From: an uncultured Bacteroidales bacterium
GTDB lineage: Bacteria; Bacteroidota; Bacteroidia; Bacteroidales; BM520
Reading direction: 5' to 3'
Assembly: GCA_964474455.1 (NCBI GenBank)
Contig: CAYYSU010000005.1
Span: 13,390-77,389, forward strand
Length of the DNA stretch: 64,000 bases
Part shown: positions 1 through 64,000 of the stretch, piece by piece
Layout: every line of letters starts with the position of its first letter
Position numbering within the stretch: the first letter of the stretch is position 1
Translations under genes and position numbers: made by a program
Notes under the pieces: generated by a model
Told to the model about the DNA's origin: nothing
Seen by the model: only the letters and a program-made list of their open reading frames with translations
Databases searched by the model: none

Positions 1-44
1 TCATCATATTTTATTTCTCTATCTCTGATGTGTCTGCTTTTTCC

Positions 45-52
45 TATTTTTG
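45..52 (+). promoter_or_regulatory. Candidate Bacteroidota -7 promoter box (TATTTTTG, fits TAnnTTTG)
   Basis: Exact match to the TAnnTTTG -7 consensus for Bacteroides-type sigma-A promoters, 20 nt upstream of the ATG at 72. Confidence 0.35.
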
Positions 53-71
53 AACTGAAAATTATATTATC

Positions 72-1364
72 ATGAAATATTATCATCATTTTACCATAAT
101 ACTACTACTCTGTTCCTTTACCGGGATGTCGCAAATCTTTGTTAAAGAGTATTATCCCGGCGATACTACAGTGAAGGCTGAGGGCTATATGACGTCGGAT
201 TCAGTAAAGCATGGTCTTTGGACTACATACTACGATAGTGGAATAAAGGAGTCTGCCGGAATGATGGAAAACGGTCAGCAGTCGGGCGCCTGGAGATACT
301 GGTATCGCTTTGGGATGAAAAGGAAAGTAGCAAATTTTGGTGATGGCATTGATACTCTTTGGTATGCTGCCGGCAATGTGCAGTCTGTGGGATCGGTAAA
401 AAATGGACGTCGTGAAGGATCCTGGAAACAATTTTATCCCACCGGATCTTTTAAAGAGGATGTTATATACAGCAATGGAATGAAAGAGGGAGAAGTACAG
501 AGCTGGTATGAGAATGGAAGCATCTCTTTCGATGGACAGTTTACCCGCGACAGTCTGTGGGGCTATTGTAAATGGTGGTATGAAAACGGGAGTCTTGAAA
601 TGGAGGGTCGCGTTGATCACGATCTGCAACAGGGTGTCTGGAAGTTCTATCACCCCAACGGGCAGCTGGGAAGCACAGGTCTGTTTGAGAATGGAATGCG
701 GCAGGGTGAATGGATTTTCTACTACGAAACAGGAGAGAAATGGAAATCCGGGTCTTATGTTAACGACGTTAGGGAAGGAGAGTGGATAGTATGGTATGAG
801 CACGGACAAATTCATCATAAAGGTTCTTTCCTGCATGATAAAGAGAACGGTTTGTGGCAGCAGTGGTATTCCAATGGCTCTTTGAGCTATCAGGGCAACT
901 TCAAAGCCGGGGAAATGCATGGTTTGTGGGAAGGATGGTACGACTCGGGTGCGTTGAAATACAGAAATAATTACGCAAACAACCAACGCGACGGAATGTC
1001 TCAGTATTGGTTCAGAAATGGTCAAATGAAATATCAGGGCTATTTTAAAAAAGGTATGCGCCACGGCCACTGGACCGAGTGGTCAGAGTATGGGAAATGT
1101 ATCCGCAAAGGGGATTATAATAATGATGCAAAACACGGAAAGTGGTCATACTATGATGAGGCTGGGGTAAGAATCCGGGAGCAGAATTTCCGGGATAATA
1201 GCCCCGATGGAGCGTGGAAGACATTTCATATGAACAACAAGGTCAGTGGTGAAGGGAAATATGTAGATAAGAAAAAACAAGGCACGTGGAAATACTATAA
1301 TGAAGCCGGGCAACTAATCCGGAAGGTAGTTTATAAAAATGACCGAATAGTCAGCTCAGATTAG
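72..1364 (+). CDS. Secreted MORN-repeat-variant (YwqK-like) repeat protein
   Basis: Hydrophobic N-terminal signal-like segment (FTIILLLCSFTGMSQ). It is followed by 16 tandem units of about 23 aa with core G-x-W-x-x-[YWF][YW]-x-x-G, for example HGLWTTYYDSG, QGVWKFYHPNG, QGTWKYYNEAG. Confidence 0.8.
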   Translation: MKYYHHFTIILLLCSFTGMSQIFVKEYYPGDTTVKAEGYMTSDSVKHGLWTTYYDSGIKESAGMMENGQQSGAWRYWYRFGMKRKVANFGDGIDTLWYAAGNVQSVGSVKNGRREGSWKQFYPTGSFKEDVIYSNGMKEGEVQSWYENGSISFDGQFTRDSLWGYCKWWYENGSLEMEGRVDHDLQQGVWKFYHPNGQLGSTGLFENGMRQGEWIFYYETGEKWKSGSYVNDVREGEWIVWYEHGQIHHKGSFLHDKENGLWQQWYSNGSLSYQGNFKAGEMHGLWEGWYDSGALKYRNNYANNQRDGMSQYWFRNGQMKYQGYFKKGMRHGHWTEWSEYGKCIRKGDYNNDAKHGKWSYYDEAGVRIREQNFRDNSPDGAWKTFHMNNKVSGEGKYVDKKKQGTWKYYNEAGQLIRKVVYKNDRIVSSD

Positions 1365-2420
1365 ATTTTTGGTCGCTTTTTCCAGTGTAAAGCCAAAGGT
1401 GGTCCCAATACCTTTTTTACTACGAACATTTATGGTTTGATCATGTGAATGGATAATGTGTTTTACTATAGAGAGGCCTAATCCTGTTCCGCCCTGATCG
1501 CGCGAACGAGCCTTGTCGGTGCGGTAAAAACGTTCAAAAAGCCGTGGAATGGACTCTTCGGGAATCCCAATTCCATTATCACTTACCTCCACAAGGATGT
1601 TTTCTCCCATATCAAAGAAGCTAATGCCGGTTTGTCCATTGTCACTCTTACTATATTTAATAGCATTGTCGATGAGGTTTGTGAGAACCTGCCGTATCTC
1701 ATACCTGTCGGCAGAAACCACAATGTTACGATCAGGATTTCCAAGAAGAGATATGGCATTACCATTTGTCTTTGCTTTTACCTCCAAAAATTCTATTACA
1801 TCTTTTGTAAGTGTAACGATGTCAAAAACCTCTTTTTGTGGTTGTAATTCTCCGCTTTCCAGCTTGCTGATAGCCTCCAGATCATTGACAATGGCTATCA
1901 TCCTGTTAATACTCTGTTCTGTTTTGAGCAGGTATTTTCTATTTATGGAGGAATCCTCAATTCCACCATCAAGAAGAGTAAGGACATAGCCCTGCATATT
2001 AAATATCGGTGTTTTGAGCTCATGAGATACATTGCCAATAAATTCGCGCCTGTAGCTTGCGCTCTGCTCCAGGTCGCGAATCTTACGGCTTTGAATCTCT
2101 GCCCACTCTTTAACTTCGGTATTTACCTTTTCAAGAACATCATCTTCATTAAGATCTATGGTGCTACTCTTTTGTCCTTTGGGGCGCTTAAGGTTGTGGA
2201 TTGTTTTATAAATGAGTTTTATCTTTTTATAAAAAAAATTCTCAAGTGTTGTTTTGATAAGAATATAGGATGAAAGAAAAATAAACAGCGCAATACCTAT
2301 TATCCCCGGAGCCGATAGCCCTGGGAATAACAAATTGTTAATGATAAGTAGAAGTATCATTACTGCGGTTATTACCACCGCATTGAATAGAGCCAGATTT
2401 TTGGGAGAGTTAAACTGCAT
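1356..2420 (-). CDS. Sensor histidine kinase (intramembrane-sensing type, HisKA + HATPase_c)
   Basis: H-box SHELKTPI, N-box NLIDNAIKYS, G1 DNGIGIP, G2 GGTGLGLSIV. Two N-terminal TM helices are joined by only a few residues. The 3' end overlaps the convergent upstream gene by 9 nt. Confidence 0.9.
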   Translation of the reverse strand: MQFNSPKNLALFNAVVITAVMILLLIINNLLFPGLSAPGIIGIALFIFLSSYILIKTTLENFFYKKIKLIYKTIHNLKRPKGQKSSTIDLNEDDVLEKVNTEVKEWAEIQSRKIRDLEQSASYRREFIGNVSHELKTPIFNMQGYVLTLLDGGIEDSSINRKYLLKTEQSINRMIAIVNDLEAISKLESGELQPQKEVFDIVTLTKDVIEFLEVKAKTNGNAISLLGNPDRNIVVSADRYEIRQVLTNLIDNAIKYSKSDNGQTGISFFDMGENILVEVSDNGIGIPEESIPRLFERFYRTDKARSRDQGGTGLGLSIVKHIIHSHDQTINVRSKKGIGTTFGFTLEKATKNLI

Positions 2421-2485
2421 GACAATAAAATATTAATTCGATACATATATAACTCGTATGCTTAGTATTTGTTGAAAAGATACCT

Positions 2486-3169
2486 TTATGATTCGAATTT
2501 GTAGCCTACACCTTTTACAGTTTTGATATTTGTGATATCAAGTTTTTCACGAATCTTCCGGATATGAACATCAATAGTCCGGTCGCCAACGATAACATCA
2601 GTGCCCCAAACGCGTTCAAAGATTTCATCCCGAGTAAATACCTTATCCGGCTTTGAGGTCAGAAGTGAAAGTATTTCGAACTCTTTCTTTGGCATGGAAA
2701 TGCTAACACCTTTTTTTTCAACGATATATCTCTCTTGATCGATTATTATGCCGCATACTTCTTTGCGGTCTGCAGATTGGTCAGCGTCACGGTAACGACG
2801 CAGTAAAGCTTTTACTTTAGAAACCAATACCTTTGGCTTGATGGGCTTAGTAACATAGTCGTCAGCTCCGGCATCAAAACCGGCTATTTGGCTGTAATCT
2901 TCACCTCTGGCGGTCAGGAAAATGATAATTATAGATTCACTATCATCTAGCTTACGTATCTCAGAGCAAGCTTCAATACCATCAATCTCGGGCATCATAA
3001 CGTCAAGAATAATCAGATGTGGCTTTACCTTACCTGCCAGTTCTATGGCTTCTTTACCATTGGAACCTGTAAATACCTGGTAGCCTTCCTTTTTCAAATT
3101 ATAGGAGAGGAATTCCAGCACATCGGGCTCATCATCAACCAAAAGAATTTTGTAAATTTCGTTACCCAT
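2486..3169 (-). CDS. OmpR/PhoB-family response regulator (REC + winged-helix)
   Basis: LLVDDEPD acidic pocket, phospho-acceptor context LIILDVMMP, conserved Lys in VTKPIKP. C-terminal Trans_reg_C-like RTIDVHIRKIREKL...VKGVGYKF. Lies 65 nt upstream of the kinase on the same strand. Confidence 0.92.
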   Translation of the reverse strand: MGNEIYKILLVDDEPDVLEFLSYNLKKEGYQVFTGSNGKEAIELAGKVKPHLIILDVMMPEIDGIEACSEIRKLDDSESIIIIFLTARGEDYSQIAGFDAGADDYVTKPIKPKVLVSKVKALLRRYRDADQSADRKEVCGIIIDQERYIVEKKGVSISMPKKEFEILSLLTSKPDKVFTRDEIFERVWGTDVIVGDRTIDVHIRKIREKLDITNIKTVKGVGYKFES

Positions 3170-3327
3170 TCTGTTTTAGTGTTTTCGCATGAAGCAAATG
3201 TATTAATAATTAATCAGGCGCATGTTACTTAATGTTTATTTCATGCATTTGATAATTTCTTACATTTACCGTGAAATAGAGATAGTCTCACTTTATTAGT
3301 GATTAAAGGTAGTAAAAATTAAATGTT

Positions 3328-3981
3328 ATGAAGAATTTCTCTCTCATTATACTGGTGTTAAATTTAGTTTTCCTCTCCGGTGTTTCGGCGCAACAGTTTA
3401 ATGGTGGAATAATTGGAGGCATATCAGCCTCTGAGATTATGGGCGATCAACTTCATGGTCCCAATAAGCTGGGAGCTTATGCCGGAGTTTTCGCAAACAT
3501 ATACATTACTGATCGCTCAGCCCTCCAGATGGAGCTTGATTTTGTGCAGAAAGGAAGCCGTAAGGTTCCCGGTGCCGCCGATACTATTCCAAATCAAGTA
3601 TATGATTATAAACTTGTTTTGAATTATATAAATGTTCCATTTTTGTATCGTTATGACTGGACAAAATACATCTCTGTGGAAGTGGGTCCCAGTTTTAGTT
3701 TTTTGCTTAATAGTTATGAAATGGTAAATGGCTGGGAGAATGATGATGTTAATGGCGGAGATTTCAACTTCCTTGATTTTGGCATTGATGTGGGAGCAAG
3801 TTTTCGTTTTTTACTTAACTGGGAGCTTAATGTACGATATTCCAATACCTTTTTCCTTACTCCGGTTCGTGCCCATGCCGGGAACACACAAACATTCTTC
3901 AATCGTGGACAATTAAACGAAGTGTTGAGCTTCACCCTGCACTATACTATGTTTGCTCGTGGCCGCAGATGGTTTGAATAA
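3328..3981 (+). CDS. Small outer-membrane beta-barrel (porin-family/PorT-like) protein
   Basis: Signal peptide ending SGVSAQQ, alternating amphipathic strands, aromatic-rich C-terminal region. Size is typical of 8-10 stranded barrels. Confidence 0.6.
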   Translation: MKNFSLIILVLNLVFLSGVSAQQFNGGIIGGISASEIMGDQLHGPNKLGAYAGVFANIYITDRSALQMELDFVQKGSRKVPGAADTIPNQVYDYKLVLNYINVPFLYRYDWTKYISVEVGPSFSFLLNSYEMVNGWENDDVNGGDFNFLDFGIDVGASFRFLLNWELNVRYSNTFFLTPVRAHAGNTQTFFNRGQLNEVLSFTLHYTMFARGRRWFE

Positions 3982-3984
3982 AAA

Positions 3985-4017
3985 AAACCGACACCTCAAT
4001 AATATAAGTGCCGGTTT
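3985..4017. terminator. Bidirectional intrinsic terminator hairpin between convergent genes
   Basis: AAACCGACAC / GTGCCGGTTT stem (one mismatch) with a 13-nt loop. Flanked by an A7 run on the left, which reads as a T-run for the minus-strand gene ending at 4038. Confidence 0.6.
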
Positions 4018-4037
4018 GTATCTTTAGGTTTTTAATT

Positions 4038-4817
4038 CTAATATGGTTTAATGCGATAAGCAGAGCGCCACCAGCTGTAGTGGTTTCTCTGTAACTCATC
4101 CAGTGATGGGTATTTGTAGAATATTGTGTTATCCTGATCCGCCACAAAGAATCCATTCTTGATAGTCTGAAACAGAATGTCACCGACATAAAAACGGATG
4201 ATCGTTTTTGTTGGCTTGGTATCTTTACTCTTAAGATCTATCAAACAGTCACGCATGTGGTTGATATTGGAATATGGCAGGTTTGTGGAGTATCCTGAGA
4301 CAGGATTTGTTGCCAGTTCACCAAGACGTAACTCCACGAAAACGAGCTTAGGGAAGCTAACCGCATTGTCATGTGAGGTCATAAATTTACCATAAGCTAC
4401 CGGATCGAGGTTGCTGGCAACCCTTGGGTGAGCGGGGCAGAGCTGTTGGTAAAGGTGCAACGGAGTTGATTCCTGGGGCTTATATTCAGACTTTACAAGT
4501 TCTAATGTTTTACCATCTTCGGTGATAAGGTATAGATTCTTAAGTGCGTCCAAAGGTATATGCTCAAGAGCACGATAGGTAGAGAGGTATTTTGATCGCT
4601 TCGGCTTCCCGTCAGGCATAGGAACACACTCTTTCTCAATAATATCCAATGGGAAGTATGTTTCATCGAGTTTCTCAACATCAACCTCAAAAAACATTGC
4701 CTGTCCTTTTGTTCGCTTCTTGGCCCCAACAGCCAGATAATCACCAAAATCCTGTGGGGGAAGCATACTGGAAATAAGCGCTTCCGGTGTCATTGACAAA
4801 TAAACATATCTTTTCAT
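4038..4817 (-). CDS. Hypothetical protein (259 aa), no motif recognised
   Basis: Long uninterrupted ORF with ordinary globular composition, ATG start, own terminator. No signal peptide, TM segment or catalytic motif that I can identify. Confidence 0.6.
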   Translation of the reverse strand: MKRYVYLSMTPEALISSMLPPQDFGDYLAVGAKKRTKGQAMFFEVDVEKLDETYFPLDIIEKECVPMPDGKPKRSKYLSTYRALEHIPLDALKNLYLITEDGKTLELVKSEYKPQESTPLHLYQQLCPAHPRVASNLDPVAYGKFMTSHDNAVSFPKLVFVELRLGELATNPVSGYSTNLPYSNINHMRDCLIDLKSKDTKPTKTIIRFYVGDILFQTIKNGFFVADQDNTIFYKYPSLDELQRNHYSWWRSAYRIKPY

Positions 4818-4876
4818 ATATATCTTTGTTAAAGTTTGTAATCAGTATTTTTTCTAGTATTGACCAAAAATAACAA

Positions 4877-5809
4877 TTATTTATGAATCGTGCTATCCAC
4901 AAATCGGATATTACGTATTATATTCTCCTCGCCACATCTCAGCAGTGCTGTGTTTTTGAATATTTTCTTAAAACTTTCATCATTTGTTGAGGTCACACCA
5001 TCCTTTTGCAGCGTTGATATTGCTGATATTGTTTTAAACAGAGGCTCTTTGTGAGGTGTTGCAAACTTGTTCCATGGGCATACCTGCTGACAAATATCAC
5101 AACCGAAGATTTGTTTTCTGAAGTCATGGTTCATCTCTTCATTAAAATTGGATTTATGTTCTATGGTTAGATAGGAGATGCATCTGTTGGCATCGAGCAC
5201 TCCCGGCGCTCTTATGGCTTCCGTTGGACAGGCATCAATGCAGCGCGTACATGTGCCACATCGATCCTCTACAGGTACATCAACAGCAGCCTCTAAGGTG
5301 GTGATAATTTCTCCAATAAAAAACCAGGATCCTCTCTTTGGATGTATCAGGCAGGAGTTTTTTCCTATCCAACCCAACCCGGCCTGCCTGGCCCAGGCTC
5401 TCTCCAGTACCGGTGCTGAATCCGTGAAAACACGATATTTATGCGCTCCAAAGGTATCAGTGAGACGCTCTGCAAGCTGTTGTAACTTTTGCTTTATGAT
5501 ATAATGATAATCATAGCCTTGCGCATACATGGAGACTCTGTATTTGTTGTTTTTTTCGGGCTTCTCATCATAATAATTATACAAAACAGATATTACAGAT
5601 CTGGCATTCTCCACCAGCAGCCCGGGATTCAGCCTTTTATCCATATTTCGCTCCATATACAACATGGAGGCGTGTCTGTTTTCAGTGATAAAATTATTAA
5701 GGTGTTCCTCTTCTTCCCCTAAAACCCTTACCGATGCGATTCCGCATGCTTCGAAGCCCAGCTTTAAAGCCTCTTCTTTAATAAATGTTTTTCTTGCACC
5801 GGGATCCAT
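4877..5809 (-). CDS. queG: Epoxyqueuosine reductase (tRNA queuosine biosynthesis)
   Basis: Two ferredoxin-type 4Fe-4S motifs, CGTCTRCIDACPT and CDICQQVCPWN. Length and N-terminal DUF1730-like region are typical of QueG. Confidence 0.88.
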   Translation of the reverse strand: MDPGARKTFIKEEALKLGFEACGIASVRVLGEEEEHLNNFITENRHASMLYMERNMDKRLNPGLLVENARSVISVLYNYYDEKPEKNNKYRVSMYAQGYDYHYIIKQKLQQLAERLTDTFGAHKYRVFTDSAPVLERAWARQAGLGWIGKNSCLIHPKRGSWFFIGEIITTLEAAVDVPVEDRCGTCTRCIDACPTEAIRAPGVLDANRCISYLTIEHKSNFNEEMNHDFRKQIFGCDICQQVCPWNKFATPHKEPLFKTISAISTLQKDGVTSTNDESFKKIFKNTALLRCGEENIIRNIRFVDSTIHK

Positions 5810-5818
5810 ACAGATGTT

Positions 5819-6844
5819 TTATTTGAACAGTGAGTTTTGTTTCGACCCGGGAGTACGACCCAAATGGTAGTATGCTTTCTCTGTTACTTCCCGCCCGCGT
5901 GGTGTTCTTACCAGAAAACCTTCCTGAATAAGATATGGCTCATATACCTCTTCTATTGTTCCTGCATCCTCACCAACAGCCGTTGAGATGGTGGTAAGAC
6001 CCACTGGCCCACCTTTAAATTTATCTATCATAGTGCTAAGAACTCTGTTGTCCATCTCATCGAGGCCATAGGCGTCCACGTTAAGAGCCTCCAATGAGTA
6101 TTTTGCTATTTTTAGATCTACTACCCCTGTGCCTTTTATTTGTGCGAAGTCGCGGACTCTTCTCAACAGCAGGTTGGCGATACGGGGCGTTCCCCTGGAT
6201 CTACGTGCTATCTCCAGCGCTGCCTGATCTTCAATGGGTACATTTAATATTGATGAAGAACGCAAAACGATATGCTTCAGTGTTTCGGAGTCATAATAAT
6301 TTAGCCTGGAATTGATTCCGAAACGCGAGCGTAATGGTGCGGTAAGCAATCCGGATCGGGTAGTAGCGCCTATAAGCGTAAAGGGATTGAGGTCTATCTG
6401 TACACTTCTGGCGTTGGGGCCGGTATCAATAAGTATATCGATTTTATAATCTTCCATCGCCGAGTAGAGATACTCTTCCACGATTGGATTCAGGCGATGT
6501 ATCTCATCGATAAAGAGCACGTCATTTGAATTAAGATTAGTGAGCAGGCCTGCCAGTGCTCCCGGTTTGTCAAGTACCGGCCCTGATGTCATTTTTACAT
6601 CCACTGCCAATTCGTTGGCAATGATATACGAGAGAGTTGTCTTTCCTAATCCGGGAGGACCATGTAGTAACACATGGTCAAGTGCTTCGCCCCGGCGACG
6701 TGCGGCAGTACAAAATATTATTAGGTTTTCCACTACCTTGGGTTGACCCGCAAAAGCGGCAAAATCTGTTGGTCTTAAGGCATTTTCATACTCCTGATCC
6801 GTCGGATTCATCCGGCTCTTTTCGGGATTAAGATTATCGTTCAT
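5819..6844 (-). CDS. ruvB: Holliday junction branch migration helicase RuvB
   Basis: Walker [10 protein letters not shown], Walker [11 protein letters not shown], sensor region [17 protein letters not shown]-terminal winged helix. Start moved to the ATG at 6844 (MNDNLNPEK...) because the 68-codon ORF extension overlaps the divergent gene and is non-homologous low-quality sequence. Confidence 0.95.
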
Positions 6845-6908
6845 AAAACTTTTCTTTCTAAAACCAAAGATAATAATTCTTATCTTAGTGCCGTAAATAA
6901 TCTGAACT

Positions 6909-7373
6909 ATGAAGAATGTTGCCTCGATAATAATTCTTCTTGTGACCGTGGCGTTTTCGCTTAGTGCACTAGCGCAGGAAGGATATGTTCGTGTAAGCCA
7001 GAGTGCTGAGATGGATTCTCTGTTGATACGTGATAAGGAGTGGCGCACCGAAAACCCCGAATGGGAAGGGTATCGTATTCAGGTGTTTTTTGATGCAGGG
7101 AATAACTCAAAGCGTAAAGCTCAGGATGTGATGGAAGGTTTTGTTATGGAATTTGAAAAAATTCCCGCCTTTCTCTCTTTCCGAGAACCCTATTATCGGG
7201 TCAGAGTGGGAAATTTCCATACCCGGTTACAGGCTGCAGAAGTACTTTCTACAATTGCCCGCAAATATCCCGGAGCTTTTGTTGTAAAAGAAACGATAAA
7301 TCCGGAAATACCATCCTTTCAGGAACTTAATCCTCATGAGGAAAAAAAATCTGAAGAAGAGTATGAGAATTAA
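6909..7373 (+). CDS. SPOR (peptidoglycan-binding) domain protein
   Basis: Signal peptide (SLSALAQE) followed by a SPOR-like segment: [20 protein letters not shown]...[19 protein letters not shown]. Confidence 0.75.
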
Positions 7374-7418
7374 AAACTATAATACTATTTTTGACGTTAT
7401 AATATTAAACCTTCGGCC

Positions 7419-8264
7419 ATGAAAGATATAATTGTTGGTATAGATTTTAGCGACTGCAGTTTAAATGCTTTGGAGCATGCAGCTCATTTAGCTTATAAAA
7501 CGAAGCATGACCTATTGATGGTTTTTGTGAACAATCCAAATCGTAGCACCACTATTTTAAGTGGTGAGGTTGATATCATTACTGAAGCTAAACAACGCCT
7601 CTCAGAGTTGGTAAATAAGTATAATAAAAAATATCCAGAGGTATCATTTTCCTACAATATTAGAGAGGGAAAAGTTTTTGACAGAATTTGTGCGCAGGCA
7701 ACAGAAGTAGATGCCTTTATTGTTGTGGTGGGAACCCATGGTGCCAGTGGTTTTGAAGAGTTCTGGATTGGCAGTAATGCACAAAAAATAGTATCAATGA
7801 CCCCGTGTCCTATTCTTACTATTCGCCATTCAAGAGAAATATCTACCGACTTGAAAACAATAGTATTTCCTATTGATAGTACTTTGGAAACACGGCAAAA
7901 AGCTCCAATTACCACAGATCTGGCACTGGCATTTGGTGCTAAAGTGCATATCCTTAAACTCTACTCCACGTCAGTAGAAGCTGTGCGTGCAACAGTAGAT
8001 GCTTATGCCCGCCAGGTGAAAGATTATTTTGATACTAGTGACGTAGATACCATAATTGAAGAACGTGAGGCTGATAATATTACGAATACAACCCTCGAAT
8101 ATGCACGTGAAGTGGGAGCAAACCTCATATCTATCATGACTGAACAGGAAAAAACTACCCTGAACTGGTTCCTGGGAACATTCGCAAATCAGATGATCAA
8201 CCACTCTGAAATCCCTGTCCTCAGCGTCCGTCCAAAAGAATTTATTCGTACCTTATCACGATAG
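7419..8264 (+). CDS. Tandem universal stress protein (UspA family)
   Basis: Two Usp-like halves, each beginning with I(V/F)xxIDFS/PIDS and containing G(T)HG...G-type ATP-binding loop context (VVGTHGASGFEEFWIGSNAQKIV). Confidence 0.8.
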   Translation: MKDIIVGIDFSDCSLNALEHAAHLAYKTKHDLLMVFVNNPNRSTTILSGEVDIITEAKQRLSELVNKYNKKYPEVSFSYNIREGKVFDRICAQATEVDAFIVVVGTHGASGFEEFWIGSNAQKIVSMTPCPILTIRHSREISTDLKTIVFPIDSTLETRQKAPITTDLALAFGAKVHILKLYSTSVEAVRATVDAYARQVKDYFDTSDVDTIIEEREADNITNTTLEYAREVGANLISIMTEQEKTTLNWFLGTFANQMINHSEIPVLSVRPKEFIRTLSR

Positions 8265-8284
8265 CAGACACCCTATATATTTAA

Positions 8285-8321
8285 CAGCCGTATAATCAGA
8301 TGACTATACGGCTGTTTTTTT
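8285..8321 (+). terminator. Rho-independent terminator of the usp gene
   Basis: CAGCCGTATA ... TATACGGCTG perfect 10-bp stem followed by T7. Confidence 0.75.
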
Positions 8322-8327
8322 CGTCAG

Positions 8328-8349
8328 GGGCAGACACATGTGTCTGCCC
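8328..8349. repeat. Perfect 22-bp palindrome GGGCAGACACATGTGTCTGCCC (second hairpin between convergent genes)
   Basis: Self-complementary over all 22 nt. Lies 23 nt downstream of the stop of the minus-strand dipeptidase gene. Confidence 0.6.
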
Positions 8350-8371
8350 TTATATCTTTCTGCCAATGAAA

Positions 8372-9760
8372 TCAGGCTATTGGCCTGTTATCTTTCATCT
8401 CGTCAACAAAATGAGCATAGAAATGAGCTATTGTTTCAATGCCTTTGTAGAAGTTAAAGAGTGGGTAGTTTTCGTTTGGCGAATGGATAGCATCGGATTC
8501 CAAACCGAAGCCCATGAGTACAGATTTTGTTTCCAGAATATCGTTGAAACCGGCGATGATAGGTATTGATCCCCCACTGCGAACAGGAATAGGACGCTTT
8601 CCGAAGGTGTCAGTATAGGCTTTTTCTGCTGCACGGTATGCAGGAAGGTCGATAGGACAAACATAAGCCTGTCCACCATGGAGAGGTGTTACTTCCACCT
8701 TCACGCTCTTAGGTGCAATTGCCTCGAAATGCTTTTTAATCAATGTAGCGATCTTCTCGTGATTTTGATTAGGAACAAGGCGTGTAGAGACTTTAGCATA
8801 AGCCTTAGAGGGGAGTACTGTTTTTGCACCTTCTCCTGTATAACCACCCCAGATTCCACATACGTCGAATGACGGACGGATGCCGGTGCGTTCGTTGGTG
8901 CTGTATCCTGCCTCGCCCTGGAGCTCTTCCACGTCGATAGCTTTCTTATATTCTTCCATATCAAATGGCGCTTCTGCCATCAGTTTGCGCTCTTCATCAG
9001 TAACAAAAAGTACATCATCGTAAAAACCTGGGATGGTGATGTGGTTATTCTCGTCTGTCATCTGTGTGATAAGGTCGCAGAGTACGTTTATTGGGTTAGC
9101 AACGGCACCACCAAAAAGACCTGAGTGGAGGTCTCGGTTGGGGCCTGTAACCTCTACTTGTAAGTACGCAAGACCACGAAGACCGGTAGTGATAGAAGGA
9201 ATGTCAGGGGCAATCATTCCGGTGTCAGAAACCAGAATAACATCGGATTTTAGAAGCTCCTTATTATCTTCACAAAACTTATAGAGGCTGGGCGAACCAA
9301 TCTCTTCTTCACCTTCTATCATGAACTTAACGTTACATGGAAGATTGTCTGTCTTAACGAGAATTTCAAATGCTTTGGCATGCATGAAACCTTGACCTTT
9401 ATCGTCGTCAGCACCACGCGCCCAAATCTTACCATCTTTTACAACAGGCTCAAAGGGTTCTGTTTTCCATAGCTCAATAGGGTCAACGGGCATCACGTCC
9501 ATGTGACCGTACACCAGAACAGTAGGAAGAGAAGGGTCGATAATCTTCTCACCATAAGTAACAGGATTGCCTTCTGTCTCCATCACCACTGCTTTGTCTG
9601 CACCGGCTTCGAGTATCATCTTTTTCCAGTATTCAGCTGCCTTGTACATGTCGGGCTTATGCTCCGATAGCGAGCTGATAGACGGGATACGGATCAGGTC
9701 GAAGAGTTCGTCGAGGAAGCGATCTTTGTTGGCCTCAATGTAGTCATTGATAAAAGTCAT
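8372..9760 (-). CDS. M20-family dipeptidase / metallohydrolase
   Basis: Metal-ligand motifs YGHMDVMP, GADDDKG and EGEEEIGS. Length of about 460 aa is typical of M20 dipeptidases with a dimerisation lid. Confidence 0.85.
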   Translation of the reverse strand: MTFINDYIEANKDRFLDELFDLIRIPSISSLSEHKPDMYKAAEYWKKMILEAGADKAVVMETEGNPVTYGEKIIDPSLPTVLVYGHMDVMPVDPIELWKTEPFEPVVKDGKIWARGADDDKGQGFMHAKAFEILVKTDNLPCNVKFMIEGEEEIGSPSLYKFCEDNKELLKSDVILVSDTGMIAPDIPSITTGLRGLAYLQVEVTGPNRDLHSGLFGGAVANPINVLCDLITQMTDENNHITIPGFYDDVLFVTDEERKLMAEAPFDMEEYKKAIDVEELQGEAGYSTNERTGIRPSFDVCGIWGGYTGEGAKTVLPSKAYAKVSTRLVPNQNHEKIATLIKKHFEAIAPKSVKVEVTPLHGGQAYVCPIDLPAYRAAEKAYTDTFGKRPIPVRSGGSIPIIAGFNDILETKSVLMGFGLESDAIHSPNENYPLFNFYKGIETIAHFYAHFVDEMKDNRPIA

Positions 9761-9882
9761 AATGAATTGAATTTATGGGTTATTAATATGATATTTATTT
9801 TTAGCCCGTAAAGTTAATAAAATCTTAGAACCGGAATATTGAATCTGTTTAAAACTCTATCGGAGATAATACAAAGTGTTCA

Positions 9883-12579
9883 TTATCTCCCGGCGTTTTG
9901 CAATAACTCCTTTAAATCCGCATTGAAGCTGTCTGCCTGAATCAAATCTTCCAAGTACTGTATCATCCTGTAGCGCCACAGATGTGTGGGGTTACTGGGC
10001 ACATTGATGCGTTCCTTTTGTGTCTCATCCCATCGTATCTTGCCATCAATGGCCAGTAAGTCCTGAAGTGGAAAGATGGCTAAAATAGCAGGGGAGTAGA
10101 GATGTTGAACAATTATTTCGCGAGCCACCCATGGCTCACAGAAATATGGTGCAGCACCGAAATTTCCCAGTATGTTATTGAAGAAACGTTGTGTCTTACC
10201 ACGATCCTCTTCCCACCATCCTCGGATGGTTGACATATCATGTGTTGACGGACTGGCCACCGAGAGGTAGGGATAGTCTGAGGGGTGGCTAAAATCTTTT
10301 TCCGGATCCTTGGGCATACGTTGTATCTCGAGACTCAGGATGCCCAATTCATCCATCAATCCCGGAACGCTGGCAGGTACCATGCCCAGATCTTCGCCGC
10401 ACACAAGCATGTTGGTAGCGTTTACCAGAGCGGGTAGCTGCTTCATGGCATTGTTGCGCCAGAATTCATCATGACGGTGATAAAAGTAATCGTTATAGAT
10501 GTTATTTATTATATCCTTACGATAGTCGTCGAGGGCTTGGTAGCTGTATGTATAATGCAATGAGATACGAGGATGGTAGGCTTCCACTTTGGAGTGTGGG
10601 TCGCGGATAAAAAGTACCTCAGCACAAAGACTCAGCAGTCCGTCACGGATGCGTTCCCACTTCTCATCAAGAGACTCACTTTCAAATTTTCTTTTAAAAT
10701 GCTCAGCAATTTTTTGTTGACTACTGTACTCCTTCTTAAGACGGTACACCTCCCATTCAATAGGCTCCAGAAATTTGTCAATCACTTCGTCGGTGTATTC
10801 GCCAAAGACATTATTAAGGTACCACTGGTGGATGTAGGGATGTAGGAAGCGTTCGTCTTCCAGGTCGAGGCCGCGTTCGTGGAGCTCCAGACGTGTCAAT
10901 GGCATGGCAGGGTTGAAATATCCCATCAAGCCCTGTGTTGATTCCATGGGTATTTCCCAGATACGAAAGAATCCCAGGATGTGATCGATGCGGTATGCAT
11001 CGAAGTATTCTGCCATTTTACGGAGGCGTTTTTTCCACCAGGCGAAGTTGTTTTTTGCCATCTCATCCCATTTATAAGTGGGAAAACCCCAGTTCTGTCC
11101 GGCAACGGCAAAGTCATCCGGCGGCGCTCCCGCTTGGCCTTTGAGGTTGAAAAGCTTTGGATCTGTCCACGCATCAACGCTGTCACGAGAAATTCCAATA
11201 GGGATATCTCCCTTCATAGCTACGCCCTTATTATGAGCATAATCCACAGCATCTTTTAACTGTATATGCAAATGGTACTGAATGAAATAATGAACAGCCA
11301 CATCGTCATAATCCTGTGACAGTGGATCTGCAAAAGCTTCAACGGCTTTTTTGTTATAGATGCTGTGTGAATCCCAAAGCCTGAAATCAGCTGTTTGATA
11401 GCGGTCGCGAAGGCAGGAGAAGACAGCATATGGCACCAGCCAATCCCGGTTATCGGAAAAGAACTTTTTGAATCTTACACTTTTTAGGAACTTGGATTTG
11501 TTCAGATCATAGAAATATTTGTAATACTTCGATTTAATCTCCATCATACGGGTATAGTCAACCGACTCGTTTGAATTGAGTTCCTCTTTAAGTGCTTTGT
11601 ATTGCTTTTTGTCATTCTCAGTTTTAAAATCACCCAGCATTTCGATGTGGAGGTACATTGGATGTAGTGCAATAACGGAGATTGCTTTGTATGGGTACGA
11701 GTCGAGCCAGGAGTGTGAGGCAACGGTTTCATTTATGGGAAGGATCTGTATCATCTTCATCCCGGTTTTTTCGCACCAGTCGGCCATAGCTTTCAGATCG
11801 TTGAATTCTCCAACGCCGAAGCCATTTTTACTGCGCAGGGAAAATACTGGTATTGCTACACCGGCGCCTTTCCAGTTGTGACCGCAGCGGAACGGTGTGT
11901 CGTTGATCATAAAATACTGTGATTTATCCAGCTTTGTGAGGTTGGGGATAGTACGATCGCTACCCACTTCCCAACGCTCAATAAAATTATCCATTTTATG
12001 GTATAGACAATATTTGTATTGTAGAGGTTCTTCTATCTTTGAAAGGTCTATCTCTGCTTTCCAGATGCCGTTTCCGGCTGCTTTCATCAACAGTGGTGCA
12101 GATTGATTCCAGTTGCCGAGTTTTTTTTGGTTTCCGGCTATTGCCACAACATACCCATCCTGAACCACAGGTGCCATCACAGAGAGAAGTAGTGTTCCTG
12201 GTTTTGATTTGATGGTTGTTTCTTTTGCCTTTCGTGAGATGACATTGGTGAACAGTGCTGACTCCATGATGCCATTGATATCGCGTGGGCGCCAAAAATC
12301 ACGTATTCGTATCTCCCCGGCATCGCTGTCGCTGAAGTGCAGGCATCTCATCTCCCCGGCTTCGGGAATGTGGTAGCCGGGTTTTTCAAAATGATATCGA
12401 TAGTGTAGATTGCAGCTTTTGCCACGAGTGTTATATGATGCTGACCACTCGCCGTTGTCGCTGTATGTCATGGGAATGCGATGTTTTTCCTTGCTGCTGT
12501 CGAGGGTGGCATCGAGGATCTCCACCTCAAGGTGTTCTCCCCATTCTGTACAATAGTTGATATGGAAATATAGTCTCAT
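9883..12579 (-). CDS. malQ: 4-alpha-glucanotransferase (GH77 amylomaltase) with N-terminal CBM20-like starch-binding modules
   Basis: GH77 catalytic motifs YRIDHILGFFRIWEIP, CGEDLGMVP and STHDMSTIRGWW. Two N-terminal beta-sandwich-like modules carry CBM20-type motifs (EWGEHLEV..., IAGNQKKLGNWN...GIWKAEIDL). Confidence 0.9.
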   Translation of the reverse strand: MRLYFHINYCTEWGEHLEVEILDATLDSSKEKHRIPMTYSDNGEWSASYNTRGKSCNLHYRYHFEKPGYHIPEAGEMRCLHFSDSDAGEIRIRDFWRPRDINGIMESALFTNVISRKAKETTIKSKPGTLLLSVMAPVVQDGYVVAIAGNQKKLGNWNQSAPLLMKAAGNGIWKAEIDLSKIEEPLQYKYCLYHKMDNFIERWEVGSDRTIPNLTKLDKSQYFMINDTPFRCGHNWKGAGVAIPVFSLRSKNGFGVGEFNDLKAMADWCEKTGMKMIQILPINETVASHSWLDSYPYKAISVIALHPMYLHIEMLGDFKTENDKKQYKALKEELNSNESVDYTRMMEIKSKYYKYFYDLNKSKFLKSVRFKKFFSDNRDWLVPYAVFSCLRDRYQTADFRLWDSHSIYNKKAVEAFADPLSQDYDDVAVHYFIQYHLHIQLKDAVDYAHNKGVAMKGDIPIGISRDSVDAWTDPKLFNLKGQAGAPPDDFAVAGQNWGFPTYKWDEMAKNNFAWWKKRLRKMAEYFDAYRIDHILGFFRIWEIPMESTQGLMGYFNPAMPLTRLELHERGLDLEDERFLHPYIHQWYLNNVFGEYTDEVIDKFLEPIEWEVYRLKKEYSSQQKIAEHFKRKFESESLDEKWERIRDGLLSLCAEVLFIRDPHSKVEAYHPRISLHYTYSYQALDDYRKDIINNIYNDYFYHRHDEFWRNNAMKQLPALVNATNMLVCGEDLGMVPASVPGLMDELGILSLEIQRMPKDPEKDFSHPSDYPYLSVASPSTHDMSTIRGWWEEDRGKTQRFFNNILGNFGAAPYFCEPWVAREIIVQHLYSPAILAIFPLQDLLAIDGKIRWDETQKERINVPSNPTHLWRYRMIQYLEDLIQADSFNADLKELLQNAGR

Positions 12580-12716
12580 AACGTTGTTTTTTTTATCTGT
12601 CCTAAAGAATTAATTGTTCTTTCTTATAGGTATAAAGGTAATGAAAATTTTTAAATGCAGACTGACTTCAACATTGTGAGTAGAGGCGTTTTTTTAATCC
12701 CATGCTAAAATTGTCA

Positions 12717-15700
12717 CTACATCTCCACAACGGCAATTCGCTGTTTCCCATCCATCTTAATTTGCAAGGGTTTCCTGAACCTTACATGGTTGAAAAACTC
12801 CCTCTTCTCAATAATACGTTGTTTGTCTAAAGTATCCCATTTGATGTAGCTTTCACTCAGTTCCTGCTCGATACTAAAATAACCTACTTGCATGGTTGTC
12901 AGGTTGTGGAAGAAGTGTGAGCCCGAAGACGCGTCGAGAGGATATGCCTCTAACGATGTTTCCACAATAACTTTAGCGTTACTGATATTTGGCCAATCTA
13001 CAGGTATACCTAGATCTCTGTCGCGAGTGCCCCAGCGCCCCGGACCTATTAGTATATATTGCCGACCTTCAGCAACCATCTTGTCATTCAAGACGTTGAT
13101 CTCTTCTGCCATCTCCGGCGTTCTCGATTTGTCAAAACGCTCGATATCAATGTATATCACGTCAGTGATGTGATCGATCTTTCCGTTGCCCATAGCTTTT
13201 TCTGTGAAGAGGAGCGACTTCTCTTCATCTATATCTGCGCGATTAAACTCGTAATCATTGCTAATGCCTAGAAGAGGTTTTATCTGTAGTAGATAGAATG
13301 ATGATTTATAGTCGGAATCTTTAGTGAGATCTACAGCAAATTCTATTTCCACAGGAGTGCCCAGTGCTTCTTCCACCAAATTTAGTAACACTTCGACGGT
13401 TTTTGCCAATGGTATATAGTTGTATTTCAGAATATCATCAAAATTCAGAATACGTGCTCCTGGATGTTGTAACCCAGAGATGATGCGCTTGCTTTCAGCA
13501 TCGTAAACTGATGCCAGGTGATTCAACGTTCCATGTCGTTCGGCATCCATAATGCCCATTCGCTTCAATCCGCATGTATCTCCTTCTGGCAGATTAATGT
13601 CGCTGTTTTTTAAATCCAGTGCAAAAAACTCTGTTTGTGAATTCTTGTTTTGATCTTTTGGGCTCCTGGGTTCTATGTCGGGATATTTAGGACTGAAACG
13701 ATAGCTTTTTCCGCCATCCATAACGTACTTTCCACATCCCAGTGCAATGATGGCAAAACCTTCCTCGGGTTTCATTTCACACACAGGGTAGTAGTTGTAC
13801 GACTGCGCAACGCCTGAAATATGTGGATAGAATACGTCTTCGAATTTATTTCCTACAAATTCCTGAATCACAACTGCCATTTTTTCCTTTTCAATATTGT
13901 ATTTTACACTTTTAGCATACTGTCGTGCCACATCAGAATATACTGAAGCGTAAACTAGTTTTACGGCATCCATAAGTTGTTGCAGACGTACATTATGGTC
14001 AGGATGATTGTTAGGGATGAAGAGAGTCTCAAATATTCCTGCAAAGGGCTGCGTCACGGAGTCTTCAAAGAGTCCGGATGAACGCACTACCAGTGGCGCG
14101 TTGATTTTCTTGAGAATATTTTTCAGTTTAGGTATTAGTGTTTTACTTAGGTTTCCCTCCAGGAACAGTTTTTTTACCTTTCCATAATCTCTTTCATGCA
14201 TTACCCGTTCTGCGAGATCATTTCTGTTAAGGAAAAGTTCAAACTCATCCACCCCGATGATGAAGGTCTTGGGCATCCTGATATTGATGTGAGGGATAAG
14301 GTGTGAGAAATCCAGATTATTGATAAGTGTATTAATAAATGCCAAACCATAACCTTTGCCACCCGGCGAACCTTCCGCCAAACTGATGATATTTGTTTCG
14401 TCAATGGTGGCGTCCTCACTAAAAGGAATGACCATGCCTTTATCCTGTGTATTACGGAATTTATGAATCACATCAATAAGGAAGGATCGAATTTCTGCCG
14501 GGCTTTCAAAGTCTGTAACCTTTTGAGAGTTAAGGATTTTTGCTGTCTGTATTTCACCTCGCGCCATGAGCCACATGGAGAAGTGATTTTTGTTAGCATG
14601 ATACATCAACGTTTCATCAGAAATACGTTTTAACTGTATCCCGAACTCCCTGAGTGTCTTGGCAACACCAATCTGACGACCGGTGTGATCACGATATACG
14701 AAATCCCCAAATCCTAGGTAGGTAGTAATAAAACTTTTTAATTCTCGTTTAAGGGTGTTAGAACTTTTATCAATAAAATAAGCCTGAATAGTCTCTGCAA
14801 TTTTTGCATCATTATGATCTGATGATTGAATTACTATGGGCAGATCGCTTTTTATGCGTTTGGCATAATTGACCAAACGAAATCCGGCATGTTCATCCAC
14901 ATCACCACTGTATTTAAACTCCACATCAGAAAACAAACATAAAAGATAATCTTTATAGATATTGATGAAAGACCTGGCTTCTTCATAGTTGGTGACGAGA
15001 AGAATTTTTGGACGGGCACGAAGTCTTATAGCTTTGTATAACTCATCATTGCTGACATCATCTATCAGTAAGCGAGTCTGTCGCATTACCACATCATATA
15101 GCAATGGTAAATAACGCGAATAGTATGTAGGATTATCCTCCACAAGAAGCATTACCCGAACGAGGCCGATACGTGTGTCATTATCCACATTCATCCTATC
15201 CTCCACGTGCTTTATCATGGCAAAGAAGATATTTGGCTCACCATTCCATATAAAGACCTTATCAATGTTTTGTGTGATTAATGGTGTTTCTTTTATTAAT
15301 GGTAGATCTTTACTGTTTTTAAGCAGAAGGTAAACGGGAATATAGGTATATTTTGTTTTTATATATTTAGAGATTTCCTGCAACCTGTAATTTTCCGCAC
15401 CCATCATAATAATAACAAGATCAAAGTGTCTCTTTTCCATTTCATCCTTCGCCTCTTTCAGGGTTGACACAGCTGTTATTCTGGGTATGTAAGCCAGATT
15501 CCAGGTGTTGTAATCTCCCAAAACATATTCTGAAAATCGACCCTCCTTGCCAATGCTATAGGCATCATATAGTGTCGATACTAAAAGTATCTCTTTCACT
15601 TTGAACGCCATAAGGTCATGATAAATATCATGATCGTAATTGTTCTTATTGAGAAATTGTTGAAGTAGGTTTTTTGGTGATTCTTCCTGCTCCGGCACTG

Positions 15701-15752
15701 ATTTGTCGGGGAGGTTATCATGCTCTTTTCCGGATATATGATAATTAGGCAT
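12717..15752 (-). CDS. Pseudo-REC + REC + PEP/pyruvate-binding (PPDK_N-type ATP-grasp) multidomain protein, paralog A
   Basis: Receiver signature: LLVEDN, acceptor Asp in LFSDVEF, Ser in VIQSS, Lys in FIDKSS. ATP-grasp motifs: GGKGYGLAFI, VVRSSGLFEDS..QPFAGIF, EKMAVVIQEF. Conserved C-terminal block: ILIGPGRWGTRD...GSHFFHNLT. The ATG at 15752 is preferred over the TTG at 15797. Confidence 0.8.
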   Translation of the reverse strand: MPNYHISGKEHDNLPDKSVPEQEESPKNLLQQFLNKNNYDHDIYHDLMAFKVKEILLVSTLYDAYSIGKEGRFSEYVLGDYNTWNLAYIPRITAVSTLKEAKDEMEKRHFDLVIIMMGAENYRLQEISKYIKTKYTYIPVYLLLKNSKDLPLIKETPLITQNIDKVFIWNGEPNIFFAMIKHVEDRMNVDNDTRIGLVRVMLLVEDNPTYYSRYLPLLYDVVMRQTRLLIDDVSNDELYKAIRLRARPKILLVTNYEEARSFINIYKDYLLCLFSDVEFKYSGDVDEHAGFRLVNYAKRIKSDLPIVIQSSDHNDAKIAETIQAYFIDKSSNTLKRELKSFITTYLGFGDFVYRDHTGRQIGVAKTLREFGIQLKRISDETLMYHANKNHFSMWLMARGEIQTAKILNSQKVTDFESPAEIRSFLIDVIHKFRNTQDKGMVIPFSEDATIDETNIISLAEGSPGGKGYGLAFINTLINNLDFSHLIPHINIRMPKTFIIGVDEFELFLNRNDLAERVMHERDYGKVKKLFLEGNLSKTLIPKLKNILKKINAPLVVRSSGLFEDSVTQPFAGIFETLFIPNNHPDHNVRLQQLMDAVKLVYASVYSDVARQYAKSVKYNIEKEKMAVVIQEFVGNKFEDVFYPHISGVAQSYNYYPVCEMKPEEGFAIIALGCGKYVMDGGKSYRFSPKYPDIEPRSPKDQNKNSQTEFFALDLKNSDINLPEGDTCGLKRMGIMDAERHGTLNHLASVYDAESKRIISGLQHPGARILNFDDILKYNYIPLAKTVEVLLNLVEEALGTPVEIEFAVDLTKDSDYKSSFYLLQIKPLLGISNDYEFNRADIDEEKSLLFTEKAMGNGKIDHITDVIYIDIERFDKSRTPEMAEEINVLNDKMVAEGRQYILIGPGRWGTRDRDLGIPVDWPNISNAKVIVETSLEAYPLDASSGSHFFHNLTTMQVGYFSIEQELSESYIKWDTLDKQRIIEKREFFNHVRFRKPLQIKMDGKQRIAVVEM

Positions 15753-15974
15753 ATACGTTATATTTTCTATGCCACAAGATACGAAAAAAGAATCCAAACT
15801 ATAGCATGATTTTTTTTCTTAGTACCAAATCTATAATTCTCCTAAATTCTTATGGTATAGATAACAAAAACACCAAAAAGGTAAAATTATGCCTTATTGT
15901 TGCTGATTACCATTAGAATGTTTCTATTGATATTCAATGGAAAGAGGGTATTTTTAATCTGCTCTTTTTACCTT

Positions 15975-16997
15975 TTATGAGATGCTCGTAAGGGATGACT
16001 TAAAGGCATCTATCAGCTTTTGTTTTGTTGCCCATGAGGTAACAAGCCTTACAGAGGAGTGGCTCTCATCAATCCTGCTCCAGATATAGAACGCAAACTC
16101 TTTTTCCAGCTCCGTTATCACCCTATCTGGAAAAATTACGAAGAGCTGATTGGACTCCGGCTCATTGAGGAATGAGTATCCACAATTCCGGATAATTGTG
16201 GTAAGTTTTGCTGCCATTTCATTGGCGTGAGAGGCATTGTGCAGAAATAAATCATTGCGGAACAGCTCGCGAAACTGGATGCCTGTCAATCGGCCTTTGG
16301 CCAGCAATGCCCCACGCTGTTTCATATTAAAACGGAAGTTCTCTTTCAGGGATTCATTATTGATGATGATGGCTTCGCCGATGAGCGCACCATTTTTTGT
16401 GCCACCAACATAGAAGATATCTGTGTATTTGGTCATATCTTCCGGTTTCAGTGCTTTCCTTGATGTTAATGCTACTCCCAGTCTGGCGCCATCCAGATAG
16501 AGATAAAATCCCAGTTCATCACACACACTTTTTATCGCTTTGATCTCCTCACCGGAATATACTGTTCCCAGCTCCGTAGAGTTGCTGATGAAAACCATAC
16601 GCGGAAGTACCATGTGCTCATCGGTGTGTTGTGATACCACCTGTTTTATTCCTTCAGGAGATATCTTGCCATCGCTACTTTTTACGGTGCTTATGCGATG
16701 ACCTGTGGCTTCAATAGCTCCCGCTTCATGGATAAAAATATGACCTGTATCGGCTGCTATCACCGACTCCCAAGGCTTTAGCATGGATGCTATGGAAAGC
16801 AGGTTTGCCTGTGTGCCTCCGGAAACAAAATGTATGTCAGAGTTTTTACATTTGAAAAAATGCTTTAACAAACTCTCCGCCTCCAGTGAATAACGATCCT
16901 CACCATATCCCTCTTCCTGGCTGTTGTTAGTCTCTATAAGAGCTTTCAGAATTTTTGAATGCGCCCCTTCGCTATAATCGTTCTTTAGACTGTACAT
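15975..16997 (-). CDS. ltaE: Low-specificity threonine aldolase / beta-eliminating lyase family (PLP-dependent)
   Basis: N-terminal NDYSEGAHSKIL...GYGEDRY, then SGGTQANL, and a PLP-lysine context VGGTKNGAL. Length is 340 aa. Confidence 0.78.
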   Translation of the reverse strand: MYSLKNDYSEGAHSKILKALIETNNSQEEGYGEDRYSLEAESLLKHFFKCKNSDIHFVSGGTQANLLSIASMLKPWESVIAADTGHIFIHEAGAIEATGHRISTVKSSDGKISPEGIKQVVSQHTDEHMVLPRMVFISNSTELGTVYSGEEIKAIKSVCDELGFYLYLDGARLGVALTSRKALKPEDMTKYTDIFYVGGTKNGALIGEAIIINNESLKENFRFNMKQRGALLAKGRLTGIQFRELFRNDLFLHNASHANEMAAKLTTIIRNCGYSFLNEPESNQLFVIFPDRVITELEKEFAFYIWSRIDESHSSVRLVTSWATKQKLIDAFKSSLTSIS

Positions 16998-17145
16998 GAT
17001 TTGTTTTTTACAAAAATAGTTATTACAGGTTAATGTTTTGCAATTCTAAGCTAATGATAAGATAAAAAGTGCTTCCTTTTCCAGTTTTTATGAAGGGAAA
17101 TGTGTAGCTATTCGGTATTAATGGAGAAAAATATATAGTTTATTA

Positions 17146-18447
17146 TTACTGACAGGATCTGTTACGTCTTGCTTTGTATTTAACAACGTATGGACTGCTC
17201 TCCAACCAGAAGATACTATTCCAGAAGGCAAAGGTTACTATGCCTAATCGTCGCTCCAGAATAGACTCGAAGAACATGTGCATACATATTATTATTATAA
17301 ATGAGAGATAGATGTAATTCTTGTTTCGTATTGCGAGCCAGCCGGAAACTGATATTAGCAAAATGAGTATAATTAAACCGGGAAGACCCAGTTCAAGCCA
17401 TGTCTGGATATATTGATTGTGTGGATTTCTGTACCCATACTCCAGACCATGTTTTTCATAAGACTCTTTAAGATCATCCTGCACATTTCCCGGCCCTACA
17501 CCAATGTATGGGTTATCCAAAATAAGATCCACAGCAGCCTGCCATCCTAACAACCTGGAATTAGTACTTGTATATTTGCTCTCATCGGTCTGGTTTTCGG
17601 AAGTTAGTTCCGTTAAAGAATCTGACAGATAAATAAACCGATTTGCCGTAAAAGAAAATAATATTGGAATTATGAGTATCGATACAAAGGTTAATAAAAG
17701 CAGTGTGATTCCTTTGTAATATAGTTTTCTGTAGAAGGCTCTTAAGGTATAGAGTAGTAAAATAACTGTTTGTATTATAATGCCTGCCTTAGAAGAGAGT
17801 AAGGTGTTGAATATTAATAACCATGTGATACCAATGAATATAATAACAGCTATGGGGCCTGTATATCGGAAAACCTTCATATACGTTCTGCCATCCAATA
17901 ATATTGCTATGGCAAAAACAACAAAAATTGACATATATGAAGGATGAATACCGTCGCCAAGATTAATGTAATAGAATTCTGTGTTATCACCTGTTTTGAA
18001 AAACCTTATGCCAGCTAACAAAAAGAGAAGTAATGTGGAAATTACAGTACCTGCAACAGAGATGTTGAGGATAGTGTTTATCTGCCGGGAGTAATCCTTC
18101 CCGGAAGATAGCATTGTGAGCATTAAGGGGAATACGAGAATTGCCGTGAACTGATCCATCTGAGAATAGACAGCATCTTTATTATTAGCAGTAAAAAGAT
18201 GGAAAAATGTAAGAATAAACAGTGAAATCCCCAGGATTGTAATTGTGCGCATTTCATTGCGTCGCTGGTTAAGTTGCTTCCTGTTTAAAGCAGTATATGT
18301 AATAAATATCGCTAATACAACATAGGTAAGGACATCACTGACAGAGCTAAAAAGAGGAATAAAAAATGCTATAGCCGCAAAAACAGGAAACAGATATTTC
18401 TCCGGTGTATTTTTGATTTTAAATAGAACTTTCTCCGCCCTTGACAT
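17146..18447 (-). CDS. O-antigen ligase / polymerase-like (Wzy_C family) polytopic membrane protein
   Basis: About 10-12 hydrophobic helices. A large loop carries RLLGWQAAVDLILDNPYIGVGPGN and the NPHNQYIQTWLELGLPG motif (conserved His plus E-x-G) typical of the Wzy_C/WaaL domain. Confidence 0.7.
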   Translation of the reverse strand: MSRAEKVLFKIKNTPEKYLFPVFAAIAFFIPLFSSVSDVLTYVVLAIFITYTALNRKQLNQRRNEMRTITILGISLFILTFFHLFTANNKDAVYSQMDQFTAILVFPLMLTMLSSGKDYSRQINTILNISVAGTVISTLLLFLLAGIRFFKTGDNTEFYYINLGDGIHPSYMSIFVVFAIAILLDGRTYMKVFRYTGPIAVIIFIGITWLLIFNTLLSSKAGIIIQTVILLLYTLRAFYRKLYYKGITLLLLTFVSILIIPILFSFTANRFIYLSDSLTELTSENQTDESKYTSTNSRLLGWQAAVDLILDNPYIGVGPGNVQDDLKESYEKHGLEYGYRNPHNQYIQTWLELGLPGLIILILLISVSGWLAIRNKNYIYLSFIIIICMHMFFESILERRLGIVTFAFWNSIFWLESSPYVVKYKARRNRSCQ

Positions 18448-18453
18448 TAAAAT

Positions 18454-19497
18454 CTATTTTTTGAAGTACGAAAGCTTGCGTGATATTTTGTCAAAAACAA
18501 AATACTGTATTAAAAGAAGATAGGGTTCGTTATTTTTAACAGCATACATCCTGTCAATATCGTATGGAATATCTACACCAATATACTCCGTCTGGCCATC
18601 AAGCGCAGGCCTGCGGAATGTTTTTAAATGTGTTGATTCTCCATTTTTCCCCGTTAAAGTCATTAGGAAAAATGGATCCTGATTGATGATTGAATCGGTT
18701 TCATGAATTGAAAAGTGAGTGAGAAACGCTTCAAAGTTGATGTCATCGAATGAAGTCATAACATCAAGAATTCTCTCAGGATGAATATTCTCTACCCTCT
18801 CACCGGTAAAGAGTGATTTAACTTCGAAATCACGATCATTGATATTGGTAATAATATATGACTCTTCAGGTTCTGAAGGGAATTCTACTTGTAAGGATGC
18901 GATTTGAGGTAACCGTTTTTTGAAGATGATATGCTCTCTCCAGTCAATCTCTCTGGCATGATATCTTGAAGAGATAAAACCTCTGAAACCGGGAATATAT
19001 GTTATGTATGGATTTTCAACTCCCTCCATTAACATGTATGTTCCAAGGTTATCCTGGGTGTGCGTTCCTACATAGTATGTCTTTGTCAATTTTTCGCGCG
19101 GAAAGAGCTTTAAAGAACCCAACGAGATACGATTTACAATTTGATATACCTCTACCTTTGTGGCACCGGAAGCGAGAAGCCTGATAATATTATTTCTGGC
19201 CGCATTTGATACGGGCTCCATAATATTAATATTTTGCATGGTCTTAAGCAGCATGCGCACATTATCTTCATGAGCTACGTACTTGCCGTTTAACTCCCAA
19301 TATCCTGGCTTCTTTACCAGCTCAACAGTGCGATCCTGTTTGTCAGCAAGAAAAATTCTTGTTACAGTTGCGGTATCTGCTATGGCAAAATCAGTCTCTT
19401 TTTTGTTTAAAGAACTGCTGCTGTTGGTTAAGAACACTCCAATGGCCAAAATGATCAGTGCGACAATACCAATAATATAAATATTCTTCTTCTTCAT
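18454..19497 (-). CDS. DUF4340-like GldG-associated protein (N-terminal membrane anchor)
   Basis: Single N-terminal TM (IYIIGIVALIILAIGVFL). Sits 5 nt downstream of gldG, the usual place for DUF4340 proteins in Bacteroidota. Family assignment is from memory of context, not a motif. Confidence 0.55.
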   Translation of the reverse strand: MKKKNIYIIGIVALIILAIGVFLTNSSSSLNKKETDFAIADTATVTRIFLADKQDRTVELVKKPGYWELNGKYVAHEDNVRMLLKTMQNINIMEPVSNAARNNIIRLLASGATKVEVYQIVNRISLGSLKLFPREKLTKTYYVGTHTQDNLGTYMLMEGVENPYITYIPGFRGFISSRYHAREIDWREHIIFKKRLPQIASLQVEFPSEPEESYIITNINDRDFEVKSLFTGERVENIHPERILDVMTSFDDINFEAFLTHFSIHETDSIINQDPFFLMTLTGKNGESTHLKTFRRPALDGQTEYIGVDIPYDIDRMYAVKNNEPYLLLIQYFVFDKISRKLSYFKK

Positions 19498-19502
19498 GTT
19501 TT

Positions 19503-21239
19503 TTATCTGCTATATTTTCTTTTTCTTATCATAATTTTCAAAATCCCCGGAATCAGAATTAATAGTACCGGTAGTATAACGTTGATAATTTGAATTGTTG
19601 TCTTTGATTCTTTTATACGTGTTCTGTCAAGAAGCCTGAGTTTTATATCGCGTGAACGGACATTAATAAGCCCCGAGTCATCACACAGATAATTTATTGC
19701 ATTGAGAATAAAGTCTCCGTTTCCAAAGCTCTGTCCTGTGTATTGGTCATATCCTGTAGGCAGTGGCATTCCATCCGACGAACGGAACTGATTCTTAAGG
19801 AGATCGCCATCAGAAACAAAAATCATCGATGTGGGCACACTCTCTTCTTTAAAATCAATGAGGCTAGAAGTCATGATTTCCGGCGTAAGGCGGTTTGTGT
19901 ACAGAGAGGAGAACGTTCCTTCCATAAGAATGGCTACAGGTACCGGTTGGTGGCTGAAAAGCCTGGCATCAGGCTCTTCCCGTAACATTTCAAGACTGAT
20001 ATACACCGGAGAATTTGCCAGACGGCTGTATTCTGAGGTCTGTAATAATACCGTTGGCTTAATGCCATCAACCTCGATCGTATCTATTGGACTGACGAAT
20101 TCTGTTCTGATAACATTAAGGTTCTTCGCGATGGGGTGTTGTGTCTGTGGAGTAAGAACAGGGAAATAATACCAGTTTAGAAATTCTACCTGAGGCTGTC
20201 CGCCAACGTTACCAGTGGTGATGGGTATAGGCATGCAGGAGAGATCCATCACAAGCTTTTTGTCGAAACGAACCCCATATCGGAAGAACATGTCATCCAG
20301 ATTTAACTCAGCTGGAAGTCCTATGGTGTTGCCAGTGAATGCCAATGAATCTATATCCGTGAGGATTGGGTCAATAAGCCATAATATCTTGCCGCCACGC
20401 ATAATGTATTGGTCGAGGATAAACTTATCCTTTTCACTAAAGGCTGTATCCGGGCGGGCGATAATGAGTGCTTTATATTTGTTTTTTACAATAATCCCCA
20501 GGCTGTCACTCTCCACCCTCTCTGTAATATTACTGATCTGACCATCAATGGTGACTCTCTCCACCTGATAATACTCTGAAAGAGCTGTGCCAATATCCCA
20601 GGTCTTATTACTTGCAAGCTCACCATGACCTTCTATAAACGCTATTGCCGGTTTACGGATTTCAATAAGTCGCGCAATAACGCTGGAAATATTGTACTCC
20701 AGATTTTGAATAGAGTTATTTAATGATTCATCCGGGTTGACATTCATCTGCGATTGTAGCAAATGTAGAGGTATCTCTTTTTGATGATATGAGACAATAG
20801 CTCCGGGGAAGATAATCTTTTGTGTGCTTCCGCTCTCTTCTCTAACATGAAGATCCGTGGGACTCAGTCCTTTACGCACCAATTCATCATATACCGCATT
20901 TACATTGTTGCCAATGGTTGTGGGGTCGATGAATTCAAATTGGATATTCCTGTTAACAGCATTAAACTGCCGGAGTATTTCTCTTGTTTCATTTCTTAAA
21001 CGTTTGAATCCTGCTGGAAAATCACCTTCCAGGTAGATTTTAAAAAATACAATGTCTTCAAGATCTTCTATCATCTCCACCGTAGCCTCAGAAAGAGTAT
21101 ATCTCTTTTCAGCTGTCAGGTCAGCACGCCCATAAAATCTTGATCCAATTATATTTATAAGGATTATTACAACCACTCCTGCTGCAAATATGAGGAGGCT
21201 GCTTTCTCTTTTTCCTTTTCGATTATTTCCCTTTTTCAT
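19503..21239 (-). CDS. gldG: Gliding-motility-associated ABC transporter accessory protein GldG
   Basis: About 580 aa with N- and C-terminal TM anchors (LLIFAAGVVVIILINII; IINVILPVLLILIPGIL) flanking a large periplasmic domain. Immediately downstream of gldF. Confidence 0.8.
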   Translation of the reverse strand: MKKGNNRKGKRESSLLIFAAGVVVIILINIIGSRFYGRADLTAEKRYTLSEATVEMIEDLEDIVFFKIYLEGDFPAGFKRLRNETREILRQFNAVNRNIQFEFIDPTTIGNNVNAVYDELVRKGLSPTDLHVREESGSTQKIIFPGAIVSYHQKEIPLHLLQSQMNVNPDESLNNSIQNLEYNISSVIARLIEIRKPAIAFIEGHGELASNKTWDIGTALSEYYQVERVTIDGQISNITERVESDSLGIIVKNKYKALIIARPDTAFSEKDKFILDQYIMRGGKILWLIDPILTDIDSLAFTGNTIGLPAELNLDDMFFRYGVRFDKKLVMDLSCMPIPITTGNVGGQPQVEFLNWYYFPVLTPQTQHPIAKNLNVIRTEFVSPIDTIEVDGIKPTVLLQTSEYSRLANSPVYISLEMLREEPDARLFSHQPVPVAILMEGTFSSLYTNRLTPEIMTSSLIDFKEESVPTSMIFVSDGDLLKNQFRSSDGMPLPTGYDQYTGQSFGNGDFILNAINYLCDDSGLINVRSRDIKLRLLDRTRIKESKTTIQIINVILPVLLILIPGILKIMIRKRKYSR

Positions 21240-21257
21240 AATGCCTTCTCTAAACTG

Positions 21258-21989
21258 TTACCACTTTCTGCGTTCCATTACCAGTTTGGTGAGCATCAGG
21301 AATAGTGCAATGACACTCAGAAAATAGATCACATCTCTTGTGTCTATAACGCCTCTACTTATGGATGCATAGTGCGACTGTATTCCCAGAGAACGCACCA
21401 ACAGATCCATAGAACCAAATAATGACAGGGTGTAGATAAATTCAAAACCCACATACATTAGCCCACAAAAAAATACTGCCAGAATGAAAGATATTACCTG
21501 GCTGTCGCTCAAGGAGCTGGCAAAAATACCAATTGAAACAAATGTTGCTCCTAAGAATAGTAACCCGATGTAGGAGCCCCATGCTGCGCCGGAATCCAGA
21601 TTGCCTGGAGGTAATCCCAGGAGATATACTGAAATGTAATATACCAGCGTTGGGATTAATGCTATCACAACGAGTATTAATCCTGACAGGAATTTTGCGC
21701 CAAGAATTTGATAATCAGTGAGTGGCTTGGTGTACAGCAGCTCCATGGTTCCCGACTTGCGCTCATCGGCGAAGGATCGCATGGTTACCGCCGGAATCAG
21801 AAATAAAAATACCCACGGAGCGATAACGAACAGCCCGTTGATACTGGCATAACCATAATCCGGAATATTGAATTCTACAGGAAATACCCACAAAAAAAGC
21901 CCGGTAATAACCAAGAAGACCACCAGAACGATATATCCAATCAGAGAGTTAAGAAAACTGTTAATCTCTTTCTTAAAAAGTGTATACAT
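21258..21989 (-). CDS. gldF: Gliding-motility-associated ABC transporter permease GldF (ABC-2 type)
   Basis: 243 aa, six hydrophobic helices, FADERKSGTMELL motif typical of ABC-2/GldF permeases. Adjacent to gldG. Confidence 0.8.
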   Translation of the reverse strand: MYTLFKKEINSFLNSLIGYIVLVVFLVITGLFLWVFPVEFNIPDYGYASINGLFVIAPWVFLFLIPAVTMRSFADERKSGTMELLYTKPLTDYQILGAKFLSGLILVVIALIPTLVYYISVYLLGLPPGNLDSGAAWGSYIGLLFLGATFVSIGIFASSLSDSQVISFILAVFFCGLMYVGFEFIYTLSLFGSMDLLVRSLGIQSHYASISRGVIDTRDVIYFLSVIALFLMLTKLVMERRKW

Positions 21990-22061
21990 ATGAATACTGT
22001 TTCTACGGCAAAAGTAATACTTTTCCGTGGAGAGGGAAATAAAGGATGAAAATTGACTTAT

Positions 22062-22853
22062 TTAGATGTTACGCAGAAACTCCACACGTACCATATCGTC
22101 GATATACATCCCTAACAAACTGGATGCTGTGCCCATGTTAATAGCTATTTCCAGAAATCCATGGGTTCCAAAAAGAGCAACAGGATCTCCGTCGTTTACA
22201 TCAGAATAACTTGTAAAAAGCCGATTTATGGTGTATTGTGAGCCCCTGAGATCGATATGAAAGGAGTCTCCATTGCCAAATTCATGAAATTTTTTTACAG
22301 AAATATTGGTGATAAGATTTTCATAATTATCGATATATATAACCTTGCCTTTTAAAACATTGCCCTCAATTACAGGCATAAAAGAGAGGCACTGGTTAAT
22401 ATCTTCTTTGGCAACTCCAAGTTCTGACATGGGGTTGCCCTGTGCCAGATGCATCGCCACTTTGACAAAAAGATCTCTCGTGGAAAAGGTGAAGAATGGC
22501 GAATCTTGCATTAAGTCCAGCTCTATGATCTCTTCAGCTTTTTCATTATCCATGAGTAAATTAAAAATGCCATTGTCGGCACCAATGAAATATTGCCCTG
22601 CGAATTTCAGCACAGTATGTGGTGTCTCAATGGAGGCAATGGTATTTATTCCTATGATGTGGATAGTCCCTTCAGGAAAGTTTGTATATGCCTGCCTGAG
22701 TATGAATGAGGCCTGTGTAATATCAAAAGGATTTATATCGTGGCTCAGATCTACAATTAATAAATCCGGTATGCTGGAAACGAGTCGGCCTTTTACTGCC
22801 GCAAGATATGGATCCTTCGTGCCCCAATCACTTATTAGAGTTATTATATTCAT
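22062..22853 (-). CDS. SAM hydroxide adenosyltransferase (DUF62 family)
   Basis: N-terminal ITLISDWGTKDPYLAAVKG (equivalent to the TDFG..D.YVG.MKG motif). Two-domain length of about 260 aa. Confidence 0.8.
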   Translation of the reverse strand: MNIITLISDWGTKDPYLAAVKGRLVSSIPDLLIVDLSHDINPFDITQASFILRQAYTNFPEGTIHIIGINTIASIETPHTVLKFAGQYFIGADNGIFNLLMDNEKAEEIIELDLMQDSPFFTFSTRDLFVKVAMHLAQGNPMSELGVAKEDINQCLSFMPVIEGNVLKGKVIYIDNYENLITNISVKKFHEFGNGDSFHIDLRGSQYTINRLFTSYSDVNDGDPVALFGTHGFLEIAINMGTASSLLGMYIDDMVRVEFLRNI

Positions 22854-22925
22854 ATATATTGGTTAAATTACAAAGTTACAATATTAATGATAATTGCCTT
22901 AACTTTGCATATTCATCTTATTGAT

Positions 22926-23945
22926 ATGACCGAAAGAATTTTAAGCCTGGCTTCATATAGCCCCGTGGAAATATATGGCGTTAACGACGCCAACCTTAAT
23001 ATGCTAAGAGAACTGTTCCCCAAACTAAAAATCATTGCCCGTGGTGAAGTGATGAAAATTGTTGGTGGAGATGATGATATTGTTCGTTTTGAAACCTGTT
23101 TTGATAGACTTCTACATGCTTATGATACATATGGAAAAGTAGATTCCGGACTTATAAGCCGTGTGGTGTCTCCGGAGTATGAGCTGCAAAAGAGTGCCTC
23201 AGAAAAAACTGATAAAGAGAGTGTTCTGGTATATGGTAAAAATGGTATGATTATAAAACCACGTACCCCGAACCAGCGTAAGATGGTTTTGGAACTGGAA
23301 AAAAATGATATGCTTTTTGCTATCGGACCGGCAGGAACAGGGAAAACATATACTGCTGTGGCTTTGGCAGTTAGGGCTTTGAAAGCCCGGGAAGTGAGAA
23401 AAATTATTCTCACCCGACCGGCTGTAGAGGCAGGAGAAAACCTGGGATTCCTTCCGGGAGACCTCAAAGATAAACTGGATCCATACCTCAGACCACTTTA
23501 TGATGCTCTGCGTGATATGTTGCCGTCGCAAAAACTTAATACTTATCTTGAAGACGGGACAATAGAGATCGCTCCACTGGCTTTTATGAGAGGACGTACT
23601 CTCAATGGTGTTTTTGCAATCCTTGATGAAGCACAGAATGCCACACCAAATCAGCTTAAAATGTTCCTCACAAGAATGGGACAATCAGCAAAATTTGTTA
23701 TCACAGGTGATGTGACGCAAATAGACCTCCCGCCACGACAGGCCTCGGGATTAATCCAATCCTCAAAGATTTTAAATAATATTGAAGGAATAAGCTATGT
23801 TTATCTCAATGAAAAAGATGTTGTAAGGCATAAACTGGTGACAAAAATCATTGATGCCTACGCTAATAAATCGGAGAGTGATGAGAGAAAACAGAAAATG
23901 GAGAGCCCGGAAAACATGTCAAAAGAGAAGAATATTATAAAATAA
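22926..23945 (+). CDS. phoH: PhoH-family ATPase
   Basis: Walker A GPAGTGKTY, Walker B-like ILDEAQN, and ITGDVTQIDLP. Start set at the ATG at 22926 (MTERILSL...). Confidence 0.9.
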   Translation: MTERILSLASYSPVEIYGVNDANLNMLRELFPKLKIIARGEVMKIVGGDDDIVRFETCFDRLLHAYDTYGKVDSGLISRVVSPEYELQKSASEKTDKESVLVYGKNGMIIKPRTPNQRKMVLELEKNDMLFAIGPAGTGKTYTAVALAVRALKAREVRKIILTRPAVEAGENLGFLPGDLKDKLDPYLRPLYDALRDMLPSQKLNTYLEDGTIEIAPLAFMRGRTLNGVFAILDEAQNATPNQLKMFLTRMGQSAKFVITGDVTQIDLPPRQASGLIQSSKILNNIEGISYVYLNEKDVVRHKLVTKIIDAYANKSESDERKQKMESPENMSKEKNIIK

Positions 23946-23957
23946 AAAAATCATATA

Positions 23958-24914
23958 ATGAAAAACGCTTTAATTGCAACTAACTTTGATCTTCCAAGGC
24001 AGGAAGGTGTTTACAAAGGAAAAGTGAGAGATGTGTATTACCTTGCCGATGACTATATGGTAATGGTTGTGAGCGACAGGATCTCAGCTTTTGATGTGGT
24101 GCTTCCTAAGGGTATTCCATACAAAGGACAGGTATTGAACCAAATAGCGGCAAAATTTCTCGATGCTACCGAGGATATTGTCCCAAACTGGAAAATCGCT
24201 ACTCCCGACCCAATGGTGACTTTTGGCCGCTATTGTGAGCCTTACATGATAGAAATGGTGATACGTGGTTATCTGACAGGGCACGCCTGGCGTGAATATA
24301 AAGCAGGTAAACGTGTGATATGTGGTGTGCCTATGCCTGATGGGATGATAGAAAATCAAAGATTCCCCGAGCCAATTATTACTCCCACAACAAAAGCTCT
24401 GGAAGGGCATGATCAGGATATCTCTCGTGAGGAGATTATCAGTGAAGGCCTCGCGAGTGACGAGGAGTTAATAAAACTTGAAGAATATACTCGTGCACTC
24501 TTTAAAAGAGGTACTGAAATGGCAGGAGAAAAAGGACTTATCCTCGTGGATACCAAATATGAATTTGGAAAATATAATGGTCAGATATATCTGATAGATG
24601 AAATCCATACGCCAGACTCATCACGCTATTTTTACCTTGACGGATATGAAGATCGCCAGTATTACGGTGAGAAACAAAAACAACTTTCCAAAGAGTTTGT
24701 TCGTCAGTGGCTGATAGATAATGACTTCCAGGGTCTCAAAGATCAGAAAGCCCCTGAAATGGATGAAGCATTTGTGGAGAGCGTTTCTGACAGATATATC
24801 GAATTATTTGAAAATATTACAGGAGAAGGTTTTGAAAAAGCGGATATAGAAGATGTTACAAAGCGTGTTGAGAGTAATATCTTTACATTCCTGGATATCT
24901 ATTTTAAAAGATAA
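23958..24914 (+). CDS. purC: Phosphoribosylaminoimidazole-succinocarboxamide (SAICAR) synthase, long form
   Basis: [41 protein letters not shown] motifs. Confidence 0.9.
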
Positions 24915-24932
24915 GTGATGATAAATCCCGGG

Positions 24933-25829
24933 TTAGTTTAACGCTTTTGATAACTCTTTCAGCTCTTCAGCACGGGATACTTCTCCTTGAGCTTCATAAG
25001 CCAAAATAAGGTTTGTAATAAGCCTCTTTATTATTGTGATATTATCGCAGGGGAGAAAAAATCTCTTCTCCTGCTTGACGTTCATGTGTTTTAAAAAAGC
25101 TTCAATGTCAGCACGGCTAAAAATTTTTCCCTTGCGGAATGCATTGATATAGAATCTTATCTTGTGCTTCTCGACTGTAGTTTCCAAACCATCTTTTATC
25201 TCATTGGCATACCCAATAATGAAATGCTGAGGTAGATTAATGCCGTAGAGAGGTATCTTAAGGCTTTGTGCCACAAGAATATATATTATGCTCAAAGATA
25301 GAGGGTTCCCCATTCTGGTTTCTAAAACGGTATTGATATAATTATTAGATGGAGAACCTATCTTATCTAAATTGCCATCAAAACCATGAACATTGTAGAG
25401 GATGTGATTCAAAACTCTGACCTTAGCCAAAGCAGTGAGCTCTTTGTTGAGCTCCAGCCATACATCCTGTGAGAGCTGACCAATCTGTTGTGTGATCTCT
25501 GTCTCGTTAAGTTCCGGATACCGCGATTTGGAGATTAATATAAAACCAAGAAGAAGGTCTTCGCCTCCGGTTAAAAACCAATTCCTTAGTTCGGTGTATA
25601 GATTTTTGTATTGAAGGTTATGGATAACCTCTTCCAGTCGGTCATGTACTAAAGGGTTAAAAGAACTTTCCCGGAATTTCTCAAGATGTGAAACCACCTC
25701 AATACCGTAGCCGTTCAACTCCTCAGAAATTTTTTCATAAACATTTTCATCGGGGTCATCTAACAGGCTTATTAAAGCATTCAGCTTTTGAGTATCCTTT
25801 TCTTCTTTCATAACGCTATGCATCAGCAT
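24933..25829 (-). CDS. Transglutaminase-like / SirB1 N-terminal domain protein with C-terminal TPR-like tail
   Basis: LETRMGNPLSLSIIYILVAQSLKIPLYGINLPQHFIIGY matches the G-x-P..L..(Y/L).......G......P-x-H-F core of the transglutaminase-like (SirB1-type) family. Confidence 0.62.
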   Translation of the reverse strand: MLMHSVMKEEKDTQKLNALISLLDDPDENVYEKISEELNGYGIEVVSHLEKFRESSFNPLVHDRLEEVIHNLQYKNLYTELRNWFLTGGEDLLLGFILISKSRYPELNETEITQQIGQLSQDVWLELNKELTALAKVRVLNHILYNVHGFDGNLDKIGSPSNNYINTVLETRMGNPLSLSIIYILVAQSLKIPLYGINLPQHFIIGYANEIKDGLETTVEKHKIRFYINAFRKGKIFSRADIEAFLKHMNVKQEKRFFLPCDNITIIKRLITNLILAYEAQGEVSRAEELKELSKALN

Positions 25830-25882
25830 CTAAAACTATGCCACAGATACTTAATACAACCAAATAATAGGAGAATATTTTT

Positions 25883-26764
25883 TTATCCTACTAAAGTTAA
25901 CTTTTCAAGTACTATCTCAATAAGCTCTCTTACCGATTTGTGATAATCGGCTGAAAAATCTCCCGTAGCCCTGTTAGCAATAGCAACGCATACTGTGAGC
26001 ATATCATGACCCAGTGCGCCACCAAGGCCATATAGTGCCGATGTCTCCATTTCATAGTTACTCAGTTTTACTCCATTGAAACTGAAGGTTTGCATCAGGT
26101 CATTCATTTCCGGATACCGGAGTCCTAGTCTCATTACCCGACCCTGAGGACCGTAAAATCCTGGTGCTGTGGCTGTAATACCCTGGTAAAACTTAGGCCC
26201 TTCGAATTTGCTAATGAGACTCTGTGCTCCCTGAACTCCATAAACATGAGGAAGAAATTCACTCCAGCTTACATGCTTTCGGAACTGTGCTCCCAGATCT
26301 TCTATGATTACTCCTTCCGGAATGTCATAAAAATATAACAGACCATCTAATCCAAGAGCATAACGAGAAAGAACGAAAGAATTTACCGGGATGTCCGGTT
26401 GCAAAGCTCCTGAGGTGCCTAGTCGAATAATCCTGAGCTTTCCCGGATGCTCCTTTAAAACTCTGTTCTTGAGGTCAAAGCTTACAAGTGCATCCAACTC
26501 ATTCATAACAATATCAATGTTATCTGTGCCCATTCCTGTGCTCATAGCTGTCAGTCTGACGCCATTGAGATATCCGGTATGAGATACAATCTCACGGTTG
26601 CTGCGTTTGATTTCTATCCTGTCGAAATAACCGCTGATCTGGGATACCCGACCCGGATCTCCTACAACAATTACCGTTTCCGCTAACTCTTCGGGATGAA
26701 GATTCAAATGGTATACACCTCCGTCGCTGTTCAATACCAATTCTGAAGATTTAAAAGTTTTCAT
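25883..26764 (-). CDS. Nucleoside phosphorylase (PNP_UDP_1 family, uridine/purine nucleoside phosphorylase-like)
   Basis: VVGDPGRV phosphate-binding motif, RLGTSGAL, YEMETSALY. Confidence 0.85.
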   Translation of the reverse strand: MKTFKSSELVLNSDGGVYHLNLHPEELAETVIVVGDPGRVSQISGYFDRIEIKRSNREIVSHTGYLNGVRLTAMSTGMGTDNIDIVMNELDALVSFDLKNRVLKEHPGKLRIIRLGTSGALQPDIPVNSFVLSRYALGLDGLLYFYDIPEGVIIEDLGAQFRKHVSWSEFLPHVYGVQGAQSLISKFEGPKFYQGITATAPGFYGPQGRVMRLGLRYPEMNDLMQTFSFNGVKLSNYEMETSALYGLGGALGHDMLTVCVAIANRATGDFSADYHKSVRELIEIVLEKLTLVG

Positions 26765-26847
26765 ATGATGAAGTTTAATTTAACAAAGGTAAATAAACAA
26801 AATCTGATTATCGACCTTATATTTGCATCTCATTAAGAGTTTTTATT

Positions 26848-28092
26848 ATGAAAGTGGAAATAATCTCTATTGGAGATGAATTATTGATAGGACAGGTTGT
26901 GAATACCAACGCATCCTGGATGGGTGCTGAACTCACTGAAAAAGGGTTTGATGTGGTGAGGGTTTCAACAATCTCTGATAATGAAAAGGATATTATTGAT
27001 GCACTGCACCAAGCCTCCGACCGTACTGATGTTATACTGATTACGGGTGGCCTTGGGCCAACAAACGACGATATAACGAAAACAGTTCTCTGCGATTATT
27101 TTGATACTAATCTAAAGCTTCATGAACCGACATTCAATAGGATAAAGGCTTTGTTTGCTCAACGAGGGTATAACTTTTCAGATATTAATCAACAACAGGC
27201 ACTACTACCGCAAAATTGTGTTGTATTGACTAATACTATGGGTACGGCACCGGGAATGTGGTTTGAGAGTGAAGATACCATATATGTATCTATGCCGGGA
27301 GTTCCCTATGAGATGCAGGCTGTGATGACCGAGGAGGTTATTCCTAGACTGTTAAAGAAGAGTAATTCTCAGGCCATATTCCATCATACCGTCATAACGC
27401 ATGGAGTAGGGGAGTCGTGGTTGGCAGAAAAAATTGCGCCTTGGGAAGAGTCTTTGCCTGAGAATATTAAGCTTGCATACCTGCCTCATCCTGGGATTGT
27501 GCGATTGCGTCTGACAGCATTTGGCCCAGATTATAGTTTGTTGCAAAAACAGGTTATGGACGAGATGTCGAAGCTTGAACTGATAATCCCTGATCTTATT
27601 GTTGGTGCAAATGAAGATACACTGGAATCAATAGTAATGGAGCTTTTGCTGCAGCAAAACAAGTCACTCTGCGTAGCAGAGAGTTGTACCGGTGGTTATA
27701 TATCGCATATCCTGACCTCTTTGGCAGGAGTTTCCCAATGCTTTAAAGGTGGTGTTGTTGCCTATGACAATATGTTAAAAGAGGGGTTTTTAGGTGTTGA
27801 AAATCAGGATTTGGCAGAGCATGGTGCCGTGAGCAAGGAGGTAGTAACGCAGATGGTTAGAGGCATTATGAATTCTACCAATAGTGATTATGGCATTGCC
27901 ACCTCCGGAATCACCGGGCCGGGGGGAGGAACAGATGAAAAACCTGTGGGTACGGTGTGGATTGCTGTCGCTGATACAAATGCTGTGGTAACAGAGAAAT
28001 TCTTCTTTGGAGGAAGCAGAGATCGTGTGATAAAACAATCCGCTATGAAGGCTCTTTATCAATTGAGGAAACTGCTTATTATCAATGGGTAG
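26848..28092 (+). CDS. cinA: CinA-family protein (MoCF-like domain + nicotinamide-nucleotide amidohydrolase PncC domain)
   Basis: N-terminal IISIGDELLIGQVVNTNA...ITGGLGPTNDDITK. C-terminal AESCTGG...GITGPGGGT...GTVW. Confidence 0.9.
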   Translation: MKVEIISIGDELLIGQVVNTNASWMGAELTEKGFDVVRVSTISDNEKDIIDALHQASDRTDVILITGGLGPTNDDITKTVLCDYFDTNLKLHEPTFNRIKALFAQRGYNFSDINQQQALLPQNCVVLTNTMGTAPGMWFESEDTIYVSMPGVPYEMQAVMTEEVIPRLLKKSNSQAIFHHTVITHGVGESWLAEKIAPWEESLPENIKLAYLPHPGIVRLRLTAFGPDYSLLQKQVMDEMSKLELIIPDLIVGANEDTLESIVMELLLQQNKSLCVAESCTGGYISHILTSLAGVSQCFKGGVVAYDNMLKEGFLGVENQDLAEHGAVSKEVVTQMVRGIMNSTNSDYGIATSGITGPGGGTDEKPVGTVWIAVADTNAVVTEKFFFGGSRDRVIKQSAMKALYQLRKLLIING

Positions 28093-28126
28093 TGTTTTGA
28101 GGCTGGTTTTGTGAAAAAAATTATTG

Positions 28127-28134
28127 TACTTTTG
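28127..28134 (+). promoter_or_regulatory. Candidate -7 promoter box (TACTTTTG) upstream of rpmB
   Basis: Matches TAnnTTTG. A TTTG lies 16 nt upstream (28108..28111). The box is 66 nt upstream of the rpmB ATG. Confidence 0.35.
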
Positions 28135-28199
28135 TTTTTGTGAAAAATAATGACGTATTTTGCACTCCATTTTAGAAAAACGATTTAATATAAATAGCG

Positions 28200-28436
28200 A
28201 TGTCACGTATTTGTCAGATAACAGGAAAGAAAGTGATTACAGGAAATAATGTTTCTCACTCGCATATTCGTACCAAGAGGAAATTCTATCCAAACCTCCA
28301 GACTAAGAAATTTTATATTCCTGAAGAGGACAAGTGGATCACTTTGAAGGTTTCAACAGCTGCTATTCGTACTATCAATAAGAATGGCATCTCAGCAGTG
28401 CTTAAAGAAGCAAGAGCTAAAGGACACCTCAAATAG
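28200..28436 (+). CDS. rpmB: 50S ribosomal protein L28
   Basis: [11 protein letters not shown]...[20 protein letters not shown] is the canonical bL28 N-terminus. 78 aa. Confidence 0.95.
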
Positions 28437-28461
28437 AAATACCAAAGATAATCTCAGATAT

Positions 28462-28491
28462 GGCTTTCGCTTTTGGCGAAGGCCTTTTTTT
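28462..28491 (+). terminator. Rho-independent terminator of rpmB
   Basis: GGCTTTCGC / GCGAAGGCC stem (one G-U pair), 4-nt loop, followed by T7. Confidence 0.75.
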
Positions 28492-28622
28492 GTTTACCCG
28501 AAGGTGTTTCGTAGCCAATAATTTGTTCTTGTTTTAAGGGCTTTTGTTAAATATACCATAATGAGAATGTTAACGTTTTTTAGTAATGTTTTTTCAGGAT
28601 AATACAATACTTTTGTACCTGT

Positions 28623-29354
28623 ATGATAAAGAAGCAGTTTTATACAACTATTTTTGTGGCACTTATGAGTGTGTGCAATGTTGTGCTGGGGCAATCAACA
28701 AATCGTGAAAATATTGATGATGATGATCTGGTTCAGTTCTCCGGTGTGATTGTTACTGCCGACAGCCTGAACCCAATTCCTTTTACCACTATAATAATTA
28801 CCAATACAGGTCGGGGCACCATCGCCGATTTCTATGGATTCTTCTCCTTTGTAGCTGTGAAAAATGATACCGTGAGGTTCTCTGCCGTCGGATTTAAAGA
28901 GGTTGATTTTGTTATTCCTGATACCATTACAGAAAATCGGTACTCTTTAATACAAGTTATGTCGTCGGATACAATATTATTACAGGAGACCGTTATATAT
29001 CCATGGCCTTCCAAAGAGCAGTTTCGTGAGGCTTTTGTCAACCTCGATATTCCCGATGATGACTATGAAATCGCACGGAAAAATCTTGAACAGGCCGAGC
29101 TTCTGGTGCGGGCTGATAAATATCAAATGGACGGTAGTATGAACTACAGAAATTATATTGATCAGAAAACCAGTAAATTGTATTATGCAGGGCAGGTTCA
29201 ACCCATTAGTCTTCTTAACCCTTTTGCCTGGGCTCAGTTTGTGAGAGCATGGAAAAACGGTGACTTTAAAAGAAAATCGGATAAATACGACGATATGAAA
29301 AAGACGGATAAATGGGAAGAGTGGGAACAACCCGACGAATGGATGGAAAAATAA
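28623..29354 (+). CDS. CarboxypepD_reg-like domain protein with acidic Trp/Glu-rich tail
   Basis: Signal peptide, then FSGVIVTADSLNPIPFTTIIITNTGRGTIADFYGFFSF...DTVRFSAVGFKE (carboxypeptidase-regulatory-like beta-sandwich). C-terminus is KTDKWEEWEQPDEWMEK. Confidence 0.6.
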   Translation: MIKKQFYTTIFVALMSVCNVVLGQSTNRENIDDDDLVQFSGVIVTADSLNPIPFTTIIITNTGRGTIADFYGFFSFVAVKNDTVRFSAVGFKEVDFVIPDTITENRYSLIQVMSSDTILLQETVIYPWPSKEQFREAFVNLDIPDDDYEIARKNLEQAELLVRADKYQMDGSMNYRNYIDQKTSKLYYAGQVQPISLLNPFAWAQFVRAWKNGDFKRKSDKYDDMKKTDKWEEWEQPDEWMEK

Positions 29355-29357
29355 CTC

Positions 29358-31832
29358 ATGAAGCAGGCTTTATCACTCTTTTTACTTCTTACCACTCTTT
29401 TGTCGTACGCACAGAAAGCTACCATTTATGGTGAGGTAAAAGATGCCAATGGAGCACCATTGGAACTCGTTAATGTATCAGTAATAGGGCAACCCGAAGG
29501 TTCGTCCACCAACGAAAAAGGAAAATTCCAATTTCAGGTGCCGGCAAATCAAACCATAAATATTGTAGCCTCTTTTATTGGTTTCGCTCAATCACAATTT
29601 ACCGTGAAGCTCTCTCCCGGAGAAGAAAAGAGACTCGATTTTACCCTCTACCCTGAAATGCAAACCCTGCCCAATGTTGTAATTGAAGATAAACAGATAC
29701 GACACTCTACTCTGGAACGTATCAGCCCTAAAAATGTAAAGGTTATCCCCAGCGTTACTGGATCGGTAGAGTCTATGGTTAAAACTATGCCCGGTGTCTC
29801 TTCCAATAACGAACTCAGCTCTCAGTACTCCGTTCGCGGTGGTAATTTTGATGAGAACCTGGTGTATGTTAATGATATTGAGATTTATCGACCTTTTCTT
29901 GTGAGCTCAGGCCAACAGGAAGGCCTCTCTTTTCTTAACCCATCTTTGGTGTCATTAATAAGTTTCTCGGCGGGAGGATTTGATGCTAAATATGGCGATA
30001 AAATGTCCTCAGTACTGGATATAACGTATAAAAGACCAACAGAATTTGCCGCATCTCTAGATATGAGCCTTATGGGTGGATCGGCACATGTGGAAGGCGT
30101 TTCAAAAGATAAACGATTCTCATACCTTCTTGGAGTAAGACAGAAATCAAATCAATATATTCTGAAAGGCTTAGACACAAAAGGTGATTATAAACCTGTA
30201 TTTACAGATGTACAGGGTGTTCTCTCTTATCAGGTCTCTAACCAATGGAACCTCTCTGTTCTGGGAAACTACTCGCGAAATAAGTATCGCTTTGTACCTA
30301 CTGTCAGGGAAACGGATTACGGAAATATTACCGAAGCATATCGACTCACAATCTATTACGAGGGCCAGGAAGTTGATTCATATATTAACGGCATGGGAGC
30401 CTTAACAGCTACTTACCAGCCTCATGAAGATCTGAAACTTAAATTTATCGCCTCGGCATACAACTCTGTGGAGAGCGAAACATACGACCTCAAAGGACAA
30501 TACTGGATAGGCCTTCTGGATAATGACCTGGGAGCTTCTGATGACGAGTTTGATGAAGTGGTACAAACTATCGGGGTGGGAACGTTCCTGGAGCATGCCA
30601 GAAATTATCTCTCTATTACGGTAATGTCGTTTCAACATCGTGGAACTGCAATCCTGGATAAACATGCTGTTTCATGGGGAACTAATTTTCAACATGAATA
30701 TATCGATGATTATCTCAGTGAATGGGATCTGATAGATTCAACAGGATATACGCTGCCACGCCCTGCCGACTCCATAGGATACACCAATCCTCACCTTCAA
30801 CCATATAATCCCTTGGAAATGGATGTGAGCGTTAAAGGTCATAACACCATTAACTCTAATCGTTTTACTGCCTTTGTCCAGGATAGCTGGGAGATCTATT
30901 CCCGGGGTAATTCTCACATGGCTATTACATATGGCGTGAGAGCACATTATTGGGACTTTAATAAGGAATTCCTTCTTAGCCCCAGAGCCACACTGTCATA
31001 TAAGCCTGATTGGGAAAAGGATATCGTCCTCCGCTTATCTTCAGGGTTATACTACCAACCACCCTTCTATCGTGAAATGCGTGATATGTATGGCAGTATT
31101 AACCCAAATATAGAAGCACAACGCTCTATACACTTTGTGGCAGGCTCCGACTGGAACTTCCTTGCTTGGAACAGACCATTTAAGTTTATTACAGAAGTCT
31201 ATTATAAGAAACTTGATAACCTTATACCTTATAAGGTTGATAATGTAAGAATTCGATATTATGCTGATAATATTGCACATGGCTACAGTACGGGAATCGA
31301 TTTTAAGGTCATGGGTGAGTTTGTTAAAGGTGTTGATTCCTGGATGACTCTCTCGTTGATGAAAACAGCTGAAGATATTGAAGGAGACTTCTATATTGAT
31401 GATGATGGTAAACGTGTTGAACCGGGTTATATACCACGACCCACAGACCAGCGTGTCAACGTAAGTATCTTTTTCCAGGACTATATTCCTAAACATCCAA
31501 CCTGGAAGATGCAGCTTAACCTGCTTTTTGGTACAGGCCTGCCATTTGGCCCTTCCAAATCGGAACGTTATCAGGATGTCCTGAGAATGTCACCATACCG
31601 CCGGGTGGATATTGGATTCTCAAAGATGGTTAAGGGTACTAATACCATTATGAAAAATGGATTCCTGAATGCCTTCGATGAAATATGGGTTACCGCAGAG
31701 GTGCTGAACCTGCTGCAAGTCAGCAATACTATCAGTTATCTCTGGGTAAGTGATGTTAGTGGTCGTCAGTGGGCTGTGCCAAACTATCTTACTCCGATAA
31801 CACCTAATATTAAGCTGATAATGAGTTTTTAA
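29358..31832 (+). CDS. TonB-dependent receptor-like outer membrane protein (CarboxypepD_reg + plug + barrel)
   Basis: Signal peptide (SYAQKA). N-terminal IYGEVKDANGAPLELVNVSV...FIGF. Plug-like segment VESMVKTMPGVSS...YSVRGGNFDENLVYVNDIEIYRP. C-terminal residue Phe. Starts 3 nt after the preceding gene. Confidence 0.75.
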   Translation: MKQALSLFLLLTTLLSYAQKATIYGEVKDANGAPLELVNVSVIGQPEGSSTNEKGKFQFQVPANQTINIVASFIGFAQSQFTVKLSPGEEKRLDFTLYPEMQTLPNVVIEDKQIRHSTLERISPKNVKVIPSVTGSVESMVKTMPGVSSNNELSSQYSVRGGNFDENLVYVNDIEIYRPFLVSSGQQEGLSFLNPSLVSLISFSAGGFDAKYGDKMSSVLDITYKRPTEFAASLDMSLMGGSAHVEGVSKDKRFSYLLGVRQKSNQYILKGLDTKGDYKPVFTDVQGVLSYQVSNQWNLSVLGNYSRNKYRFVPTVRETDYGNITEAYRLTIYYEGQEVDSYINGMGALTATYQPHEDLKLKFIASAYNSVESETYDLKGQYWIGLLDNDLGASDDEFDEVVQTIGVGTFLEHARNYLSITVMSFQHRGTAILDKHAVSWGTNFQHEYIDDYLSEWDLIDSTGYTLPRPADSIGYTNPHLQPYNPLEMDVSVKGHNTINSNRFTAFVQDSWEIYSRGNSHMAITYGVRAHYWDFNKEFLLSPRATLSYKPDWEKDIVLRLSSGLYYQPPFYREMRDMYGSINPNIEAQRSIHFVAGSDWNFLAWNRPFKFITEVYYKKLDNLIPYKVDNVRIRYYADNIAHGYSTGIDFKVMGEFVKGVDSWMTLSLMKTAEDIEGDFYIDDDGKRVEPGYIPRPTDQRVNVSIFFQDYIPKHPTWKMQLNLLFGTGLPFGPSKSERYQDVLRMSPYRRVDIGFSKMVKGTNTIMKNGFLNAFDEIWVTAEVLNLLQVSNTISYLWVSDVSGRQWAVPNYLTPITPNIKLIMSF

Positions 31833-32293
31833 TACCCCAGTGCTCTGCCTTCCATCTTTGTCATATGGATACGGAAAACCTTCACATTATGCAGCGCCGG
31901 GGCATTAAAGGTGAAGTCGTCCTTGCCGTGTGCATATTTTTTCATAAAGAGATTAAGACATCGTGCCTTTTCATCTAAATCTGTTATGTAGTCAACCTCT
32001 CCATACACAATAACACTCTTGTATCTCATGCTCCAGCTACACGCCACCTCCTTATGTACATAGGCGATATCATAACCTGTACTGAATGAAATACATACCT
32101 TGTTGTTTTTATCAAGAAACTCGGATTTTTTGCCGCTATGATCGCTGTGTATGTAGAGATAATCTCCATCCAAAGCAAAATTCATTGTCACTAAATATGG
32201 CTCATTATCATTTGCCATGGCCACATTGCACACTTCACAATCATCAATAATCTTAATAAGATCTTCTCTCCTGTATATTTTTCTATGTCCCAT
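31829..32293 (-). CDS. Pyridoxamine 5'-phosphate oxidase-like (FMN-binding split barrel, Pyridox_ox_2/NimA-like) protein
   Basis: 154 aa with a layout typical of PNPOx-like split-barrel proteins: LIKIIDDCEVCNVAMANDNEPYLVTMNF...LYIHS...KSVIVYGEVDYI. Its ATG lies 1 nt after the stop of the upstream paralog-B gene. Confidence 0.65.
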   Translation of the reverse strand: MGHRKIYRREDLIKIIDDCEVCNVAMANDNEPYLVTMNFALDGDYLYIHSDHSGKKSEFLDKNNKVCISFSTGYDIAYVHKEVACSWSMRYKSVIVYGEVDYITDLDEKARCLNLFMKKYAHGKDDFTFNAPALHNVKVFRIHMTKMEGRALGY

Positions 32294-32294
32294 A

Positions 32295-35270
32295 TTAATC
32301 TTTTTTCTCTTTTAATATTACTCCTAAGTTTTTTTTCCCATCAATCATTACCACAACCGGATTTTCAAACCTAATATGGCGCAGGAACTTATTCTCATAC
32401 ACTCCCGGAACACTATTCAAATAATCAAGGTCATAACTGCCATCATTAATAAATGGGTTGATGGTAAAATATCCTACTCTGAAGGATGTTAAATTCTGGA
32501 AAAAGTGTGTTCCCTGGCTGGGGTCAATACGGTACTCTTTGAGTCCTGATTCAACGATGACTCTGGCTGCACTTATCTGAGGCCATTTAACAGGGATTCC
32601 AAGCCATGGGTCGCTACTTCCCCAACGCCCCGGTCCGATGAGAATGTAATTATTGCCGTCGCGCAGAAACGTCTCGTTAATTTTATTAACCTCTTCCGCA
32701 ATTTCAGCGTTTTTTGATGGATCGAAAGATTCAGGTTTTACGTATATAATATCATGAAGGTTGTTTATAATACCATTTCCTAGTGCCGATTCGCATGTTA
32801 TAATAGCATCTTTAGGATCTGTTTCAGTGATATCTTCATTAAGTGTCTCTTTGTTATCTACAATAGGGCGGATCTGAAGAAGGTTGAAGATTATCTTATT
32901 ATTTACATCTGGGGTTATCTCTGCGGCAAACTCTATTTCTATGGGCTTATTCATCTCCCTCTGACCAATCTCAAGAGAGGTTTTTATTATATCTGCCAGA
33001 GGGAAAAGGTTGTGAGTAAGGATATTTGAGAATGTTACTAATAACTTGCCATCGTTGTGCTTGCCGGAACGCAGCATGTGACTGTGATAGTCGTATGTGG
33101 AGACGATATGATTCAGGGATTTGTTATCCTCAGCTTCTTTTATTTTTAGATGAGAAATATTCACGCCATCATCTGTTGAAGTGATGAATTTTTTAGGATC
33201 CATCTCCAGGGCTGCAAACTGTCTCTGTGTCCCTCTTAATGCCAGATCCGGTGTAGAGACCTGCAATATTTTTTTTGGATATGCAGGAGAGAAGCGTATT
33301 GTTTGTCCGCCATCTACAATGTACTTTCCCAGTCCAAAAGCTATGTTGGCAATACCATCTTCCGGTTTTTCCGGTTCTATGGGGTAGAAATTAATGGATC
33401 GTGCCACTCCTGATAGTGAAGGATAGAAGTGCTCTCCGTATCTCTTTCCACATACCTCCTGCAGAACAATTGCCATCTTCTCTTCATCAATCACATTGGA
33501 GGTAGCCATCATATACGCTTTACTGGCTTTGAAGAATGCAGAAGCATAAACACTCTTAATGGCGTTACTGATATGTTCTATCATAAGCCTTTCATCCTCA
33601 ATACATGGAACCATATAGGTGTTGTAAATTCCGGCAAAAGGCTGGTAATGCGAATCTTCCAGAAGTGAAGAGCTACGTATTGCTACAGGTTTATTTATTA
33701 CGCTGATAAAGGAATATAGATCTTCATGAATGCGAAATGGCAAACGAGCCCTGATAAAGCTATTGAGGATTTCTATATCGCTGCTCTCTGACAGTGCTAT
33801 TGAATATAGATCATTCTCTTCCATAAATTGGTCAAAAATATCAGTACACAGTACAACGGTACGCGGAATGGTGACAGTGACACCTTCAAAGGATTGAAAA
33901 ACAGTATTTCTTTTAATAAAAGTATCAAGGAATGCTAAACCACGTGCTTTACCTCCAATACTTCCTTCCCCAATTCTGGAAAAGGTGAGATATTCGTCGA
34001 AATGATCGCTGCTAAATTGTGCAATCACACCTTTTGCTCTGTTGTACCTGTATGCCGCAATGGCATCGAACATAAACTTGCGCACCTCGTCGAGGTTTTC
34101 AAAATCTTCCGGTACAAGATCCTTGTAAAGTGTAGCTATGGGAAACAAAGCTCTGGCATTAAGCCATTTAGAGAAGTGGTTTCTGGTGATGTGGTACTGT
34201 AGTACCTCATCAGGAATTGTAAATAGTTTCTGCTGTAGTGTTTTGAGGTTTGCTGCTCTGGCGATAGGTTTTTGTGTCTGCGAATCCATGAAAACAAAAT
34301 CTCCAAAGGCAAAATATTTATTCATAAAGTTACGCAAATCAATAGAGAGGGTCTTGCTGTTTTTATTGAGAAAACCTGCCTTTAAATGTTTTGCTATGGC
34401 TTCATTTTTCACCTCTGACGATTGCATAAGAATGGGCATGTATTTGTCGTCAGATTTTACTTTCTCCACCAGTTTAATACCGGCTTCACTATCCAGCTCA
34501 CCAAAGCGTTTATATCGTACATCCGTGATTATACCCAGCATATTATGTTTATAGCGCTCGTAATACTCAATGGCATCGTCATAATTGGTAGCAAGAATAA
34601 TCTTGGGTCGTCCTCTCATCCTGATCATCCTCTGGTGCTCATTTAGTCCCTCTGTCATAAAAGCCAGCGACTGTTTAAAGATGATTTTGTACATATTCGG
34701 GAGATACGCGGAGTAGAAACGAACGGAGTCTTCCACCAACAAAATAGTCTGAACACCGATTTCATTTACATCATGCTCCAGGTTCATCTTGTCCTCTATA
34801 AGCTTAATAATAGCAAGTAAAAGATCCGAATTACCCAACCAGGAGAAAACATAGTCGATAAGGCTTAAATCCTTTTGATTGACCTTCATAAGCACTTCCC
34901 TGCTAAAAGGAGTGAGCACCACCATTGGTTTTTCAGGATACTTGCGCTTGATTTTTTCTGCCATAGCAAAGTTATCCTTCTCTCCGGCACTATACATGGT
35001 GATGATAAGGTCTATCTGTTGTTCGGCAAGTATTTTAAATGATTTTGTTTCAGATGACGTTTGAATAAACTGAGGTGGATAACGCAGGTTAAGAGCGACA
35101 TATTCGTTGAAGATTTGTTCGTCGATTCTGCCATCACCTTCAAGCATAAATGCATCATACTTACTGGCAATAAGCAACACATGATATATGCGTTTGCGCA
35201 TTAATGAGTGGAATGCAGTATCAGTAAAATCCACCTTAATATTATTAATGGTATTATGAATTAAACTCAT
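32295..35270 (-). CDS. Pseudo-REC + REC + PEP/pyruvate-binding (PPDK_N-type ATP-grasp) multidomain protein, paralog B
   Basis: Same architecture as 12717..15752. Receiver: LLVEDS, acceptor Asp in IITDVRY, Ser in LMQSS, Lys in FLNKNS. ATP-grasp: GGKARGLAFL, AIRSSSLLEDS..QPFAGIY, EKMAIVLQEV. C-terminal block: ILIGPGRWGSSD...GTHFFQNLT. The ATG at 35270 is preferred over the TTG at 35294. Confidence 0.8.
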   Translation of the reverse strand: MSLIHNTINNIKVDFTDTAFHSLMRKRIYHVLLIASKYDAFMLEGDGRIDEQIFNEYVALNLRYPPQFIQTSSETKSFKILAEQQIDLIITMYSAGEKDNFAMAEKIKRKYPEKPMVVLTPFSREVLMKVNQKDLSLIDYVFSWLGNSDLLLAIIKLIEDKMNLEHDVNEIGVQTILLVEDSVRFYSAYLPNMYKIIFKQSLAFMTEGLNEHQRMIRMRGRPKIILATNYDDAIEYYERYKHNMLGIITDVRYKRFGELDSEAGIKLVEKVKSDDKYMPILMQSSEVKNEAIAKHLKAGFLNKNSKTLSIDLRNFMNKYFAFGDFVFMDSQTQKPIARAANLKTLQQKLFTIPDEVLQYHITRNHFSKWLNARALFPIATLYKDLVPEDFENLDEVRKFMFDAIAAYRYNRAKGVIAQFSSDHFDEYLTFSRIGEGSIGGKARGLAFLDTFIKRNTVFQSFEGVTVTIPRTVVLCTDIFDQFMEENDLYSIALSESSDIEILNSFIRARLPFRIHEDLYSFISVINKPVAIRSSSLLEDSHYQPFAGIYNTYMVPCIEDERLMIEHISNAIKSVYASAFFKASKAYMMATSNVIDEEKMAIVLQEVCGKRYGEHFYPSLSGVARSINFYPIEPEKPEDGIANIAFGLGKYIVDGGQTIRFSPAYPKKILQVSTPDLALRGTQRQFAALEMDPKKFITSTDDGVNISHLKIKEAEDNKSLNHIVSTYDYHSHMLRSGKHNDGKLLVTFSNILTHNLFPLADIIKTSLEIGQREMNKPIEIEFAAEITPDVNNKIIFNLLQIRPIVDNKETLNEDITETDPKDAIITCESALGNGIINNLHDIIYVKPESFDPSKNAEIAEEVNKINETFLRDGNNYILIGPGRWGSSDPWLGIPVKWPQISAARVIVESGLKEYRIDPSQGTHFFQNLTSFRVGYFTINPFINDGSYDLDYLNSVPGVYENKFLRHIRFENPVVVMIDGKKNLGVILKEKKD

Positions 35271-35298
35271 AGTAAGCTGTTTTATGTGCTGCAATATA

Positions 35299-35326
35299 AT
35301 AAAAAAGCCACCTCGAAGGGTGGCTT
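35299..35326 (-). terminator. Rho-independent terminator after the ompH gene
   Basis: On the minus strand, AAGCCACC / GGTGGCTT stem with a short loop followed by T6-7. Lies between the ompH stop (35349) and the paralog-B start (35270). Confidence 0.7.
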
Positions 35327-35348
35327 ATAGTATATTTTATGGATACTT

Positions 35349-35864
35349 TTACAGTTCAAGTTTCTTTTTCACCATAGGCATAATGTCGTCTGCAGGCTCA
35401 GCATAAAGGAGTAATCCTTCGGTGCTGTTAAAGATATAAGTATAACCATTTTCTTTGGCTACAGCCTCAACAGCTTTTCTAGCTCTTTCGATCAGCGGAG
35501 AAGTCAGCTCAGCTTCTTTGTTGGCGAGTTTTTCCTGCGCACTGTACTGGAATGCTTCTATTCTACTTTGAAGATCAAGAATTTCTTTCTCTTTGGTTTC
35601 GCGGATAATGTCCGACATGGTAGCTGAATTCTGCTGGTAGTCCATCAGTTTGTTTTCATATTCACCCTGCATTGCTGCAAACTGGTTCTGAATACCTTTA
35701 GCATAGGATTCATAAACAACTTTTACTGTGTCTTGACCGGGAACCATAGAATAGAGCTCGGAAAAGTCTACATGACCAAATTTTGCTTTATTCTGTGCTT
35801 CTGCATTGAAGGAACCCACAAGAACAAGGGCTACAACAACAAAAATTTTTACAACGTTTCTCAT
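35349..35864 (-). CDS. OmpH/Skp-family periplasmic chaperone
   Basis: Signal peptide (NAEAQN), 170-aa coiled-coil-rich sequence, and position downstream of bamA as in other Bacteroidota. Confidence 0.8.
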   Translation of the reverse strand: MRNVVKIFVVVALVLVGSFNAEAQNKAKFGHVDFSELYSMVPGQDTVKVVYESYAKGIQNQFAAMQGEYENKLMDYQQNSATMSDIIRETKEKEILDLQSRIEAFQYSAQEKLANKEAELTSPLIERARKAVEAVAKENGYTYIFNSTEGLLLYAEPADDIMPMVKKKLEL

Positions 35865-35941
35865 TTCTTTGATTTGTTTATAAGTCGGACAAAATTAATT
35901 AAAATTTTGTTTAAATTACTATAGTTGTAATTCTTTAACAA

Positions 35942-36457
35942 TTAATAAGAGTAGCCCAATTCGTCGAGTATCTGATCGCTGATATCATAGCGGGCATTAA
36001 CATACATTATCGTTGTGCTGCCGGCTTTATCGAAGATCATACCATAGTTATTGGAAGTAGAGATCTCCTCAATTGCGTTATATATTTTTTCTTGAATTGG
36101 TTTTACCAGCTCCTGGCGTTTCTTGAAGAGTTCGCCTTCCTGTCCAAAATATTTTTTCTGGAGCTCTTTAGCATCTTTTTCCATCTGGATAATCTCCTCT
36201 TCTCTTTTACGCTTCATGTCTTCGGGGAGAAGAACTGCGTCGGCCTGGTACTTTTTGTATGCGGCGTCAATATCGGCGAATTTTTTTTCAATCTCTTTTT
36301 GCCACTGTGCAGCAAGATCGTCAACTTCTGCCTGCGCGTCATTGTAGTCCGGAATATTTTTCAGAATGTAATCGGTGTCTACATACGCAAATTTCTGAGC
36401 GTTTGTTATGCCTATGGTTCCTATAACCAAGGCAATCATAAGGATGATTTTTTTCAT
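35942..36457 (-). CDS. OmpH/Skp-family periplasmic chaperone (second copy)
   Basis: Signal peptide MKKIILMIALVIGTIGITNAQ, then FAYVDTDYILKNIP and a long Lys/Glu coiled-coil. Start set at the ATG at 36457. Confidence 0.8.
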   Translation of the reverse strand: MKKIILMIALVIGTIGITNAQKFAYVDTDYILKNIPDYNDAQAEVDDLAAQWQKEIEKKFADIDAAYKKYQADAVLLPEDMKRKREEEIIQMEKDAKELQKKYFGQEGELFKKRQELVKPIQEKIYNAIEEISTSNNYGMIFDKAGSTTIMYVNARYDISDQILDELGYSY

Positions 36458-36519
36458 ATTTTTTCCTCCATTGTTTTTGTTCACGAAGCAGGAGATTCCA
36501 AATTTCATACCAAAGTGTT

Positions 36520-39147
36520 CTAATCGATAGAACCGTTGATAGAGAAGTGGAACTGTCCCTTGTTGGCTGATGGTATTCCTGGAACATCATCAAAACCATA
36601 ACCCCAGTCAAGACCCAACACCCCAAACATAGGCAGAAAGATACGTACACCAAAACCTGCTGAACGGTACAGTTTAAAAGGATCAAACTCTGAGAACTTC
36701 AGCCAGGAATTTCCTGCTTCCAGGAAGGTGAGAGCGTAAATTGTCGCCGATGGATTTAGAGTTAATGGATATCGTATTTCTAAGGTGTTCTTATTGTAAA
36801 TCGTTCCTCCAAGGTTTTCATTATAATAATATAATGGCGTAAGAGCTTCGTTTGAGTAGCCGCGCATACCAACTACCTGACGGCCATCAAAATTACTGTA
36901 GCTGCTGAGCCCGTCGCCACCCAGATAATAACGCTGGAATGGCGTAACACCAATGTCTTGATTATATGTTCCCAGAAAACCGTATTTCATGCGTGCCATA
37001 ACAACCAAATCGCCGACAATCTTCTGATAAAAGGCGGCCTTGAAATCCCACTTATGGAATTCAATCCACTTGTACTTATCAATGTCCTCCATCGATGAGT
37101 AGTTCTTTTGGTTGAAAATGGAATATGGAGGGGTAACCTCTAACCCTACGCTGATTTCTGAACCGCGACGGGGATATATTGGTGCGTCAATTGAGTTACG
37201 ACTTAAATTTATGCCATAACTGATACTGTTGTAATCTCCATTACCATCACCGAAGGCGAAAATTCCGGAATAGTTATCCAGACTATAGCGCATAAGGTTG
37301 ATATTTTGATACAACGTGAAGAAATCATCGGGCCATTGTAGTCTGCGACCAAGTCCAAACGACAAGCTGTTTATATTTAATCCTCGATAATTTTCGTGAC
37401 TTCTGGATAAGCTATTAGAAAATAGAGAATAATAATATGTAACGCTAAAGGCGTTAGGTCTTTTTCCTCCCAGCCAGGGCTCGGTAAATGATGTCGTAAA
37501 ACTAATATACCCTGTTCCGTACGACTGTGCACGAATGCTCAGCTTCTGACCATCACCGGTGGGGATAGGACGCCAGGCTTTCTTTTTGAACATATTCTTA
37601 ACAGAGAAGTTGTTGAAAGAAACACCTATGGTACCGATGATTTTTCCATATCCCCAACCGCCCGAAAGTTCTACCTGGTCGGAGCTGGTCTCCTCAACAC
37701 CATAGCTGATATCTACTGTCCCGTCAGCGGGGTTTGGCTGTGGATTGGGCGAAATAGTCTCGGCGTTGAAGTAATTTAACTGCGACAGCTCTCTGGTAGT
37801 TCTGATGATATTTGAACGAGAGAAAAGATCTCCGGGGCGGGTTCTGATCTCACGAATAATGACATGATCATTTGTGCGGGTGTTACCCTGAATAGTTACA
37901 TCATTGACAGTAGCTTGTTTACCCTCACGCACCTGAAGCTCCAGGTCGATGCTGTCATTTTCAACTCTTACCTCCACAGGCGTCACACTAAAAAACAGGT
38001 ATCCATCATCCATGTACAGTGAGGAAATATCCATCCCACTAGGGTTGAAACTCAGGTTTGCGTCTAGCTCTTCCTGATTGTAAACATCGCCCTTTTTGAT
38101 CTTTAGAATGGAGTTAAGCATGTCGTTATCATACTTTGTGTTACCAACCCAGTCGATATTTCTGAAATAGTACTTTGTTCCTTCATCAACAGCAATATCA
38201 AGCTCAATGGTGTTTGCATCGTGAGCGTAAACAGTGTCGCTTAGTATTTTGAAATCACGGAATCCCAGGGAGTTGTATTTCCTTACCAGAAGCTGCTTAT
38301 CCTCTTTATAATTCTCTTCGATAAATTTCGATCCTTTGAAAATTCTCAGGCGAATATTGTCCGTTGCATAAGTAGAAAAAACAGAGAGTATTCTTCCCAT
38401 ATCAAAAGAAGGAGCGGCCTTAACGGTAGCAATGAAGAGAGTGTCTAAATATGTTAATGGAGTGAAATGACTCTTCTCTTTGGTCTCTTTAAATACTGCT
38501 TTGGCTTTATTATCTCTCAGGTTCTCATTGCCTTCAAAATTGATGCTATGAATACGTACTTTTTTCTTTTTATTTACATGTATATTTAAAATGGCTGAGT
38601 TGATTTCTGTGGTATCCCTGATTTGAGTTATGTCAATCTCTGCATTTAGGAATCCCTTTTTAGTGTAATAGTTCTCTATTTGGTTTTTCGCCCGCACCAT
38701 CAGATTATCGGTAATTACATCTCCACGAACCACTTTTATCTCGTCTCGCAGATTATCGGCTTCAGATTTTTTTACTCCTTTGATGGAGTATTTTGACAGT
38801 CGTGGCCTCTCAAGCAATTCAACATTCAGGAATATCTGATCTTCAGCAATGTTTGTTGCTGTTATTTTGATATCCTCAAAAAGTCCTTGTTTCCATAGAT
38901 TCTCCACAGCACGAGTAATGTCTTCTCCTGGAACTTGTAGCTCCATGCCCACAGTTAGTCCTGAGACCATTTTTAGTACGTTTTCATCCAGGTATTGTAT
39001 GCCACTAACAGTGATTCCTCCAAGGATGTATTTCTTTGGCGACATATAATCGATCTCGTTGAGGTCGTCACTGAGAGTTATCTGTCCAAATAACAGTGCC
39101 GGACCGTAAAGTAAAACGGCGAGAAGTATTAAAATGCGATATTTCAT
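36520..39147 (-). CDS. bamA: Outer membrane protein assembly factor BamA
   Basis: 875 aa. Signal peptide, five POTRA-like repeats, C-terminal 16-strand barrel region. Located between uppS and ompH. Confidence 0.95.
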   Translation of the reverse strand: MKYRILILLAVLLYGPALLFGQITLSDDLNEIDYMSPKKYILGGITVSGIQYLDENVLKMVSGLTVGMELQVPGEDITRAVENLWKQGLFEDIKITATNIAEDQIFLNVELLERPRLSKYSIKGVKKSEADNLRDEIKVVRGDVITDNLMVRAKNQIENYYTKKGFLNAEIDITQIRDTTEINSAILNIHVNKKKKVRIHSINFEGNENLRDNKAKAVFKETKEKSHFTPLTYLDTLFIATVKAAPSFDMGRILSVFSTYATDNIRLRIFKGSKFIEENYKEDKQLLVRKYNSLGFRDFKILSDTVYAHDANTIELDIAVDEGTKYYFRNIDWVGNTKYDNDMLNSILKIKKGDVYNQEELDANLSFNPSGMDISSLYMDDGYLFFSVTPVEVRVENDSIDLELQVREGKQATVNDVTIQGNTRTNDHVIIREIRTRPGDLFSRSNIIRTTRELSQLNYFNAETISPNPQPNPADGTVDISYGVEETSSDQVELSGGWGYGKIIGTIGVSFNNFSVKNMFKKKAWRPIPTGDGQKLSIRAQSYGTGYISFTTSFTEPWLGGKRPNAFSVTYYYSLFSNSLSRSHENYRGLNINSLSFGLGRRLQWPDDFFTLYQNINLMRYSLDNYSGIFAFGDGNGDYNSISYGINLSRNSIDAPIYPRRGSEISVGLEVTPPYSIFNQKNYSSMEDIDKYKWIEFHKWDFKAAFYQKIVGDLVVMARMKYGFLGTYNQDIGVTPFQRYYLGGDGLSSYSNFDGRQVVGMRGYSNEALTPLYYYNENLGGTIYNKNTLEIRYPLTLNPSATIYALTFLEAGNSWLKFSEFDPFKLYRSAGFGVRIFLPMFGVLGLDWGYGFDDVPGIPSANKGQFHFSINGSID

Positions 39148-39896
39148 GAATTGTTTTTTACTATCTGTTCACTGGTTTTTCCAAATCTTCTTTCTCTGTT
39201 TTGGAAATTTATAATGGCCTCATAAAGATCTTTTTTTCTGAATTCGGGCCATAATACTGGGGTGAAGTACAGCTCGGTATAGGCTATCTGCCACAGTAAA
39301 AAATTACTGATACGCTGCTCTCCACTTGTTCTTATCAAAAGCTCAGGGTCAGGGATATCTTTTGTTTCCAGATATTGATTTATGATTTGTTCTTCAATAT
39401 CTTCGGATTTTAAAACTCCGCCGGCAATGTCTTTTGATATATTTTTTATCGCTTTTGTGATCTCCTGACGCGAGCTGTATGAAAGCGCAAGTATTAATGT
39501 GAGCCCTGTATTGCCGGAAGTAGCTTCAATGGCCTTTTTGAGTTTTTTTAATGGACTTTCTCCAAGACTTTCTATATCTCCAATGGTAATCAAACGGATA
39601 TTGTTTTTTTGAAGTGTGGTTACCTCCTTGTTGATAGTTTCCACCAAAAGCTCCATCAATGCCATTACCTCATCTTTAGGTCGATTCCAGTTTTCTGTTG
39701 AAAAGGCATATAAAGTAAGGTATTTTATCCCCAGCTCAGCGGCAGCTTCAGAGCTCTCTTTAACAGGTTTTACACCGTGCTCATGACCAAAACTTCTCGA
39801 TTGACCCTGCTGCATAGCCCATCTGCCATTACCATCCATAATGATGGCAACATGCTTCGGCAATATCGTAAAGTCAATCTGTTCTTTTAAATCCAT
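39144..39896 (-). CDS. uppS: Isoprenyl transferase (undecaprenyl diphosphate synthase)
   Basis: HVAIIMDGNGRWA, TLYAFSTENWNRP, RTSGEQRISNFLLWQ motifs. 4-nt overlap with the bamA start. Confidence 0.95.
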   Translation of the reverse strand: MDLKEQIDFTILPKHVAIIMDGNGRWAMQQGQSRSFGHEHGVKPVKESSEAAAELGIKYLTLYAFSTENWNRPKDEVMALMELLVETINKEVTTLQKNNIRLITIGDIESLGESPLKKLKKAIEATSGNTGLTLILALSYSSRQEITKAIKNISKDIAGGVLKSEDIEEQIINQYLETKDIPDPELLIRTSGEQRISNFLLWQIAYTELYFTPVLWPEFRKKDLYEAIINFQNRERRFGKTSEQIVKNNS

Positions 39897-39914
39897 GAGA
39901 CTTATGTTGATGTT

Positions 39915-40598
39915 TTAATAATCGTTTTTGTTTTGAAAATCAGTACAACGTTTAGGATCTTCTAGTCGTAGTGAATAAGTAATGGTGATGCCGGCAAAGG
40001 AGTACCAATCATTATTTTGGGAGTTGCTAAGAAGCGGACCGTTATCTCCCAACATATGTGGCAAGTTGTCAATATTATCTGACATGGTTTTTCTGTAGCC
40101 CCATTCTCCACCGATACAAAAACGTTTATTCAAACTATATTTGAATCCCATTCCAAAAGGCATAGAAGGTACGAGGATCTTATATGGCCCGATGTTGCTT
40201 GTACCATTACCAAACAATAATGCTGCGCCGGTGAAAAGATAAGGTGAGAAATAATTATGCGTTCCGCCGGTGATATATGGCAGCATGTTAAGCTCTACCT
40301 GAGCAGATAATTCATTAACCTTACTGCTAAAAACCCATCCCCTTTCGGGAGTATTTCCGGCGATAAAGTCACTGTTACTCAATTCTCCTCTGATGAGAGC
40401 AACTTTGCACGTCCAGCGTTGGGTGAAGTTGTAGCGGTAAAGAGCTCCATAGGCAATCTTAGTAGATGAAAAAGGCATGCCCGGATTAATATCTCCCACG
40501 TAATATGTCGTTCCTATTATTGGTCCGAACTCTCCACGCTGTGCCAGTGCCGGAAGGCTAATAATTATTACGGCAAATAAAATAAGTAATCTCTTCAT
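39915..40598 (-). CDS. Outer-membrane beta-barrel protein (DUF6089-like by position)
   Basis: Signal peptide (LPALAQRG), alternating beta-strand pattern, Gly/aromatic-rich. Conserved slot between nadK and uppS in Bacteroidota. Confidence 0.6.
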   Translation of the reverse strand: MKRLLILFAVIIISLPALAQRGEFGPIIGTTYYVGDINPGMPFSSTKIAYGALYRYNFTQRWTCKVALIRGELSNSDFIAGNTPERGWVFSSKVNELSAQVELNMLPYITGGTHNYFSPYLFTGAALLFGNGTSNIGPYKILVPSMPFGMGFKYSLNKRFCIGGEWGYRKTMSDNIDNLPHMLGDNGPLLSNSQNNDWYSFAGITITYSLRLEDPKRCTDFQNKNDY

Positions 40599-40644
40599 AG
40601 TTCAGGGTGTAAAAGTACGCTATTTTTTACAAACACCATTACTG

Positions 40645-41523
40645 TTAATTTCGTATATCCAGACCCCACATCAATTTTTCACGAATCGTTTTGAAAAACT
40701 CCTCGCTGTCGGGTTTTACTATGTTAAAAGTGAAGGACTCTTTCCTAATGGTAAAATTAATTGACCCTTCAAATTCTGCCCTTCGGCTGTCAAGACCAAC
40801 AAAATACTTCTTCTCCCGCCCGGAAACGCGAATCAGGACAACGCTGTCGTCAGGAATAACGATAGGACGTACCGGTAAATTGTGTGATGCTATAGAGGTG
40901 ATAACAAAACAATGACTCTCCGGCGTGATTATCGGGCCGCCGCAGCTTAGTGAGTATGCAGTGGAGCCAGTTGGAGTTGCTACAAGAAGCCCATCGGCCC
41001 AATACGTGTTTAGATATTTCCCGTTTATAAATACCTCGATGTTGAGCATGGATAATGGCTCACTCTTGCTGATACTTAGTTCGTTGAGAGCGTAACTGAC
41101 ATCTCCAAAAGGATTATCTTCACAATCAAGCCTTATCAGTGTTCTTTTGTCTAGAGAATATCCTCCGGAGAGTATCTCGTCAAGGGCATTATTGATGCTG
41201 TTTTTTGGAACAGAAGAGAGAAATCCCAATCGACCCAGGTTTATTCCCAATACAGGTATTCCCCTATCGTGTATCAATTTTACTGTGCCAAGCATAGTGC
41301 CATCACCACCAACACTAAATATAAATTTCATATCCGATGGAATGTCCTCTTTTTTATAGAATAATCCTGGTTGATGTAAAAATGTAATTTGCCGATACAG
41401 GATATCATAAAGCGGACGATAAATATACAACTCAGCACCTGCTGCCTCCAGCCTTGAAATCAGCTGTTGGATGTAGTATGTATCCTGTTTCTCAACTCTG
41501 GTTCCGAAAAGTGCAATGTTCAT
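40645..41523 (-). CDS. nadK: NAD(+) kinase
   Basis: GGDGTML motif, NLGRLGFL, TPTGSTAYSLSCGGPI. Confidence 0.92.
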   Translation of the reverse strand: MNIALFGTRVEKQDTYYIQQLISRLEAAGAELYIYRPLYDILYRQITFLHQPGLFYKKEDIPSDMKFIFSVGGDGTMLGTVKLIHDRGIPVLGINLGRLGFLSSVPKNSINNALDEILSGGYSLDKRTLIRLDCEDNPFGDVSYALNELSISKSEPLSMLNIEVFINGKYLNTYWADGLLVATPTGSTAYSLSCGGPIITPESHCFVITSIASHNLPVRPIVIPDDSVVLIRVSGREKKYFVGLDSRRAEFEGSINFTIRKESFTFNIVKPDSEEFFKTIREKLMWGLDIRN

Positions 41524-41599
41524 GGTAGTGTTGCTTTGTGATGCAATTTTACAAAATACCTCTTTGCCGGGAGCTACTTTAACATAAATTATGACCTTT

Positions 41600-42259
41600 T
41601 TATATGTTAATAAAGCGCATTAATGCCTGATAACGCTCCTGAAGACCGTCATCATATTCATTCTCCCCGTATGAAGCTTTGATAGTGTAATTGTATCGGT
41701 TTAAGGTTTGAAGAATACTTCCTGCATCAAGTTTGTTGATCTTTATGGTTACCTCCATAAGCATGTTGTCCGGCGAACTGGTGATAGAAGAGCTTAGTAT
41801 CTTGGCATCATTAGACTCTACAATATGAGCCAGCTCCTCCATGGAGTAATCGCGCTGCCCCACCTCCAGTACTATTACGGTTCCGGGATTGGCGACAGAC
41901 ATGCTGTCCGCAAATTTGTGTACCAGGTCGTTAATGGTAATAACACCGAGGTAACGCTTCTCATCTGTCACTACGGGTAGTATGGAGAGATTAAAACCGG
42001 CAACAAGTTTTAGGGCATCATAGCTGTGCTGAGATTCATAAACGAAATGTGTCTCAAGCTGATGCATCAATGTCTCTATTCTCTGACTATCATCTCCAAT
42101 AGCATACAGAGTGGCTTCAGTTATCATACCCAGGTATTTGTGCCCATCCACAACAGGTATATGTGATACCTTGTTGTCTTCCATCATATGTATCGCAAGA
42201 CGGATATCGTCACTGGGCTTCAAAGGCTCTATTTTATCTGTTATCAGTTCTTTTACCAT
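41600..42259 (-). CDS. CBS-pair domain protein with ACT-like C-terminal domain
   Basis: Two CBS motifs (HIPVVDGHKYLGMITE; ILPVVTDEKRYLGVITINDL). Start set at the ATG at 42259. Confidence 0.75.
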   Translation of the reverse strand: MVKELITDKIEPLKPSDDIRLAIHMMEDNKVSHIPVVDGHKYLGMITEATLYAIGDDSQRIETLMHQLETHFVYESQHSYDALKLVAGFNLSILPVVTDEKRYLGVITINDLVHKFADSMSVANPGTVIVLEVGQRDYSMEELAHIVESNDAKILSSSITSSPDNMLMEVTIKINKLDAGSILQTLNRYNYTIKASYGENEYDDGLQERYQALMRFINI

Positions 42260-42386
42260 TAATATCTTTTTTTTGTAAAAATAAACAAAGCTTAGCATTA
42301 TCAGCTCATAATATGGAAAATATATAACTATATTACTAATTATTTAACCGCATTGCAATAATCACTATTTTTACACTTTGAATAAT

Positions 42387-43163
42387 ATGGATCTTTACTA
42401 CAGAAAATATGGCAAAGGAAAACCGGTGATCATTATTCACGGTTTGTTTGGGTTATCAGATAATTGGGCGTGGTTTGGAAAAAAATTGGGTCAACAAAAT
42501 GCTGTTTATACTATCGATCTCCGAAATCATGGCCTGTCGCCGCATGATGCAGTGATGAATTATCATGCCATGGCTTCCGACCTGGAGGAATTTATTGAGA
42601 TGCACAATCTTGTCAATCCTGTAATAGTTGGTCACAGTATGGGCGGTAAAGTGGTGATGCAGTTTTTAAAGAATAACCCTGGTATTGCGGGCGGAGCAAT
42701 GATTTTAGATATTAGCCCGGCACAATACAAGACACGTAAGACGCATCTGGACATCCTTATGGCTATGAAATCGGTGGATATGGCTGCTTTCTCATCCCGT
42801 AAGGAGATAATGAAAGTAATAGAAGAGAAGATTGCCGACAAGCAGTTGCAGCAGTTTGTGATGAAAAACCTTAAGCGTTCAGGTAAGAATCTTTTTAGCT
42901 GGAAGCCTAATATTGATGTGATTCTGGAATCGTTGGAGGATATTTTTTCTGGTATTGATGCACCTGAAGAGAAACCTCAGATTCCGGTGCAATTCCTTCG
43001 GGGGGGAAGTTCTGATTATATTCGTGATGGTGATATTGATGTGATAGAGGAGAAATGGAGCAGTATGCCAATAATAACTGTTCCCGACGCCTCTCACTGG
43101 CTTCATGTGGATGCTTCGCTGACGGTTCTCTCATCTATTTTAACATTCTTAAATAGAATATAA
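42387..43163 (+). CDS. Alpha/beta-fold hydrolase
   Basis: HGLFG oxyanion region, nucleophile elbow GHSMGG, C-terminal catalytic His context DASHWLH. ATG at 42387 (the ORF track begins at an upstream TTG). Confidence 0.82.
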   Translation: MDLYYRKYGKGKPVIIIHGLFGLSDNWAWFGKKLGQQNAVYTIDLRNHGLSPHDAVMNYHAMASDLEEFIEMHNLVNPVIVGHSMGGKVVMQFLKNNPGIAGGAMILDISPAQYKTRKTHLDILMAMKSVDMAAFSSRKEIMKVIEEKIADKQLQQFVMKNLKRSGKNLFSWKPNIDVILESLEDIFSGIDAPEEKPQIPVQFLRGGSSDYIRDGDIDVIEEKWSSMPIITVPDASHWLHVDASLTVLSSILTFLNRI

Positions 43164-43210
43164 AAAAAGACGCACTGAGAGTGCCTTTTAGGAGTATATT
43201 TAAATCGTGC

Positions 43211-44158
43211 TTAGTATCTGTCAACATTGAAACTGCTGATTGCCGCTTCAAGGTCAACGTATATCTTTTTCTCAGAAGTATTAAAGTTTTTTGTTTTATA
43301 GTATCCTTTGGAGATTTTCTCGAAGCCTTCCAATGATTTTCCTATCATAAAAGATTCCGTATTTAGCTCACAGCCGGTATCTTTTGGTATGTGTAGTGTG
43401 ATGGAAGCAGCACCCGCATCAATCTCTATATTTACTTTATCGGCTCTCTCTCCGAGGGTTAGCTCTACTGCTGAAGCACCGCCGTCAAGAGAGATTTTGC
43501 GAACGTTGAAAGGCCGAAGATCCATGTTAAGATCAGCAGCGCCAACATCCATATCCAGAGTCCATTCCGGCGATTGGTTCATTCGGATAATGACATCGTT
43601 GTTTATTTCTCTGCCTTTCCACTCCATATCCTTCATCTCCAGATTTACAATGGCACGGTTGTTTATGGTCTTGGAGCTGAGTTGATACAAATCTTTCTTT
43701 GTAAATTCACATATTATCAATTTATCAGATGTCCCAATGAGATCGAATTCTCCTGCTCCAACCTCCAGATTCAACTCAGCGTAATCAATCTCTTCGTTCA
43801 TAGATTCATGCAAAGAGCCTTTGTTTTCACCGGAGTTGAGGTATGCTTTGTCTTCAATATCATCGTCGTCATCATTGTGGTAGTTGAAATATGCACCGTT
43901 ATCTCTCCATTTGAATACCGACTCACGGCTGCCATACTGATGTATCAGTATAATGCCAAAAACAATGGCGGCAAGAGAGAACAGCAAACGATATAATGCT
44001 TTTATTGGAAGGAGAGAAACGCCCCAGATGATAATAAATATCGGCCAAAACTGCCATATATCACGCCAGCTAAACCACAAGATACCCAAGTTTCTCAGTA
44101 TGAAGAGGGTACCGACAACTATTAGTATCATCCCCCAGAATAATTTTTTATAACTCAT
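43211..44158 (-). CDS. LiaF-like membrane protein with C-terminal toastrack (DUF4097/DUF2154-like) domain
   Basis: N-terminal paired TM helices (LFWGMILIVVGTLFILRNLGIL...). C-terminal repetitive beta-solenoid-like strands: LNLEVGAGEFDLIG, MDVGAADLNMDL, ISLDGGASAVELTL, IEIDAGAASITLHIP. Confidence 0.55.
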   Translation of the reverse strand: MSYKKLFWGMILIVVGTLFILRNLGILWFSWRDIWQFWPIFIIIWGVSLLPIKALYRLLFSLAAIVFGIILIHQYGSRESVFKWRDNGAYFNYHNDDDDDIEDKAYLNSGENKGSLHESMNEEIDYAELNLEVGAGEFDLIGTSDKLIICEFTKKDLYQLSSKTINNRAIVNLEMKDMEWKGREINNDVIIRMNQSPEWTLDMDVGAADLNMDLRPFNVRKISLDGGASAVELTLGERADKVNIEIDAGAASITLHIPKDTGCELNTESFMIGKSLEGFEKISKGYYKTKNFNTSEKKIYVDLEAAISSFNVDRY

Positions 44159-44162
44159 AGTT

Positions 44163-44702
44163 TTATTTTTTTACAGGCTTATCCTTATAGTTTTCATAAA
44201 TAAGGATAACACCAATTGCCACGAGGATCAGCGGCCAGAGGTCTCCAAAGTTAATACCGGGAATAAAGTTGTCAATCAGGAACATACATCCCAGAACAAT
44301 GAGCATGATACCTGCGATCAGGGCACCGTTATTTTTATCATGATTTTTCTGTGGTGCGTTATCGTTTTTTTTATTGATATCTGAATGCGGGTTATCATTA
44401 CCCATCTCTTCAAAATTTACATTTTCTGCATTCATGTTTTCTGTGTTATAAGGGTTTGGATCGGTTTGAGAATGGTGGTTTTTTTTTGAGCTCTGTGTGT
44501 TTCTTCCAAATAAAACAGGCTCTTCGGGAACGAGAATCCATAATATTATGTATATGAGAACACCGCCGCCACCGGCAAAGGCAAGGATGAAAAAAATAAC
44601 CCGCATGATAACGGGATCGATGCCAAAATAATTGCCTAAGCCGCCACACACTCCGCCTATAATGCGGTGCTGGTTGCTTCTGTAGAATCTTTTATCTTCC
44701 AT
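44163..44702 (-). CDS. PspC-domain membrane protein
   Basis: RSNQHRIIGGVCGGLGNYFGIDPVIMRVIFFILAF is the canonical PspC domain. A second TM pair sits at the C-terminus. Confidence 0.82.
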   Translation of the reverse strand: MEDKRFYRSNQHRIIGGVCGGLGNYFGIDPVIMRVIFFILAFAGGGGVLIYIILWILVPEEPVLFGRNTQSSKKNHHSQTDPNPYNTENMNAENVNFEEMGNDNPHSDINKKNDNAPQKNHDKNNGALIAGIMLIVLGCMFLIDNFIPGINFGDLWPLILVAIGVILIYENYKDKPVKK

Positions 44703-44763
44703 AATTGAACATTTCAGCGTACGACGTGAAAAGTATGCAAGGGTTACAAAAGTTCTTTATTAG

Positions 44764-45570
44764 TTAATTCTCCCGATTCTTATATACCCGCTTGGAAATA
44801 ACAATACTCGCCTCATAAAGTACATACAATGGAATCGCCACCATAATCATACTGAAAATATCCGCAGGTGTAATTACTGCTGCAACACTGAGAATGACGA
44901 CCAGTGAAACTTTTCTTCCTCTCTTCATGAGCTCCGGCGTCAGCACACCGATACGTGTGAGGAAAAAAACCACTATGGGAAGCTCGAATACCAAACCAAC
45001 AGCAAAGGATAATGAGATTACTGTGTTTACATAACTGCGCAAACCAATAGTGTTCTCCACCATGCTGCTTACCGAATAATTTCCGAGAAAATTTATGGTA
45101 AGGGGGACAATGAGAAAATAACTGAACAACACACCAAAATAGAATAGTAAAGTGGCGATAAAAACAGCCCCTCGCGAATTGGTCTTCTCCACAGGAAGCA
45201 GCGCAGGTTTAACAAAACGCCAGATCTCCCACAACACATAGGGAAAAGCTATCACCAGACCGAACATAAGGCTCATATACATATGCATCACAAACTGCCC
45301 CGAAAGGGTGAGGTTGATGATTTTAATGTTGAGGTTATCCATACACAAGCCCGGGGAGTTAATAACATCAGCTAATTTACACAGCAGACGGTTAACGATA
45401 AAATCCGGAGTGGAAGGGGCGAGAAGAATGTCGTCGAAGAGGATAGTGCGGCAAAAGAAGGCTGCTATCGTAAATATCATTATTGCGATGACACTCCTGA
45501 AAATATTCCATCTTAACTCTTCCAGGTGCTCCCAAAAGGTCATTTCCCCTTTTTCTCTCTCTTTTGCCAT
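44764..45570 (-). CDS. tatC: Twin-arginine translocase subunit TatC
   Basis: MTFWEHLEELRWNIFRS N-terminus, six TM helices, 268 aa. Confidence 0.9.
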   Translation of the reverse strand: MAKEREKGEMTFWEHLEELRWNIFRSVIAIMIFTIAAFFCRTILFDDILLAPSTPDFIVNRLLCKLADVINSPGLCMDNLNIKIINLTLSGQFVMHMYMSLMFGLVIAFPYVLWEIWRFVKPALLPVEKTNSRGAVFIATLLFYFGVLFSYFLIVPLTINFLGNYSVSSMVENTIGLRSYVNTVISLSFAVGLVFELPIVVFFLTRIGVLTPELMKRGRKVSLVVILSVAAVITPADIFSMIMVAIPLYVLYEASIVISKRVYKNREN

Positions 45571-45593
45571 TACCGCAAAGGTAAGAATTTGAT

Positions 45594-46838
45594 TTATTTT
45601 TCCGGAAAAAAGAGACAGCTGTCACCAAAGCTCAGAAAACGAAAATCTTCCTTCATTGCAAAATCATAGGCGCTCTTCCAACGCTCACCGATAAATGAAG
45701 ATACAAGTAGAAGGAGTGTGCTTTTAGGTTGATGGAAGTTAGTAATCAGTGCATCCGCAAAATGCCATCTGTATCCCGGTGCAATAAGAAGCCTGGTCGC
45801 TCCCTTCAGGTAATCCATATTATGCTCTTCCATCATCTGCAAAATTGCCTTCAGGCTATCCTCGGTGCTTACGTTGTTGTACTCTTCTTCGTAAGGATCC
45901 CACTGCGCTACTTCCAGGTATTGCGACGCTGTAACTGCCAGATGTAATTTTGCACCATACCAGAAGATACTCTCCAGTGTCCGGGCTGTGGTAGTGCCCA
46001 CAGGAATGATACTTCTCCTCTCTTTTGATAACAGCGCCTTAATGGTTTCTTTCGCCACCATCACCTGCTCGGTGTGCATCTCATGGCTGCCGATGGTTTC
46101 CGACGAAACGGGTTTAAATGTGCCGGTGCCGACATGTAAGGTGACTCTCTCCTGCCTGATCCCTTTTCTCTTCAGGTTTTCAAGAATTGCATCAGTGAAG
46201 TGCAAACCTGCTGTTGGTGCTGCCACAGAGCCGTCGTTTCGGGCATATACGGTCTGGTATCTGCTTTTATCATTCTCTTCTGCCTCGCGATGTATATATG
46301 GTGGCAGGGGAGTAGCACCTACCTGCTCCATCACCCTGGCGAAGACTATAGTACCGTCGTCCCAATGAAACTCTACCTCGGAATGTCCATCATGTTGTGC
46401 TGTTCGTAGCGCTGTTATCGTAATATCTTTTCCGTTTAACGGGATGGTAGTGCTCAACTCTCCCGATTTCCATCGGCGTGAGTTGCCCACAAGACATTTC
46501 CACGTTACAGGAGGTCGCTGTGCAAAAGCTGTCTGTACTTCCGATACCGGTTTTATGGGCTCAAGACAGAAAATCTCGATCTTTGCTCCTGAGGATTTGT
46601 GAAAGACCATTCTGGCTTGAACAACCTTTGTCTCATTGAATATCAACAGGGCTTTATCCGGAAGGAAATTTTCAATATCTGAAAAATATGCCTGTGAATT
46701 TTTCTCAACGGTGCTGATAAGTAATTTTGATCCGTCACGTTTTTCGGCAGGATACCAAGCAATTCGTTCTGGTAGTAAGGGATAGTCATATTCCGCGATA
46801 TTAATTTCACGTATCTTTTGTGCTCTGCTATTTTTCAT
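45594..46838 (-). CDS. queA: S-adenosylmethionine:tRNA ribosyltransferase-isomerase
   Basis: YDYPLLPERIAWYP...RDGSKLL, PTAGLHFT, VGTGTFKPV, VGTTTARTLES, LITNFHQPKSTLLLLVSSF. Confidence 0.9.
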   Translation of the reverse strand: MKNSRAQKIREINIAEYDYPLLPERIAWYPAEKRDGSKLLISTVEKNSQAYFSDIENFLPDKALLIFNETKVVQARMVFHKSSGAKIEIFCLEPIKPVSEVQTAFAQRPPVTWKCLVGNSRRWKSGELSTTIPLNGKDITITALRTAQHDGHSEVEFHWDDGTIVFARVMEQVGATPLPPYIHREAEENDKSRYQTVYARNDGSVAAPTAGLHFTDAILENLKRKGIRQERVTLHVGTGTFKPVSSETIGSHEMHTEQVMVAKETIKALLSKERRSIIPVGTTTARTLESIFWYGAKLHLAVTASQYLEVAQWDPYEEEYNNVSTEDSLKAILQMMEEHNMDYLKGATRLLIAPGYRWHFADALITNFHQPKSTLLLLVSSFIGERWKSAYDFAMKEDFRFLSFGDSCLFFPEK

Positions 46839-47089
46839 TTAATAAACAAATCAGATATATCAATATTCTTTTCGTAATGATGAAATACATCCTCCATCTC
46901 AACGCGTTGTATCTTATCGATGGTGTTTGAGTTTTGACGATACCATACCTCAACCCAAAAACCACTGACATCATACAGCTTGATAAGATAATATACAAAG
47001 ATGCGTGAACTTACTTCCACTCCTTCATCAAAGATAATCGCCAGACGATCTACATTATCAGCAAGATCAAAGTCATTTTTATTCACCAT
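46835..47089 (-). CDS. Small hypothetical protein (84 aa), translationally coupled to queA
   Basis: ATG-started ORF whose TGA overlaps the queA ATG (ATGA, 46835..46838). No recognised motif. Confidence 0.45.
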   Translation of the reverse strand: MVNKNDFDLADNVDRLAIIFDEGVEVSSRIFVYYLIKLYDVSGFWVEVWYRQNSNTIDKIQRVEMEDVFHHYEKNIDISDLFIK

Positions 47090-47187
47090 AAAGCGTGCAA
47101 AATTAATATATACGGTTATCTAAACAATTATTGGCGGTTCATGTTTGCATAAAAGTGTATTTTTGCACTATACCGATTTTCAAAATA

Positions 47188-47871
47188 ATGAAAAAACATG
47201 TTCCCAACTTCCTGACATTAATGAACCTTTTGTCAGGAGTGACAGCCATAATTTTTCTTGCCTCGGGAAATATTATATGGGCTTCATATATGGTAATTAT
47301 CGCTCTGGTCTTCGATCTCTTTGATGGAACTTCAGCTCGTTTACTAAAGGTGTCATCACCCGTGGGAATAGAGCTTGATTCGCTTGCTGACCTGGTGTCG
47401 TTTGGTGTTGTGCCGGGATTAATGGTATATGCAATTATCAATGAAGGACTCTCGTTTCCGGTGAATAACTATTTCGCTTTAAGCGGTTTTTTGATCCCGT
47501 TTTTTGCCACGGTCCGCCTGGCGAAGTTTAATCTGAGTTTCCATAGCCAGAAGGATTTTTTCTCCGGTATTCCCGTTCCTTTAGCCGCATGTTTTTTTGT
47601 CTCAATACCATTAATAGTAAATGAATATGGACTACTGTGGCTTTATAATGATATCTTTCTTGCTTCGGCAGCTATTGTTTTTGGGCTGCTTATGGTAAGC
47701 AAAGTGCCTGTGGTATCACTGAAATTCCCGAATTTCTCTTTTAAGGATAACAGGCTTCGTTATTTTTTATTCGTTTCAGCTGTTGTGGCAGGTTTGTTTA
47801 TACATTTTGCCGCTGTTCCCGTCATCGTACTGCTAACACTTTTTTGTTCTTTTTTTGTAATAAACAGATAA
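47188..47871 (+). CDS. pssA: CDP-diacylglycerol--serine O-phosphatidyltransferase
   Basis: CDP-alcohol phosphotransferase motif DLFDGTSARLLKVSSPVGIELDSLADLVSFG. N-terminal PNFLTLMNLLSG. Start set at the ATG at 47188. Confidence 0.85.
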   Translation: MKKHVPNFLTLMNLLSGVTAIIFLASGNIIWASYMVIIALVFDLFDGTSARLLKVSSPVGIELDSLADLVSFGVVPGLMVYAIINEGLSFPVNNYFALSGFLIPFFATVRLAKFNLSFHSQKDFFSGIPVPLAACFFVSIPLIVNEYGLLWLYNDIFLASAAIVFGLLMVSKVPVVSLKFPNFSFKDNRLRYFLFVSAVVAGLFIHFAAVPVIVLLTLFCSFFVINR

Positions 47872-47943
47872 CAATAGAATCCGGACAACGTTAATATATT
47901 TGTGATGTCTATAGTCTGAATGAATCACTTGAAAAAGATGCAT

Positions 47944-47951
47944 TATATTTG
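47944..47951 (+). promoter_or_regulatory. Candidate -7 promoter box (TATATTTG) for the efflux operon
   Basis: Exact TAnnTTTG match 35 nt upstream of the ATG at 47986. A second TATATTTG lies about 40 nt further upstream. Confidence 0.4.
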
Positions 47952-47985
47952 TAAACCTAAAACTCCATAAGATAAATTTTCTAAC

Positions 47986-49218
47986 ATGAAGAATCGCTAT
48001 TATTTGCTTATCGCCCTGGGTGTTATTATTGTATTAATAATATGGCTCTCGGGAGGCACTGGAAAGTCTGATGTGGTTGATATTAAGGTCGCTGTTGAAC
48101 GTGGTGATTTTTCCATTGATGTTACAACAACGGGAGAGCTGGAAGCACGAAGCTCAGAGAAAATATATGGTCCTTCCGGTGTCAGGGATTTTCGTATCTG
48201 GAACCTCAAGATCGAAGATATTATCCCCGATGGAACAGTTGTCGATAGTGGCCAGTATATTGCACGCCTCGATCGCTCCGAACTGGGAAACAGAGTCAAG
48301 GACGAACAGAATGAGTTGGAAAAACTGGAATCGCAGTATATAAAAACCAAACTTGACACCTCCATGACGCTGCGTGCCGCTCGTGATGAACTTATTAACC
48401 TGGAGTTTGCCCTTGAAGAGAGAAAGATTAAACTGCAACAATCCATCTACGAACCTCCGGCCACCATACGTCAATATGAGATAGAACTTGATAAGGGTGA
48501 ACGTGCTTACCAACAGGCTAAAAAGAATTATCTGCTTAAAAAGCAAAAAGCCGAAGCAGAGATGCAGGAGGTCTCGGCATCATTAAATCAAAGTAAAAGA
48601 AAATATGATCAAATGATGACCTTAATGGAAGAGTTTACTATCATAGCTCCCAAGGCTGGAATGGTGATTTATAAGCGTGACTGGGACGGAAGCAAATTGG
48701 GTGTCGGAGCTTCTGTTGGCTCCTGGGATCCGGTTGTTGCTGAGCTCCCCGATCTGACGAAAATGATATCTAAAACTTACGTTAATGAAATTGATATCAG
48801 TAAAATTAAGGCCGGCCAAAAGGTGGAAGTAGGCGTTGATGCTTTTCCCGAAAAGCAGTTTACCGGTGAAGTAACTGAAGTGGCTAACATTGGTGAACAG
48901 ATGAAAAACTCCAATACAAAGGTTTTTGAGGTGAAGGTTATTGTAAATGAATTTGACTCTATCCTCAGACCGGCCATGACAACAAAGAATATTATTAATA
49001 CAGACCTTATGGAAGATGTACTTTTTCTGCCTCTGGAAGCAATTCATAGTAATGACTCTGTTACATTTGTTTACCGTACCAACAGCACCCGTCAGCAGAT
49101 AATTGTAGGAAAAAGCAATGAAAACGAGGTGATTGTCTTGGAAGGATTGAAAGAGGGTGATGAGGTGCTACTATCCATCCCTGAAGATAGGGATAAGTAC
49201 AAATTGATAACATTATAA
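47986..49218 (+). CDS. Periplasmic adaptor (HlyD/MacA-type membrane fusion protein)
   Basis: N-terminal TM anchor, long coiled-coil hairpin (NELEKLESQYIKTK...ELINLEFALEERKIKL), beta-barrel/lipoyl-like segments. Confidence 0.8.
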   Translation: MKNRYYLLIALGVIIVLIIWLSGGTGKSDVVDIKVAVERGDFSIDVTTTGELEARSSEKIYGPSGVRDFRIWNLKIEDIIPDGTVVDSGQYIARLDRSELGNRVKDEQNELEKLESQYIKTKLDTSMTLRAARDELINLEFALEERKIKLQQSIYEPPATIRQYEIELDKGERAYQQAKKNYLLKKQKAEAEMQEVSASLNQSKRKYDQMMTLMEEFTIIAPKAGMVIYKRDWDGSKLGVGASVGSWDPVVAELPDLTKMISKTYVNEIDISKIKAGQKVEVGVDAFPEKQFTGEVTEVANIGEQMKNSNTKVFEVKVIVNEFDSILRPAMTTKNIINTDLMEDVLFLPLEAIHSNDSVTFVYRTNSTRQQIIVGKSNENEVIVLEGLKEGDEVLLSIPEDRDKYKLITL

Positions 49219-49224
49219 CCAGCC

Positions 49225-50589
49225 ATGAATTATCAACGTTATTTATATAACCTGAACATGGCTATGGAAGCTGTTATGGCCAACAAGTTCCGTTCGATAC
49301 TCACCGCTCTGGGGATTATCTTCGGGGTAGCGGCGGTGATAGCGATGCTGGCAATAGGTAACGGCGCCCAAAAGGAGATCCTTGATCAAATGAAGCTTGT
49401 GGGGGTTAACAATATTGTTATACAACCTGTGGATGCCGATGCAATGGAGGATAGTGATAGCCAGGATGGGGGAAAATCAATAAGTAAAAAATACTCCCCG
49501 GGACTTACTCTTAAAGATGCGCAGAGTATAAAAGCTATAATACCTACGGTGGAAACGGTAAGCCCGGAGGTGATTTATGAAACATTTATTATTAAAGATG
49601 GAAAACGAAGCCCCGCCAAACTTAATGGTGTAACACCGGAGTTTTTTAAGGTCTTTAACCTGAAAGTGGAACGGGGTAACATGTTTGACTCTTCGCAACT
49701 GGAGGAGGGTAAAGCTGTATGTATTATCGGGCCATCACTAAAATTTAAATTTTTCTCCAATGAAGATCCCATTGGAAAGTATATAAAATGTGGTAATATC
49801 TGGCTTAAAGTTATAGGAGTGCTGGAAAGGGTTCAGGTCGGTGGATCATCATCAGAAGATATGGGTATATCCAATTATAACGAGAATATTTATGCACCCA
49901 TACAGACTGTACTCTTACGTTATAACGACAGATCCATGATCTCAGGAGCATTATTGCATGGAGGCGGAAGCTCTACTGTTTCTGTAGGTGGGGGGATGAG
50001 TGTTTTTCGCAGTAGCAGTGGTGGTGCTGCCGTGAGCGACAACCAGCTCAACAGAATTGTTGTTCAGGTGAAGGTGAGCTCCCAGCTCACAGAAACATCG
50101 TCGATTCTTAAGCGTATGATTGGTCGCCGCCACATGGGCAAAGAGGATTTTGAAGTGAAAGTGCCCGAATTGCTCCTAAAACAGGAACAAAGAACAAAGG
50201 ATATCTTTAATATAGTTCTTGGCGCTATCGCCAGCATCTCGCTGATTGTTGGTGGTATCGGGATCATGAATATCATGCTTGCAACGGTGATGGAACGTAT
50301 AAAGGAAATCGGTACACGTCGCGCTATTGGCGCTACGAAAAAGGATATTGTATTCCAATTTCTTGCTGAAGCTACCATTATATCCATAACAGGAGGACTT
50401 ATCGGTATAGCTATGGGTATTGCTCTGGCAAGAGTTATTATGGAGGTCACAGATATCTTAACAATAGTCTCCTGGTCGTCAATACTTATATCCTTCGGTG
50501 TTTCCGCAACAGTAGGTATTGTGTTTGGATATATGCCTGCACGCAAGGCCGCCACTCAGGATCCAGTAGAATCACTGCGTCACGATTAA
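49225..50589 (+). CDS. MacB/FtsX-type ABC transporter permease (no fused ATPase domain)
   Basis: Begins directly with TM1 (FRSILTALGIIFGVAAVIAMLAIG). A large periplasmic domain follows, then the C-terminal FtsX helices with the RIKEIGTRRAIGATKKDI motif. Confidence 0.85.
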   Translation: MNYQRYLYNLNMAMEAVMANKFRSILTALGIIFGVAAVIAMLAIGNGAQKEILDQMKLVGVNNIVIQPVDADAMEDSDSQDGGKSISKKYSPGLTLKDAQSIKAIIPTVETVSPEVIYETFIIKDGKRSPAKLNGVTPEFFKVFNLKVERGNMFDSSQLEEGKAVCIIGPSLKFKFFSNEDPIGKYIKCGNIWLKVIGVLERVQVGGSSSEDMGISNYNENIYAPIQTVLLRYNDRSMISGALLHGGGSSTVSVGGGMSVFRSSSGGAAVSDNQLNRIVVQVKVSSQLTETSSILKRMIGRRHMGKEDFEVKVPELLLKQEQRTKDIFNIVLGAIASISLIVGGIGIMNIMLATVMERIKEIGTRRAIGATKKDIVFQFLAEATIISITGGLIGIAMGIALARVIMEVTDILTIVSWSSILISFGVSATVGIVFGYMPARKAATQDPVESLRHD

Positions 50590-50601
50590 TATTTTTTGAT
50601 A

Positions 50602-52080
50602 ATGAAAAGACTTATAACATATTATGTTTTACTGTGTATCTCAGCCTCTGTTCCTGCTTTGGCACAGAACGAAAACACTACTTTTCTAAAACTTGAAGAT
50701 GTGGTAATGATAGCTCAGCAGCGATCACCGGAAGCACTCATAGCAACGCATCGTTATCGCTCCAGCTACTGGCAGTACAGATATTTCAAGGCGGATTATA
50801 AACCGCAACTGGATCTTTCCGGTGCACCCGTATCTTTCACAAATGCTTATACTTATGTGCAAACTCAGGGCGGTGGTGTGTTTGCTCCATATTTTCAGAT
50901 GTCCTCTAACCTGGGATTGTCGCTAAAGCAGAAAATTGGATTAACCGGTGGTGATATCTCCCTCTCCAGCTCGCTCAGATCACTGATATTTTTTGATGAT
51001 GGAGAGATGGAATTTATCTCCAATCCCATTGGCATAACTCTTAATCAGCCATTGTTTGGTTATAATAGCTTTAAGTGGGAGCGTAAAGTAGAGCCTATGA
51101 TGTTCAATGAGGCTCGACAGAATTATCTCGAAAATATGGAAAATGTAGCTATCAGTGCTACAAATTATTTCTTTTACCTTTTGCTGGCGCAGATAAATGT
51201 GAAAATTCAGGAAACCAACCTGGCAAATAATGACACTTTGTATCAAATTGCCCGCGGACGCTTTAATATGGGCACTATCGCCGAGAATGAGGTTCTTAAC
51301 ATGGAACTCAATTATCTTAACTCCAAGTCACAGCTGGAAGAGGCAAAACTTAATATGCAAATGAGAATGTTCGACCTGAGATCATATCTGCGCATACAGG
51401 ATGATACTGAGATAGTGTTGGTGCCTCCAACGGAGACTCCGGAACTTATTGTTAATGTAAATGAAGCGATACAGTATGCTACTGCCCATCGTGCTGATGC
51501 GATTTCGTTTGAACGACGGCGACTGGAGGCCAATGCAGTTGTGGATAAGGCAAAAAAAGATGCCAGATTCAGTGCCAACCTCTCTGTGACCTATGGTCTT
51601 AATAACCAGGCTCCTGTACTCCAGGATGTATATACTAACCCACGCGATCAACAATCCGTTTATCTGGGGATTCAAATCCCGATTCTGGATTGGGGCAGAG
51701 CACGTGGAAAAATCAATATGGCTGAATCGCAACAGGAACTGGTGAGAACTTCCATAGAACAGGAGAAGGTAGATTTTGATCAGGAGGTGTTTCTAAAAGT
51801 GATGCAGTTTAATATGCAAAATAATCAACTTACCATTGCTGCAAAAAGTGATACAGTGGCAGAACGCCGCTACGATTTTACAAAACAGCGTTACCTTATC
51901 GGAACCATCGATATTACAGAGCTTAACAGCTCAATGACCGACAAAGACTCCCGAAAGAAAGGTTATATCTCAGCGCTGCATAGCTACTGGCTTAATTTCT
52001 ATGAGATCAGGAAACTTACCCTTTACGATTTTATGAAAAATCAACCTATAGAGGCCGATTTCGATATGTTACTTAACTAA
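50602..52080 (+). CDS. TolC-family outer membrane efflux protein
   Basis: Signal peptide (VPALAQNE). Two-fold repeated coiled-coil/beta structure, about 490 aa. ATG at 50602 (the ORF track starts at the TTG at 50596). Confidence 0.8.
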   Translation: MKRLITYYVLLCISASVPALAQNENTTFLKLEDVVMIAQQRSPEALIATHRYRSSYWQYRYFKADYKPQLDLSGAPVSFTNAYTYVQTQGGGVFAPYFQMSSNLGLSLKQKIGLTGGDISLSSSLRSLIFFDDGEMEFISNPIGITLNQPLFGYNSFKWERKVEPMMFNEARQNYLENMENVAISATNYFFYLLLAQINVKIQETNLANNDTLYQIARGRFNMGTIAENEVLNMELNYLNSKSQLEEAKLNMQMRMFDLRSYLRIQDDTEIVLVPPTETPELIVNVNEAIQYATAHRADAISFERRRLEANAVVDKAKKDARFSANLSVTYGLNNQAPVLQDVYTNPRDQQSVYLGIQIPILDWGRARGKINMAESQQELVRTSIEQEKVDFDQEVFLKVMQFNMQNNQLTIAAKSDTVAERRYDFTKQRYLIGTIDITELNSSMTDKDSRKKGYISALHSYWLNFYEIRKLTLYDFMKNQPIEADFDMLLN

Positions 52081-52082
52081 TG

Positions 52083-52096
52083 TATAATTAATTATA
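52083..52096. promoter_or_regulatory. Perfect 14-bp palindrome TATAATTAATTATA upstream of the peroxiredoxin gene
   Basis: Self-complementary over all 14 nt. Followed by a second palindrome TTGAAT-N8-ATTCAA (52098..52117). AT-rich, so chance occurrence is possible. Confidence 0.25.
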
Positions 52097-52203
52097 TTTG
52101 AATGATATATAATTCAAGGTATATGTTAGTAAACAATTTATCATTCAGAGTGTTGAGTTTTTTTAGTGTATGATGTAATTAAAATTTAATTAGAGATCAA
52201 AAT

Positions 52204-52839
52204 ATGGCTGTTTTAACAGGAAAAAAGGCTCCATTATTCGAAGCCGACGCCGTTATCAACGGTGGTGAATTTGTAGAGAAATTTTCTCTACACCAGTATC
52301 TGGGAAAAAAATACGTGGTGTTCTTTTTCTACCCTCTGGATTTTACTTTTGTTTGTCCAACAGAAATTCTGGCATTCCAGGAAAAACTGGCAGAGTTCGA
52401 AGCAAGGAATTGTGCTGTTGTAGGCTGTTCTGTAGATTCTAAATTCTCGCATTGGGCGTGGCTCAATACTGAGCTTAAAGATGGTGGAATAAAGGGCGTT
52501 AAGTTTCCGCTGGTTTCCGACCTTTCAAAGGTGATAGCGCAGAACTTTGATGTGCTTGCCGGAGAATATGTTTACAACTCAGAAGATGATGAGATCGATT
52601 TCGACGGAGAAGCAGTGGCTTACCGTGGTTTATTCCTTATCGATAAACAGGGAGTGGTAAGGCATCAGATTGTTAACGACCTTCCATTGGGCCGCAGCGT
52701 TGATGAAGCATTGCGTATGGTTGACGCCCTTCAGTGTTATGAGGAGAATGGTGAAGTTTGCCCAGCAAACTGGCAGCCCGGTGATGAGACTATACAAGAG
52801 ACTCACGAAAGCATTTCGGGTTATTTAGGTAAGAAATAG
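52204..52839 (+). CDS. Typical 2-Cys peroxiredoxin (AhpC/TSA family)
   Basis: Peroxidatic Cys motif DFTFVCPTE, resolving Cys in GEVCPANW. 211 aa. Confidence 0.92.
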   Translation: MAVLTGKKAPLFEADAVINGGEFVEKFSLHQYLGKKYVVFFFYPLDFTFVCPTEILAFQEKLAEFEARNCAVVGCSVDSKFSHWAWLNTELKDGGIKGVKFPLVSDLSKVIAQNFDVLAGEYVYNSEDDEIDFDGEAVAYRGLFLIDKQGVVRHQIVNDLPLGRSVDEALRMVDALQCYEENGEVCPANWQPGDETIQETHESISGYLGKK

Positions 52840-52844
52840 ATACG

Positions 52845-52868
52845 GTGCCCTTGGTTACTCTCGGGCAC
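52845..52868. terminator. Weak hairpin between convergent peroxiredoxin and mazG genes
   Basis: GTGCCC / GGGCAC 6-bp stem with a 12-nt loop and no clear U-tract. Confidence 0.3.
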
Positions 52869-53663
52869 TTACGATGGATCTGTCTGCTTCGACTCCTGCC
52901 AGATAGCTTCCATCTCGGTGAGTGTCATCTCGTGTAACACCCTGCCTTGCTCACGCGCTTTGTCTTCGAGGTACGTGAAACGACGGATGAACTTTTTGTT
53001 GGTGTGCTCCAATGCATCATCCGGGTTGATGTAAAGGAAGCGAGCATAGTTTACAAGAGCAAAAAGAAGATCACCGAACTCCGCTTCAACTTTTTTTGGG
53101 TCAGAACCATTGGCAAGCTCATGCTGGAGCTCCATCTTCTCTTCCTCAACCTTATCCCACACCTGACCGATATTATCCCAGTCGAAACCAACACCGCTGG
53201 CTTTCTCCTGCATGCGATATGCCTTAACCATCGCCGGCATTGACTTAGGGACGCCTGACAAAACAGATTTACGACCCTCTGTCATCTTGATTTTTTCCCA
53301 ATTTTCGCTGACAGTTTTTTCATCATTAGCTACCACATCACTAAAGATATGAGGATGGCGGCGGATAAGTTTTTCATTGATGCCTTCCAGCACATCTGCT
53401 ATGTCAAAAGCACTTTTCTCCTCTCCTATCTTAGAATAAAAGACCAAGTGAAGCATAATATCTCCAAGCTCCTTTTTTATCTCTTGCAGATCACCTTCCA
53501 GGATAGCGTCAGAAAGCTCATATGTTTCCTCTATTGTAAGGTATCGCAAACTCTCCAATGTCTGTTTCTTATCCCATGGACACTTTGCCCTGAGCTCGTC
53601 CATAATATCCAGCAATGCTTTAAAAGCCTCAATTCTTCTGTCCATTTTGTAAATTTTCAGCAA
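52869..53663 (-). CDS. mazG: Nucleoside triphosphate pyrophosphohydrolase MazG (tandem MazG domains)
   Basis: LRAKCPWDKKQTLESLRYLTIEETYEL...ELGDIMLHLVF, then a second domain EEKMELQHE...EFGDLLFALVNYAR. The true start may be the internal ATG at 53645. Confidence 0.9.
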   Translation of the reverse strand: MLKIYKMDRRIEAFKALLDIMDELRAKCPWDKKQTLESLRYLTIEETYELSDAILEGDLQEIKKELGDIMLHLVFYSKIGEEKSAFDIADVLEGINEKLIRRHPHIFSDVVANDEKTVSENWEKIKMTEGRKSVLSGVPKSMPAMVKAYRMQEKASGVGFDWDNIGQVWDKVEEEKMELQHELANGSDPKKVEAEFGDLLFALVNYARFLYINPDDALEHTNKKFIRRFTYLEDKAREQGRVLHEMTLTEMEAIWQESKQTDPS

Positions 53664-53727
53664 AGATAAGCATTAGCGAACTCTTTATTCCTATTTTTGC
53701 TCATAATAACAACCCCGGAACAGAATT

Positions 53728-54858
53728 GTGAATAAACTTAAGAATAGTATTTGTATAATAATCCTGATGTCTATTTCGGTGTGTTTTTCTTATGGCTATT
53801 CCCAGTCGGGGTGGTTGGAGAAAATTCCTGACAATTACTATCTTGAGGTTCGTACCGGATATGGCTTTATTGTTCCGCATCATCTGGAGCTGTATGAACT
53901 GCAAACCCATTTTATGAGCACCGAAGTATCGTTGGGGTATCTCTCTTTTGGAAAACAGAAATGGGAGTACGTATATGATTTCCCCCGGGTGGGTATCTCT
54001 TTTTGGTATTCCGATTTTAACAACTCTAATATAATAGGTAAGGCCTATGCCTTGCATCCTTATATCTGCTTCCCTTGGTATGGAACTCCGAATTCACGAT
54101 TGGTATTTCGCCTCGGCGTTGGTGTCGGTTATCTTACAAAACCATATCACCCTATAATGAATTATAAAAATATTGCTATTGGATCCCATATTAATGCTGC
54201 TATCAATCTAAAACTTGAATACCACCATAAAGTTAATGAAAGACTTATCGTGAATGGGGGGGTTGATTTCCAGCATTTTAGCAACGGGTCTTTCAAAACT
54301 CCTAACTTTGGACTTAACAGTCCGTCGGTGAGTTTGGGGCTTATGTATCATCCATTACTGCCTAACCGTTTCAACAGGCAAAAAGTCTTGCCGGAGCTTT
54401 ATATGCATGAGTTCGACGGGAAGAAATTTGCATATACGGCGTTTACATATTATATGGGACTTAAAGATCAGTCGTTTTCCGACAAAGACCGTCTGTTGGC
54501 AACAGCTGTTAGTGCAGAGATTATGAAACCGATGAACTTTAAGCACAGTCTGGGTGTTGGTGTTGATGTTGCACACTATACGCCACTGGGAGGAAATCTT
54601 CAGGATAACCATGTCACCAAATACGGAATTTGTGGAGCATGGCACATGAAACTATGGGTTGTCTCTTTTGACTTTGCTGTTGGCGTAGAGCTTTTTAAAC
54701 CAAACGACATTCTTCTTGGTTCTATGTACGAGAAGGCTGCGTTTAAATATCATTTTGAAAATGGTATGTACAGTTATTTTGGCCTGAAGGCTCTTTACGG
54801 GCGTGCCGATTTTATTGCGTTTGGGATGGGATATGATTTAAAAATGATCTATTACTAA
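53728..54858 (+). CDS. Outer-membrane beta-barrel protein, acyloxyacyl hydrolase (PagL-like lipid A deacylase) family candidate
   Basis: A GTG start gives a plausible signal peptide (MNKLKNSICIIILMSISVCFS). GYGFIVPHH...KWEYVYDFPRVGISFWYSDFNN resembles Bacteroidota acyloxyacyl hydrolase-family proteins. Family assignment is from memory only. Confidence 0.5.
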   Translation: MNKLKNSICIIILMSISVCFSYGYSQSGWLEKIPDNYYLEVRTGYGFIVPHHLELYELQTHFMSTEVSLGYLSFGKQKWEYVYDFPRVGISFWYSDFNNSNIIGKAYALHPYICFPWYGTPNSRLVFRLGVGVGYLTKPYHPIMNYKNIAIGSHINAAINLKLEYHHKVNERLIVNGGVDFQHFSNGSFKTPNFGLNSPSVSLGLMYHPLLPNRFNRQKVLPELYMHEFDGKKFAYTAFTYYMGLKDQSFSDKDRLLATAVSAEIMKPMNFKHSLGVGVDVAHYTPLGGNLQDNHVTKYGICGAWHMKLWVVSFDFAVGVELFKPNDILLGSMYEKAAFKYHFENGMYSYFGLKALYGRADFIAFGMGYDLKMIYY

Positions 54859-55595
54859 TGATTAAATATCAGCACATAATAGTTTTTTTCATTGCTTTTC
54901 TCCTTACAGGATGTGAAAAGCCGCCCCAGGCTTTTAAACCTGCAGGAAGGATTGAAAAGCAGGTACGTTCTGTTATTCCCGAAGGAAAGATCTTCCTGAC
55001 CGATGATGTTGATTTGGTTTTTTGTGATTCTGTCCCTGTTGATGAGGTGTGGGTGGTGGCAGGAAAATATCTTCTCGACTGGGTTGTAGTAGAAAAACAA
55101 AATGACAGCTTATTTATTGGAAATGATAATAGTGCCAACTGGCTTCGTAGCTATAATAAACGCCCGATGGTAAAGGTTAATCCCTCAATGTACCATCACC
55201 TTGAATATGATGCTGCAGGACATGTTATATGCCAAAGCACTGTTATGGGAGATTTATTCACTGTTTATGTTAATGGGGGCGGAGGAACAATTAATTTGAA
55301 TGTAAACGTGTCGAAGTTAAATATTTCTAACAATGCAGGAACTGTTGATATTCATGTTGAAGGTTACTCTGCTCTCACCTATTTATATGGTTGTTCTCAT
55401 GGGCCTATATTCTGTAATGATTTAAAATCACTTCAGGTGTATATGACAAATAGTGGATTTAATGATATTCACAGCAGGGCTGAAAAAGTGTTTGTGGGTC
55501 GAATAAACAGTGGTGGTAACGTATATATATACGGCGATCCGGAGACGACTGATATAGCCTGCTCCGGATCGGGGCATTTTATTGAAGTTAAATAA
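54858..55595 (+). CDS. Lipoprotein with DUF2807/head-GIN-like beta-helix domain
   Basis: Lipobox FLLTGC. C-terminal repetitive strands: GGGGTINLNVNVSKLNISNNAGTVDIHVEG ... GGNVYIYGDPETTDIACSGSGHFIEV. The start overlaps the upstream stop (TAATG). Confidence 0.5.
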   Translation: MIKYQHIIVFFIAFLLTGCEKPPQAFKPAGRIEKQVRSVIPEGKIFLTDDVDLVFCDSVPVDEVWVVAGKYLLDWVVVEKQNDSLFIGNDNSANWLRSYNKRPMVKVNPSMYHHLEYDAAGHVICQSTVMGDLFTVYVNGGGGTINLNVNVSKLNISNNAGTVDIHVEGYSALTYLYGCSHGPIFCNDLKSLQVYMTNSGFNDIHSRAEKVFVGRINSGGNVYIYGDPETTDIACSGSGHFIEVK

Positions 55596-55601
55596 TAATC
55601 T

Positions 55602-57077
55602 TTAATAAGATAATGCAAAAACAACGCGCTGTTTGGAAGGATTTCCTGAATAGATACATTTTCCCTCTTCCCTCTCACCATCAAAAGGTATCAGGCGAAT
55701 AGTAGCCTTTGTCTCTTCTTTGATTTTTTGTTCGGTCTCAGCAGTTCCATCCCAATGTGCAAGGATAAAACCTTTTTCATTTTCAAGAATATCTTTGAAT
55801 TCGTCCCATGTGTCAGCTTTTCTTATATTCGCAGCTCTGTAATCAAATGCCTTTTGATAAAGATTTTTCTGGATATCCTCAAGTAGTTGTTCTATATGCT
55901 CTTGAATACCTTCAATTGGTATAATTTTTTTCTCAAGCGTGTCACGGCGGGCTATTTCAATAGTACCATTTTCCATGTCACGTGGACCCATGGCTAGCCT
56001 TACTGGAACACCTTTGAATTCGTATTCATTGAATTTCCATCCCGGCTTATAGGTGTCGCGGTCATCATATTTTACTGATATACCCTTAGCCTTCAGTGCT
56101 TCTATTACAGGTTTTAGTTTTCCTGATATTGCCTCAAGCTGCTCTTCTTTTTTGTATATGGGAATTATGGCAACCTGAATAGGAGCGAGGTTTGGCGGTA
56201 ACACCAAACCGTTATCATCAGAGTGAGTCATGATAAGAGCACCCATAAGACGTGTCGAGACGCCCCATGATGTGGACCATACATAGGTTAGTTTATTCTC
56301 TTTACTCAGATACTGAACGTCGAATGCTTTTGCGAAATTCTGACCCAGGAAGTGTGATGTACCGGCTTGCAGAGCTTTGCCATCCTGCATTAATGCTTCT
56401 ATACAATATGTTTCAAGAGCACCAGCAAATCTTTCGTTAGGTGATTTTACGCCTTTTAATACCGGCATCGCCATAAAGTTTTCCGCAAATTTACCGTAAA
56501 CATTCATCATCTGAATTGTTTCATCTATCGCTTCCTGCTCGGTAGCATGGGCCGTGTGGCCTTCTTGCCATAAAAACTCTGTTGTGCGCAGAAAAATCCT
56601 TGTTCTCATCTCCCAACGAACAACATTAGCCCACTGGTTAACTAATATTGGAAGATCTCGGTACGACTGTATCCAATTCTTGTAGGTGTCCCAGATGATT
56701 GTTTCTGATGTAGGACGAACAATAAGCTCTTCCTCAAGTTTTGCATCCTCATCAACGATAATACCCTTTCCATCAGGGTCGTTTTTCAGTCTGTAATGAG
56801 TAACTACAGCACACTCTTTAGCGAATCCTTCTACATGGCTGGCTTCGCGGCTGAAGAATGATTTGGGTATAAACAGAGGGAAGTATGCATTGCTGTGACC
56901 GGTATCCTTGAACATCTTATCAAGATTAGCCTGCATCTTTTCCCATATTGCATATCCGTATGGTTTGATAACCATACATCCGCGAACTGCCGAATTCTCA
57001 GCCAGATCGGCCTTTACCACTAACTCATTGTACCATTGAGAGTAGTTTTCTTCCCGTGTTGTAAAATTTTTCGCCAT
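55602..57077 (-). CDS. proS: Proline--tRNA ligase (archaeal/eukaryote-like class II type)
   Basis: [16 protein letters not shown]...[42 protein letters not shown]. About 490 aa with a C-terminal ProRS-C domain ending in Tyr. Confidence 0.95.
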
Positions 57078-57181
57078 TTTCTATTTGTGGTATAGTATTT
57101 GTTTCTTTTCGCATGATTTAAACCTTGCAAAAGTAAATAATAATTTGACAATAATCAGTATAGCGATAACATTCAACTCAT

Positions 57182-57187
57182 AGGAGG
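57182..57187 (+). promoter_or_regulatory. Canonical Shine-Dalgarno sequence AGGAGG, 7 nt before the ATG at 57195
   Basis: Read directly: ...CATAGGAGGACATATTATG. None of the roughly dozen other start regions I inspected in this window has a comparable purine-rich SD. Confidence 0.6.
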
Positions 57188-57194
57188 ACATATT

Positions 57195-58985
57195 ATGAAA
57201 AATCTGGCACTTATCTTGACACTCATCTCAGCTCTGGCGTTAACAGGCTGCTCTACAGGCTCCTACACAACTGCCGGATATTATGACGACATCTACTATT
57301 CCGGTCCTAAAGAAACTGTTACTACTAATGATTACATATCAGAGTATCAGTACCCTTCAACGGAAGAACCAGCTGAATATATCCCCCAAACAGAAGAAGG
57401 AATTTCCCCCGCTCCCGCATATTCTTCAACAGAAACAATGACTGATGATGGTAATACCTACATCACCAACAATAATTATTATGGAGATGGCTATGAATAT
57501 GATGATTATTACGATTATGAATACTCTTCACGTATCCGTCGTTTCCATAAATCTTATCATTTTAATAGTTATTATAATGATTATTATACCAATATGTATT
57601 ATTATAACTATGATCCTTTCTATTGGGGAACAAGCATTTATTACGGCTATCCTTACAGCGGCTTTTCAATAAGTTACGGCTATCCTTATTACAGCTATTA
57701 TCGTCCATATCGATACAGTTACTACGGCTATGGTTGGTATAACCCATTCTATTACAGACCATATTACTCATCCTATTCACATGGTTATCATAATGGTTTC
57801 TGGGATGGTTACTGGTATGGATACAATGATGGTCATTATTACAACAATCATAATTCCTGGAATGATCCTTACCAATCATCAAATAATTATTATGGACAGC
57901 GTCGTGGCCGTGGTGGTAGCGATGGAACAGTAAGCAACCCCGCAGGTGTTGGCTCCAGCTCATCAAGAGTTAATGCAGCCACAGGTGGTACTTCAGGTAT
58001 CAGCTCTTCCGCTGAAGGAAAGGTTACTCCTACACCAACAGTATCAGGTCGTGTATCTGCTGCTACCGGTAACGGTCAGACCTCTGCAGACACTCCTTCT
58101 GTGCGTGCAAATAATGGAACAACTTATACTCCCGGAACTACTCCTCGCAGTGGTGCGGAACGTAATAATGGTGTAAATGCTGTCAACACAATTCCAGGAC
58201 GTAGCGGTATTAACAGTGGTACATCATCAACAGGAAGTGTATCCCGTGATAATAATACAACACGTATCACTCCCGGTGCATCAGGAACATCAGTAAAAGA
58301 AACCAATACTCCTCGTACAGGTGCTGTCAATGTTAATACTAACAAACCTTCAGCAACAAATACGAACCGTATAAAACCGGCATCGAATTATACTCGTCCA
58401 CAGACTACAACTCGCACCCAGGTGAATCCAGGAAATGCTGCTCGCACAAATCCAGCTGCTAATCAGCGTTATAGCAAACCCAGCAGTTATGAAAACCGCG
58501 GTTCAGCAACGCCAAAGTCATACGAATCTCCTACATATAACAGACCCAAGTCGAGCAACGATTATTCAAGGCCTAACACACGTACTACAACTCCATCAAG
58601 TCAAAATAGAAATAGTACAGCTAGTCCTTCAAGTAGCTCTAACACTTCACGCTCGAACAAGACTTACAGTACGCCTTCAAGGAGTAACAATAACACACGT
58701 ACCTACAGCTCGCCAGCACGCAGTAATAGAAGCAGTAATCGTACCTACAGCACACCTTCACGAAGTAACAACTCGTCAACGAGAAGCAGTAATGTAAGGT
58801 CTTCTACTCCTAGTCGTCCTTCTTCGAGCTCAAGCAGAAGCATCAGCTCACCATCAAGTAGTAGCAGCCGCAGCTTTAGTTCTCCTTCCAGTAGTAGCTC
58901 TTCTTCACGAAGCAGCTCCACTACCAGAAGTAGTAGCTCCAGCTCCAGAAGTTCTTCATCACGTTCTTCAGGTGGTAGAAAATAA
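57195..58985 (+). CDS. Low-complexity lipoprotein: Tyr/Gly/Asn-rich domain plus long Ser/Thr/Asn/Arg-rich tail
   Basis: Lipobox ALALTGC. Residues 92-241 contain 48 Tyr by hand count. The remaining 350 aa or so have almost no hydrophobic residues and end in ...SSSSRSSSSRSSGGRK. The reading frame stays open for 596 codons despite the low complexity. Confidence 0.7.
   Translation: MKNLALILTLISALALTGCSTGSYTTAGYYDDIYYSGPKETVTTNDYISEYQYPSTEEPAEYIPQTEEGISPAPAYSSTETMTDDGNTYITNNNYYGDGYEYDDYYDYEYSSRIRRFHKSYHFNSYYNDYYTNMYYYNYDPFYWGTSIYYGYPYSGFSISYGYPYYSYYRPYRYSYYGYGWYNPFYYRPYYSSYSHGYHNGFWDGYWYGYNDGHYYNNHNSWNDPYQSSNNYYGQRRGRGGSDGTVSNPAGVGSSSSRVNAATGGTSGISSSAEGKVTPTPTVSGRVSAATGNGQTSADTPSVRANNGTTYTPGTTPRSGAERNNGVNAVNTIPGRSGINSGTSSTGSVSRDNNTTRITPGASGTSVKETNTPRTGAVNVNTNKPSATNTNRIKPASNYTRPQTTTRTQVNPGNAARTNPAANQRYSKPSSYENRGSATPKSYESPTYNRPKSSNDYSRPNTRTTTPSSQNRNSTASPSSSSNTSRSNKTYSTPSRSNNNTRTYSSPARSNRSSNRTYSTPSRSNNSSTRSSNVRSSTPSRPSSSSSRSISSPSSSSSRSFSSPSSSSSSSRSSSTTRSSSSSSRSSSSRSSGGRK
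58650..58790 (+). repeat. Imperfect tandem coding repeats (unit approx. R-T-Y-S-[TS]-P-[SA]-R-S-N-x-x-x-x)
   Basis: KTYSTPSRSNNN / RTYSSPARSNRSSN / RTYSTPSRSNNSS. At DNA level CGTACCTACAGC recurs. Confidence 0.5.
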
Positions 58986-59023
58986 GATTTTGATTAACAG
59001 AATTTAAACTCAATTATATTATC

Positions 59024-60487
59024 ATGAAAAAGCTGTTTTTATTAACCGCAATACTCTTGGCATTTGGGATGTTAGTGCAAGCACAGACTGCCGAAGACGC
59101 TCTCAGATACTCAAATCTTACTTTCGGTGGTACAGCCAGAAGTGTTTCCATGGGTGGAGCCTTTGGTGCCCTTGGTGCTGACTTCTCAACCCTTTCAACC
59201 AACCCGGCAGGTATTGGCGTATATAAGAAATCTATTATGAGCGTTACTCCTTCGGTTTATGCCGGAGAGACTACCTCCAGTTATCAAGGAGTGGAATCGT
59301 ACGATAATAAGTACAATTTTAACTTGGGCAATGCCGGGTTCGTAATTGTTGGTAATACCAGAGAGAGATCTGTATTTAAAAACTTCCAGTTTGGATTCGG
59401 TGTGAATAGAACTAATAACTTCAATAACCGCTTGATGGTGGAAGGTTTCAACACCGGAAATTCTATCCGCACCATGTGGACAGATTATGCAAACTCTGAA
59501 GGGTCGCTTAATCCATTTGATACTGAAATAGCATTTAACAGTGGCGCAATATTCTATGACACCATAACAGAGCAATATCTAAATGATGTTACGCGTAACG
59601 GCCTGGAAGAGGGTTATGTTCATCAGCGGAAAAACGTTGTTACAAAAGGCTCCATGAATGAACTTGTATTCTCAGGAGGAACAAATATTAACGATGTATT
59701 ATACCTTGGGGCAACAATAGGGCTACCTTATCTAAACTATACATACCATTCCATATTTATTGAAAGCGACGCCCGCGACAGTATTCCATATTTTTCTTCC
59801 CTGAAGTACACTGAACGTTTATCTACTTCCGGTTCCGGTTTTAACTTTAAGTTAGGTTTTATCCTTAAACCTGTGTACTGGCTCCGTATTGGTGGTGCTG
59901 TTCATACCCCTACATTCTTCAATGATATGTATGATGAGTGGTCTTCTGAAATTGAAACACGATTTGATAATAATCAGAACGAAGTAAGTGATGGTAATGC
60001 TTCTTCTCCTGATGGATATTTTAACTACGCATTGGAAACTCCAATGAAACTTCTTGGTAGTGTGGCCGTTGTGGTAGGGAAAGTGGGAATTATAAGTGCG
60101 GAATATGAATATTCTGATTACTCAAAGGCTAAATTCCGTAGTGATGAAGATGATTTCTATAATGTGAATAATACAATTACCAACAGTTATAGCCAAGGCC
60201 ATAACCTGAAATTCGGTACCGAGTGGATGGTTGCTCCAATGTTGAAAGTTAGAGGTGGTTATACTTTATACAGCTCTCCATATAAAGATGCTGTTAATGA
60301 GGGTGGTGTACGGCAGTCAGTATCATTTGGTGGCGGTATCCGCGATAAGAATTTCTTCGTTGACCTTGGCTTCGTGCATAGTTTTGCTGATCAGGATTAT
60401 TACATGTACAGCAGTGAGTATATGTTACCTGCTCAAAACACATATATCTCCAATCAGGTTTTAATGACATTAGGATTTCGTTTCTAG
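59024..60487 (+). CDS. FadL/OMPP1/TodX-like outer-membrane beta-barrel protein
   Basis: Signal peptide (LVQAQT). N-terminal AEDALRYSNLTFGGTARSVSMGGAFGALGADFSTLSTNPAGIG resembles the hatch region of FadL-family proteins. C-terminal ...LGFRF ends in Phe. Confidence 0.6.
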   Translation: MKKLFLLTAILLAFGMLVQAQTAEDALRYSNLTFGGTARSVSMGGAFGALGADFSTLSTNPAGIGVYKKSIMSVTPSVYAGETTSSYQGVESYDNKYNFNLGNAGFVIVGNTRERSVFKNFQFGFGVNRTNNFNNRLMVEGFNTGNSIRTMWTDYANSEGSLNPFDTEIAFNSGAIFYDTITEQYLNDVTRNGLEEGYVHQRKNVVTKGSMNELVFSGGTNINDVLYLGATIGLPYLNYTYHSIFIESDARDSIPYFSSLKYTERLSTSGSGFNFKLGFILKPVYWLRIGGAVHTPTFFNDMYDEWSSEIETRFDNNQNEVSDGNASSPDGYFNYALETPMKLLGSVAVVVGKVGIISAEYEYSDYSKAKFRSDEDDFYNVNNTITNSYSQGHNLKFGTEWMVAPMLKVRGGYTLYSSPYKDAVNEGGVRQSVSFGGGIRDKNFFVDLGFVHSFADQDYYMYSSEYMLPAQNTYISNQVLMTLGFRF

Positions 60488-60504
60488 TGTAACTATTAAA
60501 AACG

Positions 60505-60545
60505 AAAAAACGCCGGAATGATTATTCATTGCCGGCGTTTTTTGT
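60505..60545. terminator. Bidirectional Rho-independent terminator
   Basis: AACGCCGGAATGA...TCATTGCCGGCGTT long stem, flanked by A6 on the left and T6 on the right. Serves both convergent genes. Confidence 0.8.
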
Positions 60546-60559
60546 TTGTATCTGTTCAG

Positions 60560-61393
60560 TTAATCACTAACAATTTTATCTACAGATTCTGCAATATCAT
60601 CATCAATAAGTATACGTCCACAATATTCGCAAACTATAATTTTCTTATGGATACGGATATCTAGTTGGCGTTGAGGTGGAATTTTGTTGAAGCAACCACC
60701 ACATGCATCACGTTCTACTTTAACAACAGCAAGTCCGTTACGGGCATTCTTGCGTATTCTTTTATATGCCAACAGGAGACGATCTTCGATGAATTTTTGT
60801 TGTTCGACAGATGTCTTTTCGAGAAACTGTTCTTCTTTTTTAGTTTCTGCCACTATCGTGTCGAGTTCACTTTTTTTCACCTCGAGGTCTTTTTGCAGTT
60901 CTATGAGTATACCTTTAGCCTTTTCAACCTCTTCATCTTTGAGCTTGATGGCGACAGTATATTCCTTAATTCTTTTCTCCGAGAGCTCAATTTCGAGCGC
61001 CTGAAATTCTATTTCCTTCGACAGAGAGTCGTATTCACGGTTGTTACGCACATTCATCTGCTGCTCTTCATATTTTTTAATCATAGTTTGAGCTTCGCTG
61101 ATGGTGTTTTTCTTTTCTGTGATTTGATCTTTCAGGCTGTTATTTTCGTCATTATAGTTTGAGATACGAGTCTCAAGACCGATAATTTCGTCTTCCAGAT
61201 CCTGAACTTCAAGTGGTAATTCACCGCGAACTATTCTAATTCTATCGATTTTAGAATCGATTTTTTGAAGGCTATACAGGGCAATGAGTTTCTGCTCAAT
61301 GGTTACTTCTGCTTCATTGATTTTTGCTTTCGCAGGAGCTGTATTCTGTTGTTCTACACTTTCCGGTGCCTTCTGTTCATTTTTTTTTGCCAT
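60560..61393 (-). CDS. Coiled-coil protein with C-terminal C4 zinc ribbon (COG1579/zf-RING_7 type)
   Basis: Long Glu/Lys coiled-coil. C-terminal CGGCFNKIPPQ...VCEYCGRIL. Classical partner of the Nif3-like gene immediately upstream. Confidence 0.78.
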   Translation of the reverse strand: MAKKNEQKAPESVEQQNTAPAKAKINEAEVTIEQKLIALYSLQKIDSKIDRIRIVRGELPLEVQDLEDEIIGLETRISNYNDENNSLKDQITEKKNTISEAQTMIKKYEEQQMNVRNNREYDSLSKEIEFQALEIELSEKRIKEYTVAIKLKDEEVEKAKGILIELQKDLEVKKSELDTIVAETKKEEQFLEKTSVEQQKFIEDRLLLAYKRIRKNARNGLAVVKVERDACGGCFNKIPPQRQLDIRIHKKIIVCEYCGRILIDDDIAESVDKIVSD

Positions 61394-61417
61394 GTCAGAA
61401 TGTGTTATATATCTGTT

Positions 61418-62512
61418 TTACAAGTACTTAATGGGATTCGTATTTATTTTTGAAATAGAGAGTGCAAAGGTAGGAATTTTTTCTTTAAGAACCTCAAACA
61501 GAAGTTCTTTAGTATACTGTTCACTTTCATAATGTCCTATGTCGGCTACTATCATTTGTTTTTTTGCGTTGAAGTATTCGTGGTATTTAATGTCTCCGGT
61601 AAGGAATATATCAGCATTTGCTCTACGTGCGTTTCTCATTAAGAAGGATCCGGCACCACCGCACAGGGCAACTTTTTTCACCTTTCTTTTAATATCTCCA
61701 GTGTATTTTATGCACGGTAAACTAAGTTTTTCTTTAATCGTATTAAAGAATTCTTCAACTTGGGTTTCTTTTTCTAGTTCTCCGATCATCCCTGATCCTA
61801 CTCCGGGATGCCTGTTTTCCAACGAGAATAAATCATATGCAACCTCTTGGTAAGGGTGCGCTAAAACAAGTGCTCGAACTATTTTTTTTGTGAGGTGTGA
61901 AGGGAACAATGTTTCGATACGAATCTCTTTTTCAGTGTGAAGACGCCCCGGCTCTCCGATGTATGGGGTTGTGTTTTTCCCAGCTCTGAAAGTACCTTCT
62001 CCTACACTGTTAAACGAGCAATTGTCGTAATTGCCAATATTCCCCGCCCCGGCATTGAACAGTGCTACACGAATAACCTCTGCTTGTGCTTCGGGGACAA
62101 ATGTCACCAGTTTGGTGAGTTCGCCATTACCGGGAGCAAGTATTTCAACATTTAATATACCCAGGACATCACATAATTTGCTGTTTACTCCACCCATAAC
62201 ATTATCCAGATTGGTATGAATAGCATAAATGGTAATGTCATTTTTTATTGCTTTGATAAGTGGGTCAGAGACTGCATTGCCCGGTATAATTTTTTTTAAC
62301 CCGTGGAAGATTAATGGGTGGTGTGCAATGATGAGATTTGCATTGATTTCTATAGCTTCATCAACGATAGCATCAGTAACATCAAGTGTCATCAGAGCAC
62401 CAGTGCATTCTGCATTGTATGTTCCTGTGATAATGCCTGCATTATCATACTCTTCCTGGTATGCCAGAGGTGCCACACTCTCCAATATTTTAAATATATC
62501 TGCGTGTTTCAT
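61418..62512 (-). CDS. Nif3-like dinuclear metal center protein (YbgI/GTP cyclohydrolase 1 type 2 family) with PII-like insert
   Basis: LIIAHHPLIF, YAIHTNLD, ...TGDIKYHE motifs. 364 aa. Confidence 0.85.
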   Translation of the reverse strand: MKHADIFKILESVAPLAYQEEYDNAGIITGTYNAECTGALMTLDVTDAIVDEAIEINANLIIAHHPLIFHGLKKIIPGNAVSDPLIKAIKNDITIYAIHTNLDNVMGGVNSKLCDVLGILNVEILAPGNGELTKLVTFVPEAQAEVIRVALFNAGAGNIGNYDNCSFNSVGEGTFRAGKNTTPYIGEPGRLHTEKEIRIETLFPSHLTKKIVRALVLAHPYQEVAYDLFSLENRHPGVGSGMIGELEKETQVEEFFNTIKEKLSLPCIKYTGDIKRKVKKVALCGGAGSFLMRNARRANADIFLTGDIKYHEYFNAKKQMIVADIGHYESEQYTKELLFEVLKEKIPTFALSISKINTNPIKYL

Positions 62513-62718
62513 TATGTTGTTTTTAGCAAAAATAATGATGTTTATGTTAACAGTAGTGAAAGATATCCATTTTTATGAGTAATATGGACTGAAGATGACG
62601 AATAATAATGATGATATTGCTCTGTTGCAATGCATTTAATATGTTTACAAATGTAGTTTTGTATAATATATATGGAGTGTTTTCATCACCAGCTCTGTCT
62701 GTGTTTCAAAAAAAACAT

Positions 62719-62726
62719 TATATTTG
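62719..62726 (+). promoter_or_regulatory. Candidate -7 promoter box (TATATTTG) upstream of lpxK
   Basis: Exact TAnnTTTG match 77 nt upstream of the ATG at 62803. Confidence 0.35.
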
Positions 62727-62802
62727 TGAAAATGAAAGGTTGAGGATTAATCTTTTTGCTATTGGGTGAATTACTTTTATAAGGAATAATAATAACTAAC
62801 CG

Positions 62803-63861
62803 ATGGGAACATTGCTACGTGTACTTGCATTTCCTTTGGCTTTGTGTTACGGATTAGCAGTTCGTATACGCAACAGATGTTTTGATTTGGGTTTTTTTTG
62901 TAAATCCATAAGCTATCCTATCCCTGTTATTTCTATTGGTAATCTTTCTGCAGGAGGCACTGGTAAAACACCTCATATTGAATATCTTATCCGTTTTTTA
63001 AAAAATGATTATAGCGTTGCTACTCTGAGTCGTGGTTACGGTCGTACAACACGCGGATACCGACTTGCCGGCGAGGGTGATAATTCGGCTACCATCGGCG
63101 ATGAGCCCATGCAATATCTCTATAAGTTTAAAAATCTTTTGGTTTCCGTATCAGAATCACGCCGTAAAGGTATAGAGAAACTTATGACTCTACCACATCG
63201 CCCTGATGTTATTCTTATGGACGACGGTTACCAGCATCGTTGGGTGAAGCCTGGATTGTCAATCCTTTTGACAGATTTTCATAAATTGTATATTGAGGAT
63301 CATCTGTTGCCTACGGGAACATTGCGGGAGCATGCTGCAGGAGCTGGCAGAGCTGATATTATCATAGTAACGAAATCCGGTAAAGTGCTCTCCCCGATTA
63401 CACGCCGCAATATCACCGAAAAATTGCTTCTGAAGCCACACCAAAAACTCTTTTTCTCACACATTACATATGAAGAATTATCTCCACTTCCGGGAATCGA
63501 TTGTCCTCCTCCGGCAGAATTCTACTCTTCATTGTTGGTGTTTTCCGGAATAGTGAATACTTATCCTTTTAAATTTTATCTAAAAAGATATTGTAGAGAG
63601 ATGGAATCTGTTGACTTCCCTGATCACTACAGTTATAAACAAAAGGATATCCAAAAAATTAAGGCGCAGTTTGAAGATATATTTACCAAGAGAAAGGCTC
63701 TTGTTACAACAGAAAAGGATGCCATGCGCCTGCAGCATCCTTCAATACTCTCACTTTTAAAAGGTATGCCCGTATATTATTTACCTATTAGAGTAGCTTT
63801 TCATAATAGTGACGGGGAGAAATTTAATAAAGAGGTAGAGGATTGTATTTCCCGATATTAG
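62803..63861 (+). CDS. lpxK: Tetraacyldisaccharide 4'-kinase
   Basis: P-loop SIGNLSAGGTGKTP, SRGYGR, ILMDDGYQH. Confidence 0.9.
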   Translation: MGTLLRVLAFPLALCYGLAVRIRNRCFDLGFFCKSISYPIPVISIGNLSAGGTGKTPHIEYLIRFLKNDYSVATLSRGYGRTTRGYRLAGEGDNSATIGDEPMQYLYKFKNLLVSVSESRRKGIEKLMTLPHRPDVILMDDGYQHRWVKPGLSILLTDFHKLYIEDHLLPTGTLREHAAGAGRADIIIVTKSGKVLSPITRRNITEKLLLKPHQKLFFSHITYEELSPLPGIDCPPPAEFYSSLLVFSGIVNTYPFKFYLKRYCREMESVDFPDHYSYKQKDIQKIKAQFEDIFTKRKALVTTEKDAMRLQHPSILSLLKGMPVYYLPIRVAFHNSDGEKFNKEVEDCISRY

Positions 63862-63893
63862 TTTTGCCGGAGGGTCGCCCCGGAAACATAAAA

Positions 63894-64000
63894 CTATTGA
63901 TAATCTTCGTACACCAAAGCTTTTACTTTCCATTTTTTGCCATCTGTTTTTATTGTTTTCACCGTAAACAGTTTGCTAAAAAAAGATGAAGCGAATAGCC
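63894..64000 (-). CDS. 3' end of an unidentified minus-strand CDS that runs off the window
   Basis: My own translation of the reverse strand gives an open frame ...LFASSFFSKLFTVKTIKTDGKKWKVKALVYEDYQ* with its stop codon at 63894..63896. Too short to assign. Confidence 0.3.
   Translation of the reverse strand, partial: LFASSFFSKLFTVKTIKTDGKKWKVKALVYEDYQ

What the first reader, a model, noticed from the sequence alone, without database searches (positions are those of the whole stretch)
57195..60487. Extreme low-complexity lipoprotein (prion-like Tyr/Gly/Asn domain plus RS-like Ser/Arg tail) in an apparent operon with a FadL-like barrel
Seen in sequence: a lipobox (ALALTGC) is followed by an acidic Thr/Glu/Pro linker. 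Next comes a 150-residue block (nt 57468..57917) with 48 Tyr by my count, in runs such as YGYPYYSYYRPYRYSYYGYGWYNPFYYRPYY and GFWDGYWYGYNDGHYY. The block ends in a GQRRGRGG stretch. A tail of about 350 residues follows, made almost only of Ser, Thr, Asn, Arg, Pro and Gly. It contains three imperfect RTYS(T/S)P(S/A)RSN repeats and ends in poly-Ser/Arg (…SSSSRSFSSPSSSSSSSRSSSTTRSSSSSSRSSSSRSSGGRK). The frame stays open for 596 codons, while the other frames and the opposite strand are broken into much shorter ORFs of 134 aa or less. That argues the ORF is real.

A FadL/TodX-like barrel gene starts 38 nt downstream on the same strand, and the pair is closed by a strong bidirectional terminator.

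Established knowledge: Tyr/Gly/Asn-rich segments drive amyloid or condensate formation in eukaryotic prion-like domains, and Ser/Arg tails bind polyanions.

Inference: this may be a membrane-tethered, intrinsically disordered surface or periplasmic matrix protein (adhesive, condensate-forming, or binding polyanions such as eDNA or polyphosphate), whose export or anchoring uses the dedicated barrel. I know of no described bacterial system of this kind, but low-complexity ORFs are also frequent annotation orphans.
Basis: partly seen in the sequence, partly recalled or inferred. Interest (0 to 1): 0.55.

Follow-up and report, generated by a model that had tools for sequence, protein, structure and literature searches.

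The report
Tyrosine-rich disordered lipoprotein with FadL-like barrel
This is a real gene pair, conserved across the phylum Bacteroidota and never characterised: a mostly disordered outer-membrane lipoprotein (acidic linker, block of about 30% tyrosine, long arginine/serine tail) is always encoded just upstream of its own FadL-type membrane barrel, and what the pair does in the cell envelope is unknown.

Summary

The ORF is not an orphan. A profile of its N-terminal half finds 3258 cluster representatives, 1746 of them at E≤1e-10. None has a Pfam or NCBIfam model, and all are annotated "hypothetical". In 79 related genome loci, 76 have the barrel directly downstream on the same strand (the 3 exceptions are contig ends), and 75 have proS divergently upstream.

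The family shares one plan:
- a signal peptide, usually with a lipobox and never with the acidic surface-export signal;
- an acidic linker;
- a conserved core, DDYYDYxYSSRIRRFH…WGTSIY;
- a neutral Tyr/Gly/Trp/Asn block;
- a polycationic Ser/Thr/Asn/Pro tail carrying repeated Y-x-x-P motifs;
- a dibasic C-terminus.

AlphaFold predicts disorder for the lipoprotein. The barrel has the FadL fold, with a highly conserved N-terminal extension and an NPA-containing hatch. It is not an orthologue of BamG or PorV.

In Flavobacterium johnsoniae the syntenic trio is Fjoh_4939–4941. Both membrane proteins were detected in outer-membrane fractions and rose on TamL depletion, and the authors noted this only in passing.

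Function is unknown. My best guess (about 0.3) is a barrel-docked, periplasm-facing cohesive or tethering polymer involved in envelope homeostasis.

The parts
55602..57077 (-). proS (prolyl-tRNA synthetase), transcribed divergently; a conserved neighbour of the pair
   Evidence: ORF; Pfam tRNA-synt_2b/HGTP_anticodon/ProRS-C_1 on the identical gene in L001; found divergently upstream in 75 of 79 related loci.
57183..57188 (+). AGGAGG ribosome-binding-like site 6 nt before the ATG
   Evidence: Read directly from the sequence.
57195..58985 (+). CDS of the 596-aa Tyr-rich disordered lipoprotein
   Evidence: The frame is conserved in 77 relatives of 334-647 aa. The gene was called as 596 aa in four independent assemblies.
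57195..57251 (+). Signal peptide with lipobox LALTG-C19; the next six residues (STGSYT) have no acidic residue, so there is no lipoprotein export signal
   Evidence: 70 of 77 family members have a lipobox and 0 of those 70 have at least 2 acidic residues in the six after the Cys.
57252..57449 (+). Acidic Thr/Glu/Pro/Tyr linker, including the conserved YDD(I/V)YYS motif (aa 29-36, nt 57279-57302)
   Evidence: The N-linker is net negative in all 77 members (mean -12), and [DE]D[VIL]Y lies near the N-terminus in 64 of 77. D32 and Y34 are conserved.
57450..57650 (+). Conserved core: GNTYITNN hairpin, the DDYYDYEYSSRIRRFH helix, then YYNDYYTNMYYYNYDPFYWGTSIYYGY
   Evidence: Invariant D104 D107 R113 R116 F117 Y126 Y131 Y135 Y137 P141 G145. 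87% identical to relatives whose tails are about 50% identical. These are the only AF2 secondary-structure elements after the signal-peptide helix, E80-92 and H102-117. I infer that this is the barrel-docking region.
57468..57917 (+). Tyr/Gly/Asn/Trp/Pro-rich block (48 Tyr in 150 aa), ending in YYGQRRGRGG
   Evidence: The family-wide block is about 130 aa, 19-35% Tyr and close to neutral in charge. AF2 pLDDT is about 40.
57918..58982 (+). Polycationic Ser/Thr/Asn/Pro/Gly/Arg tail of 355 aa with eight Y-x-x-P motifs (three of them inside decapeptides at nt 58659-58769) and a GGRK C-terminus
   Evidence: Family tails are net +3 to +54 (mean +24), 63% STNQPG and 7% hydrophobic, and end in RR/RK/KR/SR/PR. 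475 of 785 tail Tyr residues lie in Y-x-x-P against 69 expected.
58986..59023 (+). 38-nt intergenic spacer with no terminator, so the two genes are probably co-transcribed (inference)
   Evidence: The median spacer in 59 related loci is 53 nt.
59024..60487 (+). CDS of the 487-aa, 14-stranded FadL-fold outer-membrane barrel
   Evidence: AF2 pLDDT 80 with 14 strands. Top Foldseek PDB hits are BtBamG, FjBamG, EcFadL, PgBamG, TodX and TbuX, E 6e-17 to 1e-12. Homologues often hit PF03349.
59084..59233 (+). Mature N-terminus of the barrel: conserved extension QTAEDALRYSNLTFG plus the hatch, with the N60-P61-A62 motif at nt 59201-59209
   Evidence: These are the most conserved segments of the barrel (0.67 and 0.75, against 0.25-0.5 for loops and turns) across 72 paired barrels. 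The invariant residues are listed.
60500..60547 (.). Bidirectional intrinsic terminator between the barrel gene and the convergent Zn-ribbon gene
   Evidence: dG -25.1 kcal/mol, z = -6.2, A-run upstream and U-run downstream.

Best explanation
Shown. The two genes form a conserved outer-membrane module that I found only in genomes assigned to Bacteroidota, apart from two oddly assigned bins. The upstream gene encodes an exported and mostly disordered protein, which is usually lipidated. It has a fixed block plan: an acidic linker of about 90 aa, a conserved aromatic core of about 60 aa, a neutral Tyr/Gly/Trp/Asn block, a polycationic Ser/Thr/Asn/Pro/Arg tail of about 300 aa with repeated Y-x-x-P motifs, and a dibasic C-terminus. 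The downstream gene encodes a distinct FadL-superfamily barrel. The barrel's most conserved parts are an extended N-terminus and an NPA-containing hatch.

Inferred mechanism. The lipoprotein sits on the periplasmic face of the outer membrane. Its conserved post-Cys segment and core dock onto the barrel, much as BamH docks onto the FadL-like BamG. This would also hold the minority of members that lack a lipid anchor. The Tyr block and the Arg-rich tail extend into the periplasm as a multivalent 'sticker' polymer, using Tyr-Arg cation-pi contacts, aromatic-sugar stacking and charge. This polymer would self-associate and/or bind an anionic or glycan envelope polymer, with peptidoglycan the obvious candidate. 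The result would be a cohesive or tethering layer under the outer membrane that contributes to envelope homeostasis.

The identity and architecture of the module are well supported (about 0.9). The mechanism is a low-confidence inference.
For: Gene reality and family size:
- at least 437 species genomes carry a relative;
- 882 clusters at 90% identity match the profile;
- 3258 representatives match, always at the N-terminus.

Linkage:
- the barrel is directly downstream in 76 of 79 loci and proS is upstream in 75 of 79, while other neighbours recur in only 2-26 of 79;
- starting from four barrel homologues, all four loci carried the lipoprotein upstream;
- the median spacer is 53 nt.

Architecture:
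- the charge blocks are conserved in all 77 members and the tail is hydrophobic-poor;
- Y-x-x-P is enriched 7-fold in the tails;
- AF2 predicts disorder apart from a hairpin and a helix in the core.

Periplasmic face:
- 0 of 70 lipobox members carry the acidic export signal (rule);
- Fjoh_4940 is listed among outer-membrane lipoproteins lacking that signal, and was detected in outer-membrane fractions.

Docking precedent:
- BamG binds the N-terminus and lipid anchor of BamH, and the BamG2-BamH2 pair is encoded in an operon;
- in this barrel, as in BamG, the N-terminal extension is conserved and the loops are not;
- 7 of 77 members have a plain signal peptide instead of a lipobox and so need another means of attachment.

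Link to envelope homeostasis:
- Fjoh_4941 rose 5.6-fold and Fjoh_4940 rose 2.6-fold in outer-membrane fractions on TamL depletion.

The idea that Tyr and Arg act as 'stickers' comes from established knowledge of FUS-family proteins and is an analogy only.
Against: No experiment or complex model shows that the two proteins touch. My attempt at a fused-chain complex model failed at the alignment stage. The barrel's strongly conserved hatch and NPA motif are what a working FadL-type channel would keep, which favours a transport role. No peptidoglycan-binding or carbohydrate-binding domain is detectable. Bacteroidota already have OmpA-like and Pal-like tethers. The absence of the export signal predicts topology but does not prove it. 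The rise on TamL depletion may be part of a general rise in outer-membrane lipoproteins, which the authors also report. The homology of Fjoh_4940 to this family rests on synteny only.
Confidence: 0.3

Rival explanations
1. Transport module. The barrel is a working FadL-type channel for a hydrophobic molecule, such as fatty acids or another lipid, moving in or out. The lipoprotein is its obligatory periplasmic accessory, acting as an acceptor, a regulator or a tether.
For: The barrel has the FadL fold with 14 strands, and the AF2 secondary structure breaks in strand 3 where FadL has its kink. The hatch and the N-P-A motif are its most conserved parts; PDB entries for FadL N33A, P34A and delta-NPA mutants show this motif is a studied functional element. 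Many homologues hit PF03349. The F. johnsoniae counterpart is described as the FadL homologue and rises when the lipid-related TAM system is depleted.
Against: Canonical FadL, TodX and TbuX need no partner. A 550-aa disordered polyampholyte is an odd carrier for hydrophobic molecules. The mature N-terminus is about 7 residues longer than in E. coli FadL (using the NPA motif as register) and is conserved. In BamG that feature marks a non-transport, docking barrel. The window protein itself misses the Pfam threshold.
Confidence: 0.25
2. The protein is displayed on the cell surface as an adhesive or matrix polymer, possibly binding eDNA or polyphosphate, and the barrel exports or anchors it.
For: The composition resembles adhesive or cohesive proteins, such as mussel foot proteins and plant Gly/Tyr-rich wall proteins (recalled from memory, composition only). 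In this phylum FadL-like barrels do hold surface proteins, as in BamG-BamH and PorV with its cargo. The Bacteroidota BamA surface loop EL3 is also Tyr/Gly/Asn-rich. RcsF shows that a lipoprotein can be threaded through a barrel (established knowledge).
Against: There is no lipoprotein export signal in any of 70 lipobox members. There is no T9SS C-terminal domain. The barrel lumen is occupied by a conserved hatch. Fjoh_4940 was not reported among the vesicle proteins that changed, whereas the barrel was. Tight housekeeping-type conservation next to proS in anaerobic-digester, sediment, marine and freshwater lineages argues for a core envelope role rather than a niche adhesin.
Confidence: 0.15
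3. Accessory to outer-membrane protein or lipoprotein biogenesis. The module would be a BamG-like barrel with a Tyr/Gly/Asn-rich partner that works with BAM or TAM.
For: The best structural matches are the three BamG structures. The barrel has a BamG-like conserved N-terminal extension. BamA EL3 has the same unusual Tyr/Gly/Asn composition. The F. johnsoniae pair responds to TamL depletion.
Against: No PDB chain, including the BamG chains, is detected by phmmer or by the family profile (only TbuX at E=0.005). The partner is not BamH, since it has no PF14092 hit. Neither BAM paper's passages that I read report such a subunit. BamG scores are barely better than FadL scores.
Confidence: 0.1
4. 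Secreted functional amyloid or condensate, with the barrel as its dedicated secretion channel, like curli (CsgA/CsgG) or Fap (FapC/FapF).
For: The Tyr/Asn/Gly-rich low-complexity block sits next to a dedicated barrel gene.
Against: The block is rich in Pro and Gly and has no regular strand-loop-strand repeats. AF2 gives no beta-solenoid. There are no Pfam curlin or Fap hits. Most members are lipid-anchored. The FadL-type lumen is plugged.
Confidence: 0.05
5. Artefact: a non-coding or decaying low-complexity ORF.
For: There is no domain hit, and the exact sequence is absent from the clustered protein collection.
Against: The frame stays open for 334-647 codons in 77 genomes that span barrel identities of 28-69%. 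The core has invariant residues. Ser codons are diverse and there are no DNA repeats. The syntenic F. johnsoniae protein was detected by mass spectrometry.
Confidence: 0.01

Closest known systems
BamG-BamH, and the operon pair BamG2 (Bt1785)-BamH2 (Bt1786), of the Bacteroidota BAM complex (PMC12578637, PMC12611786)
   Same: A 14-stranded FadL-fold barrel in Bacteroidota is paired with a cognate lipoprotein. In the paralogue pair the two are encoded side by side. The barrel's N-terminal extension is highly conserved and its loops are not. BamG structures are the best Foldseek matches.
   Different: No sequence-level match to any PDB chain, including the BamG chains, was detected. The partner is not BamH: it has no PF14092 hit, is disordered rather than folded, and has no acidic export signal, whereas BamH is surface-exposed. 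No association with BamA is known.
FadL / TodX / TbuX hydrophobic-compound channels (PF03349)
   Same: The fold, the strand number, the N-terminal hatch with an N-P-A motif, and the likely kink in strand 3 all match. A weak profile hit to TbuX exists (E=0.005), and many homologues hit PF03349.
   Different: The window protein is below the Pfam threshold. Sequence identity to these structures is about 12%. Its N-terminus is longer. It has an obligatory, operon-encoded disordered partner, which canonical members lack.
PorV / PorQ (T9SS shuttle and attachment barrels, NF033709)
   Same: They are FadL-like Bacteroidota barrels that hold partner proteins. There are weak partial NCBIfam hits (34.5 bits, and 23.7 bits to PorV2).
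   Different: The scores are far below the cut-offs of 90 and 325 bits. The partner has no T9SS C-terminal domain.
Fjoh_4939 / Fjoh_4940 / Fjoh_4941 of Flavobacterium johnsoniae (PMC12045153)
   Same: The gene trio is identical in order: Pro-tRNA ligase, an SPII lipoprotein with no domain and no export signal, then an OMPP1/FadL/TodX barrel. Flavobacteriales members of the family show the same synteny.
   Different: I could not obtain the Fjoh_4940 sequence, so orthology rests on synteny. The paper offers only 'might indicate a functional link'.
FUS-type prion-like plus RGG/SR proteins, mussel foot proteins, and plant Gly/Tyr-rich or extensin wall proteins (from my own knowledge; composition analogy only)
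   Same: A Tyr/Gly/Asn-rich block is combined with an Arg-rich Ser/Gly/Pro tail. This is the 'sticker' grammar that drives cohesion, coacervation or cross-linking.
   Different: There is no homology. The compartment is the bacterial cell envelope. The protein is tethered by a lipid and/or a barrel. None of the biophysical properties has been tested.
RcsF with OmpA/OmpC/OmpF, and the curli and Fap systems (from my own knowledge)
   Same: Each pairs a disordered or low-complexity envelope protein functionally with an outer-membrane barrel.
   Different: There is no homology. Here the barrel is dedicated, encoded in the same operon and plugged by its own hatch.

Membership tests
FadL/OmpP1/TodX superfamily (barrel) | 14-stranded beta-barrel fold similar to solved FadL and TodX structures | tested here: met
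   The AF2 model has pLDDT 80 and 14 strands. Foldseek against EcFadL, PaFadL, TodX, TbuX and CymD gives E 1e-15 to 1e-12, with TM about 0.5-0.67 depending on normalisation.
FadL/OmpP1/TodX superfamily (barrel) | N-terminal hatch domain with a conserved N-P-A motif | tested here: met
   N60 and P61 are invariant and A62 is at least 90% conserved. The hatch segment is the most conserved part of the protein. Equating this motif with FadL N33-P34-A35 rests on my own knowledge plus the PDB entry titles.
FadL/OmpP1/TodX superfamily (barrel) | Kink in strand 3 giving a lateral opening | tested here: inconclusive
   The AF2 secondary structure breaks strand 3 at residues 133-134.
FadL/OmpP1/TodX superfamily (barrel) | Score above the Pfam PF03349 gathering threshold | tested here: not met
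   The window protein has no Pfam hit at E<=0.01. Roughly a quarter of the listed homologues carry a precomputed PF03349 hit.
BamG (Bacteroidota BAM subunit) | Sequence orthology to BtBamG, PgBamG or FjBamG | tested here: not met
   phmmer against PDB sequences gives no hit. The family profile hits only TbuX. Identity in the Foldseek alignments is 12-15%.
BamG (Bacteroidota BAM subunit) | Conserved extended N-terminus | tested here: met
   Residues 21-35 have conservation 0.67, with Q21, D25, A26, R28 and S30 at 90% or more. The N-terminus is about 7 residues longer than in FadL, using the NPA motif as register (inference).
BamG (Bacteroidota BAM subunit) | Partner lipoprotein is BamH (PF14092) and the complex contains BamA | tested here: not met
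   The partner has no Pfam hit. Association with BamA cannot be tested here.
PorV/PorQ family | NCBIfam NF033709 or NF052325 score above the cut-off | tested here: not met
   34.5 bits against a cut-off of 90, and 23.7 bits against 325.
Bacterial lipoprotein (SPII substrate) | Signal peptide followed by a lipobox Cys | tested here: met
   The lipobox is LALTG-C19. A lipobox is present in 70 of 77 relatives; the rest have plain signal peptides.
Bacteroidota surface-exposed lipoprotein | Lipoprotein export signal: at least 2 acidic residues in the six residues after the Cys (rule as quoted in PMC12578637) | tested here: not met
   The window sequence is STGSYT. None of 70 lipobox members meets the rule.
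T9SS cargo | C-terminal sorting domain (for example PF18962) | tested here: not met
   No Pfam hit for the window protein or for 38 relatives. The C-terminus is a Ser/Gly/Arg low-complexity tail.
Functional amyloid (curli CsgA, Fap FapC) | Imperfect strand-loop-strand repeats, family HMM hits and a beta-solenoid prediction | tested here: not met
   No Pfam hits. AF2 predicts coil with pLDDT about 40. No regular repeats were found.
Prion-like or phase-separating low-complexity protein | Experimental condensate or aggregate formation, or a PLAAC/IUPred score | not testable with these tools
   Only the composition and the AF2 disorder prediction are available.

The most novel reading that the evidence does not exclude
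Bacteroidota may build a previously unrecognised envelope structure: a cohesive, condensate-like or gel-like protein layer at the outer membrane. It would be made of a lipid-anchored and barrel-anchored block polyampholyte (acidic, then Tyr-rich, then Arg-rich) that self-associates through Tyr-Arg contacts and grips the cell wall. A dedicated FadL-derived barrel would act as its membrane organiser. This would be the first phase-separating scaffold known in a bacterial periplasm, and a functional replacement for Lpp-type tethers in this phylum.
Probability: 0.15. Interest if true: 0.85.

Novelty: new variant of a known kind. Interest (0 to 1): 0.62.

Why it matters
Bacteroidota dominate gut, oral, marine and wastewater communities. 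Their outer membrane has recently been shown to be built and organised differently from the proteobacterial model, with extra BAM subunits, FadL-like docking barrels and surface lipoproteins. This pair is one of the most tightly linked gene pairs I could trace across the phylum. It has thousands of sequence clusters and conserved synteny with proS across several orders. Yet the lipoprotein has no family model, no name and no assigned function. It has one of the most extreme compositions seen in a conserved bacterial protein.

If the pair proves to be a tether, a periplasmic organiser or a partner-dependent lipid channel, it would fill a gap in envelope biology for the phylum. It would also give a bacterial, genetically tractable example of Tyr/Arg 'sticker' chemistry. 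F. johnsoniae Fjoh_4940/4941 makes it directly testable.

Tried and rejected
- **Domain searches.** Pfam and NCBIfam searches on the lipoprotein gave nothing. A Pfam search on 38 relatives gave only isolated chance hits.
- **PDB sequence searches.** The lipoprotein profile found nothing meaningful. The barrel found no hit by phmmer, and its profile found only TbuX.
- **Homologue search with the lipoprotein N-terminus.** The word-index search found only 54 hits and missed even the self and 63%-identical proteins. The profile and exhaustive searches were needed.
- **Exact look-ups.** Look-ups of three lipoprotein sequences failed. A second look-up of 10 relatives gave no organism names.
- **Complex prediction.** I tried to fuse the lipoprotein N-terminus, a linker and the barrel into one chain. 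MAFFT placed the lipoprotein homologues onto the barrel half, so I abandoned this and spent the last structure job on the lipoprotein alone.
- **RNA elements.** An Rfam scan of 55.0-61.5 kb found only a sub-threshold hit on the terminator.
- **Promoter and terminator scan.** Promoter-like sites were no more frequent than in shuffles, and the scan missed the real terminator because of its bulged stem.
- **Literature.** Searches on tyrosine-rich, FadL and Bacteroidota terms, PorV2, and UniProt accessions found no study of this family. The only mention is the passing one in the TamL paper.
- **Readings rejected.** I rejected T9SS cargo, surface lipoprotein by the export-signal rule, curli/Fap-type amyloid, microsatellite artefact, and BamG or PorV orthology.

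Full report
**1. The observation**

- The ORF at 57195-58985 (+) is 596 codons long. The longest ORF in any other frame across it is 134 aa.
- The protein starts with a signal peptide and the lipobox LALTG-C19.
- Residues 20-95 are acidic (13 D+E against 2 K+R).
- Residues 92-241 contain exactly 48 Tyr in 150 residues and end in YYGQRRGRGG.
- The remaining roughly 355 residues are made almost only of Ser, Thr, Asn, Arg, Pro and Gly, and end in SSGGRK.
- The neighbouring genes have 5.1% Tyr and 6.1% Ser. Against that background, the Tyr block has P about 3e-25 and the Ser-rich end has P about 6e-44.
- The three decapeptides are KTYSTPSRSN, RTYSSPARSN and RTYSTPSRSN, at residues 489-525.
- An AGGAGG precedes the ATG.
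- The barrel ORF at 59024-60487 starts 38 nt after the stop codon.
- The hairpin at 60500-60547 folds at -25.1 kcal/mol (z = -6.2) and is flanked by an A-run and a U-run, between convergent genes.

The low complexity is a property of the protein, not of the DNA. All six Ser codons are used, TRF finds only three marginal short arrays, and the ORF differs by 0-1 nt in four independent metagenome assemblies.

**2. It is a large conserved family, not an orphan**

Starting from the barrel, four homologues at 46-69% identity all had the same arrangement. proS lies on the opposite strand, followed by a 520-600-aa ORF with no Pfam hit, followed by the barrel. In one of these loci (L009) the upstream ORF is split in two. 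The upstream proteins are clearly homologous to the window protein.

Alignment A1 shows the following invariant positions: D104, D107, R113, R116, F117, Y126, Y131, Y135, Y137, P141, G145, G205 and R236. The core consensus is DDYYDYxYSSRIRRFH..GYYDxYYTNxYWYxYDPxxWGTSIY.

The size of the family is shown by three searches.

Almost all are Bacteroidota: Bacteroidales, Lentimicrobiaceae, Draconibacterium, Flavobacteriales including Acidiluteibacter, and a Chryseobacterium bin.
- A profile search found 882 clusters at 90% identity. All are named 'hypothetical' and none carries a Pfam domain.
- The exhaustive HMM search found 3258 representatives at E≤1e-3, 1746 at E≤1e-10 and 535 at E≤1e-30. The match is always at the N-terminus of proteins 240-660 aa long.

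No Pfam family matches any of 38 members, and no NCBIfam model matches the window protein.

**3. Linkage**

| Gene in the 79 lipoprotein-centred loci | Loci where found |
|---|---|
| Barrel, directly downstream on the same strand | 76 (the other 3 loci end before it) |
| proS, divergently upstream | 75 |
| Zn-ribbon | 26 |
| DUF2807 | 13 |
| PagL-like | 11 |
| NIF3 | 5 |
| LpxK | 2 |

The lipoprotein-barrel spacer has a median of 53 nt and a range of 3-259 nt. The conserved unit is therefore proS <> lipoprotein > barrel. The last two genes are spaced like an operon, and they share one terminator in the window.

**4. Anatomy of the lipoprotein family (77 members)**

- 70 members have a lipobox. 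The other 7 have a plain signal peptide, typically cleaved as AQ|DD.
- None of the 70 lipobox members has two acidic residues in the six after the Cys. That is the rule used for surface lipoproteins in this phylum (quoted). Instead, the post-Cys hexapeptide is itself conserved, often as TTQYQA.
- A [DE]D[VIL]Y motif follows in 64 of 77 members.
- The N-terminal linker has a median length of 90 aa and is net negative in every member, with a mean of -12.
- The core plus Tyr block is about 130 aa, 19-35% Tyr, about 62% Tyr/Trp/Phe/Gly/Asn, and close to neutral in charge.
- The tail is about 300 aa and is net positive in every member (+3 to +54, mean +24). It is 63% Ser/Thr/Asn/Gln/Pro/Gly and only 7% hydrophobic. 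It ends in RR (40 of 77), or in RK, KR, SR, PR or GR in most of the rest.
- The tail is not featureless. Of 785 tail Tyr residues, 475 lie in a Y-x-x-P context against 69 expected. The local consensus is roughly (S/T)-Y-(S/T)-x-P-(S)-(R/S)-S. The window has eight such motifs.
- Identity to close relatives is 87% in the core, about 68% in the Tyr block and about 50% in the tail.
- AlphaFold2 with 38 sequences gives pLDDT 51 and pTM 0.18. After the signal-peptide helix, it predicts only a hairpin (residues 80-92) and a helix (residues 102-117, the DDYYDY…RIRRFH segment).

The protein is thus a block polyampholyte that is predicted to be disordered, with one short conserved region that may fold on binding.

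**5. The barrel**

- It has no Pfam hit of its own, and only sub-threshold NCBIfam hits to PorV/PorQ.
- More than 3600 homologues were found. Some carry PF03349, and some are named OmpP1/FadL family transporter.
- The AF2 model (pLDDT 80) has 14 strands, short periplasmic turns and one long helical extracellular loop.
- The top Foldseek hits against the PDB are B. thetaiotaomicron BamG (E = 6e-17), F. johnsoniae BamG, E. coli FadL, P. gingivalis BamG, TodX and TbuX. All align at 10-15% identity.
- At the sequence level it matches no PDB chain by phmmer, and its family profile reaches only TbuX at E = 0.005. It is therefore a separate clade of the FadL superfamily, not a BamG orthologue.
- Across 72 barrels taken from the paired loci, the most conserved segments are the mature N-terminal 15 residues (0.67) and the hatch (0.75). 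The hatch includes an N60-P61-A62 motif that corresponds to the studied NPA motif of FadL. Loops and turns score 0.25-0.5.

In published BamG structures, a conserved N-terminal extension protrudes through the lateral opening, and the barrel binds the N-terminus and lipid anchor of the lipoprotein BamH. A paralogous BamG2-BamH2 pair is encoded in an operon. A FadL-like barrel with a cognate lipoprotein is therefore an established theme in Bacteroidota. This pair is a new version of it, with a very different partner.

**6. Literature**

I found no study of this family. The one relevant passage is in the TamL paper on F. johnsoniae (PMC12045153).

- Fjoh_4939 is Pro-tRNA ligase.
- Fjoh_4940 is an SPII lipoprotein lacking the export signal, with no domain and 'function unknown'.
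- Fjoh_4941 is an OMPP1/FadL/TodX barrel.
- Both membrane proteins were detected in outer-membrane fractions, at about 46 and 19 peptides. They rose 2.6-fold and 5.6-fold on TamL depletion.
- The barrel, but not the lipoprotein, was among the vesicle proteins that changed.
- The authors say only that the proximity 'might indicate a functional link'.

The trio is the same as in the window and in the Flavobacteriales loci. I therefore take it to be the orthologous module, with a probability of about 0.85. I could not obtain the Fjoh_4940 sequence to verify this.

**7. How it probably works**

Shown: an exported protein that is usually lipid-anchored and predicted to be disordered, with a conserved block plan, is co-inherited with a dedicated FadL-fold barrel.

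Inferred:

- The lipoprotein faces the periplasm. It has no export signal, and the F. johnsoniae protein is classified the same way.
- Its conserved N-terminal segments dock on the barrel. Three things point this way: the BamG-BamH precedent, the existence of members without a lipid anchor, and the conservation pattern of the barrel.
- The Tyr block and Arg-rich tail act as a multivalent cohesive or binding polymer in the envelope.

I place about 0.3 on a tethering or scaffolding role in envelope homeostasis. I place about 0.25 on the module being a genuine FadL-type channel with an obligatory accessory, because the conserved hatch and NPA motif argue for gating. The other readings get about 0.15 for surface display as an adhesive or matrix protein, about 0.1 for a BAM/TAM-linked biogenesis accessory, and about 0.05 for a secreted amyloid. 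The remaining probability is for something not yet imagined. None of these readings can be decided with sequence tools alone.

**8. Novelty and verdict**

It is a family conserved across the phylum with no existing family model, and it has an extreme and rule-governed composition. It is locked to its own FadL-derived barrel. The closest known kind is the BamG-BamH type of barrel-lipoprotein pair. I rate this as a new variant of that kind, with an appreciable chance that the function is of a new kind. Interest is 0.62.

Noticed in passing
window 55602-57194, and loci L012-L090: proS is divergently adjacent to the lipoprotein gene in 75 of 79 loci, with an intergenic region of only 40-253 nt (median 126). 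This linkage is as tight as the lipoprotein-barrel linkage and spans several orders. It may reflect a shared bidirectional promoter or co-regulation with Pro-tRNA charging. I have no explanation for it.
   Followed up: partly
lipoprotein family tails (window 57918-58982 and the 77 relatives): The Bacteroidota O-glycosylation sequon D-[ST]-[AILVMT] is strongly depleted despite about 30% Ser+Thr. Across the proteins, 20 sequons are observed against 71±8.5 expected from within-block shuffles. In the tails the figures are 1 observed against 33 expected. This could mean selection to stay unglycosylated, or simply that Asp is locked into (S/N)(D/E)Y contexts. The sequences are related, so the statistic is inflated.
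   Followed up: partly
literature, PMC12578637: Extracellular loop 3 of Bacteroidota BamA is also a disordered Tyr/Gly/Asn-rich segment (13 Tyr in 38 residues in B. thetaiotaomicron) of unknown function. Its composition is the same as the Tyr block here. A shared partner or shared chemistry is conceivable.
   Followed up: no
window 53728-55595: A 376-aa PagL-like (lipid A 3-O-deacylase-like) barrel and a 245-aa DUF2807 lipoprotein are encoded with overlapping stop and start codons (ATGA at 54858), just beyond proS. This pair recurs in only 11-13 of 79 related loci.
   Followed up: partly
window 60560-62512 (-): A Zn-ribbon/coiled-coil protein (CdsZ-like, PF02591) and a NIF3/YbgI-family protein lie convergent to the barrel gene, followed by LpxK at 62803-63861. 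The Zn-ribbon gene is a neighbour in 26 of 79 loci.
   Followed up: partly
L009 3083-4979: In one relative the lipoprotein gene is split into overlapping ORFs of 334 and 315 aa. This is a frameshift inside the tail, either an assembly error or a pseudogene. Its tail carries six near-perfect APTQYNRTTPS repeats.
   Followed up: no
L048 (JACSSC010000034.1) and P0208: One locus is binned as Candidatus Competibacteraceae (Gammaproteobacteria) and one protein as Burkholderiales. Both carry the Bacteroidota-type proS-lipoprotein-barrel trio or family protein, so these are probably binning errors rather than transfer.
   Followed up: no
protein collection look-ups: The 596-aa protein is a called gene on four contigs of the collection. 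Yet the exact-sequence look-up says it is not in the collection, and the word-index search with its N-terminus did not return it or its 63%-identical relative. Extreme low-complexity proteins seem to be under-represented in, or poorly indexed by, that resource. This may be one reason why the family has gone unnoticed.
   Followed up: no
P0232: One family member is annotated by JGI as 'Ni/Co efflux regulator RcnB'. No Pfam RcnB hit was seen among the 38 members scanned, so this is probably a compositional mis-annotation.
   Followed up: partly
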